Shown here one piece after another: positions 1-64,000 of a stretch of 64,000 nucleotides of DNA; the first letter of the stretch is position 1; each line of letters begins with the position of its first letter. A model generated the notes under the pieces. That model did not search any database. It was not told where the DNA came from and saw only the letters and a list, made by a program, of their open reading frames with translations. The stretch is from Candidatus Multivorans sp. (GTDB lineage: Bacteria > Acidobacteriota > Thermoanaerobaculia > Multivoradales > Multivoraceae): contig OZ242167.1 in the NCBI GenBank assembly GCA_965205295.1, positions 2,898,097-2,962,096 of the forward strand. Direction: 5' to 3'. The translations under genes were made by a program, and so were the position numbers.

Positions 1-98
1 GGGGGCTTCGGAGTTGACGCCGGCTGTCTGACGCTGGTCAGCTACAGTTCCCGCGGAGGTTCGACCAGGATCCTGTGATCGCACGCGGTGTCAAGCGG

Positions 99-1691
99 AT
101 GCCGGCACTCGTCACGCTGGCCCTGATGCTCGCCGCGTGCGGGCTTCCAACCGACGAACAGAGCGCTGCCAGGTCGACCGCCCCAGGGGAGACACTCGAC
201 GACGCCGTCGTCGCCAGCCTTCGCGACGAGGGCTTGAAGCGCTCCCAGGTCATGGAGTTCGCCCGCGTTCTGACCGATCTCTACGGCCCCAGGTACGCGA
301 ACTCGCCTTCCTACGACGGCGCCGCGCGCTGGGCCCGGGACACGTTCGAGAGCTTCGACCTCGAGGCGGCGCTCGAACCCTGGGGCGAGTACGGCTACGC
401 CTGGGAGAACCACTACACGTCGGTTCACATCACCGCGCCGCGGTACCAGCCCGTCATCGGCTACGCCCAGCCCGGCGCCCGGGGCACGGGGGGGACGGTC
501 GCCGGGCCGGTGGCCACGCTCGATCTCTCAGCCATCCGCACGCCGAACGACCTGAACGCTCTGCGAGGACGGATCGCGGCATCGATCCTCCTGATCTCGC
601 CCGAGCGGGAACTGCTTCCGAACTTCTCGCCGCAGGCGGTCCGCCTGTCGGACGAGGAACTCGGTGAGATGGCGCGACTCGAGATCGCCGAACTCGCCGA
701 CGACAACGAACCATCAGCGGACGTCGAAGAGCCCGAACCCGAGCTGTCCCGCCACGAGATCGAGACGTTCCTCGAGCAGGAGGGCGTAGCAGTGCTGGTC
801 GAGATTGGCTCGGCCAACGTCGGCCCGATGGACAAGGGGATCGTCCACGTCTCCGGCGACGGCCCGCTGCCGCTCGACGAGCCGGTCCCGATGCCCAGGG
901 TCGTCGTTGCGGCCGAGCACTACAACCGGATGATGCGCCTCCTCGCGGCCGGAACGCCCGTGGAGATGGAGATCGAGGTCCGCAACGTCCTGAGCGCCGA
1001 CGATCCCGTCGACTACAACGTGATCGCGGACCTCGCAGGCGGCGACCTGGCTCACGAAGTCGTGATGATCGGCGGTCACCTCGACGCGGAGCCGGCCGGC
1101 ACCGGCGCCACCGACAACGCGGCCGGCAGCGCGATCGTGATCGAGGCCATGCGGCTGCTGCGGGCACTCGACCTCAAGCCGCGGCGAACGATCCGGGCGG
1201 CGCTCTGGGGCGCGGAAGAGAGCGGCCTGCTGGGTTCGCGCGGCTACGTGCGGGAGCACTTCGGCGACCCGGAGGCCGCCGAGAAGCCGGCCGCGCACGC
1301 GAACCTGTCCGTGTACTTCAACGTCGACTGGTACGGCCGCTTCCGCGGCATCTACCTGCAGGGCAACGACGAGGCGCGACCGATCTTCGAGTCCTGGATG
1401 GCGCCCTTCCACGATGTAGGGGCGTCCTGGATCGTGCCCGGGAACACCTGCTGCACAGACCACATGGCCTTTCTCGAAGCGGGCCTCCAGGGCTTCCAGT
1501 TCATCCAGGACGATCTGGAGTTCTTCAACGCGACCTTCCACACGAACATGGACGTGTACGACCGCCTGGTCGCCGAGGATCTGAAGCAGGGGTCCGTCAT
1601 CCTGGCCAGCTTCGCCTACCATGCCGCGATGCGCGACGGACCGTTCCCGCGCGCGGACGGCCTGGACAACGGACGGCGCTGGCACAAGTAG
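99..1691 (+). CDS. M28 family zinc peptidase (aminopeptidase-like), lipoprotein
   Basis: The ORF is in frame with the GTG at 75; ATG at 99 gives MPALVTLALMLAACG, a lipoprotein-type signal. Carries the M28 metal-ligand block GGHLDAEPAGTGATDNAAGSAIVIEAMRLL. Confidence 0.8.
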   Translation: MPALVTLALMLAACGLPTDEQSAARSTAPGETLDDAVVASLRDEGLKRSQVMEFARVLTDLYGPRYANSPSYDGAARWARDTFESFDLEAALEPWGEYGYAWENHYTSVHITAPRYQPVIGYAQPGARGTGGTVAGPVATLDLSAIRTPNDLNALRGRIAASILLISPERELLPNFSPQAVRLSDEELGEMARLEIAELADDNEPSADVEEPEPELSRHEIETFLEQEGVAVLVEIGSANVGPMDKGIVHVSGDGPLPLDEPVPMPRVVVAAEHYNRMMRLLAAGTPVEMEIEVRNVLSADDPVDYNVIADLAGGDLAHEVVMIGGHLDAEPAGTGATDNAAGSAIVIEAMRLLRALDLKPRRTIRAALWGAEESGLLGSRGYVREHFGDPEAAEKPAAHANLSVYFNVDWYGRFRGIYLQGNDEARPIFESWMAPFHDVGASWIVPGNTCCTDHMAFLEAGLQGFQFIQDDLEFFNATFHTNMDVYDRLVAEDLKQGSVILASFAYHAAMRDGPFPRADGLDNGRRWHK

Positions 1692-1720
1692 CCGCCGGAT
1701 CGCTGAAAGACTCACGAGCC

Positions 1721-2773
1721 ATGGAGTACCGCATCCTGGGACGCACCGGCGTGAAGGTCGCGCCCCTCTGCTTCGGCAGCGACAACTTCGCCGATCCCAC
1801 CCCGGCGCCGGAGTGCGTGCGGATGCTGGAAACCGCCATGGACGCCGGCATCAACCTGATCGACACCGGCGACGTCTACGCCGAGGGCGAAGGCGAGCGG
1901 ATCATCGGCCGGGCACTCAAGAACAACGGCCGGCGACACGAGTTGCTGATCGCCACCAAGGTCGACCACGGGCGCCGTCTCGTGGGCGAGAGCGTGACCG
2001 ACTACACCGGCAGCATCGGCCCCAACGAGTACGGCCACTCGCGCCTCAACCTGATCCGCGCCTGCGAGGGATCGCTCCGCAGGCTGCAGACCGACTACAT
2101 CGACCTCTACCAACTGCACCGCCCGTCGCCCGAGATCCCGTTCGACGAGATCCTGAGAGCGCTCGACGACCTGGTGCGGGCCGGCAAGATCCGCTACATC
2201 GGCTGCTCGACCCACCCGGCCTGGATGGTCGCCGAGGCCGTGATGACGAGCGAACTGAAGGGCTACGCCCGCTTCGTGTGCGAGCAGCCGCCCTACAACC
2301 TGCTCGACCGCCGGATCGAGAACGAGCTCATCCCCGTCTGCCGGCGCCTCGGCCTGGGCGTGATCACCTGGGCGCCGATGGCGATGGGCGTGCTCGCCGG
2401 CCGCTACCTGAGCGACTCGGACTACCCGGAGAACTCACGGGCGGCCCTGCGCGGCGGCTTCTACGCCGACCGCGTCACCCGCGCCGGTATCGAAGTCGGC
2501 CGCGAGTTCGCCCGCATCGCCGCCGACTCGGGGTTGACCCCGGCCCAGCTCGCGATCCTCTGGTCCAAGGACCAGCCGGGCATCACCGCGCCGCTGATCG
2601 GACCGCGCACGCACAAGCACCTGGAGGACCTGTTGCCGGTGCTCGAGATGTCGTTGACCTGTGAGCAGCGGGCGGCCTGCGATGCGCTGGTGCCCCCGGG
2701 CAGCGTCGTCGCCGACTTCCACAACACGGCGGACTGGATGAAGATGACGGTTCTTCCACCAGCCGGGAACTGA
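1721..2773 (+). CDS. aldo/keto reductase (AKR, Tas-like)
   Basis: MEYRILGRTGVKVAPLCFGSDNF, IDTGDVYAEGEGERIIG and the AKR C-terminal region LIGPRTHKHLEDLL are present. A close paralog lies at 32846..33892. Confidence 0.85.
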   Translation: MEYRILGRTGVKVAPLCFGSDNFADPTPAPECVRMLETAMDAGINLIDTGDVYAEGEGERIIGRALKNNGRRHELLIATKVDHGRRLVGESVTDYTGSIGPNEYGHSRLNLIRACEGSLRRLQTDYIDLYQLHRPSPEIPFDEILRALDDLVRAGKIRYIGCSTHPAWMVAEAVMTSELKGYARFVCEQPPYNLLDRRIENELIPVCRRLGLGVITWAPMAMGVLAGRYLSDSDYPENSRAALRGGFYADRVTRAGIEVGREFARIAADSGLTPAQLAILWSKDQPGITAPLIGPRTHKHLEDLLPVLEMSLTCEQRAACDALVPPGSVVADFHNTADWMKMTVLPPAGN

Positions 2774-2852
2774 ATCCGCATGCGCGTCTCGAAACACCCT
2801 CGGCCTTTGATGCAGTTGCCTCTGCCGTAGGCTGAATCCGCATGCGCGTCTC
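2771..2852 (+). repeat. 20-bp perfect direct repeat (TGAATCCGCATGCGCGTCTC) at 2771-2790 and 2833-2852; the second copy contains the start codon of the downstream gene, and the first copy opens a 16-codon upstream ORF
   Basis: Seen directly in the sequence: copy 1 starts at the AKR stop codon, copy 2 spans the ATG at 2842. The uORF at 2780..2830 encodes MRVSKHPRPLMQLPLP. Confidence 0.6.
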
Positions 2853-3906
2853 CAACGTAGTCCACGCCGTCGACACCCACGTCTGCGGCGAGCCCGGACG
2901 GGTGATCGTCGGCGGCGTCCTCGACGTCCCCGGGGCGACGATGTTCGAGAAGATGCGCTACCTCGAAACGGAGGCCGACGAACTCCGGCTGCGCATGCTG
3001 CGCGAGCCGCGCGGCTATCCGGCGGCGAACTGCAACCTGATCCTCCCGGCCACCCATCCCGATGCGGTCGCCGGCTACGTGATCATGGAGCAGGTCGAGT
3101 ACCCCGGCATGTCGGGCACGAACACGATCGCCGTCGCTACCGTGCTGATCGAGACCGGGATGGTGGCGTCAACGGAGCCGCTCACCGAACTCACCCTGGA
3201 GTCGCCCGCCGGCCTGATCCAAGTGCGCGCCGAGGTCGAGCGGGGCAAGGTGAAGCGGGTCGAGTTCAAGAACGTGCCGGCCTTCGCCGTCCATCTCGAC
3301 GCCGAACTCGAAGTGCCGGAACTCGGCAAGGTCACCGTCGATGTCGCCTACGGCGGCATGTTCTACGTCATCGCCGACGCGGATCAGGTCGGCCTCACCC
3401 TGGCGCCCGAGGAAGCCGCCGACGCCGCCCGGGTCGGCGAGATGATCAAGGCCGCCTGCCAGGAGCAGCTTCCCGCGCCCGTCCACCCGCTGAACCCGCA
3501 GATCCGCGGCGTCACGATCGGCCAGCTCTCCGCGCCGCCGCTGACATCAGGCGCCGACCGGCGCAACACGGTCATCGTGTCGACCGGCACGCTCGACTGG
3601 AACAAGCCGCTGACCTGGACCGGGGCGCTCGACCGCTCACCTTGCGGCACCGGCACCTGCGCCAAGATGGCGGCGATGTGGGCCAAGGGCGAGCTGCCGC
3701 TCGGCCAGGACTTCGTCCACGAGGGGATTCTGGGCACGACGTTCACGGGCCGCATGATTCGGGAGACTCGGGTCGGCGACTACGCGGCCGCCGTCCCGAC
3801 GCTGGCGGGGACGGCATGGATTACCGGCTTTGCCCAGTACGTGGTCGACCCGGAAGACCCGTTCCCCAACGGCTTCACGGTCGGCGACATTTGGGGCGGG
3901 CACTAG
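2842..3906 (+). CDS. proline racemase family enzyme (4-hydroxyproline epimerase / trans-3-hydroxy-L-proline dehydratase-like)
   Basis: MRVSNVVHAVDTHVCGEPGRVIVGG N-terminus; the family signature DRSPCGTGTCAKMA (second catalytic Cys position) is present. The first catalytic position appears to be Thr (PGMSGTNT). Confidence 0.8.
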   Translation: MRVSNVVHAVDTHVCGEPGRVIVGGVLDVPGATMFEKMRYLETEADELRLRMLREPRGYPAANCNLILPATHPDAVAGYVIMEQVEYPGMSGTNTIAVATVLIETGMVASTEPLTELTLESPAGLIQVRAEVERGKVKRVEFKNVPAFAVHLDAELEVPELGKVTVDVAYGGMFYVIADADQVGLTLAPEEAADAARVGEMIKAACQEQLPAPVHPLNPQIRGVTIGQLSAPPLTSGADRRNTVIVSTGTLDWNKPLTWTGALDRSPCGTGTCAKMAAMWAKGELPLGQDFVHEGILGTTFTGRMIRETRVGDYAAAVPTLAGTAWITGFAQYVVDPEDPFPNGFTVGDIWGGH

Positions 3907-3944
3907 CGAATGACTTCAGGAGTGAGTTGTCAGGAGGAGAGTTG

Positions 3945-4694
3945 ATGAGCGAAGACAGAGTGATGGTGGTCACCGGGGCCTCGAGCGGCCTCGGCGCCGA
4001 GGTTTCGGAGCACTTCGCGCTCCAGGGCTACCGCGTCGCCATGAACTACCTGATCGAGCCCGAGGCGCAGGCAACCTTCGACCGCATCGCGGCGAAGCTG
4101 GACGACGCCGACCGGCTGATGAAGGTCCAGGCCGACGTCGCCAACCGGGAGCAGGTGCGCGCCATGTTCGACGCCGTGGTCGAGCGGTTCGGGCGGGTCG
4201 ACGTGCTGATCAACTTCGCCGGCATCAACCGCGACGCGCCCTTCGTCGAGATGACGGACGCGATGTGGGACTCGGTCGTCTCCGCGCACCTGCGGGGCCA
4301 CTTCGTCTGCTGCCAGGAGTACGTGTTCCACAACCCGGACCGGCCCGGAGCGATCATCAACCTGGGCGCCGCCTGCGGCCAGATCGGGCGTAAGAACGGA
4401 GCCAACTTCTGCAGCGCCAAGGGCGGCGTGATCGCCCTGACCAAGTGCCTGGCGCAGGAACTGGCGCCGCGAATCCGGGTCAACTGCCTGGTGCCCGGCT
4501 CGGTCCGGACCCGGGAAGTGATCGACCGCTACGACCTGGAGACCGAGCAAGGCCTGGCTAAGGAACTGGCCTCCCTGCCCATGGGGCGGTTGGGCGAGTT
4601 CGAGGACATCACCAGGATGGCCGAATGCATGATCGGCGCCGAGTTCACCACCGGCGCCACGTTCTACGCCAACGGCGGCCAGTACATGCATTGA
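3945..4694 (+). CDS. short-chain dehydrogenase/reductase (SDR)
   Basis: ATG at 3945 is preceded by AGGAGGA at 3932-3938. TGASSGLG Rossmann motif, NAG motif (INFAGIN), and a C-terminal SDR fold. The long 3642 start in the ORF track is rejected. Confidence 0.85.
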   Translation: MSEDRVMVVTGASSGLGAEVSEHFALQGYRVAMNYLIEPEAQATFDRIAAKLDDADRLMKVQADVANREQVRAMFDAVVERFGRVDVLINFAGINRDAPFVEMTDAMWDSVVSAHLRGHFVCCQEYVFHNPDRPGAIINLGAACGQIGRKNGANFCSAKGGVIALTKCLAQELAPRIRVNCLVPGSVRTREVIDRYDLETEQGLAKELASLPMGRLGEFEDITRMAECMIGAEFTTGATFYANGGQYMH

Positions 4695-4708
4695 AGCGCA
4701 CCGCCGCC

Positions 4709-5176
4709 ATGCTCCGCGGCCTGGTCCGCTATCCCCTCGAGGTGGCGGTTTGCACGATCCTGGTCGCTCTGGTCGCGGTGACCTTCTCCCAGGTCGTCTT
4801 CCGCTACGTGCTGGAAGCCTCCCTGTCCTGGTCGGAGGAGCTGGCCCGGTTTCTCCTGATGTGGCTGGCGGCCCTGTCCGCCGCCTACGCGATGAAGACC
4901 GGCGCCCACTTCGCGCTCCGGTTCGTGGTCGACAGGACTCCGCCCAACGTGCAGCGGTGGATCGGCTCCGCGGTCGCGCTCAGCTCGGCCGCCTTCCTTG
5001 CCGTCTTCGCCTACCAGTCGCTCCGCTTCATCATCGAGGTCCACGACATGGTGGCGCCGGCGACGCGCATGTCGATGGCCATCCCGTACTCGTCGGCCTT
5101 TGTCGGCAGCGCGCTGACCCTGTACTACGTGCTCGTGAACTGGCGCCGGGAACTCCGGGCACAGGGACAGGAGTAG
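4709..5176 (+). CDS. TRAP transporter small permease (DctQ-like)
   Basis: Four-TM small hydrophobic protein (LVRYPLEVAVCTILVALVAVTFSQVVFRYVLE) immediately upstream of the DctM-like gene. Start trimmed to the ATG at 4709. Confidence 0.8.
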   Translation: MLRGLVRYPLEVAVCTILVALVAVTFSQVVFRYVLEASLSWSEELARFLLMWLAALSAAYAMKTGAHFALRFVVDRTPPNVQRWIGSAVALSSAAFLAVFAYQSLRFIIEVHDMVAPATRMSMAIPYSSAFVGSALTLYYVLVNWRRELRAQGQE

Positions 5177-5189
5177 GGCGCCGGGAACG

Positions 5190-6470
5190 ATGGGACTCCT
5201 GGTCATCCTCACCCTGGCGGCGGCGCTCCTTCTCGGCGTGCCGGTGGCCATCGCGCTGGCGCTGGCGGCGTTGGTCGGCCTGCTCTACAGTTCGCCGGAG
5301 TTCCTGATCGTCCTGCCGCAGAAGTTCCTGGCCGGTCTCGATTCGTTCCCGCTGCTGGCGGTGCCGCTGTTCGTCCTCGCCGGAGCGTTGATCTCCCACG
5401 GCGGCATGGCGCGCCGGATCGTCGACCTGGCGATGCAGTTCGTCGGCCGCCTCCCGGGCGGTCTCGGCCTGGTCGTCATCCTGTCGACGATGATGTTCTC
5501 CGGCATCTCCGGCTCCCCGAGCGCGAACACCGCCGCGATCGGGTCCGTCGCCCTGCCGGCGATGCGACAGCGGCAGTATCCAGCAGCCTTCGCGACCGCG
5601 GTCTTCGCCTCGGCCGGCGGCGTCTCGACCCTGGTGCCGCCCGCGATCGACCTGATCATCATCGGCGTCGTCTCGGGGATGTCGATCGGCGCCCTGTTCG
5701 CGGCCGGCATCACGCCAGCGATCGTGCTGGGTCTGGCGCTGATGGGCATGACCTACGTCCGCGCGCTCGCACTCAACCTGCCGCTCGAGGCGAAGGCGTC
5801 GTGGCCGCACAGACTCCGCGTGATCCGCAACGGCATCCTGCCGCTGTTCATGATCGCGATCATCCTCGGCGGCATCTACGGCGGCGTGTTCACGCCCACC
5901 GAGGCGTCCGCGGTCGCCGTGGTCTACGGCGCCCTGGTCTCCTTCTTCGTCTACCGGGAACTCAAGCTCGAGGACATCCCGAAGGTCCTGCTGCAGACGG
6001 CCTCGCTCTCCGGCGTCGTCCTGTTCGTGCTGGGGACGGCGTCCATGTTCTCGTTCGTTCTAACCTTCGACCGGCTGCCGCACCTGCTGGCCGAGTTGAT
6101 CACCGCCAACGCGCCCAACTGGATCGTCTTCATCCTCTTCGTCCACCTGATCTTCCTCGTGCTCGGGATGGTCATGGACGCCCTGCCGCCGATCATCATC
6201 CTGATGCCCATCCTGCTGCCGGCGGCGATGGCGCTCGGCATGGATCCGGTCCACTTCGGCATCCTGGTCGCCGCGAACGTCGGCATCGGCATGATCTCGC
6301 CGCCGGTCGGCATCTGCCTGTACGTGGCCTGCGGCATCTCGAAGACGCCGATCGAGAAGGTGACGCCGAAGCTCCTTCCCTTCCTCGCGCTGCTCCTCCT
6401 GATGCTGATGGTGATCACCTTCGTGCCCGGCGTCACGTTGTGGCTGCCGCACGCGCTCGGCTATGAGTGA
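5190..6470 (+). CDS. TRAP transporter large permease (DctM-like)
   Basis: 426-aa polytopic membrane protein with the typical DctM N-terminus MGLLVILTLAAALLLGVPVAIALAL. Overlaps the next gene by 8 nt. Confidence 0.9.
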   Translation: MGLLVILTLAAALLLGVPVAIALALAALVGLLYSSPEFLIVLPQKFLAGLDSFPLLAVPLFVLAGALISHGGMARRIVDLAMQFVGRLPGGLGLVVILSTMMFSGISGSPSANTAAIGSVALPAMRQRQYPAAFATAVFASAGGVSTLVPPAIDLIIIGVVSGMSIGALFAAGITPAIVLGLALMGMTYVRALALNLPLEAKASWPHRLRVIRNGILPLFMIAIILGGIYGGVFTPTEASAVAVVYGALVSFFVYRELKLEDIPKVLLQTASLSGVVLFVLGTASMFSFVLTFDRLPHLLAELITANAPNWIVFILFVHLIFLVLGMVMDALPPIIILMPILLPAAMALGMDPVHFGILVAANVGIGMISPPVGICLYVACGISKTPIEKVTPKLLPFLALLLLMLMVITFVPGVTLWLPHALGYE

Positions 6471-7455
6471 TCCGCGCCGCATCGCGGCATTCCTCGCCGT
6501 CTGCGCTCTCGCCATGCTCGGCAGCGGTTGCCGAGACGACGACGGCGTCACCGTGCTCAAGGTCGCCCACAACGGGCCGGTCGGACACCCGTTCCAGGTC
6601 GGCTTCGAGGAGTTCCGGCGCGTCCTGGAAGACCGCACCGACGGCGCGGTGCAGGTGCAGATCTTCGAGAACGAGCAACTGGGCACCGAGGAAGAGGCCA
6701 CCCTGATGGTCAAGCTGGGAGCGCTGGCCGCTTCCGCCGCGAGCGCCGGCGGCGGCATCTCGGCCTTCGTCCCGGAGGCGGAGATCTTCAACTTCCCCTT
6801 CATCTTCCGCGATCTCGATCACTTCTACCGGGTGCTCGACGGACCGGTCGGCGAGCGCGTGGCCGGCCGAATCGAGGACGAGCTCGATGTCGTCGTGCTC
6901 GGCTACTGGTTCGCCGGCCGCCGCAACGCCTGGAACGCGGAGCGGCCGGTGGTCACGCCGAGCGACTTCGAAGGTCTGAAGATCCGCGTCATCCCGACCC
7001 CGATCCTGGTCGACACCTTCAACGCCCTCGGCGCGCAGGCGACGCCGATGTCGTTCGGCGAGCTCTACTCGGCCCTGGAGCAGGGCGTGGTCGACGGCGC
7101 CGAGACGGACCACGTCGACCTCTACCAGGAGCGCTTCTACGAGGTCACCAAGTACGTGTCCTACACGCGGCACCTCTACCTCGCCGTGGCTCTCATCTTC
7201 AGCCGCAAGCTCTACGACGAGCTGCCGCCGGACGTCCAGGCGGCGGTGGTCGAAGCCGGCAGGGCCTCGACCCGGGTCCAGCGGCTGGCGATGACGTCGA
7301 TGACCGCGTCGGCGCTCGAGGAGTTGCAGAAGCTGGGCCTCGAGTTCAACGAGGTCGATCGCGCCCTGTTCGAGGACGAGGTGCGGCAGGTGTACTTGGA
7401 CAACGCCGCCCGAGTCGGCGGGCTCGAGGCGATCGAGGAGGTCGCCCGGCAGTAG
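6463..7455 (+). CDS. TRAP transporter substrate-binding protein (DctP family)
   Basis: Lipoprotein signal (LAMLGSGCRDD) and the DctP-type region VLKVAHNGPVGHPFQVGFEEFRRVLEDRTDGAVQVQIFENEQLG. Confidence 0.85.
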   Translation: MSDPRRIAAFLAVCALAMLGSGCRDDDGVTVLKVAHNGPVGHPFQVGFEEFRRVLEDRTDGAVQVQIFENEQLGTEEEATLMVKLGALAASAASAGGGISAFVPEAEIFNFPFIFRDLDHFYRVLDGPVGERVAGRIEDELDVVVLGYWFAGRRNAWNAERPVVTPSDFEGLKIRVIPTPILVDTFNALGAQATPMSFGELYSALEQGVVDGAETDHVDLYQERFYEVTKYVSYTRHLYLAVALIFSRKLYDELPPDVQAAVVEAGRASTRVQRLAMTSMTASALEELQKLGLEFNEVDRALFEDEVRQVYLDNAARVGGLEAIEEVARQ

Positions 7456-7485
7456 GCCTGACGGCAACCAAGACCGTCCGCTGCG

Positions 7486-7517
7486 CCGGATGCGGGCAGG
7501 ATGCCCGCGTTCCCAGG
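7486..7517. repeat. REP-like palindromic element copy A (CCGGATGCGGGCAGGATGCCCGCGTTCCCAGG)
   Basis: 7-bp inverted arms GCGGGCA/TGCCCGC around GGA. Intergenic, between dctP and the TonB receptor. One of at least 5 copies. Confidence 0.7.
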
Positions 7518-7578
7518 ATCGGAGCAATGTGCCCTGCCTCGAAGCAACCCGCAACCGCGTCCAACGATCTGAACTTTA

Positions 7579-7607
7579 TTGACCTCCGCCGGCCGCAGCG
7601 CTAACTT
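7579..7607 (+). promoter_or_regulatory. candidate sigma70-type promoter for the TonB-dependent receptor gene (TTGACC - 17 nt - TAACTT)
   Basis: Hexamers and spacer read directly. Followed by a ~112-nt leader and RBS GAAGGAGGA before the ATG at 7720. Confidence 0.3.
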
Positions 7608-7719
7608 CGTTGGAACTTCGAACCCCACGTCCATAGGCATTCCGCTCGGTTAAGGTCAAGCCGACCTGTGAGATAGCACCGTCAAGAGAGTCGGAAGCCC
7701 GAGAAGGAGGAAGGCGCAT

Positions 7720-10506
7720 ATGAAGCACAGCAGAGCCACGGATTCTCGCTCCCTTGCCCCCGTGGCGAGCAGCACACTGATCATCTGCCTGGGGGCGCTC
7801 TTCGCCTTCGCGGGAGCGGCCGCATGGGCCCAGTCGATCGAGCGCGGCTCGATCACCGGCACGCTCACGGACCCGAACGGCGACCGGATGCCGGGGGTCA
7901 ACGTCACTCTCACGTCGACGGAGTTGGGAGCGACGAAGGAGACGATGACGGACGGGAACGGGCGCTACCGTTTCGTCGCCCTGCTGCCGTCCACCTACAC
8001 CGTCGAAGCCGCGATCGAGGGCTTCTCGACCGCCCAGCAGGGCGAGATCGAGCTCACGGTCGGCAAGAGCCTGACCGTCGACCTGACGATGCAGTTGGGC
8101 AGCGTCGAGGACGTGATCATCGTCGAGGGCTCGCCCCTGATCGATGTCCGCAGTTCTCAGCTCCAGACGACGGAGCTCAACAACGAGATCCTGATGGAGG
8201 TGCCCACCTCCCGGAGCATCCGCGGCATCGTCAAGCTGGCGCCCGGAGCGCACTCACTGAACCCCGACTCGAACTCCCACTCCGCTTTCGGCTCGTCCGA
8301 CCAGGGGATCCAGTACTCCGTCGACGGCGTGATCATCAACAGCCCGGAGGCGGGTGAAAGCGAAGTGAACCTCGGCTTCCTTTCGGTTGAGGAAGTCACC
8401 ATTCTCGGCGCGGGCGCCCCGGCCGAGTACGGCGGCTTCAGCGGCGTCATCGTCAACGTGACCACGAAGCAGGGCTCGAACGACCTGATCGGCCTGGTGG
8501 ACCTGCAGCTCGCGGACAACGACTGGCAGTCGCAGAACACGAACGACCCCGACCTGCAGCGAAGCGGCAGCGATCGCTCAGACACGGACGTGCACTTCGA
8601 CGTCGGCGGGCCGGTCCAGGCGGACAAGGCGTGGTTCTTCACCTCGGCCAGGCTCCGCAGAGAGAAGTCGAAGGCGTCCGAGGGCCATCCCAACGATCCC
8701 TCCTACGAGTCGCCCCGCATTGTCGGCAAGATCAACTGGGCGCCCTCGCAGGAGAAGATCTTCAGCGGGATGGTCGAGTACAGCACCCACGACGCGCTCT
8801 ACCAAGGCGCCGACGAGGGTGACTTTGTCTCCCCGAACGCGACCTTCAGCAACCTCCAGACCCAGTGGACCTACAACTTCAACTACACGGACATGCTGTC
8901 GTCCAACACCCTGCTCGATCTCAAGTTCGGCGGCTACCACCAGCGCCAGGACGAGCTGCCGGACAACGGCGACACACCGGCCCACTACGACGGCTTCGAG
9001 GACCGGCTGTCCGAGAACTGGTTCGGCCCCTTCCGGGCGAACCGGGAGCGCTACCAGATCGTCGGCTCGCTGAGCCACTTCACCGACGACTTCCTCAGCG
9101 GCGAGCACGACTTCAAGTTCGGCGTCGAGATCGAGAACACCCTGGTCAACACGCTCAGCGGGTTCTCGGGCGGCAAGTACTACTACGACTTCGCCGGCGA
9201 GCCGTACTTCCTGTACGAGAGCACCGGCTACAACACCTTCGGCGACACCGACCGCATGGCCGGCTACGTGCAGGACTCCTGGGGGATCAACGACCGGGTG
9301 CGACTGAACCTCGGCGTGCGGTTCAACTACTGGCGCGGCAATCTGGAATCGGACGTGAACGGCGTCCGCTTCGACCAGGGCACCGTGTTCACGCCCGACC
9401 TCGCCATCGCGCCCCGCGTCGGCCTGAACATCAACCTCGGCGACAACAACGACTCCGTGCTCAAGGCGCACTGGGGCCGCTACTACCACCAGGTCATCGC
9501 CCTCTTCTACAGCCGGCTGGCCCCCGAGAGCGACTTCACGGGCTACCTCTGGAATCCCGACGACGAGATCTGGGAACTCGACTTCTCGGAAGCCCGGGGG
9601 CCGGGCCAGTGGACGATCGACGACGGCCTCAGCGTGCCCTACATGCACGCCCTGGATGTCGGCTGGGAGAAGGTCCTGACCCGCACCGTGTCCCTCGACG
9701 TCACCGCGACCTACCGGACGAACCACGACTTCCTCGACGGCGTGAACCTGACCGGTGAATTCGAACCCGCGCGGTACACGGATCCGGACAGCGGACGGAC
9801 CTTCAACGTCCTCAACCAGACCAACGAGGGAGACAACCGCTTCTACTTCACGAACGTCGGCTACTGCGAGGACTACGGGCAGGCCTACAAGCAGCTCACC
9901 TGCTTCCGGAAGACGCGCAAGTACGCCGGCATCACGGCAAGCCTGTCCCGGCGCTGGCGCAACAAGTGGCAGATGCAGGCTTCGTGGACCTACGGTTCGG
10001 CCAGGGGTAGCGACAGCAACCTGCTGCTCGAGTTCCAGGAGGGGAAGGGCTCGTCGCTTGGCGGCTCGAACTTCTACACCGACCCGAACGAGCAGATCAA
10101 CGCCCACGGGAACCTGCCGATCGACCCGACCCATCTGATCAAGGTCGTGGGCTCCGCCGAACTGCCGGGCGGGATCGTCGTCGGCGGCTTCTTCCGGTTC
10201 TTCTCCGGCAACACCTACAACCAGCTCATCAGGGTGGAGGACGTCGATCAGCGTTCCGAGATCTTCGGCGCCCCGGGGGGTTCCTTCCGTCACGACGAGG
10301 GCATGAGCCTCGATCTGAGGCTCGAGAAGGACATACAAATAGGGGAGAACCGCAAGATCGGGGTGGGAATCGACATCTTCAACGTCGGTAATCAGGACAC
10401 CGTGATCGAAGCCGAACAGTCGCTCAACAGCGACCGGCCCTTCGGTGCCCCGACACGTCTCGTGCGTGGGCGGGTCTGGCGGCTGGGGGCGCGGTTCCAC
10501 TTCTAA
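7720..10506 (+). CDS. TonB-dependent receptor with N-terminal carboxypeptidase-regulatory-like domain
   Basis: Signal peptide. CarboxypepD_reg-like segment GSITGTLTDPNGDRMPGVNVTLTS...GNGRYRFVALLPSTYTV, then a plug region and a long beta-barrel. C-terminal aromatic residue (F). Confidence 0.8.
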   Translation: MKHSRATDSRSLAPVASSTLIICLGALFAFAGAAAWAQSIERGSITGTLTDPNGDRMPGVNVTLTSTELGATKETMTDGNGRYRFVALLPSTYTVEAAIEGFSTAQQGEIELTVGKSLTVDLTMQLGSVEDVIIVEGSPLIDVRSSQLQTTELNNEILMEVPTSRSIRGIVKLAPGAHSLNPDSNSHSAFGSSDQGIQYSVDGVIINSPEAGESEVNLGFLSVEEVTILGAGAPAEYGGFSGVIVNVTTKQGSNDLIGLVDLQLADNDWQSQNTNDPDLQRSGSDRSDTDVHFDVGGPVQADKAWFFTSARLRREKSKASEGHPNDPSYESPRIVGKINWAPSQEKIFSGMVEYSTHDALYQGADEGDFVSPNATFSNLQTQWTYNFNYTDMLSSNTLLDLKFGGYHQRQDELPDNGDTPAHYDGFEDRLSENWFGPFRANRERYQIVGSLSHFTDDFLSGEHDFKFGVEIENTLVNTLSGFSGGKYYYDFAGEPYFLYESTGYNTFGDTDRMAGYVQDSWGINDRVRLNLGVRFNYWRGNLESDVNGVRFDQGTVFTPDLAIAPRVGLNINLGDNNDSVLKAHWGRYYHQVIALFYSRLAPESDFTGYLWNPDDEIWELDFSEARGPGQWTIDDGLSVPYMHALDVGWEKVLTRTVSLDVTATYRTNHDFLDGVNLTGEFEPARYTDPDSGRTFNVLNQTNEGDNRFYFTNVGYCEDYGQAYKQLTCFRKTRKYAGITASLSRRWRNKWQMQASWTYGSARGSDSNLLLEFQEGKGSSLGGSNFYTDPNEQINAHGNLPIDPTHLIKVVGSAELPGGIVVGGFFRFFSGNTYNQLIRVEDVDQRSEIFGAPGGSFRHDEGMSLDLRLEKDIQIGENRKIGVGIDIFNVGNQDTVIEAEQSLNSDRPFGAPTRLVRGRVWRLGARFHF

Positions 10507-10524
10507 CCGGCTACGCTCCCGTCC

Positions 10525-12891
10525 ATGCGCCGCGCCCTTCCGCGGTGGTTTGCGCCCATAGCCGTCGCGGCGGCTATCGTCGCGCTGGCCCTGCTCGCCA
10601 TCCGCCTCCTGCCGGACCGCGAGATCACAGCCCCCTCCGGCCACTCCCTCGGCCGGCTCCCGGACGGCGTCGCCGCGGGCGACCTGAGCCTGCTCCTCAT
10701 CACCCTCGACACGACCCGGGCCGACCGCATCGGCGCTTACGGCTTCGCCGACATCGAGACGCCGCACCTCGACCGCCTGGCCGCGGAAGGCGTCCTGTTC
10801 GAGCAGGCGCAGGCGGTGGCGCCGCTGACCCTGCCCGCTCACTCGTCGATCTTCACCGGCGAGTTTCCGCCGGCGCACGGCGTCCGCGACAACGGCGGCT
10901 TCTACCTTGCCGACGAGCACGTCGTCCTGGCCGAGATCCTGCGCGACGAGGGCTTCCGCACCGGCGGCTTCGTCGGCGCCTTCGTCCTCGACGCCAAGTG
11001 GGGCATCTCCCAGGGCTTCGACCACTATTTCGACGACTTCGAACTCAGCGACACGGTCCGCCTGGCACTGAACGAGATCGAGCGGCCGGCCGGCGAGGTC
11101 ACCGACGCCGCCCTCGCCTGGCTCGACGGAGCCCCTGACGCGCGCTTCTTCTCCTGGGTCCACTACTACGATCCGCACTCGCCCTACGAGCCGCCCGAGC
11201 CCTTCGCCGAGCGCTACCGGAACCGGCCCTACGTCGGCGAGATCGCCTACGTCGACTCCCAGATCGGCCGCCTGCTGGCCTGGCTCGACGACAACGATCG
11301 CGCCAGCGACACGGTCGTCCTCGTGATCGGCGATCACGGCGAGAGCCTCGGGGAGCACGGCGAGTCCGGCCACGGTTTCTTCGTCTACGAAGCAGCGACC
11401 CGGGTTCCCTTCATCCTCCGCGCGCCCTACGACACGATGCGGGGGCGCCGGGTAGCGGACGTGGTCCGCGCCGTGGACGTCTCGCCGACCGTCCTCGACC
11501 TTCTCGCCGTGGACGCGGGCCAGGACGAGCGCGACTCCTCCTTCCAGGGCGCCAGCCTGGTCCGGCTGCTGACCGGCGCTTCGGGGCCGCGCCTTCCGGC
11601 CTACGCCGAGGCGGTCTACCCGCGCTACCACTACGGCTGGAGCGATCTCGCCTCGCTGCGGCTGGAGAACATGAAGTACGTCGCGGCGCCCCGCCCCGAG
11701 CTGTACGACCTGGCCGCCGACCCGGGCGAGCTGAACAACCTCTACTCCGCCCGCCCCGACGAGGTCGATCGAATGGCCACGATCCTCCGCGCGCTCGAGT
11801 CGAGATGGGCGGACGCCGCCCTGCCCGCCCCGGTCGAGGAGATCGACCCGGACACCCGGGCGCGGCTCGCCGCCCTCGGGTATCTCGCCAGCTTCACCGG
11901 CGGCGAAGCGGCGCCGGTCGACCGCTCCACGCTCGGTGACCCCAAGGACAAGATCCACCTCTTCAACCTGATGCGCATTGCCCGCGAGGCGTCGCTGCAA
12001 GGCAACAGGGACGCGGCCGTGGAGGCCCTGGAACGCGTGCTCGCCGAGGATCCGGCGGTCATCGACGCCTGGGTGCGGCTAGGCGACGAGCAGATCCGGA
12101 CGGACCGGACCGAGGCTGCAATCGGGAGCTACCGCAAGGCCCTCGAACTGAAGCCCGACTACGCGCACGCGGTGATCAACCTCGCCAACGCCTACCGGCG
12201 GGCCGGCGCGGAAGAGGAGGCCATCCTCGGCTACCAGGAGTTCCTGCGGCTCGATCCCCGCAACGCGATGATCCACTACGAACTCGCCCGCATGCTGGTG
12301 GACCGCGGCGAGCTCGACGGCGCCGACCGGCACCTGAAGGAAGCGGCAACCCTGTCACCCGACATGGGAGCGGCCTGGGTGGGCCAGGGCGCCGTGGCCC
12401 TCCTGCGGTCCGACCTCGCGGCCGCCGTACGGCTGTTCGACGAGGCGCTGGCAATCCAGCCGGACGTGCGGCTGGCGCACTACAACCTCGCCCTGCTCGC
12501 CGAGCAGCGCGGCGACGGGCGCGCCGCGGTGGACTTCTACCGCAAGGAACTCGACTACCACCCGCAGAGCTACCGGGTCCAGTTCAACCTGGGACGGCTG
12601 CTCGGGTTGCTGGGCGACCGGTACGGAGAAGGCGAAGCGTTGTCGAAGTCGATCGAGATCAATCCTGACTTCGCCGTCGGCCACTTCTTCCTGGCCAAGT
12701 CCCTGATCGACCGCAACGAGCAACTGGACCGGGCGATGGAGCTGGCCCGCACCGGCCTCGAACTCGACCCCGGCGCCGACATGGCCCCGATGGGCCACTA
12801 CCTGCTCGCCGACATCTTCACCCGCCTCGGCCAGCCGGAAGCGGCCCAGCGGGAACTCGCCACGGCGCGAGCGTTGGAACGAGAGCGTTGA
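10525..12891 (+). CDS. sulfatase-like hydrolase/transferase fused to C-terminal TPR repeats
   Basis: N-terminal alkaline-phosphatase-superfamily region (LLLITLDTTRADRIGAYGF, VIGDHGESLGEHGESGHG) without a C/S-x-P-x-R FGly motif. C-terminal ~350 aa of TPR units. Confidence 0.75.
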   Translation: MRRALPRWFAPIAVAAAIVALALLAIRLLPDREITAPSGHSLGRLPDGVAAGDLSLLLITLDTTRADRIGAYGFADIETPHLDRLAAEGVLFEQAQAVAPLTLPAHSSIFTGEFPPAHGVRDNGGFYLADEHVVLAEILRDEGFRTGGFVGAFVLDAKWGISQGFDHYFDDFELSDTVRLALNEIERPAGEVTDAALAWLDGAPDARFFSWVHYYDPHSPYEPPEPFAERYRNRPYVGEIAYVDSQIGRLLAWLDDNDRASDTVVLVIGDHGESLGEHGESGHGFFVYEAATRVPFILRAPYDTMRGRRVADVVRAVDVSPTVLDLLAVDAGQDERDSSFQGASLVRLLTGASGPRLPAYAEAVYPRYHYGWSDLASLRLENMKYVAAPRPELYDLAADPGELNNLYSARPDEVDRMATILRALESRWADAALPAPVEEIDPDTRARLAALGYLASFTGGEAAPVDRSTLGDPKDKIHLFNLMRIAREASLQGNRDAAVEALERVLAEDPAVIDAWVRLGDEQIRTDRTEAAIGSYRKALELKPDYAHAVINLANAYRRAGAEEEAILGYQEFLRLDPRNAMIHYELARMLVDRGELDGADRHLKEAATLSPDMGAAWVGQGAVALLRSDLAAAVRLFDEALAIQPDVRLAHYNLALLAEQRGDGRAAVDFYRKELDYHPQSYRVQFNLGRLLGLLGDRYGEGEALSKSIEINPDFAVGHFFLAKSLIDRNEQLDRAMELARTGLELDPGADMAPMGHYLLADIFTRLGQPEAAQRELATARALERER

Positions 12892-12902
12892 GTGTCCACC
12901 GG

Positions 12903-14654
12903 ATGAGCCGGCATCCGGCGCTCGCACTCGCCATCCTCCTCGCTGCCTGCGGCCAACCTGACCACCCCACCTCCGCCCCGCACCCACCCATCTTCATCGA
13001 CGCCGCCCGTGGCGCGAACCTCGACTTCGTCTACTTCAACGGCATGTCCGGCGAGCACTACTTCAACGAGATGATGGGCGGCGGCGCGGCCCTGCTCGAC
13101 TTCGACAACGACGGCGACCTCGACCTCTACCTCGTCCAGGGCACGATGCTCGGCCGCGATCGTTCGCTCGAAGACGCGCTCTTCCCGCCGCCGAAGGACA
13201 CGCCGCTCACCGACCGCCTCTACCGCAACGACCTGGAGCCGCCGGCCGGGGCCAACGCCGCGAGTCGTCCCCGCTTCACCGACGTCACCACAGCAAGCCG
13301 CATCGCCGCCAATGGCTACGGCATGGGCGTCACCACCGGCGACTTCGACAACGACGGCTGGACAGACCTCTACGTCACCAACTTCGGCGCCAACCAGTTG
13401 CTGCGGAACCGGGGCGACGGCACGTTCGAAGACACAACATCGGCCTCCGGAGTCGACGACCCGCGCTGGTCCGTCGGCGCCACCTTCTTCGACTTCGACC
13501 GCGACGGCTGGCTCGACCTCTACGTCGGCAACTACGTCGACTACTCGCTCGCTACCCACACCCCGTGCCCGCTGGCGAGCGGCGCGCTGACCTACTGCGC
13601 CCCCGGCGCCTACCGGCCCGTGCCGGACAGCCTGTTCCGCAACCGCGGCGACGGCACGTTCGAGGACGTGTCGTTGCCGTCCGGGATCGGCCGCGAACCG
13701 GGCGCCGGCCTGGGCGCCGTCGCCGCCGACTTCAACGGCGACCGCTGGCTCGACCTGTACGTCGCGAACGACCTGATGTCGAACCGCCTCTGGATCAACC
13801 GCGGCGACGGAACCTTCGCCGACAACGCCCTGCTCGCCGGCGTCGCCGTCAACCGGGAGGGCCAACCCGAGGCCGGCATGGGCGTCGACGCCGGAGACTT
13901 CGACGGCGACGGCGATCCCGACCTCGTGCTAGGACACCTGGAACAGGAGACGAACACCCTCTACGTCAACGGCGGCGCCGGCCTGTTCCGGGACCAATCG
14001 GCGTCGTCCCAACTTGGGCCGCCGAGCCTGCCGTTCACTGCCTTCGGCATCGGCTGGATCGACTACGACAACGACAGTTGGCTCGACGTGCTCGCCGTCA
14101 ACGGCGCCGTGATCGGCATCGACGCGCTGATCCGCGCCGGCGATCCGTACCCGCTGCGGCAAGCGAACCAGCTTCTGCGCAACCTCGGCAACGGCTCCTT
14201 CGACGAGGTCACGCCCGAGGCTGGCGCCCTCTTCCAGTCGGCCGAAGTCAGCCGCGCCGCCGCGTTCGGCGATGTCGACAACGACGGCGACCTCGATGTC
14301 GTCGTCGTCAACAGCAACGGGCCCGCCCGCCTGCTTCTCAACCAAGTCGGGCAGGACCGCTCCTGGCTGGGCTTGAGGCTCGTAGCCCACAACCGCGACG
14401 CGCTGGGGGCGCAGGTCCTCGTCCACCGGCAGGGCGCGCCGCCGATCTGGCGCCACGTCCACACCGACGGCAGCTACGCGTCAGCCCGCGATCCGCGGGT
14501 GCTCGTCGGCCTCGGGCACGGCGACGGCGCTGAGGTCGGTCACGTCGAAGTCCGCTGGCCGGACGGTACGGCGGAGCGGTGGACGGATGTGCGCGTCGGC
14601 GGGTACCAGACGCTGGTCCAGGGCGAGGGGGAGGCGATCGGCCGGCGTCCCTGA
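12903..14654 (+). CDS. CRTAC1-family protein (FG-GAP/VCBS repeats + ASPIC/UnbV C-terminal domain), lipoprotein
   Basis: The ORF track start at 12888 is TTG; ATG at 12903 gives MSRHPALALAILLAACG. Repeated GDFDNDGW/ADFNGDRW/GDFDGDGDPD motifs and a C-terminal VEVRWPDGTAERW block. Confidence 0.8.
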   Translation: MSRHPALALAILLAACGQPDHPTSAPHPPIFIDAARGANLDFVYFNGMSGEHYFNEMMGGGAALLDFDNDGDLDLYLVQGTMLGRDRSLEDALFPPPKDTPLTDRLYRNDLEPPAGANAASRPRFTDVTTASRIAANGYGMGVTTGDFDNDGWTDLYVTNFGANQLLRNRGDGTFEDTTSASGVDDPRWSVGATFFDFDRDGWLDLYVGNYVDYSLATHTPCPLASGALTYCAPGAYRPVPDSLFRNRGDGTFEDVSLPSGIGREPGAGLGAVAADFNGDRWLDLYVANDLMSNRLWINRGDGTFADNALLAGVAVNREGQPEAGMGVDAGDFDGDGDPDLVLGHLEQETNTLYVNGGAGLFRDQSASSQLGPPSLPFTAFGIGWIDYDNDSWLDVLAVNGAVIGIDALIRAGDPYPLRQANQLLRNLGNGSFDEVTPEAGALFQSAEVSRAAAFGDVDNDGDLDVVVVNSNGPARLLLNQVGQDRSWLGLRLVAHNRDALGAQVLVHRQGAPPIWRHVHTDGSYASARDPRVLVGLGHGDGAEVGHVEVRWPDGTAERWTDVRVGGYQTLVQGEGEAIGRRP

Positions 14655-14712
14655 CCCTGTGGCACGATCAACCGCCATTGCCGCCAACACTGGCCTCCGA
14701 GAGAATGCGCCC

Positions 14713-14994
14713 ATGAAGTCCATCACTGTTCGCGAACTGCAAAGCCCCTCCGCCGACGTTTGGGGAATGCTCGCAAAGGAGAAAGACCTCGTCGTCCGGT
14801 CCAACGGCGAGCCGGTCGCGGTACTTTCCGCGGTCACTGCCTCGACGCTGGACGCGGCCCGTGCAGCACTTCGGCAAGCTCGGGCTCAAGCGGCGGTCGC
14901 CGGAATGCAGCGCCGCGCTGCTGAGGTCGGCCTTGACGAGTGGAGCCCGGAGGACATCAACGCCGAGATCAATGCCTCCCGTCGAGAAAAATGA
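14713..14994 (+). CDS. Phd/YefM-like type II antitoxin (putative)
   Basis: 94 aa. MKSITVRELQ...DLVVRSNGEPVAVLSAV matches the Phd/YefM beta-alpha N-terminal pattern. Lies immediately upstream of a PIN-domain gene in an A/T-richer islet. Confidence 0.55.
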   Translation: MKSITVRELQSPSADVWGMLAKEKDLVVRSNGEPVAVLSAVTASTLDAARAALRQARAQAAVAGMQRRAAEVGLDEWSPEDINAEINASRREK

Positions 14995-15096
14995 GGATCG
15001 TCGTCGCTAGCCTTGTCGCTCACTGTGCAGTCGCGACAGTCAGATCAACCGAATCGTCCCCCGGCGAGCAGGGACCACACTACCGATCGAGATACG

Positions 15097-16119
15097 ATGT
15101 ACATCCTTTTCGATAGCAACATCTGGATCAAGGAACTTGGTCTGAACTCCACTCTCGGCGCAGCTGCCAGGTACTTCATTCGGCAAAGGAACGCAGTCGT
15201 CGCTGTTCCGGAAGTAGTGAGAAGAGAGGTGACCACCCACTTCGCCGATGACCTACTTCGGCGCAAACAGACGATCCACGATTCGCATCGCCGCCTATGC
15301 ACTGTGATGGGAGAACTCAAAGAACCGATGCTGCCGAGCGACGAAGAACTCATTGCCCGTGCGGCTTCGCTCATTGACGACGTGGACGTACCTACGAAGC
15401 CGATCCCATTCACGCTCCCAGCTGCTGAGTCGTCGCTCGAGAAAATCCTTCGGAAACAACCACCGTCCGCCGAGAAACGAGAGCAGTTCAGGGACGGTGT
15501 CATCTGGCACAATTGCCTAGATCTCCTCCATGAATCGGACGTGTTTCTAGTTACCAGCGACAAGGACTTCTGTGAGGGTAGAGCACGAAGGAAGGGCCAG
15601 GTGCTCGCCGCGAACTTGCGCCAAGAAGCGGAAGAGAGCCACCACCGGCTCACGTTCGTGACGAGCCTTTCGGCTCTCCTCGTAGACATCGGGGGCGATC
15701 TCGACATCGACGACGAGAGCCTAGCCGACGGCATATTCGCCAAGGCTGAACAGTACATCGCGAACTTGCTTGACAGGCATGGCTTTGTCATTGGCGATGC
15801 CGCGCCATCCGTCCGGCGCAAGCTGTTCGTTACAGAGAAGGCCTCGAAGCTAGCTGTCGACGTAGAAGTGGTGTTTCCATGCTTCGACGCTAGCGGTGAC
15901 GATCGAACGGACGCGGCGATCAAGGCTCATGGCTCGGCTCTGTACGATACCGAGTCTCGAGAAGTGACCGTGCCTCACATGCCGGAGCTGGAACTGCGCT
16001 ATCGGGATGTGGCCGACGAAGAGAAGTCTCACCGGTCGCTCTTCCTATCGGGGACGGTCTCGATAGGTCCGCGTACCGTTGTACACGAGGTCAGGCTAAG
16101 CCGAAGTTCTAGGGCCTGA
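15097..16119 (+). CDS. PIN-like domain protein with ~170-aa C-terminal extension (putative toxin/nuclease)
   Basis: N-terminus MYILFDSNIWIKE (first PIN acidic residue) and VFLVTSDKDF (distal T-x-D-x-D-F PIN motif) near residue 150. The remaining ~170 aa have no recognisable domain. Start trimmed to the ATG at 15097. Confidence 0.55.
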   Translation: MYILFDSNIWIKELGLNSTLGAAARYFIRQRNAVVAVPEVVRREVTTHFADDLLRRKQTIHDSHRRLCTVMGELKEPMLPSDEELIARAASLIDDVDVPTKPIPFTLPAAESSLEKILRKQPPSAEKREQFRDGVIWHNCLDLLHESDVFLVTSDKDFCEGRARRKGQVLAANLRQEAEESHHRLTFVTSLSALLVDIGGDLDIDDESLADGIFAKAEQYIANLLDRHGFVIGDAAPSVRRKLFVTEKASKLAVDVEVVFPCFDASGDDRTDAAIKAHGSALYDTESREVTVPHMPELELRYRDVADEEKSHRSLFLSGTVSIGPRTVVHEVRLSRSSRA

Positions 16120-16235
16120 GCGTCGCGGATCGTTGCCGCGCCTAGGGTTTTACGGTTTCCGGGCCGCACAATGTACCCATGTCGCATAGTCAATCGTGGT
16201 AGACATGGAGACATGATAGAGCTAAGATAGAAGCC

Positions 16236-17954
16236 ATGTACATCGAACGCGTACCCAACCGCAACTCGCCACCCGCCGTGCTCCTGCGCGAGTCGTACCG
16301 ACAGGACGGAAGAGTCTGCAAACGGACGCTCGCCAACCTTTCCAAGTGGCCCGATCATCTCGTCGAAGGGCTTCGCACTCTCCTGAAGGGCGGCGTCGCA
16401 CTGCCTTCCCTGGACTCGGCCTTCGAGATCCTGCGTTCCAAACCGCACGGTCATGTCGCCGCCACGCTCGGCGCCGCGCGACAATGCGGCCTCCAGACAC
16501 TGCTCGACCGCCGACCCTCACGGGAGCGGACGCTCGCGGTCGCCATGATCATCGCGCGCATCCTGGAACCAGGCTCCAAGCTCGCCACCGCCCGCGGACT
16601 CTCAAGCGAGACCTCGCCCCACTCCCTCGGCGAGGAACTCGGAATCGAGGAGGCGGGCGCCGACGAGCTCTACTCCGCCATGGATTGGCTGCTCAAGCGG
16701 CAGCAACGCATCGAGCGACGGTTGGCCAAACAGCACCTCGAAGACGGTTCCCTCGTCTTGTGCGACGTGACTTCGGTCTACTTCGAGGGCGCGAAGTGCG
16801 CCCTCGCCCGGCGCGGGTACTCCAAGGACGGCAAGCCGGGCAAGCCCCAGATCGTCTTCGCGCTGCTCTGCGACCGGGACGGATGCCCGGTCGCGGTGGA
16901 GGTCTTCGAAGGCAACACCGCCGATCCCGGCACGTTGAGCGCCCAGGTGCAGAAGCTCAAGGAGCGCTTCTCGCTCGACCGCATGATCATGGTCGGCGAT
17001 CGGGGCCTGCTCACCAGCGCCCGCATCCGCGAGGACCTCGAACCCGGCGGTCTGTCCTGGATCACCGCCCTGCGCGCGCCGGCGATCCGCACGCTGGTGC
17101 AGCAAGGCCACCTGCAACTGTCGATCTTCGACGAACGGGACATGGCCGAAGTGAGCGCCCCCGAGCTGTACCCCGCAGAGCGGCTGATCGTGTGCCGGAA
17201 CCCGCTCCTGGCAGCCAGGCGGCGCCGCAAGCGCGAGGAGCTTCTCGACGCCACCGAGCGCAAGCTCGAGGCCGTCGCCGAAGCGACGAGGCGCTCACAG
17301 CGCTCCCTGCGGGGCAAGGACAAGATCGCCGCCCGCGCCGACCGCGCCCTGCGCGCCCACAAGGTCGGCAAGCACTTCGACACCGAGATCGAAGAAGACG
17401 GCTTCCGCTACTCCCGCAAGCTGGCGCAGATCGCCGAAGAGGCCGCCCTCGACGGCTTCTACGTCATCCGCACCAACGTGGCCGAGGCCGACCTCCCGGC
17501 GCCGGAGGCGGTCCGGGCCTACAAGAGCCTCAGCCGCGTCGAGCGCGCCTTCCGCAGCTACAAGAGCGTCGACCTCAAGGTCCGCCCCGTCCACCATCGC
17601 CTCGCCGACAGAGTGCGAGCCCACGTCTTCCTGTGCATGCTCGCCTACTACGTCGAGTGGCACATGCGACGCCTTCTCGCTCCCTTGCTCTTCGACGACG
17701 ACGACCCAAGGGACGAACGCTCCTCGCCCGTCCAGCCGGCTCGACGGTCCCAGGCAGCCCGCGCCAAGGCGAGCCGCAGGCGCACACCGGAAGGACTACC
17801 CGTCCACAGCTTCCAGACATTGCTCGACGACCTCTCCACACTGACCCGAAATCGCGTCCGAATGCAGGGCCAGGGAAACGCCGCCCTGGACGTCCTGGCC
17901 ACACCCACACCCCTCCAGGCCAAGGCGTTCAGCCTCCTCAACCTCCGACCTTGA
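16236..17954 (+). mobile_element. IS1634-family (IS4-like) transposase gene; element ends not resolved
   Basis: N-terminus MYIERVPNRNSPPAVLLRESYRQDGRVCKRTLANLSKWPD is typical of IS1634-family transposases. DDE-type C-terminal region. Terminal inverted repeats could not be identified by eye. Confidence 0.75.
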
Positions 17955-18110
17955 CCAACCGTACCCAGTAGACAACACTCCCAAATCCCAAGTTTGCCCC
18001 GTCATTGCAGGGAATTTCACGCATCGGACCGCAGAACTTCGGTCTAAGCGAAGGAGAGTGGCTGGGGCGGTACGAACGCGCCGATGCGTGAATAGGCCGC
18101 TCCGATCGGT

Positions 18111-19910
18111 TCAATACGGCGGAAGTACATCCCCCACCCGAGCACAGCACGCCTCGCCGCGCTCGTACCGCTCCAGGTTGCGGGCCAGACGCCGCCCCTC
18201 GCCGCCGCGCTCCAGCCGCTGCGCTTCCTGGACCAGAGTGCGCTGGATGTTGATCGCTTCCTCGAAACGGCCGACCTCGGCCAGTGCCATCGCCGCGGTC
18301 TCGGCCTTGGGCGCGGCGTTGTCGGCTTCGAGCAGCGCGCCGGCGATGGCGAGGGCACGCGGACCGTCACGGAGCGACGGGTCGGGGGCGCCGGCAAGCA
18401 GTCGCGCCAGGGAGTGAGCGGCGCGGTCGTCCGTTGAATCGACCCCCAGCCGCGCTTCGAGCGAGGCCTTGGCGTCGGCGAAACGCCCCAGGCCCATCAG
18501 GACGGTCGCCTCGCGCAGCCAGGCGAGGCCCTGTGCCGGATCGATCTCGCGGACGCGGGTGTAGTGCGGCAGGGCTTCGTCGAGCTGGCCGGTGCGCACG
18601 AGGGCTTCGGCGAGTCCGAAGTGGATGCGGGAGGCCCGCTCGTCCCCCGGCTCGTGCCGTAGCGCTTCCTGCAACGCGACGACGGCCTGCTCGAAGTTCC
18701 CGGTCTGCGCCAGCACGGCCCCCAGTCCGAGCCGGGCATCGCCGTTGCCGGCGTCGCTCTCGAGCACCCGGCGGTAGGTCGCCTCCGCTTCGTCCAGGCG
18801 TCCCAAGCGCGCCTGGACGCTGCCGAGGCTCAATCTCGCGTCGACCAGTTCCGGCTCGAGTTCGAGCGCCCGGCCGAGATGCTCCAGGGCGCGGTCGTTC
18901 TGGCCGAGCTCTCCCAGCAGGACACCGAGGTCGGAGTGGGCGCGGGCATTCTCCGGCTCCAGCCGGACCGCGACGCCGAAGTGCTCCAGCGCCGCCTGGG
19001 GATTGCCGCGGCGCACCAGGACGGTACCTAGGCTCTGATGGGCGCGCGGATTTGTGGCGTCGGCAGCCACGGCCTGCCGGTAGGCCTCCTCCGCTTCCGC
19101 CAATCGGCCCTCCCGCGCGGCGGCGTTGCCTCGCGTCAGGTGGGGCGAGGCGCCAATCGCCAGGGTCGTCAGCTCGTGCATCAAGGGGTCGGCCATCGCG
19201 ACTCTGGTCGTCCCGCTACGAGCCAGGGCCCGCTCGGCGTCCTCGAACCGGCCCTGCTCCCGATACGCCTGGCCGAGGTGGTAGTGGAGGACGGAAGCTC
19301 TCGGCTGGAGCGTCAATGCCCGCTCGAACTGTCCGATGGCTTCCGCGTATACGCCTCGCTCTTCGGCGACCCGGCCCATTCCATAGGCCACGGCGGCCGA
19401 GTCGTCCACCACCGCTGCCCGCACATAGAGGAGCTCCGCTTGGTCGACCTGGCCCTGTTCGAGCTCGAGGTCGGCGAGGCGGATCAGGGCCGGCGCGTCG
19501 TCGAGCCGCAGATCGAGCGCGTGACCGAACGCGGCCGCAGCCCCTTCGACATCCCCGCTGCCGGCTGCCAACACACCCAGGTAGTAGGCCCAGGCGAAGG
19601 ACTCCGGATCGAGGGCATGCGCTTCGCGGTAGCAGGCCTGGGCGGCTTCGAGGAGGCGGTGGGCCTGGTAGAGGCGGCCCAGCTCGCCGAGGGCCTGCGC
19701 CTGGTCGGCGGCGCTTGCGGCTTCGTCGGCGAGCAGTGCGTCGAGTTCGGCGCGGCGGGCCTCCAGCTCCCGGGCGAGTGGCGGTTCGAGTTCGGCCAGT
19801 TCCGGGTGAGGGATCCCGGCCGGCGACGCCGAAGTCTCGCCCAAGTCGGACGCGCAAGCCAGAAGCATCGCGAGGACAAGAGCAATCGTGCCTGCTTTCG
19901 CGATGCTCAC
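18111..19910 (-). CDS. TPR-repeat lipoprotein
   Basis: GTG start. Lipoprotein signal MSIAKAGTIALVLAMLLACASD, then ~14 TPR-like helical repeats. Confidence 0.8.
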   Translation of the reverse strand: MSIAKAGTIALVLAMLLACASDLGETSASPAGIPHPELAELEPPLARELEARRAELDALLADEAASAADQAQALGELGRLYQAHRLLEAAQACYREAHALDPESFAWAYYLGVLAAGSGDVEGAAAAFGHALDLRLDDAPALIRLADLELEQGQVDQAELLYVRAAVVDDSAAVAYGMGRVAEERGVYAEAIGQFERALTLQPRASVLHYHLGQAYREQGRFEDAERALARSGTTRVAMADPLMHELTTLAIGASPHLTRGNAAAREGRLAEAEEAYRQAVAADATNPRAHQSLGTVLVRRGNPQAALEHFGVAVRLEPENARAHSDLGVLLGELGQNDRALEHLGRALELEPELVDARLSLGSVQARLGRLDEAEATYRRVLESDAGNGDARLGLGAVLAQTGNFEQAVVALQEALRHEPGDERASRIHFGLAEALVRTGQLDEALPHYTRVREIDPAQGLAWLREATVLMGLGRFADAKASLEARLGVDSTDDRAAHSLARLLAGAPDPSLRDGPRALAIAGALLEADNAAPKAETAAMALAEVGRFEEAINIQRTLVQEAQRLERGGEGRRLARNLERYERGEACCARVGDVLPPY

Positions 19911-19971
19911 CGTCCGATCCTAGTTGCCGCCGCGCGCCGCCCCTCGTGTATCGTCGTCTCCCGCCGATTGA

Positions 19972-20937
19972 ATGTTCGTTTCTCGCTCCATCGCGATCCT
20001 GGTTCTGGCGTGCGGCTGCGCGGCGCCGCAAGCCGAATCAGCCGGGCCGAGCGCGAGAATCCCGGCCCTGATCATCGACGGCGTGAACAACCACGACTGG
20101 CAGCGCACCACCGCCGCCGTCAGGGCGACGCTCGAGCGGACTGGGCGGTTCACGGTTGACGTCAGCACTTCGCCCGGCCGGAGCGCGTCGCGCGAGGAGT
20201 GGGAGGCCTGGCGGCCCGTCTTCTCGGATTACGCAGTCGTGGTCAGCAACTTCAACAGCGACTGCGAGCGGGAAGACGGCGATTGCGAGCCCTACTGGTC
20301 GGCGAACCTTCGCGCCGACTTCGAGACCTTCGTTCGCGAGGGAGGCGGTTTCGTTCCGGTCCACGCGGCCGACAACCACGCCGCGGACTGGATCGAATAC
20401 AACGAGATGATCGCCGTCGGCGGTTGGGGGGGACGCCGGACCGGGGTCTCGGGCTCCATCCTGCGCAAGATCGACGGCATCTGGACCGCGACCTCACCCG
20501 ACGAGGGGTTGAGCGGCAGGCACGGTCGCATCCGCGAGTTCCAGGTCATCCACGATCGGCCCGACCACCCCATCCTGGCCGGGCTGCCGACCACCTGGAT
20601 GCACGCGGCAGACGAGCTCTACGCCTCACTGCGCGGCCCGGCCGGGAACGTCGAGGTCCTCGCGCACGCCAACTCCCTCGTGACCGAAGAGCTCGAGCCC
20701 ATGCTGATGCTCATCACCTACGGCCAGGGCCGCGTCTTCCACATCCCGATGGGGCACTACAACGACGAGTTCGAGCCCATCGGCGCCTCCCTGCACTGCG
20801 TCGGCTTCCAGACCGTGCTCGCCCGCGGCACGGAGTACGTGGCAACCGGCGAGGTGTCGATCGGCGTGCCGGCTGCCTTCCCAGGGCCGGACGAGCCGTC
20901 CGTTCTCGCCCCCGAACGCCTCGAGTGGCCGATGTGA
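19972..20937 (+). CDS. thuA: ThuA-domain protein (class I glutamine-amidotransferase-like)
   Basis: Signal peptide. ThuA-type segments FVPVHAADNHAADW and IAVGGWGG. Confidence 0.8.
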   Translation: MFVSRSIAILVLACGCAAPQAESAGPSARIPALIIDGVNNHDWQRTTAAVRATLERTGRFTVDVSTSPGRSASREEWEAWRPVFSDYAVVVSNFNSDCEREDGDCEPYWSANLRADFETFVREGGGFVPVHAADNHAADWIEYNEMIAVGGWGGRRTGVSGSILRKIDGIWTATSPDEGLSGRHGRIREFQVIHDRPDHPILAGLPTTWMHAADELYASLRGPAGNVEVLAHANSLVTEELEPMLMLITYGQGRVFHIPMGHYNDEFEPIGASLHCVGFQTVLARGTEYVATGEVSIGVPAAFPGPDEPSVLAPERLEWPM

Positions 20938-20951
20938 TCTGCCGCCGCGCC

Positions 20952-23885
20952 ATGCGTCCCGGCCTTTCCGGCCGGCTCTTCTTCCCGGTCCTGGCCGCGA
21001 CGCTGAGCGCGGCGCTTCAGGCCCAATCGCCGGTTCCCGCCACGCCGACACCGGTCGTCCCGGGCTACGAGCATCTGAGACTCGCCGGCGCGGCCAGCGA
21101 AGCGGCGCTCGGCGAAGTGCTGCTCGGCGAACTGAACTGCCTGTCCTGCCATGAACCGACGCTTGACGTGGCGAGACGGATACCCACCCGCACGGCCCCC
21201 GACCTCGCGGGGCTCAACCAACGGGTCACCGTGGAGTGGCTCACCGGTTATCTGGCCGATCCGGAAGAACACAAGCCGGGCTCGACGATGCCTGAGGTCC
21301 TGCACACTCTCGACACCGAGGATCGGAACCGCGTCGCGCGTTCCATCGCGCGCTTCCTCTTCTACGAGGAGGCGCCGCCCGAGCCGAATGCGGCCCCGGT
21401 CGCGGCCGACGATGCGAACGGCGGTGTAGCGGACGAGTTCCCGGTGTTCCGGTTCCGGACCGCGGTGGAGCGGGGGCGCAGGCTCTTCCACTCGATCGGT
21501 TGCGTCGCCTGCCATGCGCCCGAGGCATCCGGCGCCGAACCGGCGATCCCCTCCGTCCCGCTGCCCGACCTGGCGGCGAAGACCTCGGTCGCCGCGTTGA
21601 CTCGCTTCCTCCTGGACCCACGGTCGACAAGGCCAGGTGGGCGCATGCCGTCCCTGTACCTGACCCCGGCGGAAGCGGAGAATCTGGCGATCTATCTGCT
21701 GCGGGACCAGGAACCGCAGGTCGTCGAGCGCCGACAGGGCTTCGAGTTCGAGTACTTCCTCGATCCCATGCAGGACGAGGACGTAAGAGGCTTCTTCGAC
21801 CGGCCACCTGCCGATCTCGACGCGATGGAACCGGCCGCCGAGGGCCGGATCGGCCGCCTGTCACTACGCCTGCCGGTTGAGATGAACTACGGCAACCACG
21901 CGTACCGGTTTGCCGGCGTGATGCGGGTGCCCGAGACGGGGCGCTACACGTTCACACTGGCCTCGGACCGCCGCTCCGGTTCCTCGCTCGCGGTCGACGG
22001 CGAAGTGGTCGCCACGAAGTCAGGCGGAAGCGCCCGCGAGGCGGACGCACAGCTCGAACTGAACGCCGGGGACCATCCGGTCACGGTGGCGTACTTCATT
22101 CGCGGCGACACCCGGGAACCGTTCCTGACGGTGGGTCTCGCTGGCGATCCTCTACCCCAGGACGCGGCGCTCGAGGACTACACAACCTACGAGAACGTAC
22201 GGCTGCGGCCGGGTGGCGGCACCCTGGTTTCCAAGGACGCGGAGGACGCGGGCTGGGGCGCCCGACTCTTCGTCCGCCACGGCTGCGCGTCGTGCCACGG
22301 CTACGCGGGAATCCAACCCGACCGGCGCGACATCACGACCCCGCCGGCGCTCACCGACCTCGATCCGGCGGCCGTCGCCAGCGAACCCGGCATGCACACG
22401 GGCAACGACTCGCCGCGCTATCCGCTCGCCGGTCATCAGAAGCGCGCGATCCGAGCGGCCCTCGCTGCCCTTCAGGATCTCCCAACGCCCCGGACACCCG
22501 CCGACCAGATCGTCCATGCGATGGCGAGCTACAACTGCTACGCCTGCCATCGCCGAAACGCCGGGACGGTCGCGGTCGGCGGACCGGACCCCGTACGCGC
22601 GACGTACCTCGAGGTGGTCGGCGGCCAGGACCTCGGCGACGAGGGGCGGCTACCGCCGGACCTGCACGCCATCGGCGGGAAGCTGAAGCCCGAAGCGCTG
22701 CACTCGGTTCTGACGGCGGACGAACTGCACGTCCGCCGCGACTTCATGGAAGTCAGGATGCCGAACTTCGCCGGCGAAGCAATCGATCGGCTCGCCGACT
22801 CCCTGGCCACCGCCGACGCAGCGGCCGGCGACCTGAGCGAACCGGCCTTCTCGACCGAGGCGGCCTCCGACGGGATCGAACTGCTGGGCGAGCAGGCCAT
22901 GAGCTGCGTCACGTGCCACAACGTTCACGTCCATCCCGCCCAGGGCGTCTCGACCATCGACCTGGCCACCGTCTATGACCGGTTGCGGCCCGGATGGGTC
23001 ACGCGGTACCTGCGGGATCCGGCCGCGATCCGGCCGGGAACCCGCATGCCTGCCTTCTGGCCCGAGGGCGCCGCGAACTTCCAGCACCTGGGCGGCGGCA
23101 CCGTCGACGGCCAGATCGATGCGATCTGGAACGCCCTCTCGCTCGGCACCTCCATGCCGGCGCCCGAGGGCACGAACATCGGCGCCGAGCTGGTTCTCGT
23201 GCCGGACGAGCGCCCGATCGTGTTCCGCACCTTCATGGTCGACGTCGGACCGCGGTCGATCGCCATCGGCTACCCGGAGAACGTCCACGTCGCCTTCGAC
23301 GCGAACAACGTCCGCCTGGCGAAGATCTGGCGCGGCGGTTTCTTCGACGCCAAGGGCACCTGGCAGGGCCGAGCGGGCCGGTTCCTCGGTCCCTACGGCA
23401 CGGATGTGCTGGACCTTCCGCCCGGCCCGGCCATCGCGGACCTGGGCGACATCGACAGTCCGTGGCCCACGGCGGGCCGAGCCGACCGGAACGTGGGCGG
23501 CCGTTTCCTCGGCTACCGGCTCGACGACGAGGGCAGGCCGGTGCTGCGCTACCGCCTGCACGACCTCCTGGTCGAGGAGGCGCCGACGCCACTGCACAGC
23601 GGCGGCGGCACCAACCTGATCCGCCGCTTCCGGCTTACCGCCGGCTCGGCCCCCCGCCCCCTCTATCTGCTGCTGGCCGAGGGCGAAGAGATCGTCTCGA
23701 CGTCGGAGCGCTCATGGAGCGTCGATGGCCGGCTCGACGTATCGATTGCCTCCGAGGCCTCCGGTGCTGCCGAAGCGGATCTCGCGCCGTTCGTTCGGGA
23801 GTCCCAGGGCGTCCGGCAGCTCCTGCAGCGAATCGACCTTCAACCGAACGAAACGCTCGACATCGACGTGACTCTCTCCTGGTGA
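20952..23885 (+). CDS. large secreted multi-domain protein with several c-type heme-binding CxxCH sites and a PA14-like domain (PVC-type heme-binding protein family)
   Basis: ATG at 20952 gives a signal peptide, MRPGLSGRLFFPVLAATLSAALQAQ. CxxCH sites CLSCH, CVACH, CASCH, CYACH and CVTCH. PA14-like segment GRYTFTLASDRRSGSSLAVDG. Confidence 0.7.
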   Translation: MRPGLSGRLFFPVLAATLSAALQAQSPVPATPTPVVPGYEHLRLAGAASEAALGEVLLGELNCLSCHEPTLDVARRIPTRTAPDLAGLNQRVTVEWLTGYLADPEEHKPGSTMPEVLHTLDTEDRNRVARSIARFLFYEEAPPEPNAAPVAADDANGGVADEFPVFRFRTAVERGRRLFHSIGCVACHAPEASGAEPAIPSVPLPDLAAKTSVAALTRFLLDPRSTRPGGRMPSLYLTPAEAENLAIYLLRDQEPQVVERRQGFEFEYFLDPMQDEDVRGFFDRPPADLDAMEPAAEGRIGRLSLRLPVEMNYGNHAYRFAGVMRVPETGRYTFTLASDRRSGSSLAVDGEVVATKSGGSAREADAQLELNAGDHPVTVAYFIRGDTREPFLTVGLAGDPLPQDAALEDYTTYENVRLRPGGGTLVSKDAEDAGWGARLFVRHGCASCHGYAGIQPDRRDITTPPALTDLDPAAVASEPGMHTGNDSPRYPLAGHQKRAIRAALAALQDLPTPRTPADQIVHAMASYNCYACHRRNAGTVAVGGPDPVRATYLEVVGGQDLGDEGRLPPDLHAIGGKLKPEALHSVLTADELHVRRDFMEVRMPNFAGEAIDRLADSLATADAAAGDLSEPAFSTEAASDGIELLGEQAMSCVTCHNVHVHPAQGVSTIDLATVYDRLRPGWVTRYLRDPAAIRPGTRMPAFWPEGAANFQHLGGGTVDGQIDAIWNALSLGTSMPAPEGTNIGAELVLVPDERPIVFRTFMVDVGPRSIAIGYPENVHVAFDANNVRLAKIWRGGFFDAKGTWQGRAGRFLGPYGTDVLDLPPGPAIADLGDIDSPWPTAGRADRNVGGRFLGYRLDDEGRPVLRYRLHDLLVEEAPTPLHSGGGTNLIRRFRLTAGSAPRPLYLLLAEGEEIVSTSERSWSVDGRLDVSIASEASGAAEADLAPFVRESQGVRQLLQRIDLQPNETLDIDVTLSW

Positions 23886-23913
23886 TCTCGTGGCCCTTCT
23901 GAGTACCAGCACG

Positions 23914-25473
23914 ATGCAACCCGGCCGCGCCGCCGCGATGGCGCTGGTCGCCCTGCTGATCTCCCTGCCCCTGGCCCTTCTCGCCCAGGAACCCCTGGAC
24001 GATGGCCAGCGCGAAGAGACGGAGAAGGAGCTCCTCGACCGCCAGCGGGACGCCATCGGCGCGCAGGCCGCCGCGGAGGAGCTGTCCTACCGGCTGCTCA
24101 CGATGCCCCTCCAGGAGGGCATGTCGATGGAGGTCGGCGGGTTGTTGCAGCTCTCGGACGGCCGCATCATGGTGGGGACCCGGCGGGGCGAGATCTTCAT
24201 CGTCGAGAACGCGTTCAGCGATCCGCCGCAGCCGACGTTCAAGCAGTACGCCTTCGGTCTCGGGCAACCGCTTGGTCTGCTTGAACTGGACGGCTGGATC
24301 TACACGGCACAGCGGGGCGAGTTGACCCGGATCAAGGACACCGACGGCGACGATCGGGCCGACGTCTTCGAGACCGTCACGGATGCCTGGGAAACCAGCG
24401 GCGACTACCACGAGTACGTCTTCGGACCCCGCCTGACGCCGGACGGAAAGCTCTGGGTGACGCTGAACATCCCCTTCGGCGGCCAACCCTACGGGTTCGC
24501 CGACTGGCGGGGCTGGGCAGCCCGGGTCGATCCTGCGACCGGCGACGCCGAGTTCGTGGCGGCGGGCCTACGCTCTCCCGCCGGCGTCGAGGTCAGCCCC
24601 TGGGGCGAGGTCTTCTACACGGACAACCAGGGCGAGTGGAACAACGCCTCGAAGCTCTCGCTGATCGAGGTGGGCGACTTTCACGGTCATCCCCACGGCA
24701 TGGCCTCGACCCACCTTCCCGAGTCCCAGGTCGAGCCGCCGCCGGAGGGCCAGCCGCAGGGCGGAACCTTCATGAAGGACCTGCACGAGCTGATTCCGAA
24801 CTACCGCATGCCTTCCGTCTGGTTCCCCTACGTGAAGATGGGGCAGTCCCCCAGCGGTCTCAAGTGGGACACGACCGGCGGCAAGTTCGGCCCCTTCGCC
24901 GGTCAACTCTTCGTCGGCGACCAGCATCACGCGATGGTCATGCGGGTGTTCCTGGAGAAGATCGGCGGCCACTGGCAGGGCGCCGCGTTCAACTTCCGGC
25001 GCGGCCTCGACAGCGGCGTGATCCGCCTCGCGTTCGCCGACGACGGATCGCTCTTCGCCGGCATGTCGGACCGCGGCTGGGGCGGCGTCGGCCCCGAGCC
25101 GCACGGTCTCCAGCGGATCGTCTGGACCGGCGCCGTGCCGTTCGAGGTCCACGAGATGCGGGCTCAGTCCGACGGCTTCGAACTCACGTTCACCCGGCCG
25201 GTCGATCCCGCGAGCGCAGGGGACACCGCGTCCTACCGCATGCAGAGCTACACCTACCGCCTCAGCTCAAGCTACGGCGGACCGGAGGACGACAAGCAGC
25301 GGGTCGCCATCCAATCCGCCCGGGTCGCCGCCGACGGCATGAGCGTCCGCCTGACCGTCGAACCGCTGCGCGCCGGCTACGTCCACGAGCTGCATCTCGA
25401 CGGAGTCCGGAGCAAGGGCGGCGAACCGCTGCTCCACCCGGAGGCCTACTACACGCTCGTCAACATTCCATAG
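23914..25473 (+). CDS. beta-propeller dehydrogenase-like protein (soluble glucose/sorbosone dehydrogenase-like)
   Basis: ATG at 23914 gives the signal MQPGRAAAMALVALLISLPLALLAQEP; the track start at 23890 is GTG. Propeller-like repeats. Co-localised with the ThuA and heme-binding genes, as in PVC-type clusters. Confidence 0.6.
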   Translation: MQPGRAAAMALVALLISLPLALLAQEPLDDGQREETEKELLDRQRDAIGAQAAAEELSYRLLTMPLQEGMSMEVGGLLQLSDGRIMVGTRRGEIFIVENAFSDPPQPTFKQYAFGLGQPLGLLELDGWIYTAQRGELTRIKDTDGDDRADVFETVTDAWETSGDYHEYVFGPRLTPDGKLWVTLNIPFGGQPYGFADWRGWAARVDPATGDAEFVAAGLRSPAGVEVSPWGEVFYTDNQGEWNNASKLSLIEVGDFHGHPHGMASTHLPESQVEPPPEGQPQGGTFMKDLHELIPNYRMPSVWFPYVKMGQSPSGLKWDTTGGKFGPFAGQLFVGDQHHAMVMRVFLEKIGGHWQGAAFNFRRGLDSGVIRLAFADDGSLFAGMSDRGWGGVGPEPHGLQRIVWTGAVPFEVHEMRAQSDGFELTFTRPVDPASAGDTASYRMQSYTYRLSSSYGGPEDDKQRVAIQSARVAADGMSVRLTVEPLRAGYVHELHLDGVRSKGGEPLLHPEAYYTLVNIP

Positions 25474-25532
25474 ATGTGTAGCAGCGTTGCCGCCGCCGGC
25501 TGGTCAACTCGGCCGTGTGCGCGACCTCACCG

Positions 25533-25853
25533 TCAAGCCGAAGACGGGTCCGGCGCAGCCGGCACAAACTCGGCCTTGACCGCGAGCATCTGGGCGAGCT
25601 CAATCCGTTTCTCACGTTCTGCTGGCCAACCCACTACATCCGCGTGGAGCGAGTGGCGACTTTTCTCGGGAACGACATTCAGTTGAGACACAGACCGTAC
25701 GTCAGCGGCCAAGAAGAGCCCGTGTCCCTTGAACGACGCCATCCGAGATGTTTCGGAAGCAAGCTGGCGTACTTCAAGGCCGTCCAGCCCGTCAATTCGG
25801 TAAACCGACGTACGTAGATCGGCTGGGGGCATGAAGGCGGCGTACTTCACCAT
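25533..25853 (-). CDS. hypothetical protein (third gene of a three-gene cassette); start uncertain
   Basis: ORF 25533..25973. A start at M41 (MVKYAAFMPP) avoids a 62-nt overlap with the upstream gene. No recognisable domain. A/T-richer than flanks. Confidence 0.35.
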   Translation of the reverse strand: MVKYAAFMPPADLRTSVYRIDGLDGLEVRQLASETSRMASFKGHGLFLAADVRSVSQLNVVPEKSRHSLHADVVGWPAEREKRIELAQMLAVKAEFVPAAPDPSSA

Positions 25854-25911
25854 TCCATTCGAAACGGAGAAGTGGCTCTTGGAGTAGAGGAACCGGGCAA
25901 GGGACTCCCGG

Positions 25912-26412
25912 TCACGGATCGCCAGCCGCAGCCTCCTTCGCGATCCACAGAAGGTCCGACGGAAGCTGGACATCGGAGCGGCGACGGCCTGTCTCCCGGC
26001 GACCTGGAACGTGAACTGCGTAAAAGAGGCCGCCGTCTGGGCCGAAGCTCACGATCAGCGACCGCGCCCTACCACTTGACCATTGCATGGCCACCCCACC
26101 GTCAGGCTCAGGCACGATCTCGGGCATCGGCACATCGGGCGTGAGGGTCAACAGGGCATCATTCAGGGCGTCCTTCGCGCGACGCGACAACGGCTTGGCT
26201 TCGCCGCCATCCCAGCCGGGACTGGACGTCTCTTCGATGATCTCCCGCAGGTTCCTCACGGCATCCCGCCTTGACAACTGCCACGCGGAGACTGCGGATT
26301 CCGAAGTCTCTTCCTCCCTGACGATTCGAAACGCCTCCGGCCCAACAGCCGTCGAACGACGCCTCCCGAGTTGTCCCACCCAATCCTGAGCTTCCAAACC
26401 AACTAGAGTCAT
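25912..26412 (-). CDS. hypothetical protein (second gene of a three-gene cassette)
   Basis: 166-aa ORF overlapping the stop of the upstream gene by 4 nt (ATGA coupling at 26409-26412). No recognisable domain. Confidence 0.45.
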   Translation of the reverse strand: MTLVGLEAQDWVGQLGRRRSTAVGPEAFRIVREEETSESAVSAWQLSRRDAVRNLREIIEETSSPGWDGGEAKPLSRRAKDALNDALLTLTPDVPMPEIVPEPDGGVAMQWSSGRARSLIVSFGPDGGLFYAVHVPGRRETGRRRSDVQLPSDLLWIAKEAAAGDP

Positions 26413-27176
26413 GCGTACCTCTCGATTCCGTTGGCAGTCAAACTGCTGAAGAAGATCTCGTTCTTCCGGCCGCGAAGTTCGTCAATGCGCGCCCACACGT
26501 CGCAGTCCTCAAAGGCCCCATCTGGCGCCACGGCAAAGGCGTCGATATCGAGGATCACAGTGAACCCCGCCTTCTCTTCTCTAGCCAGGCGGGTCACTGT
26601 CGTCCTCTCGAAGGCGTCGTGACTCGAGACCTGAAGTCGCTCCAGAGACTGCCGAACTTGGCCCTGTCTGAAGCCCAGAGGTTGTCTCAGGGGCTCTACG
26701 AAGATCGTCTCGAAACCGACTCCGGGGGGAACCTGGATCTCGTTGATGTAGCGGACGCCAATCCGCGTAACCCGAACTTCCGACAACAACGACCTGTACG
26801 TCGTCCACAGAGCCTCAGCCTCCGCCCGAAGTTGCGCCCACTTCGTGTAGGGGCGCAGCTTGTTGAAAGTGAAGCCATCAAGGCGAAACTGGACGATCTT
26901 GTCTCCTTGAGAGTTCCTGAAGTGGTAACCACGTAGCGCCGCGGTCGCGGCAACCGCGGGATCAGTGCCTTCCTTCAACTCCGCCGAGACGTTCGCCGCG
27001 TAGTTGTTCCCCTTCTCGGGGAACTCGCTCTCGATCCCCCGATGAGCGGCATCGAATCTGGCCAACAGCTCGGCGTCCTGACCTTCCGGCAACTCGCAGC
27101 GCAGGTCTATCAGCGCCTCGCGAATCGGCGCGTTGGCCAGTGTACGAATGCGATTCGGCCGGGAAGAGTTAGTCAT
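26409..27176 (-). CDS. TIGR04255-like uncharacterised protein (first gene of a three-gene cassette)
   Basis: 255 aa. N-terminus NRIRTLANAPIREALIDLRCELPEG resembles the conserved N-terminal N-A-P-L-x-E-V-x-F-E-I-R-F block of the TIGR04255 family, recognised from memory only. Confidence 0.5.
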   Translation of the reverse strand: MTNSSRPNRIRTLANAPIREALIDLRCELPEGQDAELLARFDAAHRGIESEFPEKGNNYAANVSAELKEGTDPAVAATAALRGYHFRNSQGDKIVQFRLDGFTFNKLRPYTKWAQLRAEAEALWTTYRSLLSEVRVTRIGVRYINEIQVPPGVGFETIFVEPLRQPLGFRQGQVRQSLERLQVSSHDAFERTTVTRLAREEKAGFTVILDIDAFAVAPDGAFEDCDVWARIDELRGRKNEIFFSSLTANGIERYA

Positions 27177-27464
27177 TGCCGCGAATCCTGGTTCAGGGCA
27201 CCGGATGTCATCGGCTCTGCAGTGTGACCGGCAGGTCAGTGCCCCTCCGAGGGGCCGGGCACGGTATCACTCCCTCTCCGCCTGAGGAGTACCATCGGCG
27301 GGAGTCAGTGATGTCCATAAGGGGGCGGCCCAGGCACGGTGTCCTGGCCGAGCACATGCCGACTATATGGCCTCATGCATAAGCGTCAATCATGAGTCTG
27401 GCTAAGAGTAGCCAGGCCAGGTGCTGACGAAACCCCATTCCACTCTCCCATCAAAGGAGCCGCC

Positions 27465-29147
27465 ATGCGCCAGCCCCCCCTTCTTCTCACCTCGGTGGCG
27501 CTGACGATCGCCTGCGCTCCGGTGCCTCCGGCCGCGGAAGAGGCCGCGCCCGGCACCCACGACGACCTGCTGCAGCTCTTCGAGGAGTTCCGCGTCTTCC
27601 AGGAACCGGAGATCGTCGACGGCGTGCCCGACTACACCGCCGAGGCGATGGAGCGGCAGCGGCAGGGCCTGGAGGACTACAAGGCCCGGCTCCACGCGAT
27701 CGACATCTCGGACTGGCTGGTCTCCGAGCAGATCGACCACCACCTGGTCCGCGCCGAGATGAACGGGCTCGACTTCCACCACCGGGTGACCCGGCCCTGG
27801 TCGCGCGATCCGGCCTTCTACCTGATGTCCCAGGGCGGCGCCGGACCGGCGATGTCGGGCTTCCGGACCCTCTTCGAACTCGAGCCGCCGTTCGACGACG
27901 GCGAACTGGAGGAGTACCGGACGACCCTGCAGGCGGTGCCGAAGATCTACGAGCAGGCCAGGTCCAACCTGACCGAAGGCGCTTCGGATCTCGCCACGAT
28001 CGCGATCTGGGCCGCGCCTCGGGAGGCGCGCATCTACGACGAGATCGCGGAGCAGCTCGCCGAGCACCACCCCGCACTCGTCCCGGACGCCGAGGCGGCG
28101 CGCGACGCCGTCCTCGCTTTCGGCGGCTGGGTCGAGGAGAACAAGGACTCCATGACCGGCGTCGCCGGCATCGGCAAGGAGAACTACGACTGGTGGCTCC
28201 GCAACGTTCACCTCTCGCCCTACGGCTGGGAGGAGAGCCGGATGATCGTCGAGCAGGAGTACAACCGGCTCGTCACGTTCCTGGCGCTTGAGGAACACCG
28301 TAACCGCGACCTGCCGCCGTTCGACATCGCCGACACGCCGGAGAAGTACGCCGACAACCTCCACGAGGCGCTCGCCTACGTCGTCGAGTTCCTGCGCGAC
28401 GGCGAAGTCATGACCGTGCCGGAGTGGGTCGACGCCACCGACTACAGCGACCCGAACGAGCCGCCGGAGTCGTTACCCTCCGACCCGAGCATCGACCACA
28501 AGGCGCGCGAGCGCGAGATCCTGCCCGGCGAGACCCACGAGTACGTCGGCCACATGCTCGACGGGCAACGGCTCGACCGTGACGAACGGCCGATCCGCGG
28601 CGCCGACCGCCGCTTCAACATGGAGTGGATGCGGATGGAGGGCTGGGCGGTCGCCCTGGAGGAACTCATGATGCAGGCCGGCGTCCTCGACGAACGGCCG
28701 CGCCACGGCCGCGAGGTCGAGTACCTGATGAACATCTCCCACATGAGCCTGGCGCTGCCCGATCTCGCGATGCACGCGAACCTGATCACCTTCGACGAGT
28801 CGCGCAAGCTCTGCGCCGCGTTGATGTCCAAGGGCTGGTCCCAGGAGGACGAACGCATGGTCTGGTACGAGATGGAGTCCAACCTGCGCTTCCCCGGCTT
28901 CCACACCGGGGTCGTCGTCGGCAAGGCCCACTTCATGAAGCTGTTCCGCGAACGGGCAATGCAGCTCGGCGACGACTTCGTGCTCCGTGACTTCATCGAC
29001 GAGTTCCTCGCCGGCGGCATCATCCCGATCTCGCTCATCCGCTGGGAGATGACCGGCTACGACGACGAGATCCGGTTCCTCACCGGCGAGGACGACGTGC
29101 CGAACCGGATGTTCGATCCGGCGCTGCAACTCGCGGACCGGATGTAG
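27465..29147 (+). CDS. DUF885-family protein, lipoprotein
   Basis: RBS AAGGAG at 27452. Lipobox LTIACAP. Sequence features typical of DUF885 (PDYTAEAMERQRQGLEDYKARLHAIDIS..., size ~560 aa). Confidence 0.7.
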   Translation: MRQPPLLLTSVALTIACAPVPPAAEEAAPGTHDDLLQLFEEFRVFQEPEIVDGVPDYTAEAMERQRQGLEDYKARLHAIDISDWLVSEQIDHHLVRAEMNGLDFHHRVTRPWSRDPAFYLMSQGGAGPAMSGFRTLFELEPPFDDGELEEYRTTLQAVPKIYEQARSNLTEGASDLATIAIWAAPREARIYDEIAEQLAEHHPALVPDAEAARDAVLAFGGWVEENKDSMTGVAGIGKENYDWWLRNVHLSPYGWEESRMIVEQEYNRLVTFLALEEHRNRDLPPFDIADTPEKYADNLHEALAYVVEFLRDGEVMTVPEWVDATDYSDPNEPPESLPSDPSIDHKAREREILPGETHEYVGHMLDGQRLDRDERPIRGADRRFNMEWMRMEGWAVALEELMMQAGVLDERPRHGREVEYLMNISHMSLALPDLAMHANLITFDESRKLCAALMSKGWSQEDERMVWYEMESNLRFPGFHTGVVVGKAHFMKLFRERAMQLGDDFVLRDFIDEFLAGGIIPISLIRWEMTGYDDEIRFLTGEDDVPNRMFDPALQLADRM

Positions 29148-29220
29148 GAAGGCTGCCAACCCCCATCCGGGCTAGAACGCGGACCCGGTTGGCGCTCGAC
29201 TCACCGGCTCGGCGAGCGGG

Positions 29221-29280
29221 GCTTGACAACTCGCCCCTTTTTGCCAACAATCTTGTTGCCAACAGATTCGTTGGCATATG
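29221..29280 (+). promoter_or_regulatory. candidate promoter/operator: CTTGACA (-35-like) followed by a direct repeat TTGCCAACA x2 (29241-29249, 29256-29264) and the inverted partner GTTGGCA (29270-29276)
   Basis: Read directly. Lies ~30 nt upstream of the ATG at 29303 of the ATPase-like gene pair. Confidence 0.4.
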
Positions 29281-29302
29281 CCCCCAACGAGGAGAAGGGC
29301 GA

Positions 29303-30244
29303 ATGGCACTGAGAAAGGCGGGTTTCGATGAACTCGCCGTCTCCGAACTGAAGATCAAGCTGCGAGCGGGACTGAACCCCGGTGACTGGCAGCACAAGGG
29401 CGATCTCATCTTCCAGGCGCTCGCGAAGAGCAAGCGGCCGGTTGTACTCGCTGTCGACGAGCTTCCCATTCTCGTCAGCCGGTTGCTGAAGGGGAGTGAC
29501 CAGCGCACTACCGCAGAGCGAACTCAGGCAACTGAAGAGTTCCTGAGTTGGCTGCGCAAGAACGCCCAAGCCCACCGAGGGCGGATCTGTCTGATCCTCT
29601 CCGGCAGCGTCGGCCTCCACCCCATACTCCATCAAGTCGGGTTGACAGCCCAGGCGAACATCTACACCCCCTTCGATCTGAGGCCCTGGAACCAGGAAAC
29701 GGCGACCGACTGCCTCGCCGAGCTGGCGGTGACGTACAACCTCAACCTCTCCCAAGAGGTCCGGGCCAAGATGTGCCGGCACCTGCGCAGCCTGGTACCG
29801 CACCATGTGCAGCAGTTCTTCGACCACCTGCACGAGCACCTGCGGCGCCACCGTCGCCATACTGCCTCGCTCGAGGACGTGGCTCATGTGTACGAGCAGG
29901 AGTTGCTTGGCGTTCGCGGTCAAACGGACCTTGACCACTACGAGAGCCGGCTCAAGGTGGCCTTGGACTCGGAGGGCTACAAGGCTGCACTCGAACTTCT
30001 GACCGAGGCCGCGACGAATGACGGCCTACTTAGCGGCGAAGCCCTCGCCCGTTACAACGTCGACTACGAACGGACTACCTCTATTCAATATGTGTTCCAC
30101 GTCCTCGAGCACGACGGCTATCTTGAGCCGTCGGCAGACGGTCATCGATTCATATCGGGCCTGGTCGAGGACTGGTGGCGAGCCCGCCACGCCCAGCACT
30201 TCGTACCGATTGCTGAACGCGGGCTCTCCAGGGGGACGAACTGA
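29303..30244 (+). CDS. ATPase-like protein lacking a P-loop (Walker B/sensor region only), paralogous to the NTPase domain of the downstream gene
   Basis: RBS GGAG upstream of the ATG at 29303. PVVLAVDELPILVS (Walker-B-like), then RICLILSGSVGLHPIL and TPFDLRPWNQETATDCLAE. The same motif order occurs in the downstream protein (LVLLVENLN...RIALLASATS...LAPLDTDECMILWE). No GxxxxGK[ST] anywhere. Confidence 0.5.
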   Translation: MALRKAGFDELAVSELKIKLRAGLNPGDWQHKGDLIFQALAKSKRPVVLAVDELPILVSRLLKGSDQRTTAERTQATEEFLSWLRKNAQAHRGRICLILSGSVGLHPILHQVGLTAQANIYTPFDLRPWNQETATDCLAELAVTYNLNLSQEVRAKMCRHLRSLVPHHVQQFFDHLHEHLRRHRRHTASLEDVAHVYEQELLGVRGQTDLDHYESRLKVALDSEGYKAALELLTEAATNDGLLSGEALARYNVDYERTTSIQYVFHVLEHDGYLEPSADGHRFISGLVEDWWRARHAQHFVPIAERGLSRGTN

Positions 30245-32844
30245 TGACCGTAGCGACGCGGAAGTTCAACCCGGGATTCCTGACCGAGGACGCACTCGTA
30301 GCTTCCTTTTGCGTACGCACCCGCGAGTTCGAGTCGATCGTCGAGACCCTCCGCGGATGTACCGGGAACTCGAACCAGCACCAGATCGTCATCGGACCGC
30401 GCGGCAGCGGCAAGACGACGCTGCTCCTCCGCGTCGCTGCCGAGATCGGCCGCGACGTCGAACTCGCCCGCAACTTCTTCCCGATTCGATTCGCGGAGGA
30501 GAGCTACGAAGTCTCAACCGCCGGCGAGTTCTGGCTCGAGTGCTTGGCCCAACTCGCCGAGCAAGCGCCTCAAGACAAGGATGAGCCGGACCTGAGTCGA
30601 ACGCTCAAGGAACTGCGAAGTGTCGAAGACGATCAGCTCCTCGCGGATCGTTGCCTCGGAACCCTGCTTGACTACTCCGACCACCAAGGGAAGCGCTTGG
30701 TCCTCCTCGTCGAGAACCTGAACATGATGTTCCGGGACATTGTCGATCCCGATGCGGGCTGGAGGCTGCGTCATACCCTCCAGACCGAATCCCGAATCGC
30801 GTTGCTGGCCAGCGCCACGAGCCGGTTCGGCGAAATTGACAACCCCGACAGTGCCCTCTACGAACTCCTCCGCGTCCACACGCTGGCGCCTCTAGACACC
30901 GACGAATGCATGATCCTCTGGGAAGCAGAATCGGGCGAGTCCCCATCACGCGAGGAGGTCCGACCCTTGGAGATCCTGACCGCCGGCAGCCCACGCCTGC
31001 TGGCGATCGTCGCCCGGACGGGCGCAGGCAGGTCTCTGCGGGACCTGCTGGATCACCTCCTCGATTTGATCGATGACCACACCGAGTACTTCAAGAGCCA
31101 CATCGAGGCGCTTCCGGCGCAGGAGCGCCGCGTCTACCTGGCTCTCGCCGAACTCTGGGAACCGGCGACGACGAAGGAGGTCGCAGGTCGAGCCCGCCTA
31201 GACACGAACAAGTGCAGCGCACAACTCAAGCGCCTGTCCGACCGCGGCGCAGTACGAGTCGTCGGCGGCTCATCACGCCGGAAGCAGTTCTACCTGACGG
31301 AACGGCTCTACAACATCTACTACCTGCTTCGGCGCCATCGAGGCCTGGACCGGCCGGTTCGGGCGCTCCTCCGATTCATGTCGTCGTACTACACAGGCTT
31401 CGAATTGGTGACGGTGATGACTGAGTTCGTCAAAGACACCATCAGACCCCGAACAAGAGTGAACGCCTTGCGAGCCGCGGCGTTGGAACAGCTACCGGAC
31501 TTGGCCAACGCCGAACTCGGGGCGCCCGGATGCACGACAAGCCGCGAACAGGCGCTGCTGAGGCTCGTGGCCGCGTCCGGCCAAATCGCCTACTACCGAC
31601 GCCTCGACCGCCCGGAGGAAGCGCTTGGCGCTTGCGAGGCGGCGCTCACCGCCTTTCAACCCGGCGGCCTTCCAGGGAGATTCAAGTCCGCTCGAACCTT
31701 GAGCGTAAAGGCAGACCTGCTCCGAAGCCTGAGCCGGCACGAAGAAGCCATCGCCGTATGCGATGAGGCCCTGAGGCTTTCGGAACCCGGTGAACACGAG
31801 GTTGCCGCCGCACATGACTTCTTCAACGCCGCGATAGTGGATGTCCTTCACACGAAGGCCACCTCGCTTTGCGAAGTTGGCCGCAACGAGGCCGCAGCCG
31901 ACGCCTACCTTGAAGTCGAGCGTCGATTCGGCGAGAGCGAGAAGATGTCCCACAGAATGGACGCGGCCGCCGCCTTGATCAGCAGAGCCATGATTCTGGA
32001 CGACATGGGCGGTGGCCAAGAGGCTCTGAGCCAGTGTAGTGCGGTTCTTGATCGATTCGGTGCAGTCGGCCAAGCGGAGATGGAGGAGTGGATGGGCTTT
32101 GCGCTGCTGATGAAGGGAGATCTCCTCGACCGCTCGGATAGGCCGAAAGAAGCCCTGGTCGCTCTCGATCAAGCGCTACGGCGATTCGAGAACAGCGACC
32201 TCCCCAAAGCCGACGATTCCGTCCTCGCTACCTTCGCGGCAAAGGGAGCTCTACTCTGGAAGCTGGGGGAAGAAGACGCTGCACGAGCCGCCTTCAACGA
32301 CGCCCTAGAGCGCCTGAGAGGCGAGCAGGCCGATGGCGCCGCGGATTGGCGAGCCAGGGTACAACTCCTGCGGGGCAGTCTGGAGTTGGACTGCAAGGAG
32401 TACGAGAGCGCCCGGAAGGCCGCCAGCGAGGTGTTGGCTCACGACCCCGACGGCGATCCCCAGCTCCGCAGCCGGGCTTTTCTGCTCGGCGCTCGATCCG
32501 CTCTGTTCGACACTCCCGCAGCAGCCGAGAGCGATCTCGCAGCCGCCCTAGACCTGCTGTCGGCCCTGGATTCTCTTCCAGTCGAGACGTTCGACGCTCT
32601 CGCCGAGGCCGCGGTCGAACTCGGTCCGGCCCGCGTCCTCAAGCTGATCGAGGGCTCGGCTTCGGCCGAGTCGCTTCTTCCGCTCACGACGGCGCTGAAA
32701 CTGGAACTTGGACGCGCGCCACGCGTCGCACGCGAGGTGGAGGAAGTAGCCAAGGACATTCGACGAAGCTTGGCGACGGCGAGACGGAAGCGCGGTGCTA
32801 CCGACGAAGAGAACCCAAGACCCGAACGTGAGGAGCCTTCCTGA
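30244..32844 (+). CDS. P-loop NTPase (AAA+/STAND-like) with winged-helix domain and long C-terminal TPR-like array
   Basis: Walker A IVIGPRGSGKTTLLL and Walker B RLVLLVENLN. A wHTH-like segment (PAQERRVYLALAELWEPATTKEVAGRARLDTNKCSAQLKRLSDRGAVRVV). ~500 aa of TPR-like helical repeats. Start overlaps the upstream stop (TGATG). Confidence 0.65.
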   Translation: MTVATRKFNPGFLTEDALVASFCVRTREFESIVETLRGCTGNSNQHQIVIGPRGSGKTTLLLRVAAEIGRDVELARNFFPIRFAEESYEVSTAGEFWLECLAQLAEQAPQDKDEPDLSRTLKELRSVEDDQLLADRCLGTLLDYSDHQGKRLVLLVENLNMMFRDIVDPDAGWRLRHTLQTESRIALLASATSRFGEIDNPDSALYELLRVHTLAPLDTDECMILWEAESGESPSREEVRPLEILTAGSPRLLAIVARTGAGRSLRDLLDHLLDLIDDHTEYFKSHIEALPAQERRVYLALAELWEPATTKEVAGRARLDTNKCSAQLKRLSDRGAVRVVGGSSRRKQFYLTERLYNIYYLLRRHRGLDRPVRALLRFMSSYYTGFELVTVMTEFVKDTIRPRTRVNALRAAALEQLPDLANAELGAPGCTTSREQALLRLVAASGQIAYYRRLDRPEEALGACEAALTAFQPGGLPGRFKSARTLSVKADLLRSLSRHEEAIAVCDEALRLSEPGEHEVAAAHDFFNAAIVDVLHTKATSLCEVGRNEAAADAYLEVERRFGESEKMSHRMDAAAALISRAMILDDMGGGQEALSQCSAVLDRFGAVGQAEMEEWMGFALLMKGDLLDRSDRPKEALVALDQALRRFENSDLPKADDSVLATFAAKGALLWKLGEEDAARAAFNDALERLRGEQADGAADWRARVQLLRGSLELDCKEYESARKAASEVLAHDPDGDPQLRSRAFLLGARSALFDTPAAAESDLAAALDLLSALDSLPVETFDALAEAAVELGPARVLKLIEGSASAESLLPLTTALKLELGRAPRVAREVEEVAKDIRRSLATARRKRGATDEENPRPEREEPS

Positions 32845-32845
32845 C

Positions 32846-33892
32846 ATGCAATACCGAACCCTCGGCCGCACCGGCCTGAAGGTCTCGCCGCTCGGGCTCG
32901 GCACGAGCAACTTCGGCGATGTGACGCCCGAGGACGAGGCGCGGCGGATCATCGAGCGGACGCTCGACTCCGGGGTCAACCTGATCGACCTCGGCCACAT
33001 CTACGGCGATGGCAAAGCCGAGCGGATCGTCGGCAGTGTGCTCAAGGAGAGCGGCCGGCGGCACGAGGTCCTGATCTCGACCAAGATCTACCCCGGCGAG
33101 TTCGATGACGACACTGGTCTCGCCCGGTCGGAGCATGTGCCGGGGCACAACGCGAACGAGCAGGGACTCTCCCGGGCCGGGATCCTCAACGCCTGCGACG
33201 CGGCCCTGCGCCGCCTGCAAACGGACCACATCGACCTGTACCAGACGCACCGGCCGGACTTCGGCATCCCCATCGACGAGACGCTGCGTGCGTTCGACGA
33301 CCTGGTCCGGGCCGGCAAGGTCCGGTACATCGGCTGCTCGACCTACCCCGCCTGGAGCGTGATGGAAGCGCTGATGGTGAGCGAGCTGAAGGGGTACGTC
33401 CGCTTCTCGTCCGAGCAGGCGCCCTACAACCTGCTCGACCGGCGGATCGAGAACGAGCTGATCCCGCTCTGCCGCAAGCACGGTCTCGGCATTCTCGCCT
33501 GGGCGCCCCTCGGCATGGGCGTGCTGGCGGGGAGGTACTCCGATGCGGCGAAGTACCCGGAAGGCTCCCGCGCCGACCTGCTCGGCAAGTACTACGCGCG
33601 GCGGGTCACGAAGCGCGCCATCCAGGTCGGCGTCGAGTTCGCCAAGCTCGCGGCCGAGGCCGGGATCACGCCGGCCCAGCTCGCGATCCTGTGGTGCAAG
33701 GACCAGCCAGGGATCACGGCGCCGCTTATCGGCCCGCGGACCTGCGAACACTTCGACGAACTCGTCGCCGTCCAGGAGATGACGCTCGACCCCGAGATCG
33801 CAGCCGCCTGCGACGCCCTGGTACCGCCCGGGAGCGCGGTGTCGGACTTCCACAACACCTCGGGGTGGATGAAGACCCAGCTCACCTGGTAG
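32846..33892 (+). CDS. aldo/keto reductase (paralog of 1721..2773)
   Basis: ATG at 32846 with AGGAG at 32831. MQYRTLGRTGLKVSPLGLGTSNFGD. Highly similar in sequence and length to the first AKR. Confidence 0.85.
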   Translation: MQYRTLGRTGLKVSPLGLGTSNFGDVTPEDEARRIIERTLDSGVNLIDLGHIYGDGKAERIVGSVLKESGRRHEVLISTKIYPGEFDDDTGLARSEHVPGHNANEQGLSRAGILNACDAALRRLQTDHIDLYQTHRPDFGIPIDETLRAFDDLVRAGKVRYIGCSTYPAWSVMEALMVSELKGYVRFSSEQAPYNLLDRRIENELIPLCRKHGLGILAWAPLGMGVLAGRYSDAAKYPEGSRADLLGKYYARRVTKRAIQVGVEFAKLAAEAGITPAQLAILWCKDQPGITAPLIGPRTCEHFDELVAVQEMTLDPEIAAACDALVPPGSAVSDFHNTSGWMKTQLTW

Positions 33893-33930
33893 GAGAATCC
33901 ACCGAGCGGTTATGGCAGTATTGCCGCGTT

Positions 33931-34212
33931 ATGGTCAAGGTCACCTACTCCCTCGACGACGCCACCGTTCGCCGCATCCGCCGGACCGCTGAGCGGCTCG
34001 GCAAGCCGCAGAGTCAGGTCGTCCGCGAGGCGGTAGCCGACTTCGCCGCCCGGGCCGACCGGCTGAGCGAGGTCGAGCGCCTTCGCATGCTGAAAGTGAT
34101 CAGCGACCTCCGCGAGGCGCCGCCGACGCGGTCGAGAGAGGAAACGAACGCCGAACTGCGGGATATCCGCGCCTCGCGGCGGTTCGGATGGCGCAGGGAA
34201 ACGGGTCCGTGA
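33931..34212 (+). CDS. vapB: ribbon-helix-helix (CopG-like) VapB-type antitoxin
   Basis: MVKVTYSLDDATVRRIRRTAERLGKPQSQVVREAV is an RHH N-terminus. Stop overlaps the start of the PIN gene (TGATG). Confidence 0.6.
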   Translation: MVKVTYSLDDATVRRIRRTAERLGKPQSQVVREAVADFAARADRLSEVERLRMLKVISDLREAPPTRSREETNAELRDIRASRRFGWRRETGP

Positions 34213-34583
34213 TGGTCCACCTGGACACGTCGGCCCTGGTTGGGGCGCTGACGGGTCCACATGATTCGATCAACCGCCTGTTCGCACTCGTCGACGAAGG
34301 GCACCGGCTGGCGCTCTCCTCCATCGTTCTCTACGAGTGGTTGCGGGGGCCGCGGCGGATGCCGGAGCTGCAGGCGCAGGAGGAGCTCTTTCCCTCGGCC
34401 GCCGCCGTCCCATTCGACGCCGAAGCGGCAGCGCGCGCGGCCGTGATCTACGGCGCCGTAACGAACCCCCGCGGCCGCGAGGCGGACATCGCCATCGCGG
34501 CCTGCGCGATCGTCCACGACGCGGCGATCTGGACGCTGAACCCGGCCGATTTCGACGACGTGCCAGGGCTCGAACTGGTGTAG
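34212..34583 (+). CDS. vapC: PIN-domain toxin VapC
   Basis: MVHLDTSALV N-terminal PIN motif; ~124 aa; distal acidic residues present. Confidence 0.75.
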   Translation: MVHLDTSALVGALTGPHDSINRLFALVDEGHRLALSSIVLYEWLRGPRRMPELQAQEELFPSAAAVPFDAEAAARAAVIYGAVTNPRGREADIAIAACAIVHDAAIWTLNPADFDDVPGLELV

Positions 34584-34612
34584 CGATCCGGTTCGGCGCG
34601 AAAACGAGCAGT

Positions 34613-36037
34613 TCACCGGACCAGGATGAGTTCCTGCTGCGGCGGCGACAGGAACTCGATGCCGTCCTCCGTCGCGAGCGCTTCCTCGTGGTCCCACCAC
34701 AGGAGGTACTGGTCCTCGCCCTCCGGGGCCGGCGAGGGCATGTAGAAGAAGTACTCGATGACGAAGTGGTGGTACGGCGCGAGCGGGATCTCCCTCGACC
34801 AGTCCGGGCCCAGGGAGCCGATCCGGGGCCCGAAGTAGGTCTCGACCGACTCGGGCCCGGCACCCTTCATCTGGCCGTGGGAGTCGATCGAGATGTGGGT
34901 CTTCGTGGCGTCAGAGTCGGCCGCATACGCCGGGAAGTCGTTCTTGGCTGACACCATGTGGAGCTGGTTGTCGCGGACGACGATCCCGGCCTCCTCGAAT
35001 CTGCGCGTGTAGTCGCCGATGATCTCGCGCGGCGTCAGGCCGGCCCGAATCGTCTCGGCCAGGATCGCGTCGACCTTCAGGTACTCGTCCCAGAGCTTCT
35101 GGATCTCGGGCGGCGGCTCCGTCTCGCCCTCGCGTAGCACGTAGGCGTACATGCCGATGCTCGGGTTGGTGAGGATGTCGCCGTCCTGGACCACGGCGTC
35201 CTCCCAGCCTTCGCTGCGGCCGCGCTGGGACTGTCCCGTCTTCATCCGGCGCATCACCGTGAGCTCGGCGTCGTCGGTCCGGGTCACGCCCGGCTCGATC
35301 GCAGCCACGGCCTCCTCGAACCGCTCGAGTTCGTCCTGCCGCATCCGCTTCAGCAGCTCGACCTCGCTCGGTACGTGGCGGTTGATGTAGTCCATCATCA
35401 GCCACTCGGACGAGATGAGCCGGCTCGCGTACTCCGCGCCGAGTTCCTCGGACAGGAGCACGTAGTCGGTGTGCGAGAGGCCGTCGATCTCGCCCCGGTA
35501 GGTCACCCAGGGGCCGAGGTCGTGCTTGAAGTTGACGGCGATGACTTCCGGGTCGCGCGCGGCGACGAAGTCCTTGAGTCCCACGAAGCGGTAGTCGTAC
35601 TCGGTCGTCGGACCGCCGACCGGCTCCTGGACCCGGACCGCGGGCGCTGTGATGTCGTAGGCGCCGCTCGCTTCCACGTACCGGTAGTCCCTCTCGCCCC
35701 AGCCGCGGTGGGCGGCGCCCCAGCGCCGGCCGAGCACCGCCCGTTCGATCCGGTCGCCGCCGCGGTCGGTGAACACGAAGACCCCGGACGTGCTGCCGAG
35801 TTCGTGGGCGCCGAACGGGTCCGGCACCGCCTCCCGCATCACGTGGATCCACATGTCGACGCCGCGCTCCCGCATGATCTCAGGGAGGACGACGTCGAAC
35901 TTGTCGCGGCGGATCTGGTGGTTCTCGGCTTCGTACCGGGCGGGAGCAAGTGGCTGGTCCTGAGCGGTTGCCGGTGCCGCTACGGCCAGAGCGAACAGCA
36001 GGCAGAACATCTGTGCTCGCTTGGTCTTCGAGTTCAT
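34613..36037 (-). CDS. secreted hypothetical protein
   Basis: ATG with GAGGT RBS. Signal peptide MNSKTKRAQMFCLLFALAVAAPATAQ. No motif recognised confidently. Confidence 0.5.
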   Translation of the reverse strand: MNSKTKRAQMFCLLFALAVAAPATAQDQPLAPARYEAENHQIRRDKFDVVLPEIMRERGVDMWIHVMREAVPDPFGAHELGSTSGVFVFTDRGGDRIERAVLGRRWGAAHRGWGERDYRYVEASGAYDITAPAVRVQEPVGGPTTEYDYRFVGLKDFVAARDPEVIAVNFKHDLGPWVTYRGEIDGLSHTDYVLLSEELGAEYASRLISSEWLMMDYINRHVPSEVELLKRMRQDELERFEEAVAAIEPGVTRTDDAELTVMRRMKTGQSQRGRSEGWEDAVVQDGDILTNPSIGMYAYVLREGETEPPPEIQKLWDEYLKVDAILAETIRAGLTPREIIGDYTRRFEEAGIVVRDNQLHMVSAKNDFPAYAADSDATKTHISIDSHGQMKGAGPESVETYFGPRIGSLGPDWSREIPLAPYHHFVIEYFFYMPSPAPEGEDQYLLWWDHEEALATEDGIEFLSPPQQELILVR

Positions 36038-36060
36038 GTGCTTACCTCGTGGCGGCCAGG

Positions 36061-36092
36061 CCGGATGCGGGCGAGACGCCCGCGTTCCCAGG
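36061..36092. repeat. REP-like palindromic element copy B (CCGGATGCGGGCGAGACGCCCGCGTTCCCAGG)
   Basis: Intergenic between two minus-strand genes. The arms carry a compensatory pair relative to copy A (GCGGGCG/CGCCCGC). Confidence 0.7.
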
Positions 36093-36126
36093 GCCTGAAC
36101 GACCCGTCGTCCCGCGTTGCAGCCTT

Positions 36127-36993
36127 CTACTCACCGGTGAACTCATACGGCTCGATCACCAGCGGGGCGCCTTCGTACTTCCCGTCAGGAATCACGGTCG
36201 CCAGACTGTACTCGGGGCGGCTCAGAACCTCGAACAGGACCGGCTCCCCCACCTGCACCTTCTCGCGCGTATTCAGCGGCCACTCGTGGCCGATCTCGTC
36301 GAGCCGCCCTGGGAAGTCCTGAGCGCCGATGAAGGACGTGTACACCCAGTAGATGTACTCCGCCGCCATGCAGCCGTAGTCGCAGGTCTCGTCGTCGTAG
36401 GTGTACCAGGCGCCTTCCGGATACTCGTCCGGGGGTCCGTCGAAGCGGCCGCCGCGCGCCTTGTCCATGGCGTCGGTCAGCTCGGAGCCCGGCTCCAGAC
36501 CGAAGGTCTCCGGATAGGCGACGGCGAGGCCGTTGTCCGTGATCATGTGGAAGATCTCCTCGAGCGAGGCGTCGAAGACACCCCGCTCCCGGGCGTCGAT
36601 CCGGGTCTCCTCGTCGTACAGACCCTGACCCCGGGGCGCGTTGGCCCAGTCCATCTCGTGCGCCTCGTCCTGCGTACCGGTCATCACGATCGTGCCCCCG
36701 GTGTCCAGCATCGCCTGGTGGATCTTCGGATTGTCGACCTCGCCGTCCTCGTCGTTGTCGAGAAACTGCGCCAGGACGCCGGCCGCGTGCAGGAGCTTGT
36801 CGTCGCCGGTCGTGTTCGTGGCCAGGATCGGCACGCCGTGGACCATCACCTTCTTGACCCAGGCGATTTCGCTTGTCGCCGGCTCGGTCGCGTCGGCGGC
36901 GCCAGCGCCTTCGTCCGGCGCCGCGCCGCAGGCAACAACGATCACGAAGACCAACAGCTCCGAGGCGAGACGTTGGCAGTTTCGAGGCTTCAT
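36127..36993 (-). CDS. hypothetical lipoprotein
   Basis: Start at M9 gives MKPRNCQRLASELLVFVIVVACG (lipobox). No recognised domain. Confidence 0.5.
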   Translation of the reverse strand: MKPRNCQRLASELLVFVIVVACGAAPDEGAGAADATEPATSEIAWVKKVMVHGVPILATNTTGDDKLLHAAGVLAQFLDNDEDGEVDNPKIHQAMLDTGGTIVMTGTQDEAHEMDWANAPRGQGLYDEETRIDARERGVFDASLEEIFHMITDNGLAVAYPETFGLEPGSELTDAMDKARGGRFDGPPDEYPEGAWYTYDDETCDYGCMAAEYIYWVYTSFIGAQDFPGRLDEIGHEWPLNTREKVQVGEPVLFEVLSRPEYSLATVIPDGKYEGAPLVIEPYEFTGE

Positions 36994-37077
36994 GGTTCGT
37001 CCTCCTTGCAGCGTCATAGCTGCTCTTGTTGCATCATCCGCGCCCGGTCAGGCCGTGGCGGCCGGCTCGCGGCGGCC

Positions 37078-37677
37078 TCAAGGGGCGAGGTATTCGCGCC
37101 GTACGGCGTCTTCGATCAGTTCCTCGGCGTAGCGCCACAGATCGGGCGCGCCATCTTCGATGCAGCAGTTGATCTCCCGTACCTGGTCCGCCCGCACGCC
37201 ATGCTTCCGCCAGACACCGCCGCCGTTCACGTAGTTGAGCAGCATCGGCTGCAGGCGGTCCATCGCCTTGGCGAACTTCGCTTCCGGGCTCTCCCGCGCC
37301 TCGAACTCGTCCCAGAGGGCACGCAGCTCGGCCCCCGTCTCGGCCGGCAACAGCCCGAAGATGCGGTCGGCAGCACGCTCCTCGCGCTCCTCCTGGTCCT
37401 CCACACCCGCCTTGTCGTAGACGAACGTGTCGCCGGCATCGATCTCCACCAGATCGTGCACCACCAGCATCTTGAGCACCTTGAGCTGATCGAGCACCTT
37501 GAAGGCCGCGTGTTCCGCCAGCACCAGGGCCATCAATGCCAACTGCCAGGAATGCTCCGCGGAGTTCTCCCGGCGGTCGTTTCCGACGATGGAGGTGCGC
37601 CGCAGCACCTGCTTGAGGCGGTCGGCTTCGACCAGAAACCGAATCTGCTGCGCAAGGCGTTCGCTGGCTTCCTGCAT
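37078..37677 (-). CDS. HD-domain phosphohydrolase (YfbR-like 5'-deoxynucleotidase family)
   Basis: ENSAEHSWQLALMALVL...HDLVEIDAGD carries the HD motif pair. Confidence 0.75.
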   Translation of the reverse strand: MQEASERLAQQIRFLVEADRLKQVLRRTSIVGNDRRENSAEHSWQLALMALVLAEHAAFKVLDQLKVLKMLVVHDLVEIDAGDTFVYDKAGVEDQEEREERAADRIFGLLPAETGAELRALWDEFEARESPEAKFAKAMDRLQPMLLNYVNGGGVWRKHGVRADQVREINCCIEDGAPDLWRYAEELIEDAVRREYLAP

Positions 37678-37708
37678 GCCGCAACGGTACCCGACTCCTC
37701 TCGCGGAC

Positions 37709-39052
37709 CTACTGTTCCAACTGCACGACGCCATCGCTGAACTGCAGGAGCTCGACGCCCCGCAGCATGTCCGTCCCGTCCCGGTCCGGCTGCGAGTCGA
37801 CGACCATCGTCGAGTCGCCGTCCCCGCTGACTTCGTAGTCCGCCGCCGGGCCGCCGAAGACGGCCGTGTCGTCGCCGGCGCCGCCGTCCAGCGTGTCGTT
37901 GCCGCCGCCGCCCTCGAGCCGGTTCGCGCCGGCGTTGCCGGTGAGCACGTTGTCGTGGACGTTGCCGCGCAGGTTCGCGTCGCCGTCGCCGGTCAGCGCG
38001 GCGTTGCGAAGATGCTGGGTCTTCATGGTGTAGCGCTCATCCGGATCGAACGCCATCGAGAACGTCCCGCTGAAGTCCAGAGGCAGTTCCGGCGTGTAGG
38101 TCAGATGCGGCCCGACGAACTTCGTGACCAGCGCGTAGCCGAGCGGGTCCTTCTCCGGCATCAAAGCGCGGCTGCCCGCGAAGTACTCCCCGAAGTGCGA
38201 ATGGCCCTCCGGAATGTCGCCAGGCTCGATGTCGCGCCCCTCGTACTTGGTCGGCGGCACGGTCCAGAGGTCGTAGTAGTTGTCGATCAGGACGCCCACG
38301 TACTCGTTCGGGTGGTTCTCCGTCTCTTCTCTGGGCCAGCCCACCCAGCCCTTCGTTTCCGCCTCATCGTTCGCCGCTCTCATCTCGGCGATCATCGAAG
38401 TGAGCGTCGGCTTGATCCCGTAGTCGTGGATCAGGTGCCAGATCTCCTCGTAGGCGGCGTCGCGGGTGACGTGGGCCATGTAGTCCGCGTCGCCGACCGC
38501 CGGGCTCTCGTTCGCGCGCAGGTCCTGCATGCTCAGGTCCGTCGCCCCCGGCAGCCCCGAACGCATCGCCTCGTCCAGATCCTCCTCCGTGTTGAAGAAC
38601 ACCATCGTCGCCTTGCGGTCCGCCATCGCGTTGGCGATCCCGCTCTTGTCGTCGCCGTAGACCGAGCCGGGGACGTCGGTGAGCAGGAACTCCATCACGT
38701 TCCGGCCGTGCTTGATCTGGTCGCGGGTCCAGCCGTCCGAGGCCAGGATGTGGATCCGCCTGCCGTCCGGCGTCGGATAGTAGGTGTACTTGACGAAGTG
38801 CTCGCGGAACACCTCCGGCACGTCGGCCGGGAGGTCGACGATGCCGTCGGGCGAACCGGAGGTGTCGATGTCCGGCAGCGTGACGAGTTCCCGCGGGCCG
38901 CAGGCGGCCAGGAGCAGGCACCCGGTGGCGACCGCTAGCGCTACGGCGGCAGAACTACAGAAGGCCGACGCTTCGCGTCGGATGCCGGCGGGGGCGCCGG
39001 CGCACCCAGTTTCCGCCGCGCAAGCTCCTTGCAACGTCTTTGCTTGCCTCAT
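37709..39052 (-). CDS. lipoprotein with C-terminal hemolysin-type (RTX) calcium-binding repeats
   Basis: GGAGGAG RBS. Lipobox LLLAACG. C-terminal GNAGANRLEGGGGNDTLDGGAGDD nonapeptide-like repeats. Confidence 0.6.
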   Translation of the reverse strand: MRQAKTLQGACAAETGCAGAPAGIRREASAFCSSAAVALAVATGCLLLAACGPRELVTLPDIDTSGSPDGIVDLPADVPEVFREHFVKYTYYPTPDGRRIHILASDGWTRDQIKHGRNVMEFLLTDVPGSVYGDDKSGIANAMADRKATMVFFNTEEDLDEAMRSGLPGATDLSMQDLRANESPAVGDADYMAHVTRDAAYEEIWHLIHDYGIKPTLTSMIAEMRAANDEAETKGWVGWPREETENHPNEYVGVLIDNYYDLWTVPPTKYEGRDIEPGDIPEGHSHFGEYFAGSRALMPEKDPLGYALVTKFVGPHLTYTPELPLDFSGTFSMAFDPDERYTMKTQHLRNAALTGDGDANLRGNVHDNVLTGNAGANRLEGGGGNDTLDGGAGDDTAVFGGPAADYEVSGDGDSTMVVDSQPDRDGTDMLRGVELLQFSDGVVQLEQ

Positions 39053-39080
39053 GCTCTTCTCCTCCTCAGTCGTTCTCCGG

Positions 39081-40475
39081 TCAGTCCTGCAGGTACAGCT
39101 CCCAGAAGCTGGCTTGCCCCTCGTCTCTCGAGCGGTTCACGATCTTCCCATCCTTGATCACCATGGACAGGCTGCGCATGTGCGAGATGTGCTCGAGCGG
39201 GTTCTTCTCCAGCACGATCAGGTCGGCGAGCTTGCCGGCCTCGACCGTGCCGAGGTCGTCGAGCATCCCCATCATCTCGGCGCTGTTGCGGGTCGCGGCC
39301 TGGATGGCGCCCATCGGCGGAATGCCGTGGAACGCGAGCTGTTCGATCTCCAGGATGCCGATCTCCGAGATCGGATTCGAGTCGCTGCCGGTGGTCAGGC
39401 GGACGCCTGCGGCGTACGCCTTGTTGATCACGTCGCGGGCCAGCTCCGCCCGCTCCTGGCTCCGCTCGTCGGCGTGCGACACCCGCACCCGGCCTTCGAC
39501 GACCTCCGGCGCGTCGACGTAGCCGGCCTCCCGGATCAGCCGTTCCCGTTCGGCGATGAACTCGGTGCTCAGGTTGCACTGGATGGTCGGATCGAGGAAG
39601 GTCCCTGCCTCGGCCATCATCCGGATCGTGTCGTCGGAGAGGTCGTTGCCATGCTCGATGCTCTCGGCACCCGCCATCACCGCGATCCGGGTGGTCTCGT
39701 CGCCGGCGTGAACGGTGACCGGGATGCCGTGTCGATGGGCCTCGTCGATGCCGGCGATCAGCTCTTCCGGCGGCATCCGGCTGCCGAGGAACTTGATGAG
39801 TTCGGCCCCGTTCGCGATGTTGTCAGCGACCACGGCGCGAATGCCCTCCGGCCCCTTGCCGGTCCGCACCAGCCAGTCCGTGTCCCCGTCGGTCGAGAGC
39901 GGCGGTCCGCCTGCAACGATCCTGGGTCCGACGAAGACGCCGGCATCGAACGCCTGCTTCCAGGCCACGTCCATGAAGTCGCGCTCGCCGGTGATCCGGA
40001 GCGTCGTGAAGCCGGCCTTGAGCGCGTCCATCGCGTTGCGGCCGGCGCGAATCGCCGCACGCAGCAGCGGCTCGTCGGGCAGCAGGCCCTTGGGGTCGGG
40101 CAGCAGGTCGCCGAGGTGGGAGTGGTTGTTCCACAGGCCGGGCAGGACGTAGGCGCCGTCCAGGTCGATCACCCGCGCATCGGCGCCCGGGTCGGGCGCG
40201 GAGGCCGAAGGCGTATGGATCGCCGCGATGCGGTTCCCCTCGATGACCACCGTGGCGTCCTCGATCGGCGGCGCGCCGGTGGCGTCGATCACCGTGGCGT
40301 TGGTGAGGACGGTTGTCTGGGCAAAGGCCGGAGCAGCCGAAGCGAGCAGCACCGCTGCCGAGAAGAAGAGGAAGCGACACCTCGGCTGGACACGGACCGG
40401 CCTGCGGCCGGATGCGGGCAGGATGCCCGCGTTCCCAGGGAAGGCTCCGCGGTGTTTCTTCGTGTTCCGCTTCAT
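39081..40475 (-). CDS. metal-dependent amidohydrolase family protein (paralog 1)
   Basis: Strong RBS GAAGGAGGA 6 nt before the ATG at 40475. LPGLWNNHSHLGD metal-binding HxH motif. The N-terminal n-region contains an in-frame REP-like element encoding FPGNAGILPASGRR. Confidence 0.75.
   Translation of the reverse strand: MKRNTKKHRGAFPGNAGILPASGRRPVRVQPRCRFLFFSAAVLLASAAPAFAQTTVLTNATVIDATGAPPIEDATVVIEGNRIAAIHTPSASAPDPGADARVIDLDGAYVLPGLWNNHSHLGDLLPDPKGLLPDEPLLRAAIRAGRNAMDALKAGFTTLRITGERDFMDVAWKQAFDAGVFVGPRIVAGGPPLSTDGDTDWLVRTGKGPEGIRAVVADNIANGAELIKFLGSRMPPEELIAGIDEAHRHGIPVTVHAGDETTRIAVMAGAESIEHGNDLSDDTIRMMAEAGTFLDPTIQCNLSTEFIAERERLIREAGYVDAPEVVEGRVRVSHADERSQERAELARDVINKAYAAGVRLTTGSDSNPISEIGILEIEQLAFHGIPPMGAIQAATRNSAEMMGMLDDLGTVEAGKLADLIVLEKNPLEHISHMRSLSMVIKDGKIVNRSRDEGQASFWELYLQD
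40408..40439. repeat. REP-like palindromic element copy C, lying inside the 5' coding region of the amidohydrolase gene
   Basis: Identical to copy A. Translated in-frame as PGNAGILPASG. Confidence 0.65.
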
Positions 40476-40506
40476 TCGCCGTCCTCCTTCAATGACGCGT
40501 TGACTG

Positions 40507-41898
40507 CTACTGATCGGATGCCGTCGCGCCGCGCTGGAAGCCCGCCGCCTCCTCGGACTCCGAGAGGAAACCCTCGGGCAGCTCCATCGGGCCGTAGTAG
40601 TCCCAGTAGCTCGCCGTTCCGAGCTGCCCGTCCAGGTCGACCACGACGCCGCCCTTGAGCACCATCACGGTCTTGCGGATGTTCGAGATGTTCTCGAGGG
40701 GACTGTCCCCCAGGACGACCAGGTCGGCCAGCTTCCCCTCCTCCACCGTGCCGAGAACGTTGAGCACGCCCTGCACCTCGGCCGCGTTGCGGGTCGCCGC
40801 GATGATCGTGTCCATCTCGCTGACCCCGGAGATGACGAACTGCTCCATCTCCAGGAATCCCATCTCGCCGATCGGCATCGAGTCCGAACCGATCAGGAGC
40901 TTCACTCCCGCCTCGGCCGCCTTGGCCAGCGCCTGCCGCTGGTCTCGCGCGAACTCCGGCGACCGTTCGTCAGCAAAGGCGACCATCGTCCGCAACCGCA
41001 CGATCTCCTCGTCGTCCGAGTATCCGAGTTCCGCCAGCCGCGCCTCGCGCTCGCGGATGTACTCGGCGCTCAGATTGCAGATGATCGTCGGGTCGTAGAA
41101 CGTGCCCTTCTCGGCCATCAACTCGATCGTCTCGTCGGTCAGCCCGTAGCCATGCTCGAGACAGTCCACCCCGGCCTCCACCGCGGCCCGCGCCCCCGGC
41201 TCGCGGACATGCGAAGTGACGTGAACACCGAGGCTGTGCGCCGTCTGGACCGCCGCCTCAAGCTCGTCCGGCAGCATCTCGACGCTGAACAGCTTGATCG
41301 CCCTGGCGCCCCTCTGGACGCGCGACCGCACCTCCTTGCGGATCGCGGCCACGCCGTCGGCGCCTTCCTCGACCGAACCCCGATGCCCGGCGGTCGGACT
41401 CACCGGTTCGCCGCTGGCGAAGACCCTCGGACCAAGGAAGAAGCCATGGTCGAACGCCTGCTGCCAGGCGACGTCGATGTAGTCCTCCTCGCCCACCGAG
41501 CGCACGCTGGTGAAGCCGTGGCGCAGCCCGTCTATCGCGTTTAGTCCCGCGCGGATGACCTTGGATGGCATCCGTTCGTCGTCCAGGGCGTGGTTGTCCG
41601 GGAACATCACGCTCAGATGGGTGTGCATGTTCCAGAACCCGGGCAGCACCCAGGCGCCGTCGAGATCGTGGACGTCGGCCGCGTCACCGCCGTCAGGGGC
41701 CCGGTACGGACCCTCCCTAATCGACGCGATCCGCTCGCCCACGATTGCGATCGTCATGTCCTCCTGGACGGGACCGCCCGTGCCGTCAATGATGTTGACG
41801 TCGGTCAGGACGATCGTCTGCGCGGCGAGGCCGGCCGGCACGAAACCGGCAAGGAGTATCGGCATCACCCGAACCAGACCGATCCGGAACGTTTTCAT
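40507..41898 (-). CDS. metal-dependent amidohydrolase family protein (paralog 2)
   Basis: Start at the ATG at 41898 (MKTFRIGLVRVMPILLAGFVPAGLAAQ signal). LPGFWNMHTHLS HxH motif. Tandem paralog of 39081..40475. Confidence 0.75.
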   Translation of the reverse strand: MKTFRIGLVRVMPILLAGFVPAGLAAQTIVLTDVNIIDGTGGPVQEDMTIAIVGERIASIREGPYRAPDGGDAADVHDLDGAWVLPGFWNMHTHLSVMFPDNHALDDERMPSKVIRAGLNAIDGLRHGFTSVRSVGEEDYIDVAWQQAFDHGFFLGPRVFASGEPVSPTAGHRGSVEEGADGVAAIRKEVRSRVQRGARAIKLFSVEMLPDELEAAVQTAHSLGVHVTSHVREPGARAAVEAGVDCLEHGYGLTDETIELMAEKGTFYDPTIICNLSAEYIREREARLAELGYSDDEEIVRLRTMVAFADERSPEFARDQRQALAKAAEAGVKLLIGSDSMPIGEMGFLEMEQFVISGVSEMDTIIAATRNAAEVQGVLNVLGTVEEGKLADLVVLGDSPLENISNIRKTVMVLKGGVVVDLDGQLGTASYWDYYGPMELPEGFLSESEEAAGFQRGATASDQ

Positions 41899-41959
41899 CG
41901 CAACGAATCGTCTACTGTACACGGCCGATCCACGCCGGGCGCCTGCGGGCGATGCGCGT

Positions 41960-43845
<1,886 letters not shown>

Positions 43846-43849
<4 letters not shown>

Positions 43850-46704
43850 CCGCCCGCTCCGGCGACCCCCGGCCGGTCGCCTTCGAAGCGCCCGGGCCGG
43901 TGCAGGTCGTAGATCACGATCGCCTCGGCCGCGTGATCGGCCGCCGCGTCGGCGCGTCTGGCGGCGGCGATTGCCCGGTCCCGGGCGTTGTCGTCCGGCC
44001 TGTACTTCGCATGAAGTTCCTGGTGGCGCTCCGCGCCCTCGCGATCGCCAAGCTGGCCGTAGATCAAACCCAGGTTGTAGTGGGCAGTGACGTTCTCCGG
44101 GTCGATGACCAGGGCGCTCTCGAACGACTCCCGCGCCTCGTTGAGCCGCGCCGCGCGCGCCTCGGCGCGGGCAGGGCCCCGCTCGCGCTTGGCGCGCTCG
44201 AACAGAGCCAGACCGAGCTGGTTCTGCAGCCGCACGTCGCGGCTGAAGTCGAAGCCGCGGCGCCGCATCTCCTCGCTGTCGGCGTCGAGGATCGAGCGGA
44301 AGTTCGCGATCGCCTCGTCGACGGCGCCGTTCTGGAAGTTGACCAGCCCGGTGAACCACGCGACCGACCACGCCGCAGCCGCCGGGTCGAAGGTGGCGGC
44401 CCGCTCGAGGGCCGCGATCGCGTCGTCGGTGACCGTGCCCTGCGCCAGGTAGACGCGGGCGAGGTTGAGCGGTCCGTCGGGACGGCCTAACTCCTCGACC
44501 CGGGTGAACGCCTCGATCGCCTGCCGCAGCTCGCCGCGGCCGGTGCCGCCCTTGCGCAGGAGGCCGATGCCGTAGTCGTTCCAGCGTTGCCAGAGAGGCT
44601 TGGCGGGTTCGCGGACCTCCGGACCGGATGCGGGCGAGACGCCCGCGTGCCCAGGGGCGGAGGCGCCCGCCACCGGGAAGGTCACCGTGTCCCGGGCCAG
44701 GTCGAGAATCGGCAGTTCGTTCACCGTGTCCTCGCCGTAGATGTAGCGCAGGTACGTCGTGTCGAACTTGCGGTAGCGGAGCGTCGCCTCGACGGTCAGG
44801 CTGCCCGTGGCCGCCGCCGGCGGTACTTCCAGCCGGTAGTGGACCACGTCGCCCGCCCCCGGCGGGATCTGATGGTCGTACAGCGGCACGAAGATGTCCT
44901 CGGCGTTGCGGCGATCGATCCGCGCGCCGTCGCGGTCGAGCATGTAGACGTTGATGAAGTGGGACCAGGGGTCGACCCGGTTGCCCTCGCCCAAACCGCC
45001 GCTCCGCCCCACCAGCCGGCCGCTGTCGTCGCGCACCGCGATGTCCAGCCAGAGCTGGTTGGAGTCAACGGTGCCCTGGGTCAGGTGATGCCCCAGACCG
45101 AGGGTGCGTACAACGACCTCCAGCAGATAGTCCTCGCCCGCCTCGAGCGCCGGTATCTCGGGGCGCACCGGCGCGATCACCTCGTCCTCGATCGCGCCGC
45201 CCGGCTTGACGCCGAAGATGTCCACGTCGACGACGCCCTCGTTGAACTCGCGGTGCGCCTCGATCACCCAGTCCGGAAAGTCGAGCAGGTGGGGAATGCC
45301 GGTGTTGGCGGACGGGAACAGGTGGTCGTGGACCTGGGTGACATCAGGCTGTTCGCTCTCCGGGTGGCGGCGAGAACCGAAGTCGTCCGACGGCAGCAGG
45401 TCCATGTGGCAACCGTTGCAGTTCGGCTCGGCCTCGGGCGGGTAGTAGAAGCTCGCCACGCCGTGGCCCGAGACGCCGGAGAGCAGGTGCGAGTCGTAGT
45501 GGTTCTGTCCGCGCAGGAACTTGTAGTGGTTGAGTTCCTCCGGCAGGTGGACCTTGTGGCATGTGCCGCAGAACTCCGCCGTCGTGTGCAGGGGCTTGAG
45601 GAAGGTCCGTTTGTGCAGTTCGGGCTTCGCCTTGACCAGTTGGTGGTTGACGAACTGGAGGAAACCGGGCTCCGCGAACGCGAACGGGTAGTGCTGGGGC
45701 TCCTCGATCGTGTAGTCGGCGTTGCCGCGGGGACTGTTGACGTGGGTGATCGCGTGGCAGGACGTGCAGGTGATGCCGGCGTGCGCGGCCGGCTGCTCGA
45801 CATCGAACTCCGGGTCGTCGAAGGCGCCCGAGAAGAAGACCACCGGATCGTGGCAGCCGGCGCAGAAGCGGGACGCCTGCACGTCGCCGGAGCGCTCGTA
45901 CGCCTTGTCGCGGGTCTCCTGGACGGAGAAACTGTAGGCGGGGTTGTTGAAGGAGCTGAAGCGGTGGGCGCTGTAGGTCCAGCGGCCGTGGATGTCGGCA
46001 TGGCAGTCCACGCAGTAGGCGTCGTTCATCAACGCCCGCTCGGGGATGAAACCGCCGCTCGCGGTGCGCGCCAGGGCCGGGAAGAAGTACTGCTCTCCCG
46101 ACTCCGGACCTTCCACGTTCCACGCCCGCGGATCCTGGAACTGCAGCACCAGCGCCACGCCGACCAGAACCACGGCGGCGGCCGCCACGCGCGCACCGAT
46201 CCGCCAGTTGATTCGCTTGCCGGCGAGCCGGTGCAGCACGAACAGCCAGGCAGCCACCAGCGGCGCCAGGACGTGCAGCCAGTAGGCCACGCCGCGGACC
46301 GCCGGGTCGTTCACCGTGATGACCCCTTCGATCCGGGTCAGCACGATGCCGCTCAGAAGGAGCACGAGCGCCGTCCCGAACAGCGCATACCCCACCTTCA
46401 CCGCGCGCCGGTTGGGTCGATTGCGCGCGTTCCGCATGTGCGCCAGACCGAACCAGATCACCGGCGCCACGAACAATCCCCCCACCGCCAGGTGAAGCAG
46501 AAACATCGAGATGTAGAACCAGTTCTGGTAGGTCGCGCCGGTTGCCGCCTCGGCAACGCGAACGCCGGAGAGGTAGAACGAGTTCACCGCCAGCAGAGCG
46601 AACAGTCCGAAGACCACCCACAGGAGCGGTTTCAGCCTGGGGCCGATCGCCGGCCGGTAGCGCCGGCGTGCGGGCGGCTTTGCGCCGCCCGCGCTCGCTG
46701 TCAC
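43846..46704 (-). CDS. membrane-anchored multiheme cytochrome c fused to C-terminal TPR repeats
   Basis: GTG start overlapping the PBP stop. N-terminal TM helices. Five CxxCH sites (CVDCH, CAGCH, CTSCH, CGTCH, CNGCH). C-terminal TPR units. The interdomain linker contains REP-like copy D in-frame. Confidence 0.7.
44624..44655. repeat. REP-like palindromic element copy D, inside the coding sequence of the multiheme-TPR gene
   Basis: CCGGATGCGGGCGAGACGCCCGCGTGCCCAGG. Read on the minus strand it encodes PGHAGVSPASG in the gene frame, with no stop codons. Confidence 0.6.
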
Positions 46705-48506
46705 TTGCTCGCTCCGGTCGCTGCCGCGTGCCGTTGCGGAGCCCGAGACGCCGCCTCGATCTCTTCGTCGACCAGCCTGTCTAGCGCCCGCAGCAGACGG
46801 AACGTGACGGCGTAACCGGCGCGGCGAACCCGTGCCGACGTCGGCTGGCCGGTGACCCTTACCGCGAAGGCGTATCGGGGCGGCTGCCTCTCGTCAGAGG
46901 GGAAGAAGCCGACGTAGTTCACATGGAACGGCTTGTCCGGATCGCGCGCCGTGCCCGTCTTCATCGCCACCCGGAGACGCTGCGGCGCCACACGGTTCGC
47001 CGAGCCGCCCGGAGACACGACCGCACGCATCGACTCGTGCAGCACCGGCAGCCAGGACGGGTCGAGAACCTCGACGCCCTGGCGCGGACCGTCGCCGGCC
47101 GGTGTCCGCGGCGAGATGCCCAGAAGTCCGTCCGCCTGCAGAACGAAGCTCGGCTCGCGCCGGCGGCCGTCCGAGAGGGTGGCGGCGAAGATGGCCGCCC
47201 CCAAGGGCGTGATCGAGGCTTCCTCCAGGCCGATCGAGAGATCGCCGAGCTGCCTGCCCGGGTGACGGTACTCATGCACCACACCGACGGCGTTCCGCGG
47301 CACCGCCTCGCCGCTCCTGCCGCCGATGACGAAGCCGTAACGTTCGTACTCTTCGACCAGCGCCCGGTCGCCGACGTCCATCGCGAGCTTGGCGAAGGCG
47401 ACGTTGCAGCTACTGGCCATCGCTGCGGAGAGCCCCCGGAGCCGGCCGTTGATCGCGCTGCAGTAGAGCCGCTGACCGTCCATCAGCACCGAGCCGCGGC
47501 AGGTCATGTCGGCGATCTCCTGGTCGGGGTCGAGACCGGCCCGCATCGCCGCCGTCGTGGTGATCAGCTTGGCGATCGACGCCGGCTCGCGCGGATCGAG
47601 GACGCTGTCGCCGTTCGACCGCCACCGGCGGCTTCGACCGCGGTTGCTCACCGCGGCCAGGACCGCGCCCGACGGGATCTCCACGATCGCGATCGCGCCC
47701 TCTTCCCTGCCCAGCGCCACGTCGGCCGCCTCGCTCCAGGCCCGGTCGATCGTCAGCCGCAGGGCTCGCGCACGGGCCACGGCGCCGCTCATCGCCCCCG
47801 GTCCGGCGGCGGCAAGACCCGGAGGCTGGAGGGCGGAAGGCAGCAGATGGGTCGCCAACTCGACCGGCACCAGGCCGGCCGGCAGATCCTCTACCAGCGT
47901 CAACGAACGGTCGTCGCCGATCGATCCCAATGGCCGGCCCCTTCGGTCGAAGAGCAGTTGCTGCACGCCCGAGGCGTCGACCGCCTGTGCCCGCCGCAGA
48001 CGCCGCTCGAACGCAGACGCCGGCGGCGGTTCGTCCGCGGCCGATTCTGCTCCAGCTTCCTCGGCGCGATTCACACCGAGTTCCACCTCGGCCGCGGCCA
48101 GCAGTGCCGGCGGCAGATGCTCGGCGTGGTCTTCGTACAACGCCGCCACTTCGCGCCAGCGGCCCTCCCCGGCCGCGTGCCGGGCGGCCAGGCTGAGCAG
48201 GCCTGGAGACCGCTCGGCGAGTCGCTCGAATCCCTCGCCGGCAGTCGCCGCTTCCGCCAGACCGAGTTCGAGCCGCGCCTGTCCGACCTTCTGCTGAACC
48301 CGCCACGCCGAGAACGCCGCCACCGCGAGGACGGCCAGCAGCGCCGCCTGAACCCGGCGGCGCAGCGGCCACAACGTCCGCCAGGTCTCCCAGCGGAAGA
48401 TGGGCGACTGCAGGCCGGCGGCCAGTACCTGTTCGAGGCGGCGGCGCACCACAGCACCTGGACCGTCGGCAGGGCCGCGCTCAGCGTCCTTGGGTGTACC
48501 GCTCAT
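46701..48506 (-). CDS. penicillin-binding-protein-type transpeptidase domain protein with N-terminal membrane/helical region
   Basis: SxxK (PASIAKLIT), SxN (SCN) and KTG (KTGTA) motifs in order. Confidence 0.7.
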   Translation of the reverse strand: MSGTPKDAERGPADGPGAVVRRRLEQVLAAGLQSPIFRWETWRTLWPLRRRVQAALLAVLAVAAFSAWRVQQKVGQARLELGLAEAATAGEGFERLAERSPGLLSLAARHAAGEGRWREVAALYEDHAEHLPPALLAAAEVELGVNRAEEAGAESAADEPPPASAFERRLRRAQAVDASGVQQLLFDRRGRPLGSIGDDRSLTLVEDLPAGLVPVELATHLLPSALQPPGLAAAGPGAMSGAVARARALRLTIDRAWSEAADVALGREEGAIAIVEIPSGAVLAAVSNRGRSRRWRSNGDSVLDPREPASIAKLITTTAAMRAGLDPDQEIADMTCRGSVLMDGQRLYCSAINGRLRGLSAAMASSCNVAFAKLAMDVGDRALVEEYERYGFVIGGRSGEAVPRNAVGVVHEYRHPGRQLGDLSIGLEEASITPLGAAIFAATLSDGRRREPSFVLQADGLLGISPRTPAGDGPRQGVEVLDPSWLPVLHESMRAVVSPGGSANRVAPQRLRVAMKTGTARDPDKPFHVNYVGFFPSDERQPPRYAFAVRVTGQPTSARVRRAGYAVTFRLLRALDRLVDEEIEAASRAPQRHAAATGASK

Positions 48507-48568
48507 GCTTCAGTAGCCCGCATCGTTCGCCGCGGTGAGGGCGGCACGGCGCACGTCAGCAGCCGGGC

Positions 48569-50098
48569 TCAGAATACCAATTGGACCCACTCACCATCGA
48601 TCTCGGTGATCGTGGAACGCACACCGGGCAGGATCGGCTCGCTCAGCAACGTGGCTCGCCACGCATCCAACTCGGCTTCGAGACGGGCGACGACCTCTGG
48701 CCGATCCGCCGCCAGGTTGTTCAACTCGCCGAGGTCGGCCTCCAGGTCGTAGAGCAGGGTGGCCTGCCCGTGGGGCGAATCCGTGGGCCAGCCGCCTTCG
48801 GGCGGCTGCAAACGGCCGTCCCCGCGCAGATCGTCGGGCCGGAACTCGGTGCGATTCAGCTTGATCAGCTTGTACTGGGCGTCGCGGATCGCGACGCTGG
48901 CGCCGGCCCGCCAGTACAGGTACTCGTGCGGCGCGCCGTCCGCCTCGCCGGTCATGTACGGCAGCAGGTTCACGCTGTCGCCGGTCGAGGCCTCTTCGCC
49001 GGCCGCTGCCGTGAAGGTGGCCGTGAAGTCGAGGGTGATCACCGGGTGATCAAACGTCTGCCCTCCCTCGACTCCTTCCGGCCAACTGATGATGAAGGGA
49101 ATCCGGACGCCGCCCTCGTGGTGGTAGCGCTTGAAACCGAAGAGCGGCGCGTTCGAGCACGCGCCGTGGATGTAGCCGGCGCAGCCGTTGTCGCTGGCGA
49201 AGACGATCATCGTGTTCTCGTACACGCCCTGCGCCTTGAGCGTCTCGACCACCTGCCGCACACTCTCGTCGAGCGACGCGACCATGGCCGCGTAGACGCG
49301 GGTGCGCTGATCTTCGATGTGGCGGTAGCCGTCCAGGTACTCGGCCGTGGCCTGGAGCGGCGTGTGCGGCGTCGTGTGGCTGAGGTAGAGGAAGAAGGGT
49401 TCTTCACCGCTCGCGCTGCGCTCGATGAAGCTTGTCGCCTCCTCCGTGAACACGTCGGTCAGGTAGCGGTCGACCTTCTCCTCCTCGAACCCCCGCAGCA
49501 CCTTGTTCCGGCGGACCGTCGGCCCGTCTTCGCCGCGGATCGAGCCGTACTCCACGCCCGGCAGGCTGGAGTCGATGAAGATGCTGCCGCCTTCGAGCAC
49601 GCCGAAGTACTCGTCGAAGCCGCGGCTCATCGGATGGTGAGGCTCCTGGTGGCCCAGGTGCCACTTGCCGATCATGCCGGTGCGGTACCCCAGCGCCTTC
49701 ATCCGGTCGGCCAGGGTCGTCTCCTCGAGGCTCATGCCGGCGCCGACATCCCGGCCGGCCGGGTTGAACTCCCAGCCGTGGCGCTGCTGGTAGCGCCCGG
49801 TCATCAGCCCGGCCCGCGACGGACTGCACACCGGATGGCTGACGTAGCCCGCCGTGAAGCGAACCCCGCTCGCGGCCAGCGCGTCGATGTTCGGGGTCGA
49901 GATCACCTCGCTGCCGTAGATGCCGATGTCGGCGTAGCCGAGATCGTCGGCGAGGATGAAAACGATGTTCGGCGGCGAGCCCGCCTCGGCGCCGACGGTG
50001 GGGGTATCGGCCTCGGGCGCGGCGCAGGCCAGGGACACAAGGGCGCCCATCGTCAGCGCCCGTGCCGCCACGGAGGACCGGTTTCTCATCGTTTGCAT
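48569..50098 (-). CDS. arylsulfatase (formylglycine-type sulfatase)
   Basis: RBS GGGAGGA before the ATG at 50098. CSPSRAGLMTGRY (C-x-P-S-R) FGly motif. Signal peptide. Confidence 0.85.
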   Translation of the reverse strand: MQTMRNRSSVAARALTMGALVSLACAAPEADTPTVGAEAGSPPNIVFILADDLGYADIGIYGSEVISTPNIDALAASGVRFTAGYVSHPVCSPSRAGLMTGRYQQRHGWEFNPAGRDVGAGMSLEETTLADRMKALGYRTGMIGKWHLGHQEPHHPMSRGFDEYFGVLEGGSIFIDSSLPGVEYGSIRGEDGPTVRRNKVLRGFEEEKVDRYLTDVFTEEATSFIERSASGEEPFFLYLSHTTPHTPLQATAEYLDGYRHIEDQRTRVYAAMVASLDESVRQVVETLKAQGVYENTMIVFASDNGCAGYIHGACSNAPLFGFKRYHHEGGVRIPFIISWPEGVEGGQTFDHPVITLDFTATFTAAAGEEASTGDSVNLLPYMTGEADGAPHEYLYWRAGASVAIRDAQYKLIKLNRTEFRPDDLRGDGRLQPPEGGWPTDSPHGQATLLYDLEADLGELNNLAADRPEVVARLEAELDAWRATLLSEPILPGVRSTITEIDGEWVQLVF

Positions 50099-50201
50099 TG
50101 CAATCCTCCCGTCAGTCTGCACTCACGACCGGAACACAACATCGTACTGGACACCGCCGCGTTTCGCCGCCAGCCGACCGTGGGCTACGCTCCGCGCTGC
50201 C

Positions 50202-51398
50202 ATGACGACCGAAGCCGAGCGCCAGCCCGCGCCCCCCGACCTGCCCGCCTCGGTGCAGCGACTCGAACTCGACGAGCGGGAGGTCTTCCTGGTCGGCACC
50301 GCGCACGTCTCGCCGCAGAGCGTGCGCGACACGAAGGATGCGATCGAGGCGCTCGAGCCCGACACCGTCTGCGTCGAACTCTGCGAGGCCCGCTACCGCA
50401 ACCTGGAGGACCAGGAGTCGTGGCGCAAGCTGGACATCTTCCAGGTCCTGCGCGAGGGCAAGGCGGCGCTGCTGCTCAGCTCGTTCCTGATGCACTCCTT
50501 CCAGCGGCGGATCGCCCAGCGCTTCGGCATCGAGCCCGGCGCCGAGATGAGAGAGGCGATCGCCCGGGCCCGGGAACGCGGCGCACGCCTCGAACTGATC
50601 GACCGCGACATCCAGATCTCGCTGAAGCGCACCTGGGCCTCACTCGGCTTCTGGCAGCGAACGAAGGTGATGACCCAGTTGGCCGGCAGCGCCTTCGTCG
50701 GCGACGACCTGAAGGAAGAGGACATCGAGCAGCTCCGCGACAGCGGCAATCTGACCGACCTGATGTCGGCCCTCGCCGAGGCGCTGCCGAGCGTCAAGGA
50801 AGCCCTGATCGACGAGCGAGACGCGTACATGGCGGAGAAGCTGCGCCGGTCGGCGGGCCCGCGCACGGTGGCCGTCGTCGGCGCCGGGCATCTGCCCGGG
50901 ATCGCGAACCTCGCGGGCTCGTTCTGCGACCTGGAGGAACTCGAGCGACTGCCCGAGCCGCCGCTCTGGCCGCGCATCGTCAAGTGGGCTCTACCGATCG
51001 CGATCATCGGGCTTTTGGCCTACGGCTTCCTCACCGGTGATCGCGAGCGCTCGGTCGAGTCGATCTACCTCTGGATCCTGATCAACGGCAGCTTGTCCGC
51101 CCTCGGCGCCGCCATTGCCCTGGGGCATCCGTTGACGGTCCTTTCCGCCTTCGCCGCCGCGCCCCTGACCAGTTTGAACCCCCTGATCGCCGCCGGCTGG
51201 GTCGCCGGCCTGGTCCAGGCCGTGCTCCGCCGGCCTCTCGTGGCGGACATGGAGAACCTCGCCGACAGCCTCAGTTCCGCGCGCGGCTTCTGGTCCAACC
51301 GTCTTACCCGCGTGCTGCTCGTTGTCGTGCTGAGCAACCTCGGCAGCGTGCTGGGCACCGCGGTCGCCCTGCCCTGGATCGCCGCGCGATTGCTCTAG
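50202..51398 (+). CDS. TraB/GumN family protein
   Basis: ATG at 50202. EVFLVGTAHVSPQSVRDTKDAIEALEPDTVCVELCEARY is the TraB-family N-terminus. C-terminal TM segments. Confidence 0.75.
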   Translation: MTTEAERQPAPPDLPASVQRLELDEREVFLVGTAHVSPQSVRDTKDAIEALEPDTVCVELCEARYRNLEDQESWRKLDIFQVLREGKAALLLSSFLMHSFQRRIAQRFGIEPGAEMREAIARARERGARLELIDRDIQISLKRTWASLGFWQRTKVMTQLAGSAFVGDDLKEEDIEQLRDSGNLTDLMSALAEALPSVKEALIDERDAYMAEKLRRSAGPRTVAVVGAGHLPGIANLAGSFCDLEELERLPEPPLWPRIVKWALPIAIIGLLAYGFLTGDRERSVESIYLWILINGSLSALGAAIALGHPLTVLSAFAAAPLTSLNPLIAAGWVAGLVQAVLRRPLVADMENLADSLSSARGFWSNRLTRVLLVVVLSNLGSVLGTAVALPWIAARLL

Positions 51399-51508
51399 CG
51401 GCTGCCTGAGCAGCGACTGGACAAGTCTCCGAGACCCTGGCGGGGCGCTTCGCGCAGACCCTGATTGCACTCGGTGCATGCCAGACTGATCCCCAACCGA
51501 GGAAGCCA

Positions 51509-51549
51509 CCGGATCCTGCGGGCAGTCCGGATGCAAGATGTCCTTGCAT
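51509..51549. repeat. degenerate REP-like/palindromic sequence upstream of the XRE-ImmA gene (CCGGATCCTGCGGGCAGTCCGGATGCAAGATGTCCTTGCAT)
   Basis: Contains the CCGGAT and TGCGGGCAG pieces of the REP family. Also carries a separate palindrome ATGCAAG-ATGTC-CTTGCAT. Confidence 0.35.
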
Positions 51550-51612
51550 TGTCCCATCCGCAACGACTATTCTTGCTCCGCCAACTCTGACCCGGAAGGA
51601 GTGGCCGACACC

Positions 51613-52743
51613 ATGACGACGTCCCCGATCGGCGCGCGGATCAAGGCGCTACGCGAGCAGCACGGACTCACGCAGGAGCAACTCGCCCGCGTCTTCGGCT
51701 TCAAGGACCGTCAGACCGTCTCGGCAATCGAGAACGGCACCCGTCGCTTGACGGCAGAAGAACTGCTCCTCGCCGTCGAGAAGTTCCGCGTTTCGCTGCA
51801 CTACTTCACCGACCCCTTTCTGCTGGTCGGCGAAGGACGGTTCTCGTGGCGCCACTCGGGACTGACTGACGAGGAACTCCTCCAGTACGAGCGGCGCGCC
51901 GGCCGCTGGATCGCCGCGTATCGCCACTTGGCACCTCAAGTTGGTGTTGCAGCACCATTCCTGCGCCGCTCGCTTCCACTGAAGAAGAACTCTAGCTACG
52001 AGGCCGCCATGGCGGCTGGAGAGCGGTTCGCGGACGAGTTTGAAGTCGGTCCGACGCCCGCGGAGAGCCTGGCCCGGGTCATGGAACAGGAATTCGGGAT
52101 CCTGGTTCTGATGGTGGATGCCGAGCCAGGGATCTCTGGCGCGGCCTGCCGCCTTCCGGAACTGGACGTTGCGCTCATCGCCCGCGGAGAGGTCGCCGGC
52201 CGCCGCCACTTCGACCTCGCTCACGAGTTCTTTCACCTTCTTACCTGGCAGGCCATGCCACCCGAGCACTCGGAGCACGCCAGTAACACCAGTCGCAGTC
52301 GAGTGGAGCAACTCGCAGACCATTTTGCCGGCGCTCTACTGATGCCAGCGGCCGTCATCAAGCGGTACGGCCCATGGTCAGACCTCGACGAGGAAGCGTT
52401 GGTCGTGCGTCTAAACAACGTCGCGGATGGACTTCAGGTCACCTCGTCCGCCCTGCGCTGGCGCCTGGTCGCACTCGGGGAGATCAGCAAGAGCGCTGGC
52501 ACCTCACTGCCCGAGACGGCGCTGCGCAACAACGGTCGTCCAAGCGTCGAAATCAACGATGGGGCCATCAAGATAGACCGGCCACCAGCCCGTTTCTCGC
52601 GCCGCTTCACCGAAGTCATCTCCCGAGCGGTCGAACAAGGACTCATCTCCCTTCGCCGCACGGCGTCTCTGCTCGAATCTCCCGTCGAAGGTGTCGGCGA
52701 CCTGTTCGCCGAGCATGGTCTCAAGCGTCCCGTCGAACTGTGA
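51613..52743 (+). CDS. XRE-family HTH fused to ImmA/IrrE-family zinc metallopeptidase (COG2856-like)
   Basis: N-terminal HTH (IKALREQHGLTQEQLARVFGFKDRQTVSAIENG). HEFFH zinc motif in DLAHEFFHLLTW. Confidence 0.75.
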   Translation: MTTSPIGARIKALREQHGLTQEQLARVFGFKDRQTVSAIENGTRRLTAEELLLAVEKFRVSLHYFTDPFLLVGEGRFSWRHSGLTDEELLQYERRAGRWIAAYRHLAPQVGVAAPFLRRSLPLKKNSSYEAAMAAGERFADEFEVGPTPAESLARVMEQEFGILVLMVDAEPGISGAACRLPELDVALIARGEVAGRRHFDLAHEFFHLLTWQAMPPEHSEHASNTSRSRVEQLADHFAGALLMPAAVIKRYGPWSDLDEEALVVRLNNVADGLQVTSSALRWRLVALGEISKSAGTSLPETALRNNGRPSVEINDGAIKIDRPPARFSRRFTEVISRAVEQGLISLRRTASLLESPVEGVGDLFAEHGLKRPVEL

Positions 52744-52749
52744 TTTCCG

Positions 52750-52842
52750 ATGCCTCCTCATCCCGGTCCCGTCCTCGTGGACACGAACGTCATCTTCGAG
52801 TGCCACCGCACGAATTCCTGGCGCGCCCTGACCAGCGGCTGA
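52750..52842 (+). pseudogene. remnant of a PIN-domain (VapC-like) gene
   Basis: A 30-codon ORF, MPPHPGPVLVDTNVIFECHRT..., has a PIN N-terminal motif and stops early. A +1-frame continuation (...RLTEKITAVPLKKIREIKVAN) also ends early. Too short for a PIN fold. Confidence 0.4.
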
Positions 52843-52947
52843 CGGAGAAGATCACCGCGGTCCCGCTCAAGAAGATCCGCGAGATCAAGGTGGCAAACTG
52901 AACGAAGCGCCCCTGACCAACGGGGCAGGCACCAAGGGAGTTGATTC

Positions 52948-53655
52948 ATGACGGAACCGACCACCTACGAGCAGATTGGCGACGTGGCCCTGGTCACCCT
53001 GGACGACGGCAAGGCCAACGCCTTCGGACCGCCCATGATCGCCGCCGTCAACGACATGCTCGACCGTGCCGCAGACGATGCCAGAGCCATCGTCCTGACC
53101 GGCCGGCCCGGCGTGTTTTCGGGCGGGTTCGACCTCAACGTGTTTCGTGCCGGAGACGCGGCGCAGGCCCGCGCCATGGGACTCGCCGGAGCGCGTCTGA
53201 TGATGCGCCTGTACGGATGGCCGCAGCCCCTGGTCGTCGCGGCCAGCGGACACGCCATCGCGCTCGGCGCGCTCTGTCTGCTCACCGGCGATCATCGCCT
53301 GGCTGCGGACGGTGAGTTCCGATTCGGTCTGAACGAGGTCGCGATCGGTAGAACGCTGCCGCCGTTCGCCTGGTTGCTGGCCAAGGAGCGGCTTTCCAAG
53401 CGCGCTCTGACGCAAGCCGCTCTTACCGCGAAGATGTACAACCCCGAGGGCGCGCGCGATGCCGGTTTCCTGGACGCGGTCGCGGCGGCCGACGAGCTGC
53501 GCGATGTCGCCCTCGAGCGGGCCGCGCAGTTGGCCGAACTCGACGCCAATGCGTATTCGGGAATGAAGCAGGGCCTGAGAGGCGAAGGCATCGACGCCGT
53601 CCTTGCCGATCTCGGGGAGGCGCCGCCAGATGGCGCCGCTCTGATCCCGGCCTAG
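52948..53655 (+). CDS. enoyl-CoA hydratase/isomerase (crotonase) family protein
   Basis: RBS AAGGGAG. VALVTLDDGKANAFGPPMIAAVNDMLD...GRPGVFSGGFDL oxyanion-hole region. Confidence 0.8.
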   Translation: MTEPTTYEQIGDVALVTLDDGKANAFGPPMIAAVNDMLDRAADDARAIVLTGRPGVFSGGFDLNVFRAGDAAQARAMGLAGARLMMRLYGWPQPLVVAASGHAIALGALCLLTGDHRLAADGEFRFGLNEVAIGRTLPPFAWLLAKERLSKRALTQAALTAKMYNPEGARDAGFLDAVAAADELRDVALERAAQLAELDANAYSGMKQGLRGEGIDAVLADLGEAPPDGAALIPA

Positions 53656-53690
53656 AACCGCCTACACCGCTACAATTGTCGGACTCTCAA

Positions 53691-53954
53691 ATGGTGCCGA
53701 CGATGAACAAGGAAGCCACGGTCCAGCAAGTCCAGCTCATGGGCCACCGGATCCGGCGGCTGCGGCGGAAGAACAAGCTGACGCAGCAGGCGCTGGCGGA
53801 GCGGGTCGGGATTCCGCCGTCCGACCTGTCGCGGATCGAGCGGGACGAGCTCCGGGTCAGCCTGGATGTCCTGATCCGCATCGTCGCCGAGTTCGATGTC
53901 GGGCTCGACGAGTTGATGGGCAAGCCGGCAGGCGCACGGCGCGGCCGGCGCTAG
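53691..53954 (+). CDS. XRE-family HTH transcriptional regulator
   Basis: LTQQALAERVGIPPSDLSRIERDE is a Cro/C1-type HTH. The track start at 53676 is TTG; the first ATG is at 53691. Confidence 0.7.
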   Translation: MVPTMNKEATVQQVQLMGHRIRRLRRKNKLTQQALAERVGIPPSDLSRIERDELRVSLDVLIRIVAEFDVGLDELMGKPAGARRGRR

Positions 53955-53979
53955 CCACTTGCGCGGTAGAACTATCTGA

Positions 53980-54011
53980 CTTGGGAACCCGGGCATCTTG
54001 CCCGCATCCGG
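53980..54011. repeat. REP-like palindromic element copy E (opposite orientation, one stem mismatch)
   Basis: CTTGGGAACCCGGGCATCTTGCCCGCATCCGG is the reverse complement of the family consensus. Intergenic between the XRE gene and pgi. Confidence 0.6.
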
Positions 54012-54035
54012 CGCGAAGCGCCGGTCTGATTGCCC

Positions 54036-55664
54036 TTAGCCGACCGCCCCGATCAACCGCCTCAGCCCGTCCTCCACGCCGCCGTCGAGGTGAACGGCGA
54101 GCACCCGCCGCCGCCGCTCGACGAGCACTTCGTAGTCGCCCCAGGCCTGCGCGAGCTGGACCTGGCCGAAGGTCAGGCCAACGCCTGGTACCGGGATGTC
54201 GGCGGCCGGCGGATCGGCCGTGATCTGCAGGAACAGCCCGCAGTTGGGGCCGCCCTTATGCGCCTGTCCGGTCGAGTGCAGGAAGCTCGGCCCGAATCCC
54301 AGCACCGACGCGCCGCCCGTGAGGCGGGCGATCCGCTGGCGCAGGGCCTCCAGCAACTCGCGGTTGACGGGGTTGCGGTCGAGGTAGGCCGAGACGACGG
54401 CGTAGCCGCCCGGAAACGTCGCGACGTGAGTGCCCAGGAGTTGGGCCAGGCCGAGGGTGCTGACATCGTTCAGCCGGACGACGCCGCCGGGCTCCGGCGC
54501 ATCGCCGGCCTCGATCCGCTCGACGTAGCGCCGGGTGACGACCTTGGACGACTCCACGTCCGGCTGGTCGAAGGGGTTGATCCCGAGCAGCGCGCCCGCG
54601 ACCGCCACGCCGAACTGCCAGCGGAAGAACTCACCGCCGAGGTCGGCCGGAAGCTCGGCGTCGATCACCGCTCGCGGTCCGAGTGCCGGCGCGCCGGCCC
54701 CGACGTGGGCGTCGCCCCCCAGCACGATGTCGAGGCGGTCGGGGCGCGGCTCCGGCGGCAGGCCAGCCGCGTCCACCGGCAGCAGCAGCACCTCACCCTT
54801 GCCGAGCGACTCGGCGATCAACTGCTCGACCCAGGCGACCATCCCAGCGGCCCTGGCCGGCGCATGGAGATAGAGCTTGTCGCGGCCGCAGTCGTGCGCC
54901 GCGGCGAGCAGCAGGCCCAACTCGACCCCAAGGTTCGAGGGTTCCTCCTCCGCGCTCCGCCGGCACGCTGCCGCCATCGCCCGCGCGCTAGCGAGCAGCG
55001 GCTTGAGATCGATCCCGGCTACGGCCGCCGGAACCATCCCAAACGCCGAGAGGACGGAGAACCGGCCGCCGATGTCCGGATGCCCGAAGACGACCGCGGC
55101 GCCCGCTGCCCGGGCACGCGCTTCGAGAGCCGAGCCCGGATCGGTGATCGCCAGCGCGGCCGACGGCGCCGCCGGACCCAACCGGTCGAGCAGCAGCTCG
55201 AACGCGAGCCGGGTCTCGATCGTGCCGCCCGACTTGGACGCAGCGATCACTCGTAGCGCTGCCGGGTCGACCTCGGCGAGCGCCGAAGCGATCTCGCGCG
55301 GGTCCGTCGTGTCGAGCACGATGAACGGAGCACAGGCGTGCCGCGGCAACGCCCGCCACAGCAGATCGGCGCCGAGAGCCGAGCCGCCCATCCCGAGCAG
55401 GAGGCAGCGCTGGAACGGAGGGCCGGCGAGTTGATCGGCGATGTCCGCTGTCGCCGCTTCGACGCGGTCGCCGTCAGCCGTTAGCAGCGCAGTCCGGGTC
55501 AGCCGCTCGACGTCGAGCCACCCAAGCCACTCCTCCTCGCCGGAACCGGTCCACAGGGAGCCGTCGCGGGACCACAGGCGGTCCGTGCCGTTGATGTCGC
55601 GCCACTGGCGGCGCCGGCGTTCCACGGCGCCTGCGAATTCGGAATCGGTGTGGACGAGGATCAC
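54036..55664 (-). CDS. pgi: glucose-6-phosphate isomerase
   Basis: GTG start. VIAASKSGGTIETRLAFE, GGRFSVLSAFG and AWVEQLIAESLGKG align with PGI signature regions (ASKTFTTQET, GGRYSLWSAIG, QQGNMESNGK). Confidence 0.7.
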   Translation of the reverse strand: MILVHTDSEFAGAVERRRRQWRDINGTDRLWSRDGSLWTGSGEEEWLGWLDVERLTRTALLTADGDRVEAATADIADQLAGPPFQRCLLLGMGGSALGADLLWRALPRHACAPFIVLDTTDPREIASALAEVDPAALRVIAASKSGGTIETRLAFELLLDRLGPAAPSAALAITDPGSALEARARAAGAAVVFGHPDIGGRFSVLSAFGMVPAAVAGIDLKPLLASARAMAAACRRSAEEEPSNLGVELGLLLAAAHDCGRDKLYLHAPARAAGMVAWVEQLIAESLGKGEVLLLPVDAAGLPPEPRPDRLDIVLGGDAHVGAGAPALGPRAVIDAELPADLGGEFFRWQFGVAVAGALLGINPFDQPDVESSKVVTRRYVERIEAGDAPEPGGVVRLNDVSTLGLAQLLGTHVATFPGGYAVVSAYLDRNPVNRELLEALRQRIARLTGGASVLGFGPSFLHSTGQAHKGGPNCGLFLQITADPPAADIPVPGVGLTFGQVQLAQAWGDYEVLVERRRRVLAVHLDGGVEDGLRRLIGAVG

Positions 55665-55892
55665 GGTGGCGGATCGTAACCCCGTCCGCGACGGGGTTGG
55701 CCGCGCCTAGGGCTTGAAGGGGTCGAGGCCCGTGCCAGCCTCGAAGATCGCCCGGGACACTTTCTCTTCGGTAAGGATCATGCGTCGAGTGTAGCCCTGT
55801 GGGCGGTGGCTGCGGCGTGGCGCGACGCACCTGATTGGCGAGGCGCACCCGATTGGAAGAAACTCGACGCCATCTCCTGTTAGCTTTGGTCC

Positions 55893-57035
55893 ATGCGCCG
55901 CGGAACTTCACCCGGATCAGACGGACGGTTGCGGCCGCGCTTTGCCGCCGCGACCGGATTGGTCGTCCTCGCCGTTCTCGCCTTCGTCTTCGGCTCGAGG
56001 TGGCAGGGCGCCGTCCTGCAGGCTGACACCCGCGGCGAGCCACGGCCGGTCACGCAGAGTGCCGGCCTGCTGCCGGCGGAACGTTCGACGGTCAACCTCT
56101 TCCGGCAGGCCTCGCCGTCGGTGGTCTACATCACAACCGCGACGCGGGAACGGCGCGTCGACTACTTCGGACGCCGCTTCGATCGCATTCAGGACGGCAC
56201 CGGAAGCGGCTTCCTGTGGGACAGCCAAGGCCATGTGGTCACCAACTACCACGTGATCCAGAACGCAGACACCGCCCAGGTCACCCTGTACGACCAGACC
56301 ACGTGGCCCGCGACCCTGGTCGGCAAGGATCCGGAGATGGACCTGGCAGTCCTCCGAATCGAAGCGCCGGCCGAGAAGCTGCGGCCCATTCCCGTGGGCT
56401 CGTCGAGCGACCTGCAGGTCGGCCAGTCGGTGTTGGCGATCGGCAACCCCTTCGGTCTCGACTACACCCTGACGACCGGAGTGATCAGCGCCCTCGACCG
56501 CGAAGTGCAGTCGATCACCGGACGCGAGTTGCAAGGCGTCATTCAGACTGACGCCGCGATCAACCCGGGAAACTCCGGCGGTCCACTCCTTGACTCGAGC
56601 GGACGGTTGATCGGCGTAAACACGCAGATCGTCTCGTCCGGCGGCGCCTGGGCCGGTATCGGCTTCGCGATTCCGGTGGACACGGTGAACTGGGTCGTCC
56701 CGGAATTGATCCTGCACGGACAGGTCAACCGCCCCCAACTCGGCGTCACGCTGGTGGACGGCGCCCGCCTGCGGCCAAGCGTGGACGGCGTGCTGGTTCT
56801 GGACGTGGTCCGCAACTCCGGGGCCGACCGCGCGGGGTTGCGCGGCAGCCGACGCACCCGTCAGGGCATCGTCCTGGGCGACGTGATCACCGGGATCGAG
56901 GGCCAACCGGTCCGGTCGGTCAGCGACGTGCGCGCCCTGCTCGAGCGCGAGCAACCGGGCGACTCGGTGACCGTGAGTCTGCTCCGCGGCGACGAGGAAG
57001 CCAAGGCGGAAATCCGGCTCTCTGCGCCGCGTTGA
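55893..57035 (+). CDS. S1C (HtrA/DegP-like) serine protease with PDZ domain
   Basis: GSGFLWDSQGHVVTNYHVI (His), DLAVLRI (Asp) and GNSGGPLL (Ser) form the catalytic triad. C-terminal PDZ. Confidence 0.85.
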   Translation: MRRGTSPGSDGRLRPRFAAATGLVVLAVLAFVFGSRWQGAVLQADTRGEPRPVTQSAGLLPAERSTVNLFRQASPSVVYITTATRERRVDYFGRRFDRIQDGTGSGFLWDSQGHVVTNYHVIQNADTAQVTLYDQTTWPATLVGKDPEMDLAVLRIEAPAEKLRPIPVGSSSDLQVGQSVLAIGNPFGLDYTLTTGVISALDREVQSITGRELQGVIQTDAAINPGNSGGPLLDSSGRLIGVNTQIVSSGGAWAGIGFAIPVDTVNWVVPELILHGQVNRPQLGVTLVDGARLRPSVDGVLVLDVVRNSGADRAGLRGSRRTRQGIVLGDVITGIEGQPVRSVSDVRALLEREQPGDSVTVSLLRGDEEAKAEIRLSAPR

Positions 57036-57089
57036 GACGGAGTCTTGGCTGCGAGAACCGGACCACTCGGCTAACATCCAGCCGCCAAC

Positions 57090-58859
57090 GTGAGTCAGCG
57101 CGGTCTCTTGCTCCAGGCGGCACTTCTTGCCGCCCTTGTGACGGCGGTCCCTGGGACCCCGGTCGCCGAAGCACAGACGGCAGGCACGCCAGCGCGCGGC
57201 GACTTCGTACCGGTCACGGACGCCATGCTCCAGGACCCGAGCGACGACGACTGGTTGATGTGGCGCCGGACGCTCGACGGGTGGGGCTACAGCCCGCTCG
57301 ACCAGATCACGCGCGAGAACGTCAACGACCTGCGGCTGGTCTGGTCCCGCGGCATGAGCGACGGCCGCCAGCAGGGGACGCCGCTCGTCTACGACGGCGT
57401 GCTGTACATGCCGAACCCCATGGACGTCATCCAGGCCATCGACGCCGTGACCGGAGTCCTCCTCTGGGAGTACCGGCGCGATCTACCGGACAACATCCTC
57501 CGGCAGGTCGGATCTCTCGCGGCCAACAACCGCAACATCGCGATCTTCGACGGTCTGATCATCGACACGAGCGTCGACGAGTTCGCCTTCGCCCTCGATG
57601 CGGCAACGGGCGAGCTGGTCTGGGAGACGATGATCCTCGACTACAAGACGCAGCCGGCGATGCAGAGCTCGGGCCCGATCATCGCCGACGGCAAGGTGAT
57701 CTCGGGCCGCAGTTGTTTGCCCCGCGGCGGTCCCGACGCCTGCGTCATCGTCGCCCACGACGCCAGGACCGGGGCCGAACTCTGGCGGCGCCGCACCATT
57801 CCGGCGCCCGGTGAGCCGGGCAACGAAACCTGGGGCGACATCCCGTTCGAGGACCGCACGCACGTCGGCGCCTGGATGGTGCCCAGCTACGACCCGGCCC
57901 TGGAGCTCATCTACATCGGCACCTCGGTGACGTCGCCGGCGCCGAAGTTCCTGCTCGGGGGCAGGGATCTCAGGCACCTGTACCACAACTCCACTCTCGC
58001 GCTGAAGGCGCAAACGGGCGAGATCGAGTGGCACTACCAGCACCTCAACGACCACTGGGACCTCGACCACCCCTTCGAGCGCCTCCTCGTCGATACCGCC
58101 GTGGCGCCCGACGCCGACGCGGTCGACTGGATCAATCCCCGCCTGGCGCCGGGCGAGGTGCGCAAGGTGATTACCGGGGTTCCCGGCAAGACGGGCATCG
58201 TGTACACCCTCGACCGCGAGACCGGCGAGTTCCTGTGGGCGAGGCCGACGATCAGACAGAACGTCATCATGGAGATCGACGGCGACGGCAAGGTCACCGA
58301 GAACACGGAGGTAGTGTTCCGGGAGCTGGGCCAGGAGGCGCACGTCTGCCCCACGTACATCGGCGGCAAGGACTGGCAGGCGGGCGCCTACAGCCCGCTG
58401 ACGAACGCGATGTACGTGCCGATGCGCAACTCGTGTGCCCTGATGACGGCGACACGCGCGGGCCGGCTCGCGATCTACGCCCTGGACGCCGAGCACGAGA
58501 TCGCGCCGGGCACCGACCTGAGCGGAAGCATCCACGCCGTGTCCGCCGAGACGGGCAGATCGCTGTGGACGTACGAGCAGCGGGCGGGGCTGATGTCGCT
58601 GTTTGTGACCGGCGGCGGCCTGGTCTTCGTCGGCGACGGGAACGGTCGCTTCCGCGCCCTGGACCAGGAAACCGGCGAAAGTCTCTGGGAGATCAACCTC
58701 GGCTCACCGGTCACCGGCTTCCCCATCACCTTCGGGGTCGACGGACGTCAGTACGTCGTCGCCAGCACGGGGAGTACGTCCGCGGCCCTCTCGGCCGGGC
58801 TCACGCCGGAACTGCGCCCCAGCTCGGGCAACAACCTGTTCGTGTTCGCGCTGCCCTAG
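57090..58859 (+). CDS. PQQ-dependent dehydrogenase (methanol/ethanol family quinoprotein)
   Basis: GTG start with signal peptide. DDDWLMWRRTLDGWGYSPLDQITRENVNDLRLVW is the characteristic N-terminal propeller blade. Eight-bladed W-motif repeats. Confidence 0.75.
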   Translation: MSQRGLLLQAALLAALVTAVPGTPVAEAQTAGTPARGDFVPVTDAMLQDPSDDDWLMWRRTLDGWGYSPLDQITRENVNDLRLVWSRGMSDGRQQGTPLVYDGVLYMPNPMDVIQAIDAVTGVLLWEYRRDLPDNILRQVGSLAANNRNIAIFDGLIIDTSVDEFAFALDAATGELVWETMILDYKTQPAMQSSGPIIADGKVISGRSCLPRGGPDACVIVAHDARTGAELWRRRTIPAPGEPGNETWGDIPFEDRTHVGAWMVPSYDPALELIYIGTSVTSPAPKFLLGGRDLRHLYHNSTLALKAQTGEIEWHYQHLNDHWDLDHPFERLLVDTAVAPDADAVDWINPRLAPGEVRKVITGVPGKTGIVYTLDRETGEFLWARPTIRQNVIMEIDGDGKVTENTEVVFRELGQEAHVCPTYIGGKDWQAGAYSPLTNAMYVPMRNSCALMTATRAGRLAIYALDAEHEIAPGTDLSGSIHAVSAETGRSLWTYEQRAGLMSLFVTGGGLVFVGDGNGRFRALDQETGESLWEINLGSPVTGFPITFGVDGRQYVVASTGSTSAALSAGLTPELRPSSGNNLFVFALP

Positions 58860-58884
58860 CGGAACCCGGCGCCGGTCTTCCGAG

Positions 58885-58958
58885 TGGCTGGGAGGCAGGG
58901 ACTCGAACCCCGATTCTACGGTCCAGAGCCGTATGTCCTACCGTTGGACGACCTCCCA
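58885..58958 (-). tRNA. tRNA-Gln (anticodon CUG), CCA encoded
   Basis: Hand-folded cloverleaf: acceptor UGGGAGG/CCUCCCA, anticodon stem UACGG/CCGUA, loop CU-CUG-GA, T-arm CGGGG-UUCGAGU-CCCUG, discriminator G, CCA. Resembles E. coli tRNA-Gln ends. Confidence 0.8.
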
Positions 58959-59079
58959 GCGGAAGCGGCAAGCCGGGCAGTTTAGCGCGAACGACCGCGA
59001 TTGTCCGCCGGAGTGCCGGCGCTTTGCTTTGTGCCGCGAGCTCAGCGGCGGGGCGCCCTGTCCTTCAGGTTTTCCTCGA

Positions 59080-59487
59080 TCAGTTCTGGTCGGGTCTGGT
59101 CCAGTCCTCGCAGGTCAGACCCGCGACACGGTCGAACTCGCGCCGGTTTGCGGTCACGAGTACAAGTCCGCGCGCCAGCGCCTGGCCCGCTATCAACAGG
59201 TCGTACGGGCCAATGGTCTGCCCGCCTGCCTCCTGGTCGCTTCGCACCTTCCCTGCAACTCGGGCATCCTCCACATCGAAGGGCAGAACCTCGAAGCCGG
59301 CGCTGTCGAGCAAAGCGAGGTTCTGCCAGGCTCGGCGACTCTTGAAGGCCCCGTAGTACAACTCGTACACAGCCGGCGCGGGTACACCGACCTCCCCAGG
59401 ACCGTAGCGACCCAGCCGTTCGCGGGCCGCTGGCGACGTGCCGTTGAGCAAGGCGATGCAGATGTTCGTGTCCAGCAGGAAACGCAT
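59080..59487 (-). CDS. vapC: PIN-domain toxin VapC
   Basis: MRFLLDTNICIALL and the distal LVLVTANRREF motif. Start overlaps the vapB stop (TGATG). Confidence 0.8.
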   Translation of the reverse strand: MRFLLDTNICIALLNGTSPAARERLGRYGPGEVGVPAPAVYELYYGAFKSRRAWQNLALLDSAGFEVLPFDVEDARVAGKVRSDQEAGGQTIGPYDLLIAGQALARGLVLVTANRREFDRVAGLTCEDWTRPDQN

Positions 59488-59735
59488 CAGTCGAAGATGT
59501 CGTCCAACGCCGGCCGGGACGGCATCTCAGGCTGGCATCTCCCTTCGGCGAAGAAGTCGTCCGAGAACTTCCCCGCGATCTCGTCGAGCCACGCCCAGTC
59601 CGACGCGATGGGCTCCAGGATGACGGTTGTTCCGCGCTTGCGGATGAAGACCTCGCCGCCCTCCATCCGGAACTCCTTCGGCAGCCGTACCGCCTGTGAG
59701 CGGCCGGACCAGAACAGCTTGGCAGTCTTGGACAT
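59487..59735 (-). CDS. vapB: AbrB/MazE-type (SpoVT/AbrB) antitoxin VapB
   Basis: MSKTAKLFWSGRSQAVRLPKEFRMEG is a swapped-hairpin AbrB-like N-terminus. Start at M55 of the track ORF. Confidence 0.7.
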   Translation of the reverse strand: MSKTAKLFWSGRSQAVRLPKEFRMEGGEVFIRKRGTTVILEPIASDWAWLDEIAGKFSDDFFAEGRCQPEMPSRPALDDIFD

Positions 59736-59771
59736 GCGCACCTCCCGGGAAGGTATACAGCGTTGGAATAT

Positions 59772-59794
59772 ACCATTGGCGCGCGTAGCACGCC
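59772..59794. promoter_or_regulatory. inverted repeat GGTATAC-N9-GTATACC-like (GGTATA...TATACC) in the vapB upstream region; candidate VapB operator
   Basis: Arms at 59772-59777 and 59789-59794, read directly. Lies between the divergent vapB and cytochrome P460 starts. Confidence 0.4.
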
Positions 59795-59882
59795 CGCGAG
59801 AGCGCAGTAGCTGCAAGCCGCGGTGTTTCTTCCGTTCCGGATCACGTCCGCCTTCTCTCGTTATCTGGAAGCCAAGTCTAGA

Positions 59883-60497
59883 ATGCCGGCACGCCAAAAC
59901 CCTGGAGGCTCACCTGTGCGAAAAATCATCATCGGAACAGCCATCATCGCGCTGATCGCCGCATTCGCCGCGGCCGTGCAGCTAACGGCGGCGGACGCCG
60001 CACCGTCGCTCGACGACATGGTCGAGCCGGCCTACAACGCCGACGGCGACCTGATCCTCCCGGAGGGCTACCGCACCTGGGTATTCGTCGGGGCGTCGCT
60101 GGGTCTGAGCTACAGCGAGGACGCCGGCGAGCGCGAAGGTCCGGGCGCGTTCACCAACGTCTACATCCAGCCGGAGGCGTACCGCTACTTCATGGAGACG
60201 GGCGAGTTCCCCGAGAAGACCATGCTCCCCATGGACGTGTTCCGGCCCGGCTCCCGCGAGTCGATCAACCAGGCGGGGTACTTCGAGAAGGACTTCGCCG
60301 GGATGGAAGTGGCGGTCAAGGACAGCGAGCGGTACCCGGAGGGTTGGGCCTACCTGAGCTTCCGCGACCGGGCCGGGGGCCTGAAGGCGTCAGCGGCGGC
60401 GTTCCCGAAGGAGAGCTGCTACGACTGTCATGCGGAGCATGCCGCGACGGACAACGTGTTCACGCAGTTCTATCCGGTGTTGCAGCGGGGGGAGTAG
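59883..60497 (+). CDS. cytochrome P460 family protein
   Basis: Signal/TM (IIIGTAIIALIAAFAAA). C-terminal heme site CYDCH near the end of a ~200-aa protein, as in cytochrome P460. Confidence 0.7.
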   Translation: MPARQNPGGSPVRKIIIGTAIIALIAAFAAAVQLTAADAAPSLDDMVEPAYNADGDLILPEGYRTWVFVGASLGLSYSEDAGEREGPGAFTNVYIQPEAYRYFMETGEFPEKTMLPMDVFRPGSRESINQAGYFEKDFAGMEVAVKDSERYPEGWAYLSFRDRAGGLKASAAAFPKESCYDCHAEHAATDNVFTQFYPVLQRGE

Positions 60498-60531
60498 GGG
60501 GCCGCTGAAGGCCTGAGGGCTGCCCCCTCCT

Positions 60532-62247
<1,716 letters not shown>

Positions 62248-62272
62248 GGTCCATAGCGTACCACAGGGCTCG

Positions 62273-62364
<92 letters not shown>

Positions 62365-62407
62365 CGAGCGAGGGAGTGTAGCAGCGGGCGGCTTCGATGA
62401 CCGTCCG

Positions 62408-62821
62408 CTACCGGCCGGAAACTCGCGCCGCGACGTCGACCCGGGCCTGGGCCGCGTCCAGGCGGTCCTTCAGGGCGCCCTGGTCCTCGGAGCTGGCGCG
62501 GTCGTACTCCCCGGCCAGCCGGTCGCGGTCGCTCGTGGCGGCGGTGCGGTCGATGTCCTCGGCGGCCTCGGCGGTCTCGGTGAGCACGGTCACCGTGTCG
62601 TCGGAGACCTCGCAGAAGCCCGGCGCCGTAGCGACGAAGCGACGTGGTCCGCCGGCCGCCGGCTGGTAGCTGAGCTCGCCAGGGCGCAGGGTGCTGATCA
62701 GCGCCGTGTGCCCGGGCAGAATGCCGAGGTCGCCGAGGCGACCCGGTAGGCCGACGTCGCTGCACTCGACTTCGAGCAGCTTCTCGGCATGGGTCACCAG
62801 GATGAGGTTCAAGCCCGTCAC
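62408..62821 (-). CDS. atpC: F0F1 ATP synthase epsilon subunit
   Basis: GTG start. [46 protein letters not shown] is a typical epsilon N-terminal beta-sandwich. Confidence 0.8.
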
Positions 62822-62835
62822 GTGGTTCGCTCCCG

Positions 62836-64000
<1,165 letters not shown>

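Follow-up and report, generated by a model that had tools for sequence, protein, structure and literature searches.

Probable REP copies inserted in frame within two protein-coding genes of 'Candidatus Multivorans' (Acidobacteriota)

Two palindromic segments that lie within an amidohydrolase gene and a cytochrome-TPR gene, here called copies C and D, are very probably REP copies of a 'Candidatus Multivorans' family mobilised by a RAYT (REP-associated HUH tyrosine transposase), and the in-gene copies of this family would be translated as likely neutral passengers. Both belong to a set of five copies found in the stretch of 64,000 nucleotides that we analysed (hereafter the window). The copies, their host genes and the related features are as follows.

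7486..7517, minus strand: REP copy A, intergenic, between the plus-strand gene 6463-7455, whose stop is 31 bp away, and the gene at 7762, upstream of which it lies
36061..36092, minus strand: REP copy B, intergenic, between two minus-strand genes (stop at 36127, start at 36037)
38964..39009, minus strand: related two-hairpin element, CTGGG-TGCGCCGGCG-CCCC-CGCCGGCA-TCCG-ACGC-GAA-GCGTCGG
39081..40475, minus strand: amidohydrolase gene, 464 aa, Pfam Amidohydro_1, whose predicted signal peptide of ~53 aa holds copy C
40397..40411, minus strand: second small hairpin, CCGGCC-TGC-GGCCGG, sharing its CCGG end with copy C and forming part of the GRRP coding
40408..40439, minus strand: REP copy C, forward on the amidohydrolase coding strand, loop subtype ATCCT
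43780..43795, minus strand: empty site, ~62 nt into an FG-GAP/ASPIC gene
43846..46704, minus strand: gene for a 952-aa membrane-anchored multiheme cytochrome fused to beta and TPR domains, with copy D in a linker
44624..44655, minus strand: REP copy D, forward (CCTG head 5') on the cytochrome-TPR coding strand, loop subtype GTCTC
53980..54024, plus strand: REP copy E (53980-54011, two mismatches) with a second hairpin, between convergent genes

The 23-nt core pattern of the element has nine matches in the window, which correspond to five loci, since the core is palindromic and four of the five are counted on both strands. Shuffled sequences give a chance expectation of 0.61 matches, and none of 100 shuffles reached nine. 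On the plus strand copy C reads CCGGATGCGGGCAGGATGCCCGCGTTCCCAGG and copy D reads CCGGATGCGGGCGAGACGCCCGCGTGCCCAGG, and they agree with the family consensus at 32/32 and 31/32 positions, respectively. The coordinates given for both copies by the first-pass annotation proved exact, and on the minus (coding) strand both indeed read in frame without stops, as PGNAGILPASG in copy C and PGHAGVSPASG in copy D. Copy B is absent from the orthologous spacer in locus L114. The second hairpin beside copy E is the canonical CCGGCGC-GAA-GCGCCGG and ends at 54024, and the small hairpin at 40397..40411 is a variant of the 13-nt extension of the family. The two-hairpin element at 38964..39009 lies in frame in the signal peptide of an RTX lipoprotein gene (37709-39052), where it encodes approximately TGCAGAPAGIRREASA.

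Read on the coding strand, the 32-bp hairpin has the consensus CCTGGGAACGCGGGC-RTCYY-GCCCGCATCCGG with sharp boundaries, and consists of an unpaired 4-nt head (CCTG), an imperfect stem with a GCGGGC/GCCCGC core, a 3-nt loop and a short tail. Exact matches were listed in at least 111 stretches of 8 kb, which lie scattered along the whole chromosomes of ~10 genomes and are nearly all from 'Candidatus Multivorans' (Thermoanaerobaculia, Acidobacteriota). The window and these loci (at least 111) together hold at least 182 unique copies, a count in which orthologous copies from the ~10 related genomes are not independent, and the information content falls steeply beyond 32 bp. The element is thus dispersed and of high copy number, with five copies in 64 kb and matches in at least 111 stretches, and it has the form of a short (~20-40 bp) imperfect palindrome with a stem-loop. 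Among the copies listed, the loop variants are GAGAC (106), AGGAT (54), AAGAT (20) and GGGAC (9), and non-pairing combinations total at most five, so that the closing pair of the stem covaries between G-C and A-T. The unit folds as RNA at -17.6 to -19.5 kcal/mol in either orientation and as DNA with a z of about -3.1, and a reading of the sequence shows all six frames to be free of stop codons.

Most of the copies listed are singletons or head-to-tail arrays, with array periods of 28, 33, 34 and 57 bp, and 29% of them carry the 13-nt extension CCGGCGCTTCGCG. The arrays lack spacers and we therefore rejected a CRISPR reading; an intrinsic terminator was rejected as well, as the consensus has no T run after the hairpin on either strand. 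At the gathering threshold, Rfam returned two tRNAs from the window and no family match for the element. The inverted REP doublet known as a REPIN was not found as an organisation of the family, inverted pairs being seen only around the RAYT gene. A terminal GTAG (or CGTC) tag is the mark of nearly all catalogued REPs (PMC3733652, PMC3479197); neither tetranucleotide is present in the 32 bp or the flanking consensus, the ends of which are CCTG... and ...CCGG.

When we searched all ORFs for the HUH...Y-x-x-N-P motif, we found a candidate RAYT at L011:2169-2813(-). Its protein scores 33.7 bits against Pfam Y1_Tnp (cutoff 23) and 79.8 bits against NCBIfam REP_Tyr_transpos, just under the cutoff of 80, and it matches the TnpA-REP of PDB 4ER8 with E = 1.9e-7; its homologs carry the name RayT at JGI and NCBI. 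Forward copies of the element precede this gene in L011 and L116, and inverted copies follow directly past its stop; L069 shows the same 3' flank, and in L117 the copies are single variants. A RAYT (Y1 HUH) gene thus lies between inverted arrays in related genomes, which argues that the element is the REP of a REP-RAYT system. Moreover, the E. coli REP in the 4ER8 crystal structure contains CGCCGCATCCG, to which the 3' arm of the element, GCCCGCATCCGG, is similar. No RAYT gene was found in the 64-kb window, where the Pfam scan of 35 proteins showed only the 25 commonest families and could not exclude a transposase. When we looked for genes of 90-420 aa with copies on both sides, we obtained four unrelated genes.

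The RAYT would most likely mobilise the family as single-stranded DNA, and new copies would settle mainly just 3' of genes. Among the 172 copies listed, 125 are intergenic, and convergent spacers make up 42% of these as against 14% of adjacent gene pairs (p = 3e-14), while divergent spacers are depleted (8% of intergenic copies versus 15% of gene pairs); gene calls in the loci (at least 111) came from a crude codon-usage caller made for this analysis. On these calls the family is mostly extragenic, with an enrichment 3' of convergent and co-directional genes. Because the unit is free of stops in six frames, a copy entering a gene survives where the site is tolerant and the net gain in length is divisible by three. 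A tolerant site would be one that takes ~11 added small or flexible residues, such as a linker (copy D) or the n-region of a signal peptide (copy C). Further in-gene copies lie in the HemC-HemD linker and in an SNF2 helicase, and Pfam domains run across in-frame copies in HemY/Amino_oxidase, PPDK_N and HisA. The strand of the copies, plotted against chromosome position as a test for a replichore-linked bias, shows suggestive runs, in data too sparse for a conclusion, in OZ253534.1 and OZ245033.1.

The peptide of copy D, PGHAGVSPASG, occupies residues 684-694 of the 952-aa protein, which contains the stretch SAPGHAGVSPASGPEVR. The first-pass annotation had treated the cytochrome and TPR parts as a single gene, and this was upheld, since the ORF is unbroken and each of the 120 homologs listed is one protein, 853-1058 aa long, that includes both parts. 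It had also proposed that the palindrome was inserted into the gene, and here too the comparison bears it out: the PGxAGxxPASG peptide is not ancestral, being limited among the homologs listed to the closest clade (P0001-P0015, 93-98% identity, and P0017, 91%) and missing from a 943-aa clade (88-92% identity), from a 946-951-aa clade (88-90%) and from the remoter homologs listed. The peptide-free homologs have unrelated linkers of variable length, and the alignment has no conserved column between D672 and W705. AlphaFold2 pLDDT is below 50 at residues 682-693, with a strand before (667-679) and a helix after (704-719); the linker that joins the beta domain to the TPR domain, in which copy D lies, is hypervariable and, as modelled, disordered. 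The site itself varies among relatives: L113 has two tandem copies with a differing loop subtype, L114 has one additional decayed copy, and L015 has an internal deletion of 24 nt.

In the amidohydrolase, PGNAGILPASG corresponds to residues 13-23 of the 464-aa ORF. The position of copy C 12 codons into the gene, the ATG at 40475 and its strong ribosome-binding site were all recovered, with GAAGGAGGA standing 8 nt ahead of the ATG. This site and the codons ATG AAG CGG AAC (an MKRNT start) are kept in four orthologous loci, element-free ones included, and in the latter the same ATG opens a normal 26-aa signal peptide. The lengthened n-region of ~53 aa reported earlier has to be corrected, as 53 aa is the whole predicted signal peptide (to AFA|Q), which, with copy C in it, is presumably cleaved off on export. 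Among the orthologs compared, the window protein and P0121 alone have the peptide; P0122 (453 aa) and P0126-P0129 (438 aa) are without it, so that at this site also the segment is not ancestral, in line with the insertion that the first-pass annotation had proposed. The expected insertion of ~11 residues holds against P0122, which falls short of the window protein by exactly 11 residues, with flanks too diverged for a base-by-base alignment, but not against the 438-aa orthologs, relative to which the N-terminus is 26 aa longer. The same signal peptide carries other elements in L115/P0123/P0124 than in the window.

The in-frame element recurs in independent assemblies, namely in P0001 and P0002 for copy D and in P0121 for copy C, so a sequencing frameshift, against which the first-pass annotation had advised a check, is unlikely. 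No base-exact empty site was found for copies C, D or B among the related loci compared, because the flanks of the element-free orthologs are too diverged or rearranged. When all loci were searched for matching flank pairs, one clean filled/empty pair was obtained, between L015 and the window together with L114, and the remaining matches are copy-number differences in arrays. The empty site is at 43780..43795 of the window, and the L015 ortholog has there an insertion with an inverted REP copy, read as PDAGETPAFPG; the gap is 45 nt, not 32 nt. The ancestor of the closest clade (91-98% identity) would have acquired copy D, which among the descendants of that ancestor would then have decayed, lost a part by deletion or been joined by a second copy alongside. 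Copy C appears to be younger than copy D, being present in the window lineage and the P0121 lineage only.

The PGxAGxxPASG segments could also be explained without any mobile insertion, as convergent or ancestral low-complexity coding or as the outcome of slippage or gene conversion at the site. Both host segments, the linker and the signal peptide, are indeed low in complexity, GC-rich and of variable length, slippage does act on these sequences, as the tandem arrays (28, 33, 34 and 57 bp) show, and gene conversion could explain why the loop subtype differs among orthologous copies at site D. Yet the near-perfect consensus match with sharp boundaries (32/32 in C, 31/32 in D), the chance expectation of 0.6 matches per window and the phylogenetically nested presence of the element make such an origin extremely improbable, as does the fact that the 32-bp unit is found between genes as well as within unrelated ones, and in at least five reading frames, which indicates that DNA identity is conserved and not peptide identity. 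For copy C alone, the element might instead be part of an untranslated 5' leader with the true start further downstream, a reading encouraged by the warning that a REP annotated at an ORF N-terminus is in many cases probably outside the gene, since the start of translation may lie further downstream (PMC3733652). We regard this as very unlikely, given that the sole in-frame ATG, GTG or TTG before the signal-peptidase site is a GTG in AAVLLASAAPAFA, inside the hydrophobic core, from which translation would leave no n-region and a partial core, whereas the GAAGGAGGA ribosome-binding site and ATG AAG CGG AAC are kept in the four orthologous loci irrespective of the element.

It is also rather unlikely that the in-gene copies are functional, either through a hairpin 36 nt past the start codon that would adjust the initiation of translation or the link between initiation and secretion, or through a Pro/Gly-rich peptide selected as a linker or an n-region extension. 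Recurrent site types speak for a function, as three neighbouring secreted-protein genes of the window carry hairpins (two in signal peptides and one in a linker) and the amidohydrolase signal peptide holds differing elements in L115/P0123/P0124 and in the window. So does the orientation of the in-ORF copies listed, of which 33 are forward and 5 inverted (p = 4e-6), with a weaker bias in co-directional spacers (40 forward versus 23 inverted), and so does the PGNAG(V/I)(S/L)PASG frame, used by 23 of the 33 forward in-ORF copies. Hairpin stability in RNA was rejected as the cause of the orientation bias, since both orientations fold about equally well, and stop codons were rejected as the cause of either bias because all six frames are stop-free. 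However, the frame bias is strongest at ORF ends, where the gene caller is least reliable, and clearly internal copies are more evenly spread, while permissive-site filtering by itself predicts an enrichment in linkers and signal peptides. Furthermore, the host genes are unrelated in function, the site D copy is decaying or partly deleted in close relatives, and element-free orthologs that are otherwise 88-92% identical are common, which indicates that the insert is dispensable. Judging from the sequences, the C and D peptides are most likely translated as neutral passengers. There is a small chance that signal-peptide n-regions and inter-domain linkers of secreted proteins in this genus are recurrent REP targets, or that the inserts there are selected and not just tolerated, and that the hairpin close behind the start codon, or its strongly preferred orientation and frame, modulates translation or export, or else that a CCTG-reading RAYT defines a REP super-family that is new and has a cleavage specificity of its own.

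Among known systems, the family is closest to the REP/RAYT elements (E. coli REP-BIME with TnpA-REP, Pseudomonas REPINs and the GTAG families of PMC3733652), with which it shares an imperfect palindrome of 20-40 bp with a 4-nt unpaired 5' head and a short loop, mismatches in the stem that form G·U pairs at the RNA level, a dispersed distribution at high copy number with enrichment 3' of genes and between convergent or co-directional genes, an arrangement as single units, in head-to-tail groups or in mosaics with small hairpins of other kinds, a RAYT gene of the Y1/HUH type with inverted copies at its flanks, and occasional in-frame intragenic copies encoding 7-30 residues. It differs from them in the CCTG head, which is neither GTAG nor one of the listed degenerate forms, in the prevalence of singletons and head-to-tail arrays over inverted REPIN doublets, in its best RAYT match of 79.8 bits against the NCBIfam cutoff of 80, and in its host, which belongs to the Acidobacteriota (Thermoanaerobaculia). 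RPE-1 of Rickettsia is ~100-150 bp long and encodes 30-50 aa, and the Correia elements of Neisseria, ~100-155 bp long, derive from DDE-type insertion sequences, are bounded by 26-bp terminal inverted repeats and duplicate a TA target. The first-pass annotation had likened the copies to these two groups and had described the behaviour rightly, but the REP/RAYT family is the closer one. Rickettsia RPEs are in-frame palindromic repeats in many unrelated genes, at permissive surface or linker positions and also at N-termini, and leave the genes intact. However, RPE-1 is longer than the 32-bp unit, which has no CGTC tag and resides in a host of another phylum and lifestyle. RPE-4 and RPE-6, which are short, do bear the CGTC tag and lack a transposase of their own (PMC3733652). 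Correia elements and other bacterial MITEs are likewise small non-autonomous repeats that overlap or enter ORFs and form RNA hairpins, whereas the Multivorans element consists of one 32-bp hairpin and is associated with an HUH transposase; it has neither terminal inverted repeats nor a conserved dinucleotide duplication in its flanks.

In-frame insertion in this lineage had been thought notable, but intragenic REPs were already catalogued by Di Nocera et al. in 2013 (PMC3733652), including dozens of intragenic copies in O. terrae (a species mentioned 70 times in Additional file 3), so the finding is less novel than was assumed. For the Acidobacteriota that survey recorded only RAYT-like genes with long terminal inverted repeats (PMC3733652). 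In our literature search we found no description of a REP-RAYT system in Thermoanaerobaculia and no papers on 'Candidatus Multivorans'; what is new here is a probable REP-RAYT system with translated in-frame copies in this class of Acidobacteriota. The CCTG head in place of GTAG would offer a natural variant for how RAYTs read their guide tetranucleotide, and the copies point to disordered linkers and signal-peptide n-regions as the protein parts that absorb REP insertions. For annotation, the motifs PGNAGxxPASG, LGTRASRPHP and WERGRLARIR would be repeat-derived and not domain signatures, and the long N-termini of such secreted proteins would be real and not start-codon errors. Array copy number and the presence or absence of copies between close genomes could be used as strain markers.

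A 23-nt core pattern was matched at five loci in the window (7486-7517, 36061-36092, 40408-40439, 44624-44655 and, on the opposite strand, 53980-54011), where 0.6 matches would be expected from the shuffled sequence and the observed count was reached in 0 of 100 shuffles. Two of these 32-bp hairpin repeats, copies C and D, were read directly within genes, where the first-pass annotation had placed them:

40408-40439, plus strand reading CCGGATGCGGGCAGGATGCCCGCGTTCCCAGG: copy C, inside a minus-strand gene.
44624-44655, plus strand reading CCGGATGCGGGCGAGACGCCCGCGTGCCCAGG: copy D, inside a minus-strand gene.
39081-40475, minus strand: amidohydrolase ORF, starting MKRNTKKHRGAF-PGNAGILPASG-RRPVRVQPRCRFLFFSAAVLLASAAPAFAQTTVL.
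43846-46704, minus strand: cytochrome-TPR ORF (952 aa), containing ...TFPVAGASA-PGHAGVSPASG-PEVREPAKPLWQRWNDYG.

Both copies are translated in frame, as PGNAGILPASG (C) and PGHAGVSPASG (D), and the proposed reading, in-frame insertion of a palindromic element, is supported. The RBS reported ahead of the amidohydrolase ATG at 40475 is likewise present (GAAGGAGGA).

Two other explanations of copy D were weighed against the listed homologues of the 952-aa protein. That the cytochrome and TPR parts are separate genes is countered by their occurrence on a single polypeptide in 120 of 120 homologues. That the peptide is ancestral disagrees with the distribution of PGxAG(V/I)(S/L)PASG, which is confined to the nearest homologues, at 93-98% identity, and to P0017 at 91%; unrelated linkers are found in a 943-aa clade (88-92%), a 946-951-aa clade (88-90%) and all more distant listed homologues, and at L112, a syntenic locus of a related genome, the element is absent at the DNA level. 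In these homologues the linker that joins conserved block ...DTVTFPV to conserved block KPLWQRWNDYGIGLL is highly variable in sequence and in length, the latter differing by several tens of residues, with no conserved alignment column between D672 and W705. In an AlphaFold2 model (mean pLDDT 76.6), pLDDT falls below 50 at residues 682-693, essentially the REP-encoded peptide, which is modelled as a coil between a beta-domain strand (667-679) and the first TPR helix (704-719).

Inside the element-bearing clade, site D is still evolving. Locus L113 carries two adjacent copies there with a 33-bp period and different loop subtypes, which speaks for a second insertion and against a duplication. A decayed extra copy lies upstream in L114, and a 24-nt deletion between short direct repeats is seen in L015 and the 944-aa proteins.

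The stop codon upstream, the RBS and the start ATG AAG CGG AAC (MKRN) are common to four orthologous loci of the amidohydrolase. P0121 (91% identical) has PGNAGVSPASG in the position of copy C, and P0122 (453 aa, 88% identical), in which the element is missing, falls short of the window protein by exactly 11 residues; 438-aa orthologues have a normal signal peptide of ~26 aa, MKRNTNRNRGVLLVALVLLLPIEANA|Q. Because the only in-frame start codon downstream of copy C is a GTG within the hydrophobic core, the upstream ATG must be used and copy C must be translated, in the n-region of a predicted signal peptide of ~53 aa. The ~53 aa assigned earlier to the n-region are the whole predicted signal peptide. 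A different hairpin element occupies the same spot in L115, P0123 and P0124. Insertion C is the younger of the two: L114 has D without C, and L112 has neither.

Other features were observed nearby. A third in-frame hairpin element (38964-39009, minus strand) is a related two-hairpin unit with TGCAGAPAGIRREASA as its approximate translation, and it falls within the signal peptide of an RTX-repeat lipoprotein gene (37709-39052) that adjoins the amidohydrolase gene; this signal peptide has 51 aa, against 20 aa in three orthologues with the same RBS and ATG. In the L113 genome, the interval from the ASPIC gene to the HD-domain gene contains neither of the two amidohydrolase genes nor the RTX gene, so the block (window 37709-42000) is variable among close relatives. 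Overlaps of 4 bp (43846-43849, 46701-46704) connect the genes for the penicillin-binding transpeptidase, the cytochrome-TPR protein and the FG-GAP/ASPIC protein, and this order is preserved in L112-L114, an indication of translational coupling in an operon. The FG-GAP/ASPIC gene, which follows the cytochrome-TPR gene, has in L015 (6865-6896) a 45-nt in-frame insertion with an inverted REP (PDAGETPAFPG) 21 codons from its start; the site is empty in the window (about 43787) and in L114, where the unit's opening five bases, CCGGA, are already in place.

A strict 32-nt pattern, searched in one genome per species, matched at least 111 stretches of 8 kb, those listed being nearly all from 'Candidatus Multivorans' MAGs, with a few from other uncultured Thermoanaerobaculia. 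Together with the window they gave 182 non-identical copies, with ~2 bits of information over exactly 32 positions and a steep fall on both sides, a sharpness to which the search pattern itself contributes by ascertainment. All copies in this collection share the stem core GCGGGC/GCCCGC, and the central five bases are GAGAC (106), AGGAT (54), AAGAT (20) or GGGAC (9), so that bases 1 and 5 pair around an RGA loop; these changes are covariation keeping a 7-bp stem. A 13-nt extension, CCGGCGCTTCGCG, present on 29% of copies, copy E (53980-54011) among them, forms a second small hairpin that also uses the CCGG end of the unit; copy C has a variant of it at 40397-40411. The element matched no Rfam family.

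Genes were called with a codon-usage caller trained on the loci, which reproduced sensible genes in the window. Intergenic copies make up 125 of 172, and 42% of them lie in convergent spacers, compared with 14% of adjacent gene pairs (p = 3e-14), while divergent spacers are depleted; the same placement was described for REPs by Di Nocera et al. 2013 (PMC3733652). Called genes contain 38 of the 172, many at extreme ORF ends where gene calls are least certain. Clear internal copies, confirmed with Pfam, include:

L079: inside an Amino_oxidase/HemY domain.
L110: inside PPDK_N.
L073: inside HisA and at the HisA-HisF junction.
L048: in the HemC-HemD linker.
L056/L020: in an SNF2-type helicase.

In L073 (1604-3319), a REP copy (LRERGHPARFR) links hisA and hisF into a single uninterrupted ORF, and the element may have created or bridged this fusion. 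Since five different reading frames are used by in-gene copies, it is DNA and not peptide that they share, with the PGNAG(V/I)(S/L)PASG frame predominating at ORF ends. Of the 38 in-gene copies, 33 are oriented so that the coding strand carries the CCTG head (roughly 25 versus 5 with orthologues collapsed by eye), against a 40 to 23 split between co-directional genes. Hairpin stability was ruled out as the cause of the in-gene bias, the whole unit folding as RNA at about -18 to -19.5 kcal/mol in either orientation (G·U pairs counted), as were stop codons, which occur in no frame of the unit.

When every ORF of the loci was searched by motif, a 214-aa protein came to light in L011, with its C-terminus also at the edge of L069; it has the motifs HVH and Y-I-E-G-N-P-V. 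It scored 33.7 bits against Pfam Y1_Tnp (cutoff 23), 79.8 bits against the NCBIfam 'REP-associated tyrosine transposase' (RAYT), just below the cutoff of 80, and E = 1.9e-7 against E. coli TnpA-REP (PDB 4ER8); its homologues are named RayT at JGI and NCBI. The L011 gene has several forward copies on its upstream side, and three tandem inverted copies begin 4 nt past its stop codon. In L116, from the same genome as L113, a head-to-tail array of ~14 units (28-bp period, about 2520-2950) and one full copy precede the RAYT gene, ending 55 bp ahead of its ATG, and two inverted copies follow the stop; the L117 RAYT (69% identical) has single inverted variant copies at the gene ends. REP-RAYT systems are defined by just this flanking of a RAYT gene with element copies. 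Compared with the E. coli REP that was co-crystallised with its RAYT, GTAGGACGGATAAGGCGTTTACGCCGCATCCG (PMC3479197), the Multivorans unit, CCTGGGAACGCGGGCATCCTGCCCGCATCCGG, shows an identical layout and resembles it in the 3' arm, but its head is CCTG instead of GTAG. The element belongs to REP/RAYT, with one defining feature, the usual GTAG tag, absent from the unit. Rickettsia RPEs and Neisseria Correia elements, to which it had been compared, hold as analogies and not as its family.

A 2013 catalogue lists REPs that lie in frame within genes and encode 7-30 residues, from Opitutus terrae, Rickettsia conorii, Thauera and others, with N-terminal copies and one in an ASPIC/UnbV protein among them (PMC3733652). 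The Multivorans element is a new family, in a new host lineage, of this known phenomenon. The novelty lies in the lineage, the CCTG head and the clean RAYT association, as well as in the fact that three in-frame hairpin elements are clustered in neighbouring genes for secreted proteins.

Long head-to-tail arrays were also seen in L049 (1439-2068 and 4894-5208), with 22.5 copies of a truncated 28-bp unit and 5.5 copies of a 57-bp unit, the latter a REP plus a second hairpin, GCGCCCG-TCAT-CGGGCGC. Such arrays vary in copy number, since the orthologous site in L070 has just 1.5 copies. Some REP copies harbour nested small hairpins of other families, GTGCGCCCGATGACGGGTGCGC and GTGGCGCGGATCGCGCCAC (L043, reverse complement about 871, versus L077 1020-1409; L011, reverse complement 4950-5145 and 5900-6000). 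The nested insert in L043 follows GCGTTCC, and GTTCC is repeated at its far side.
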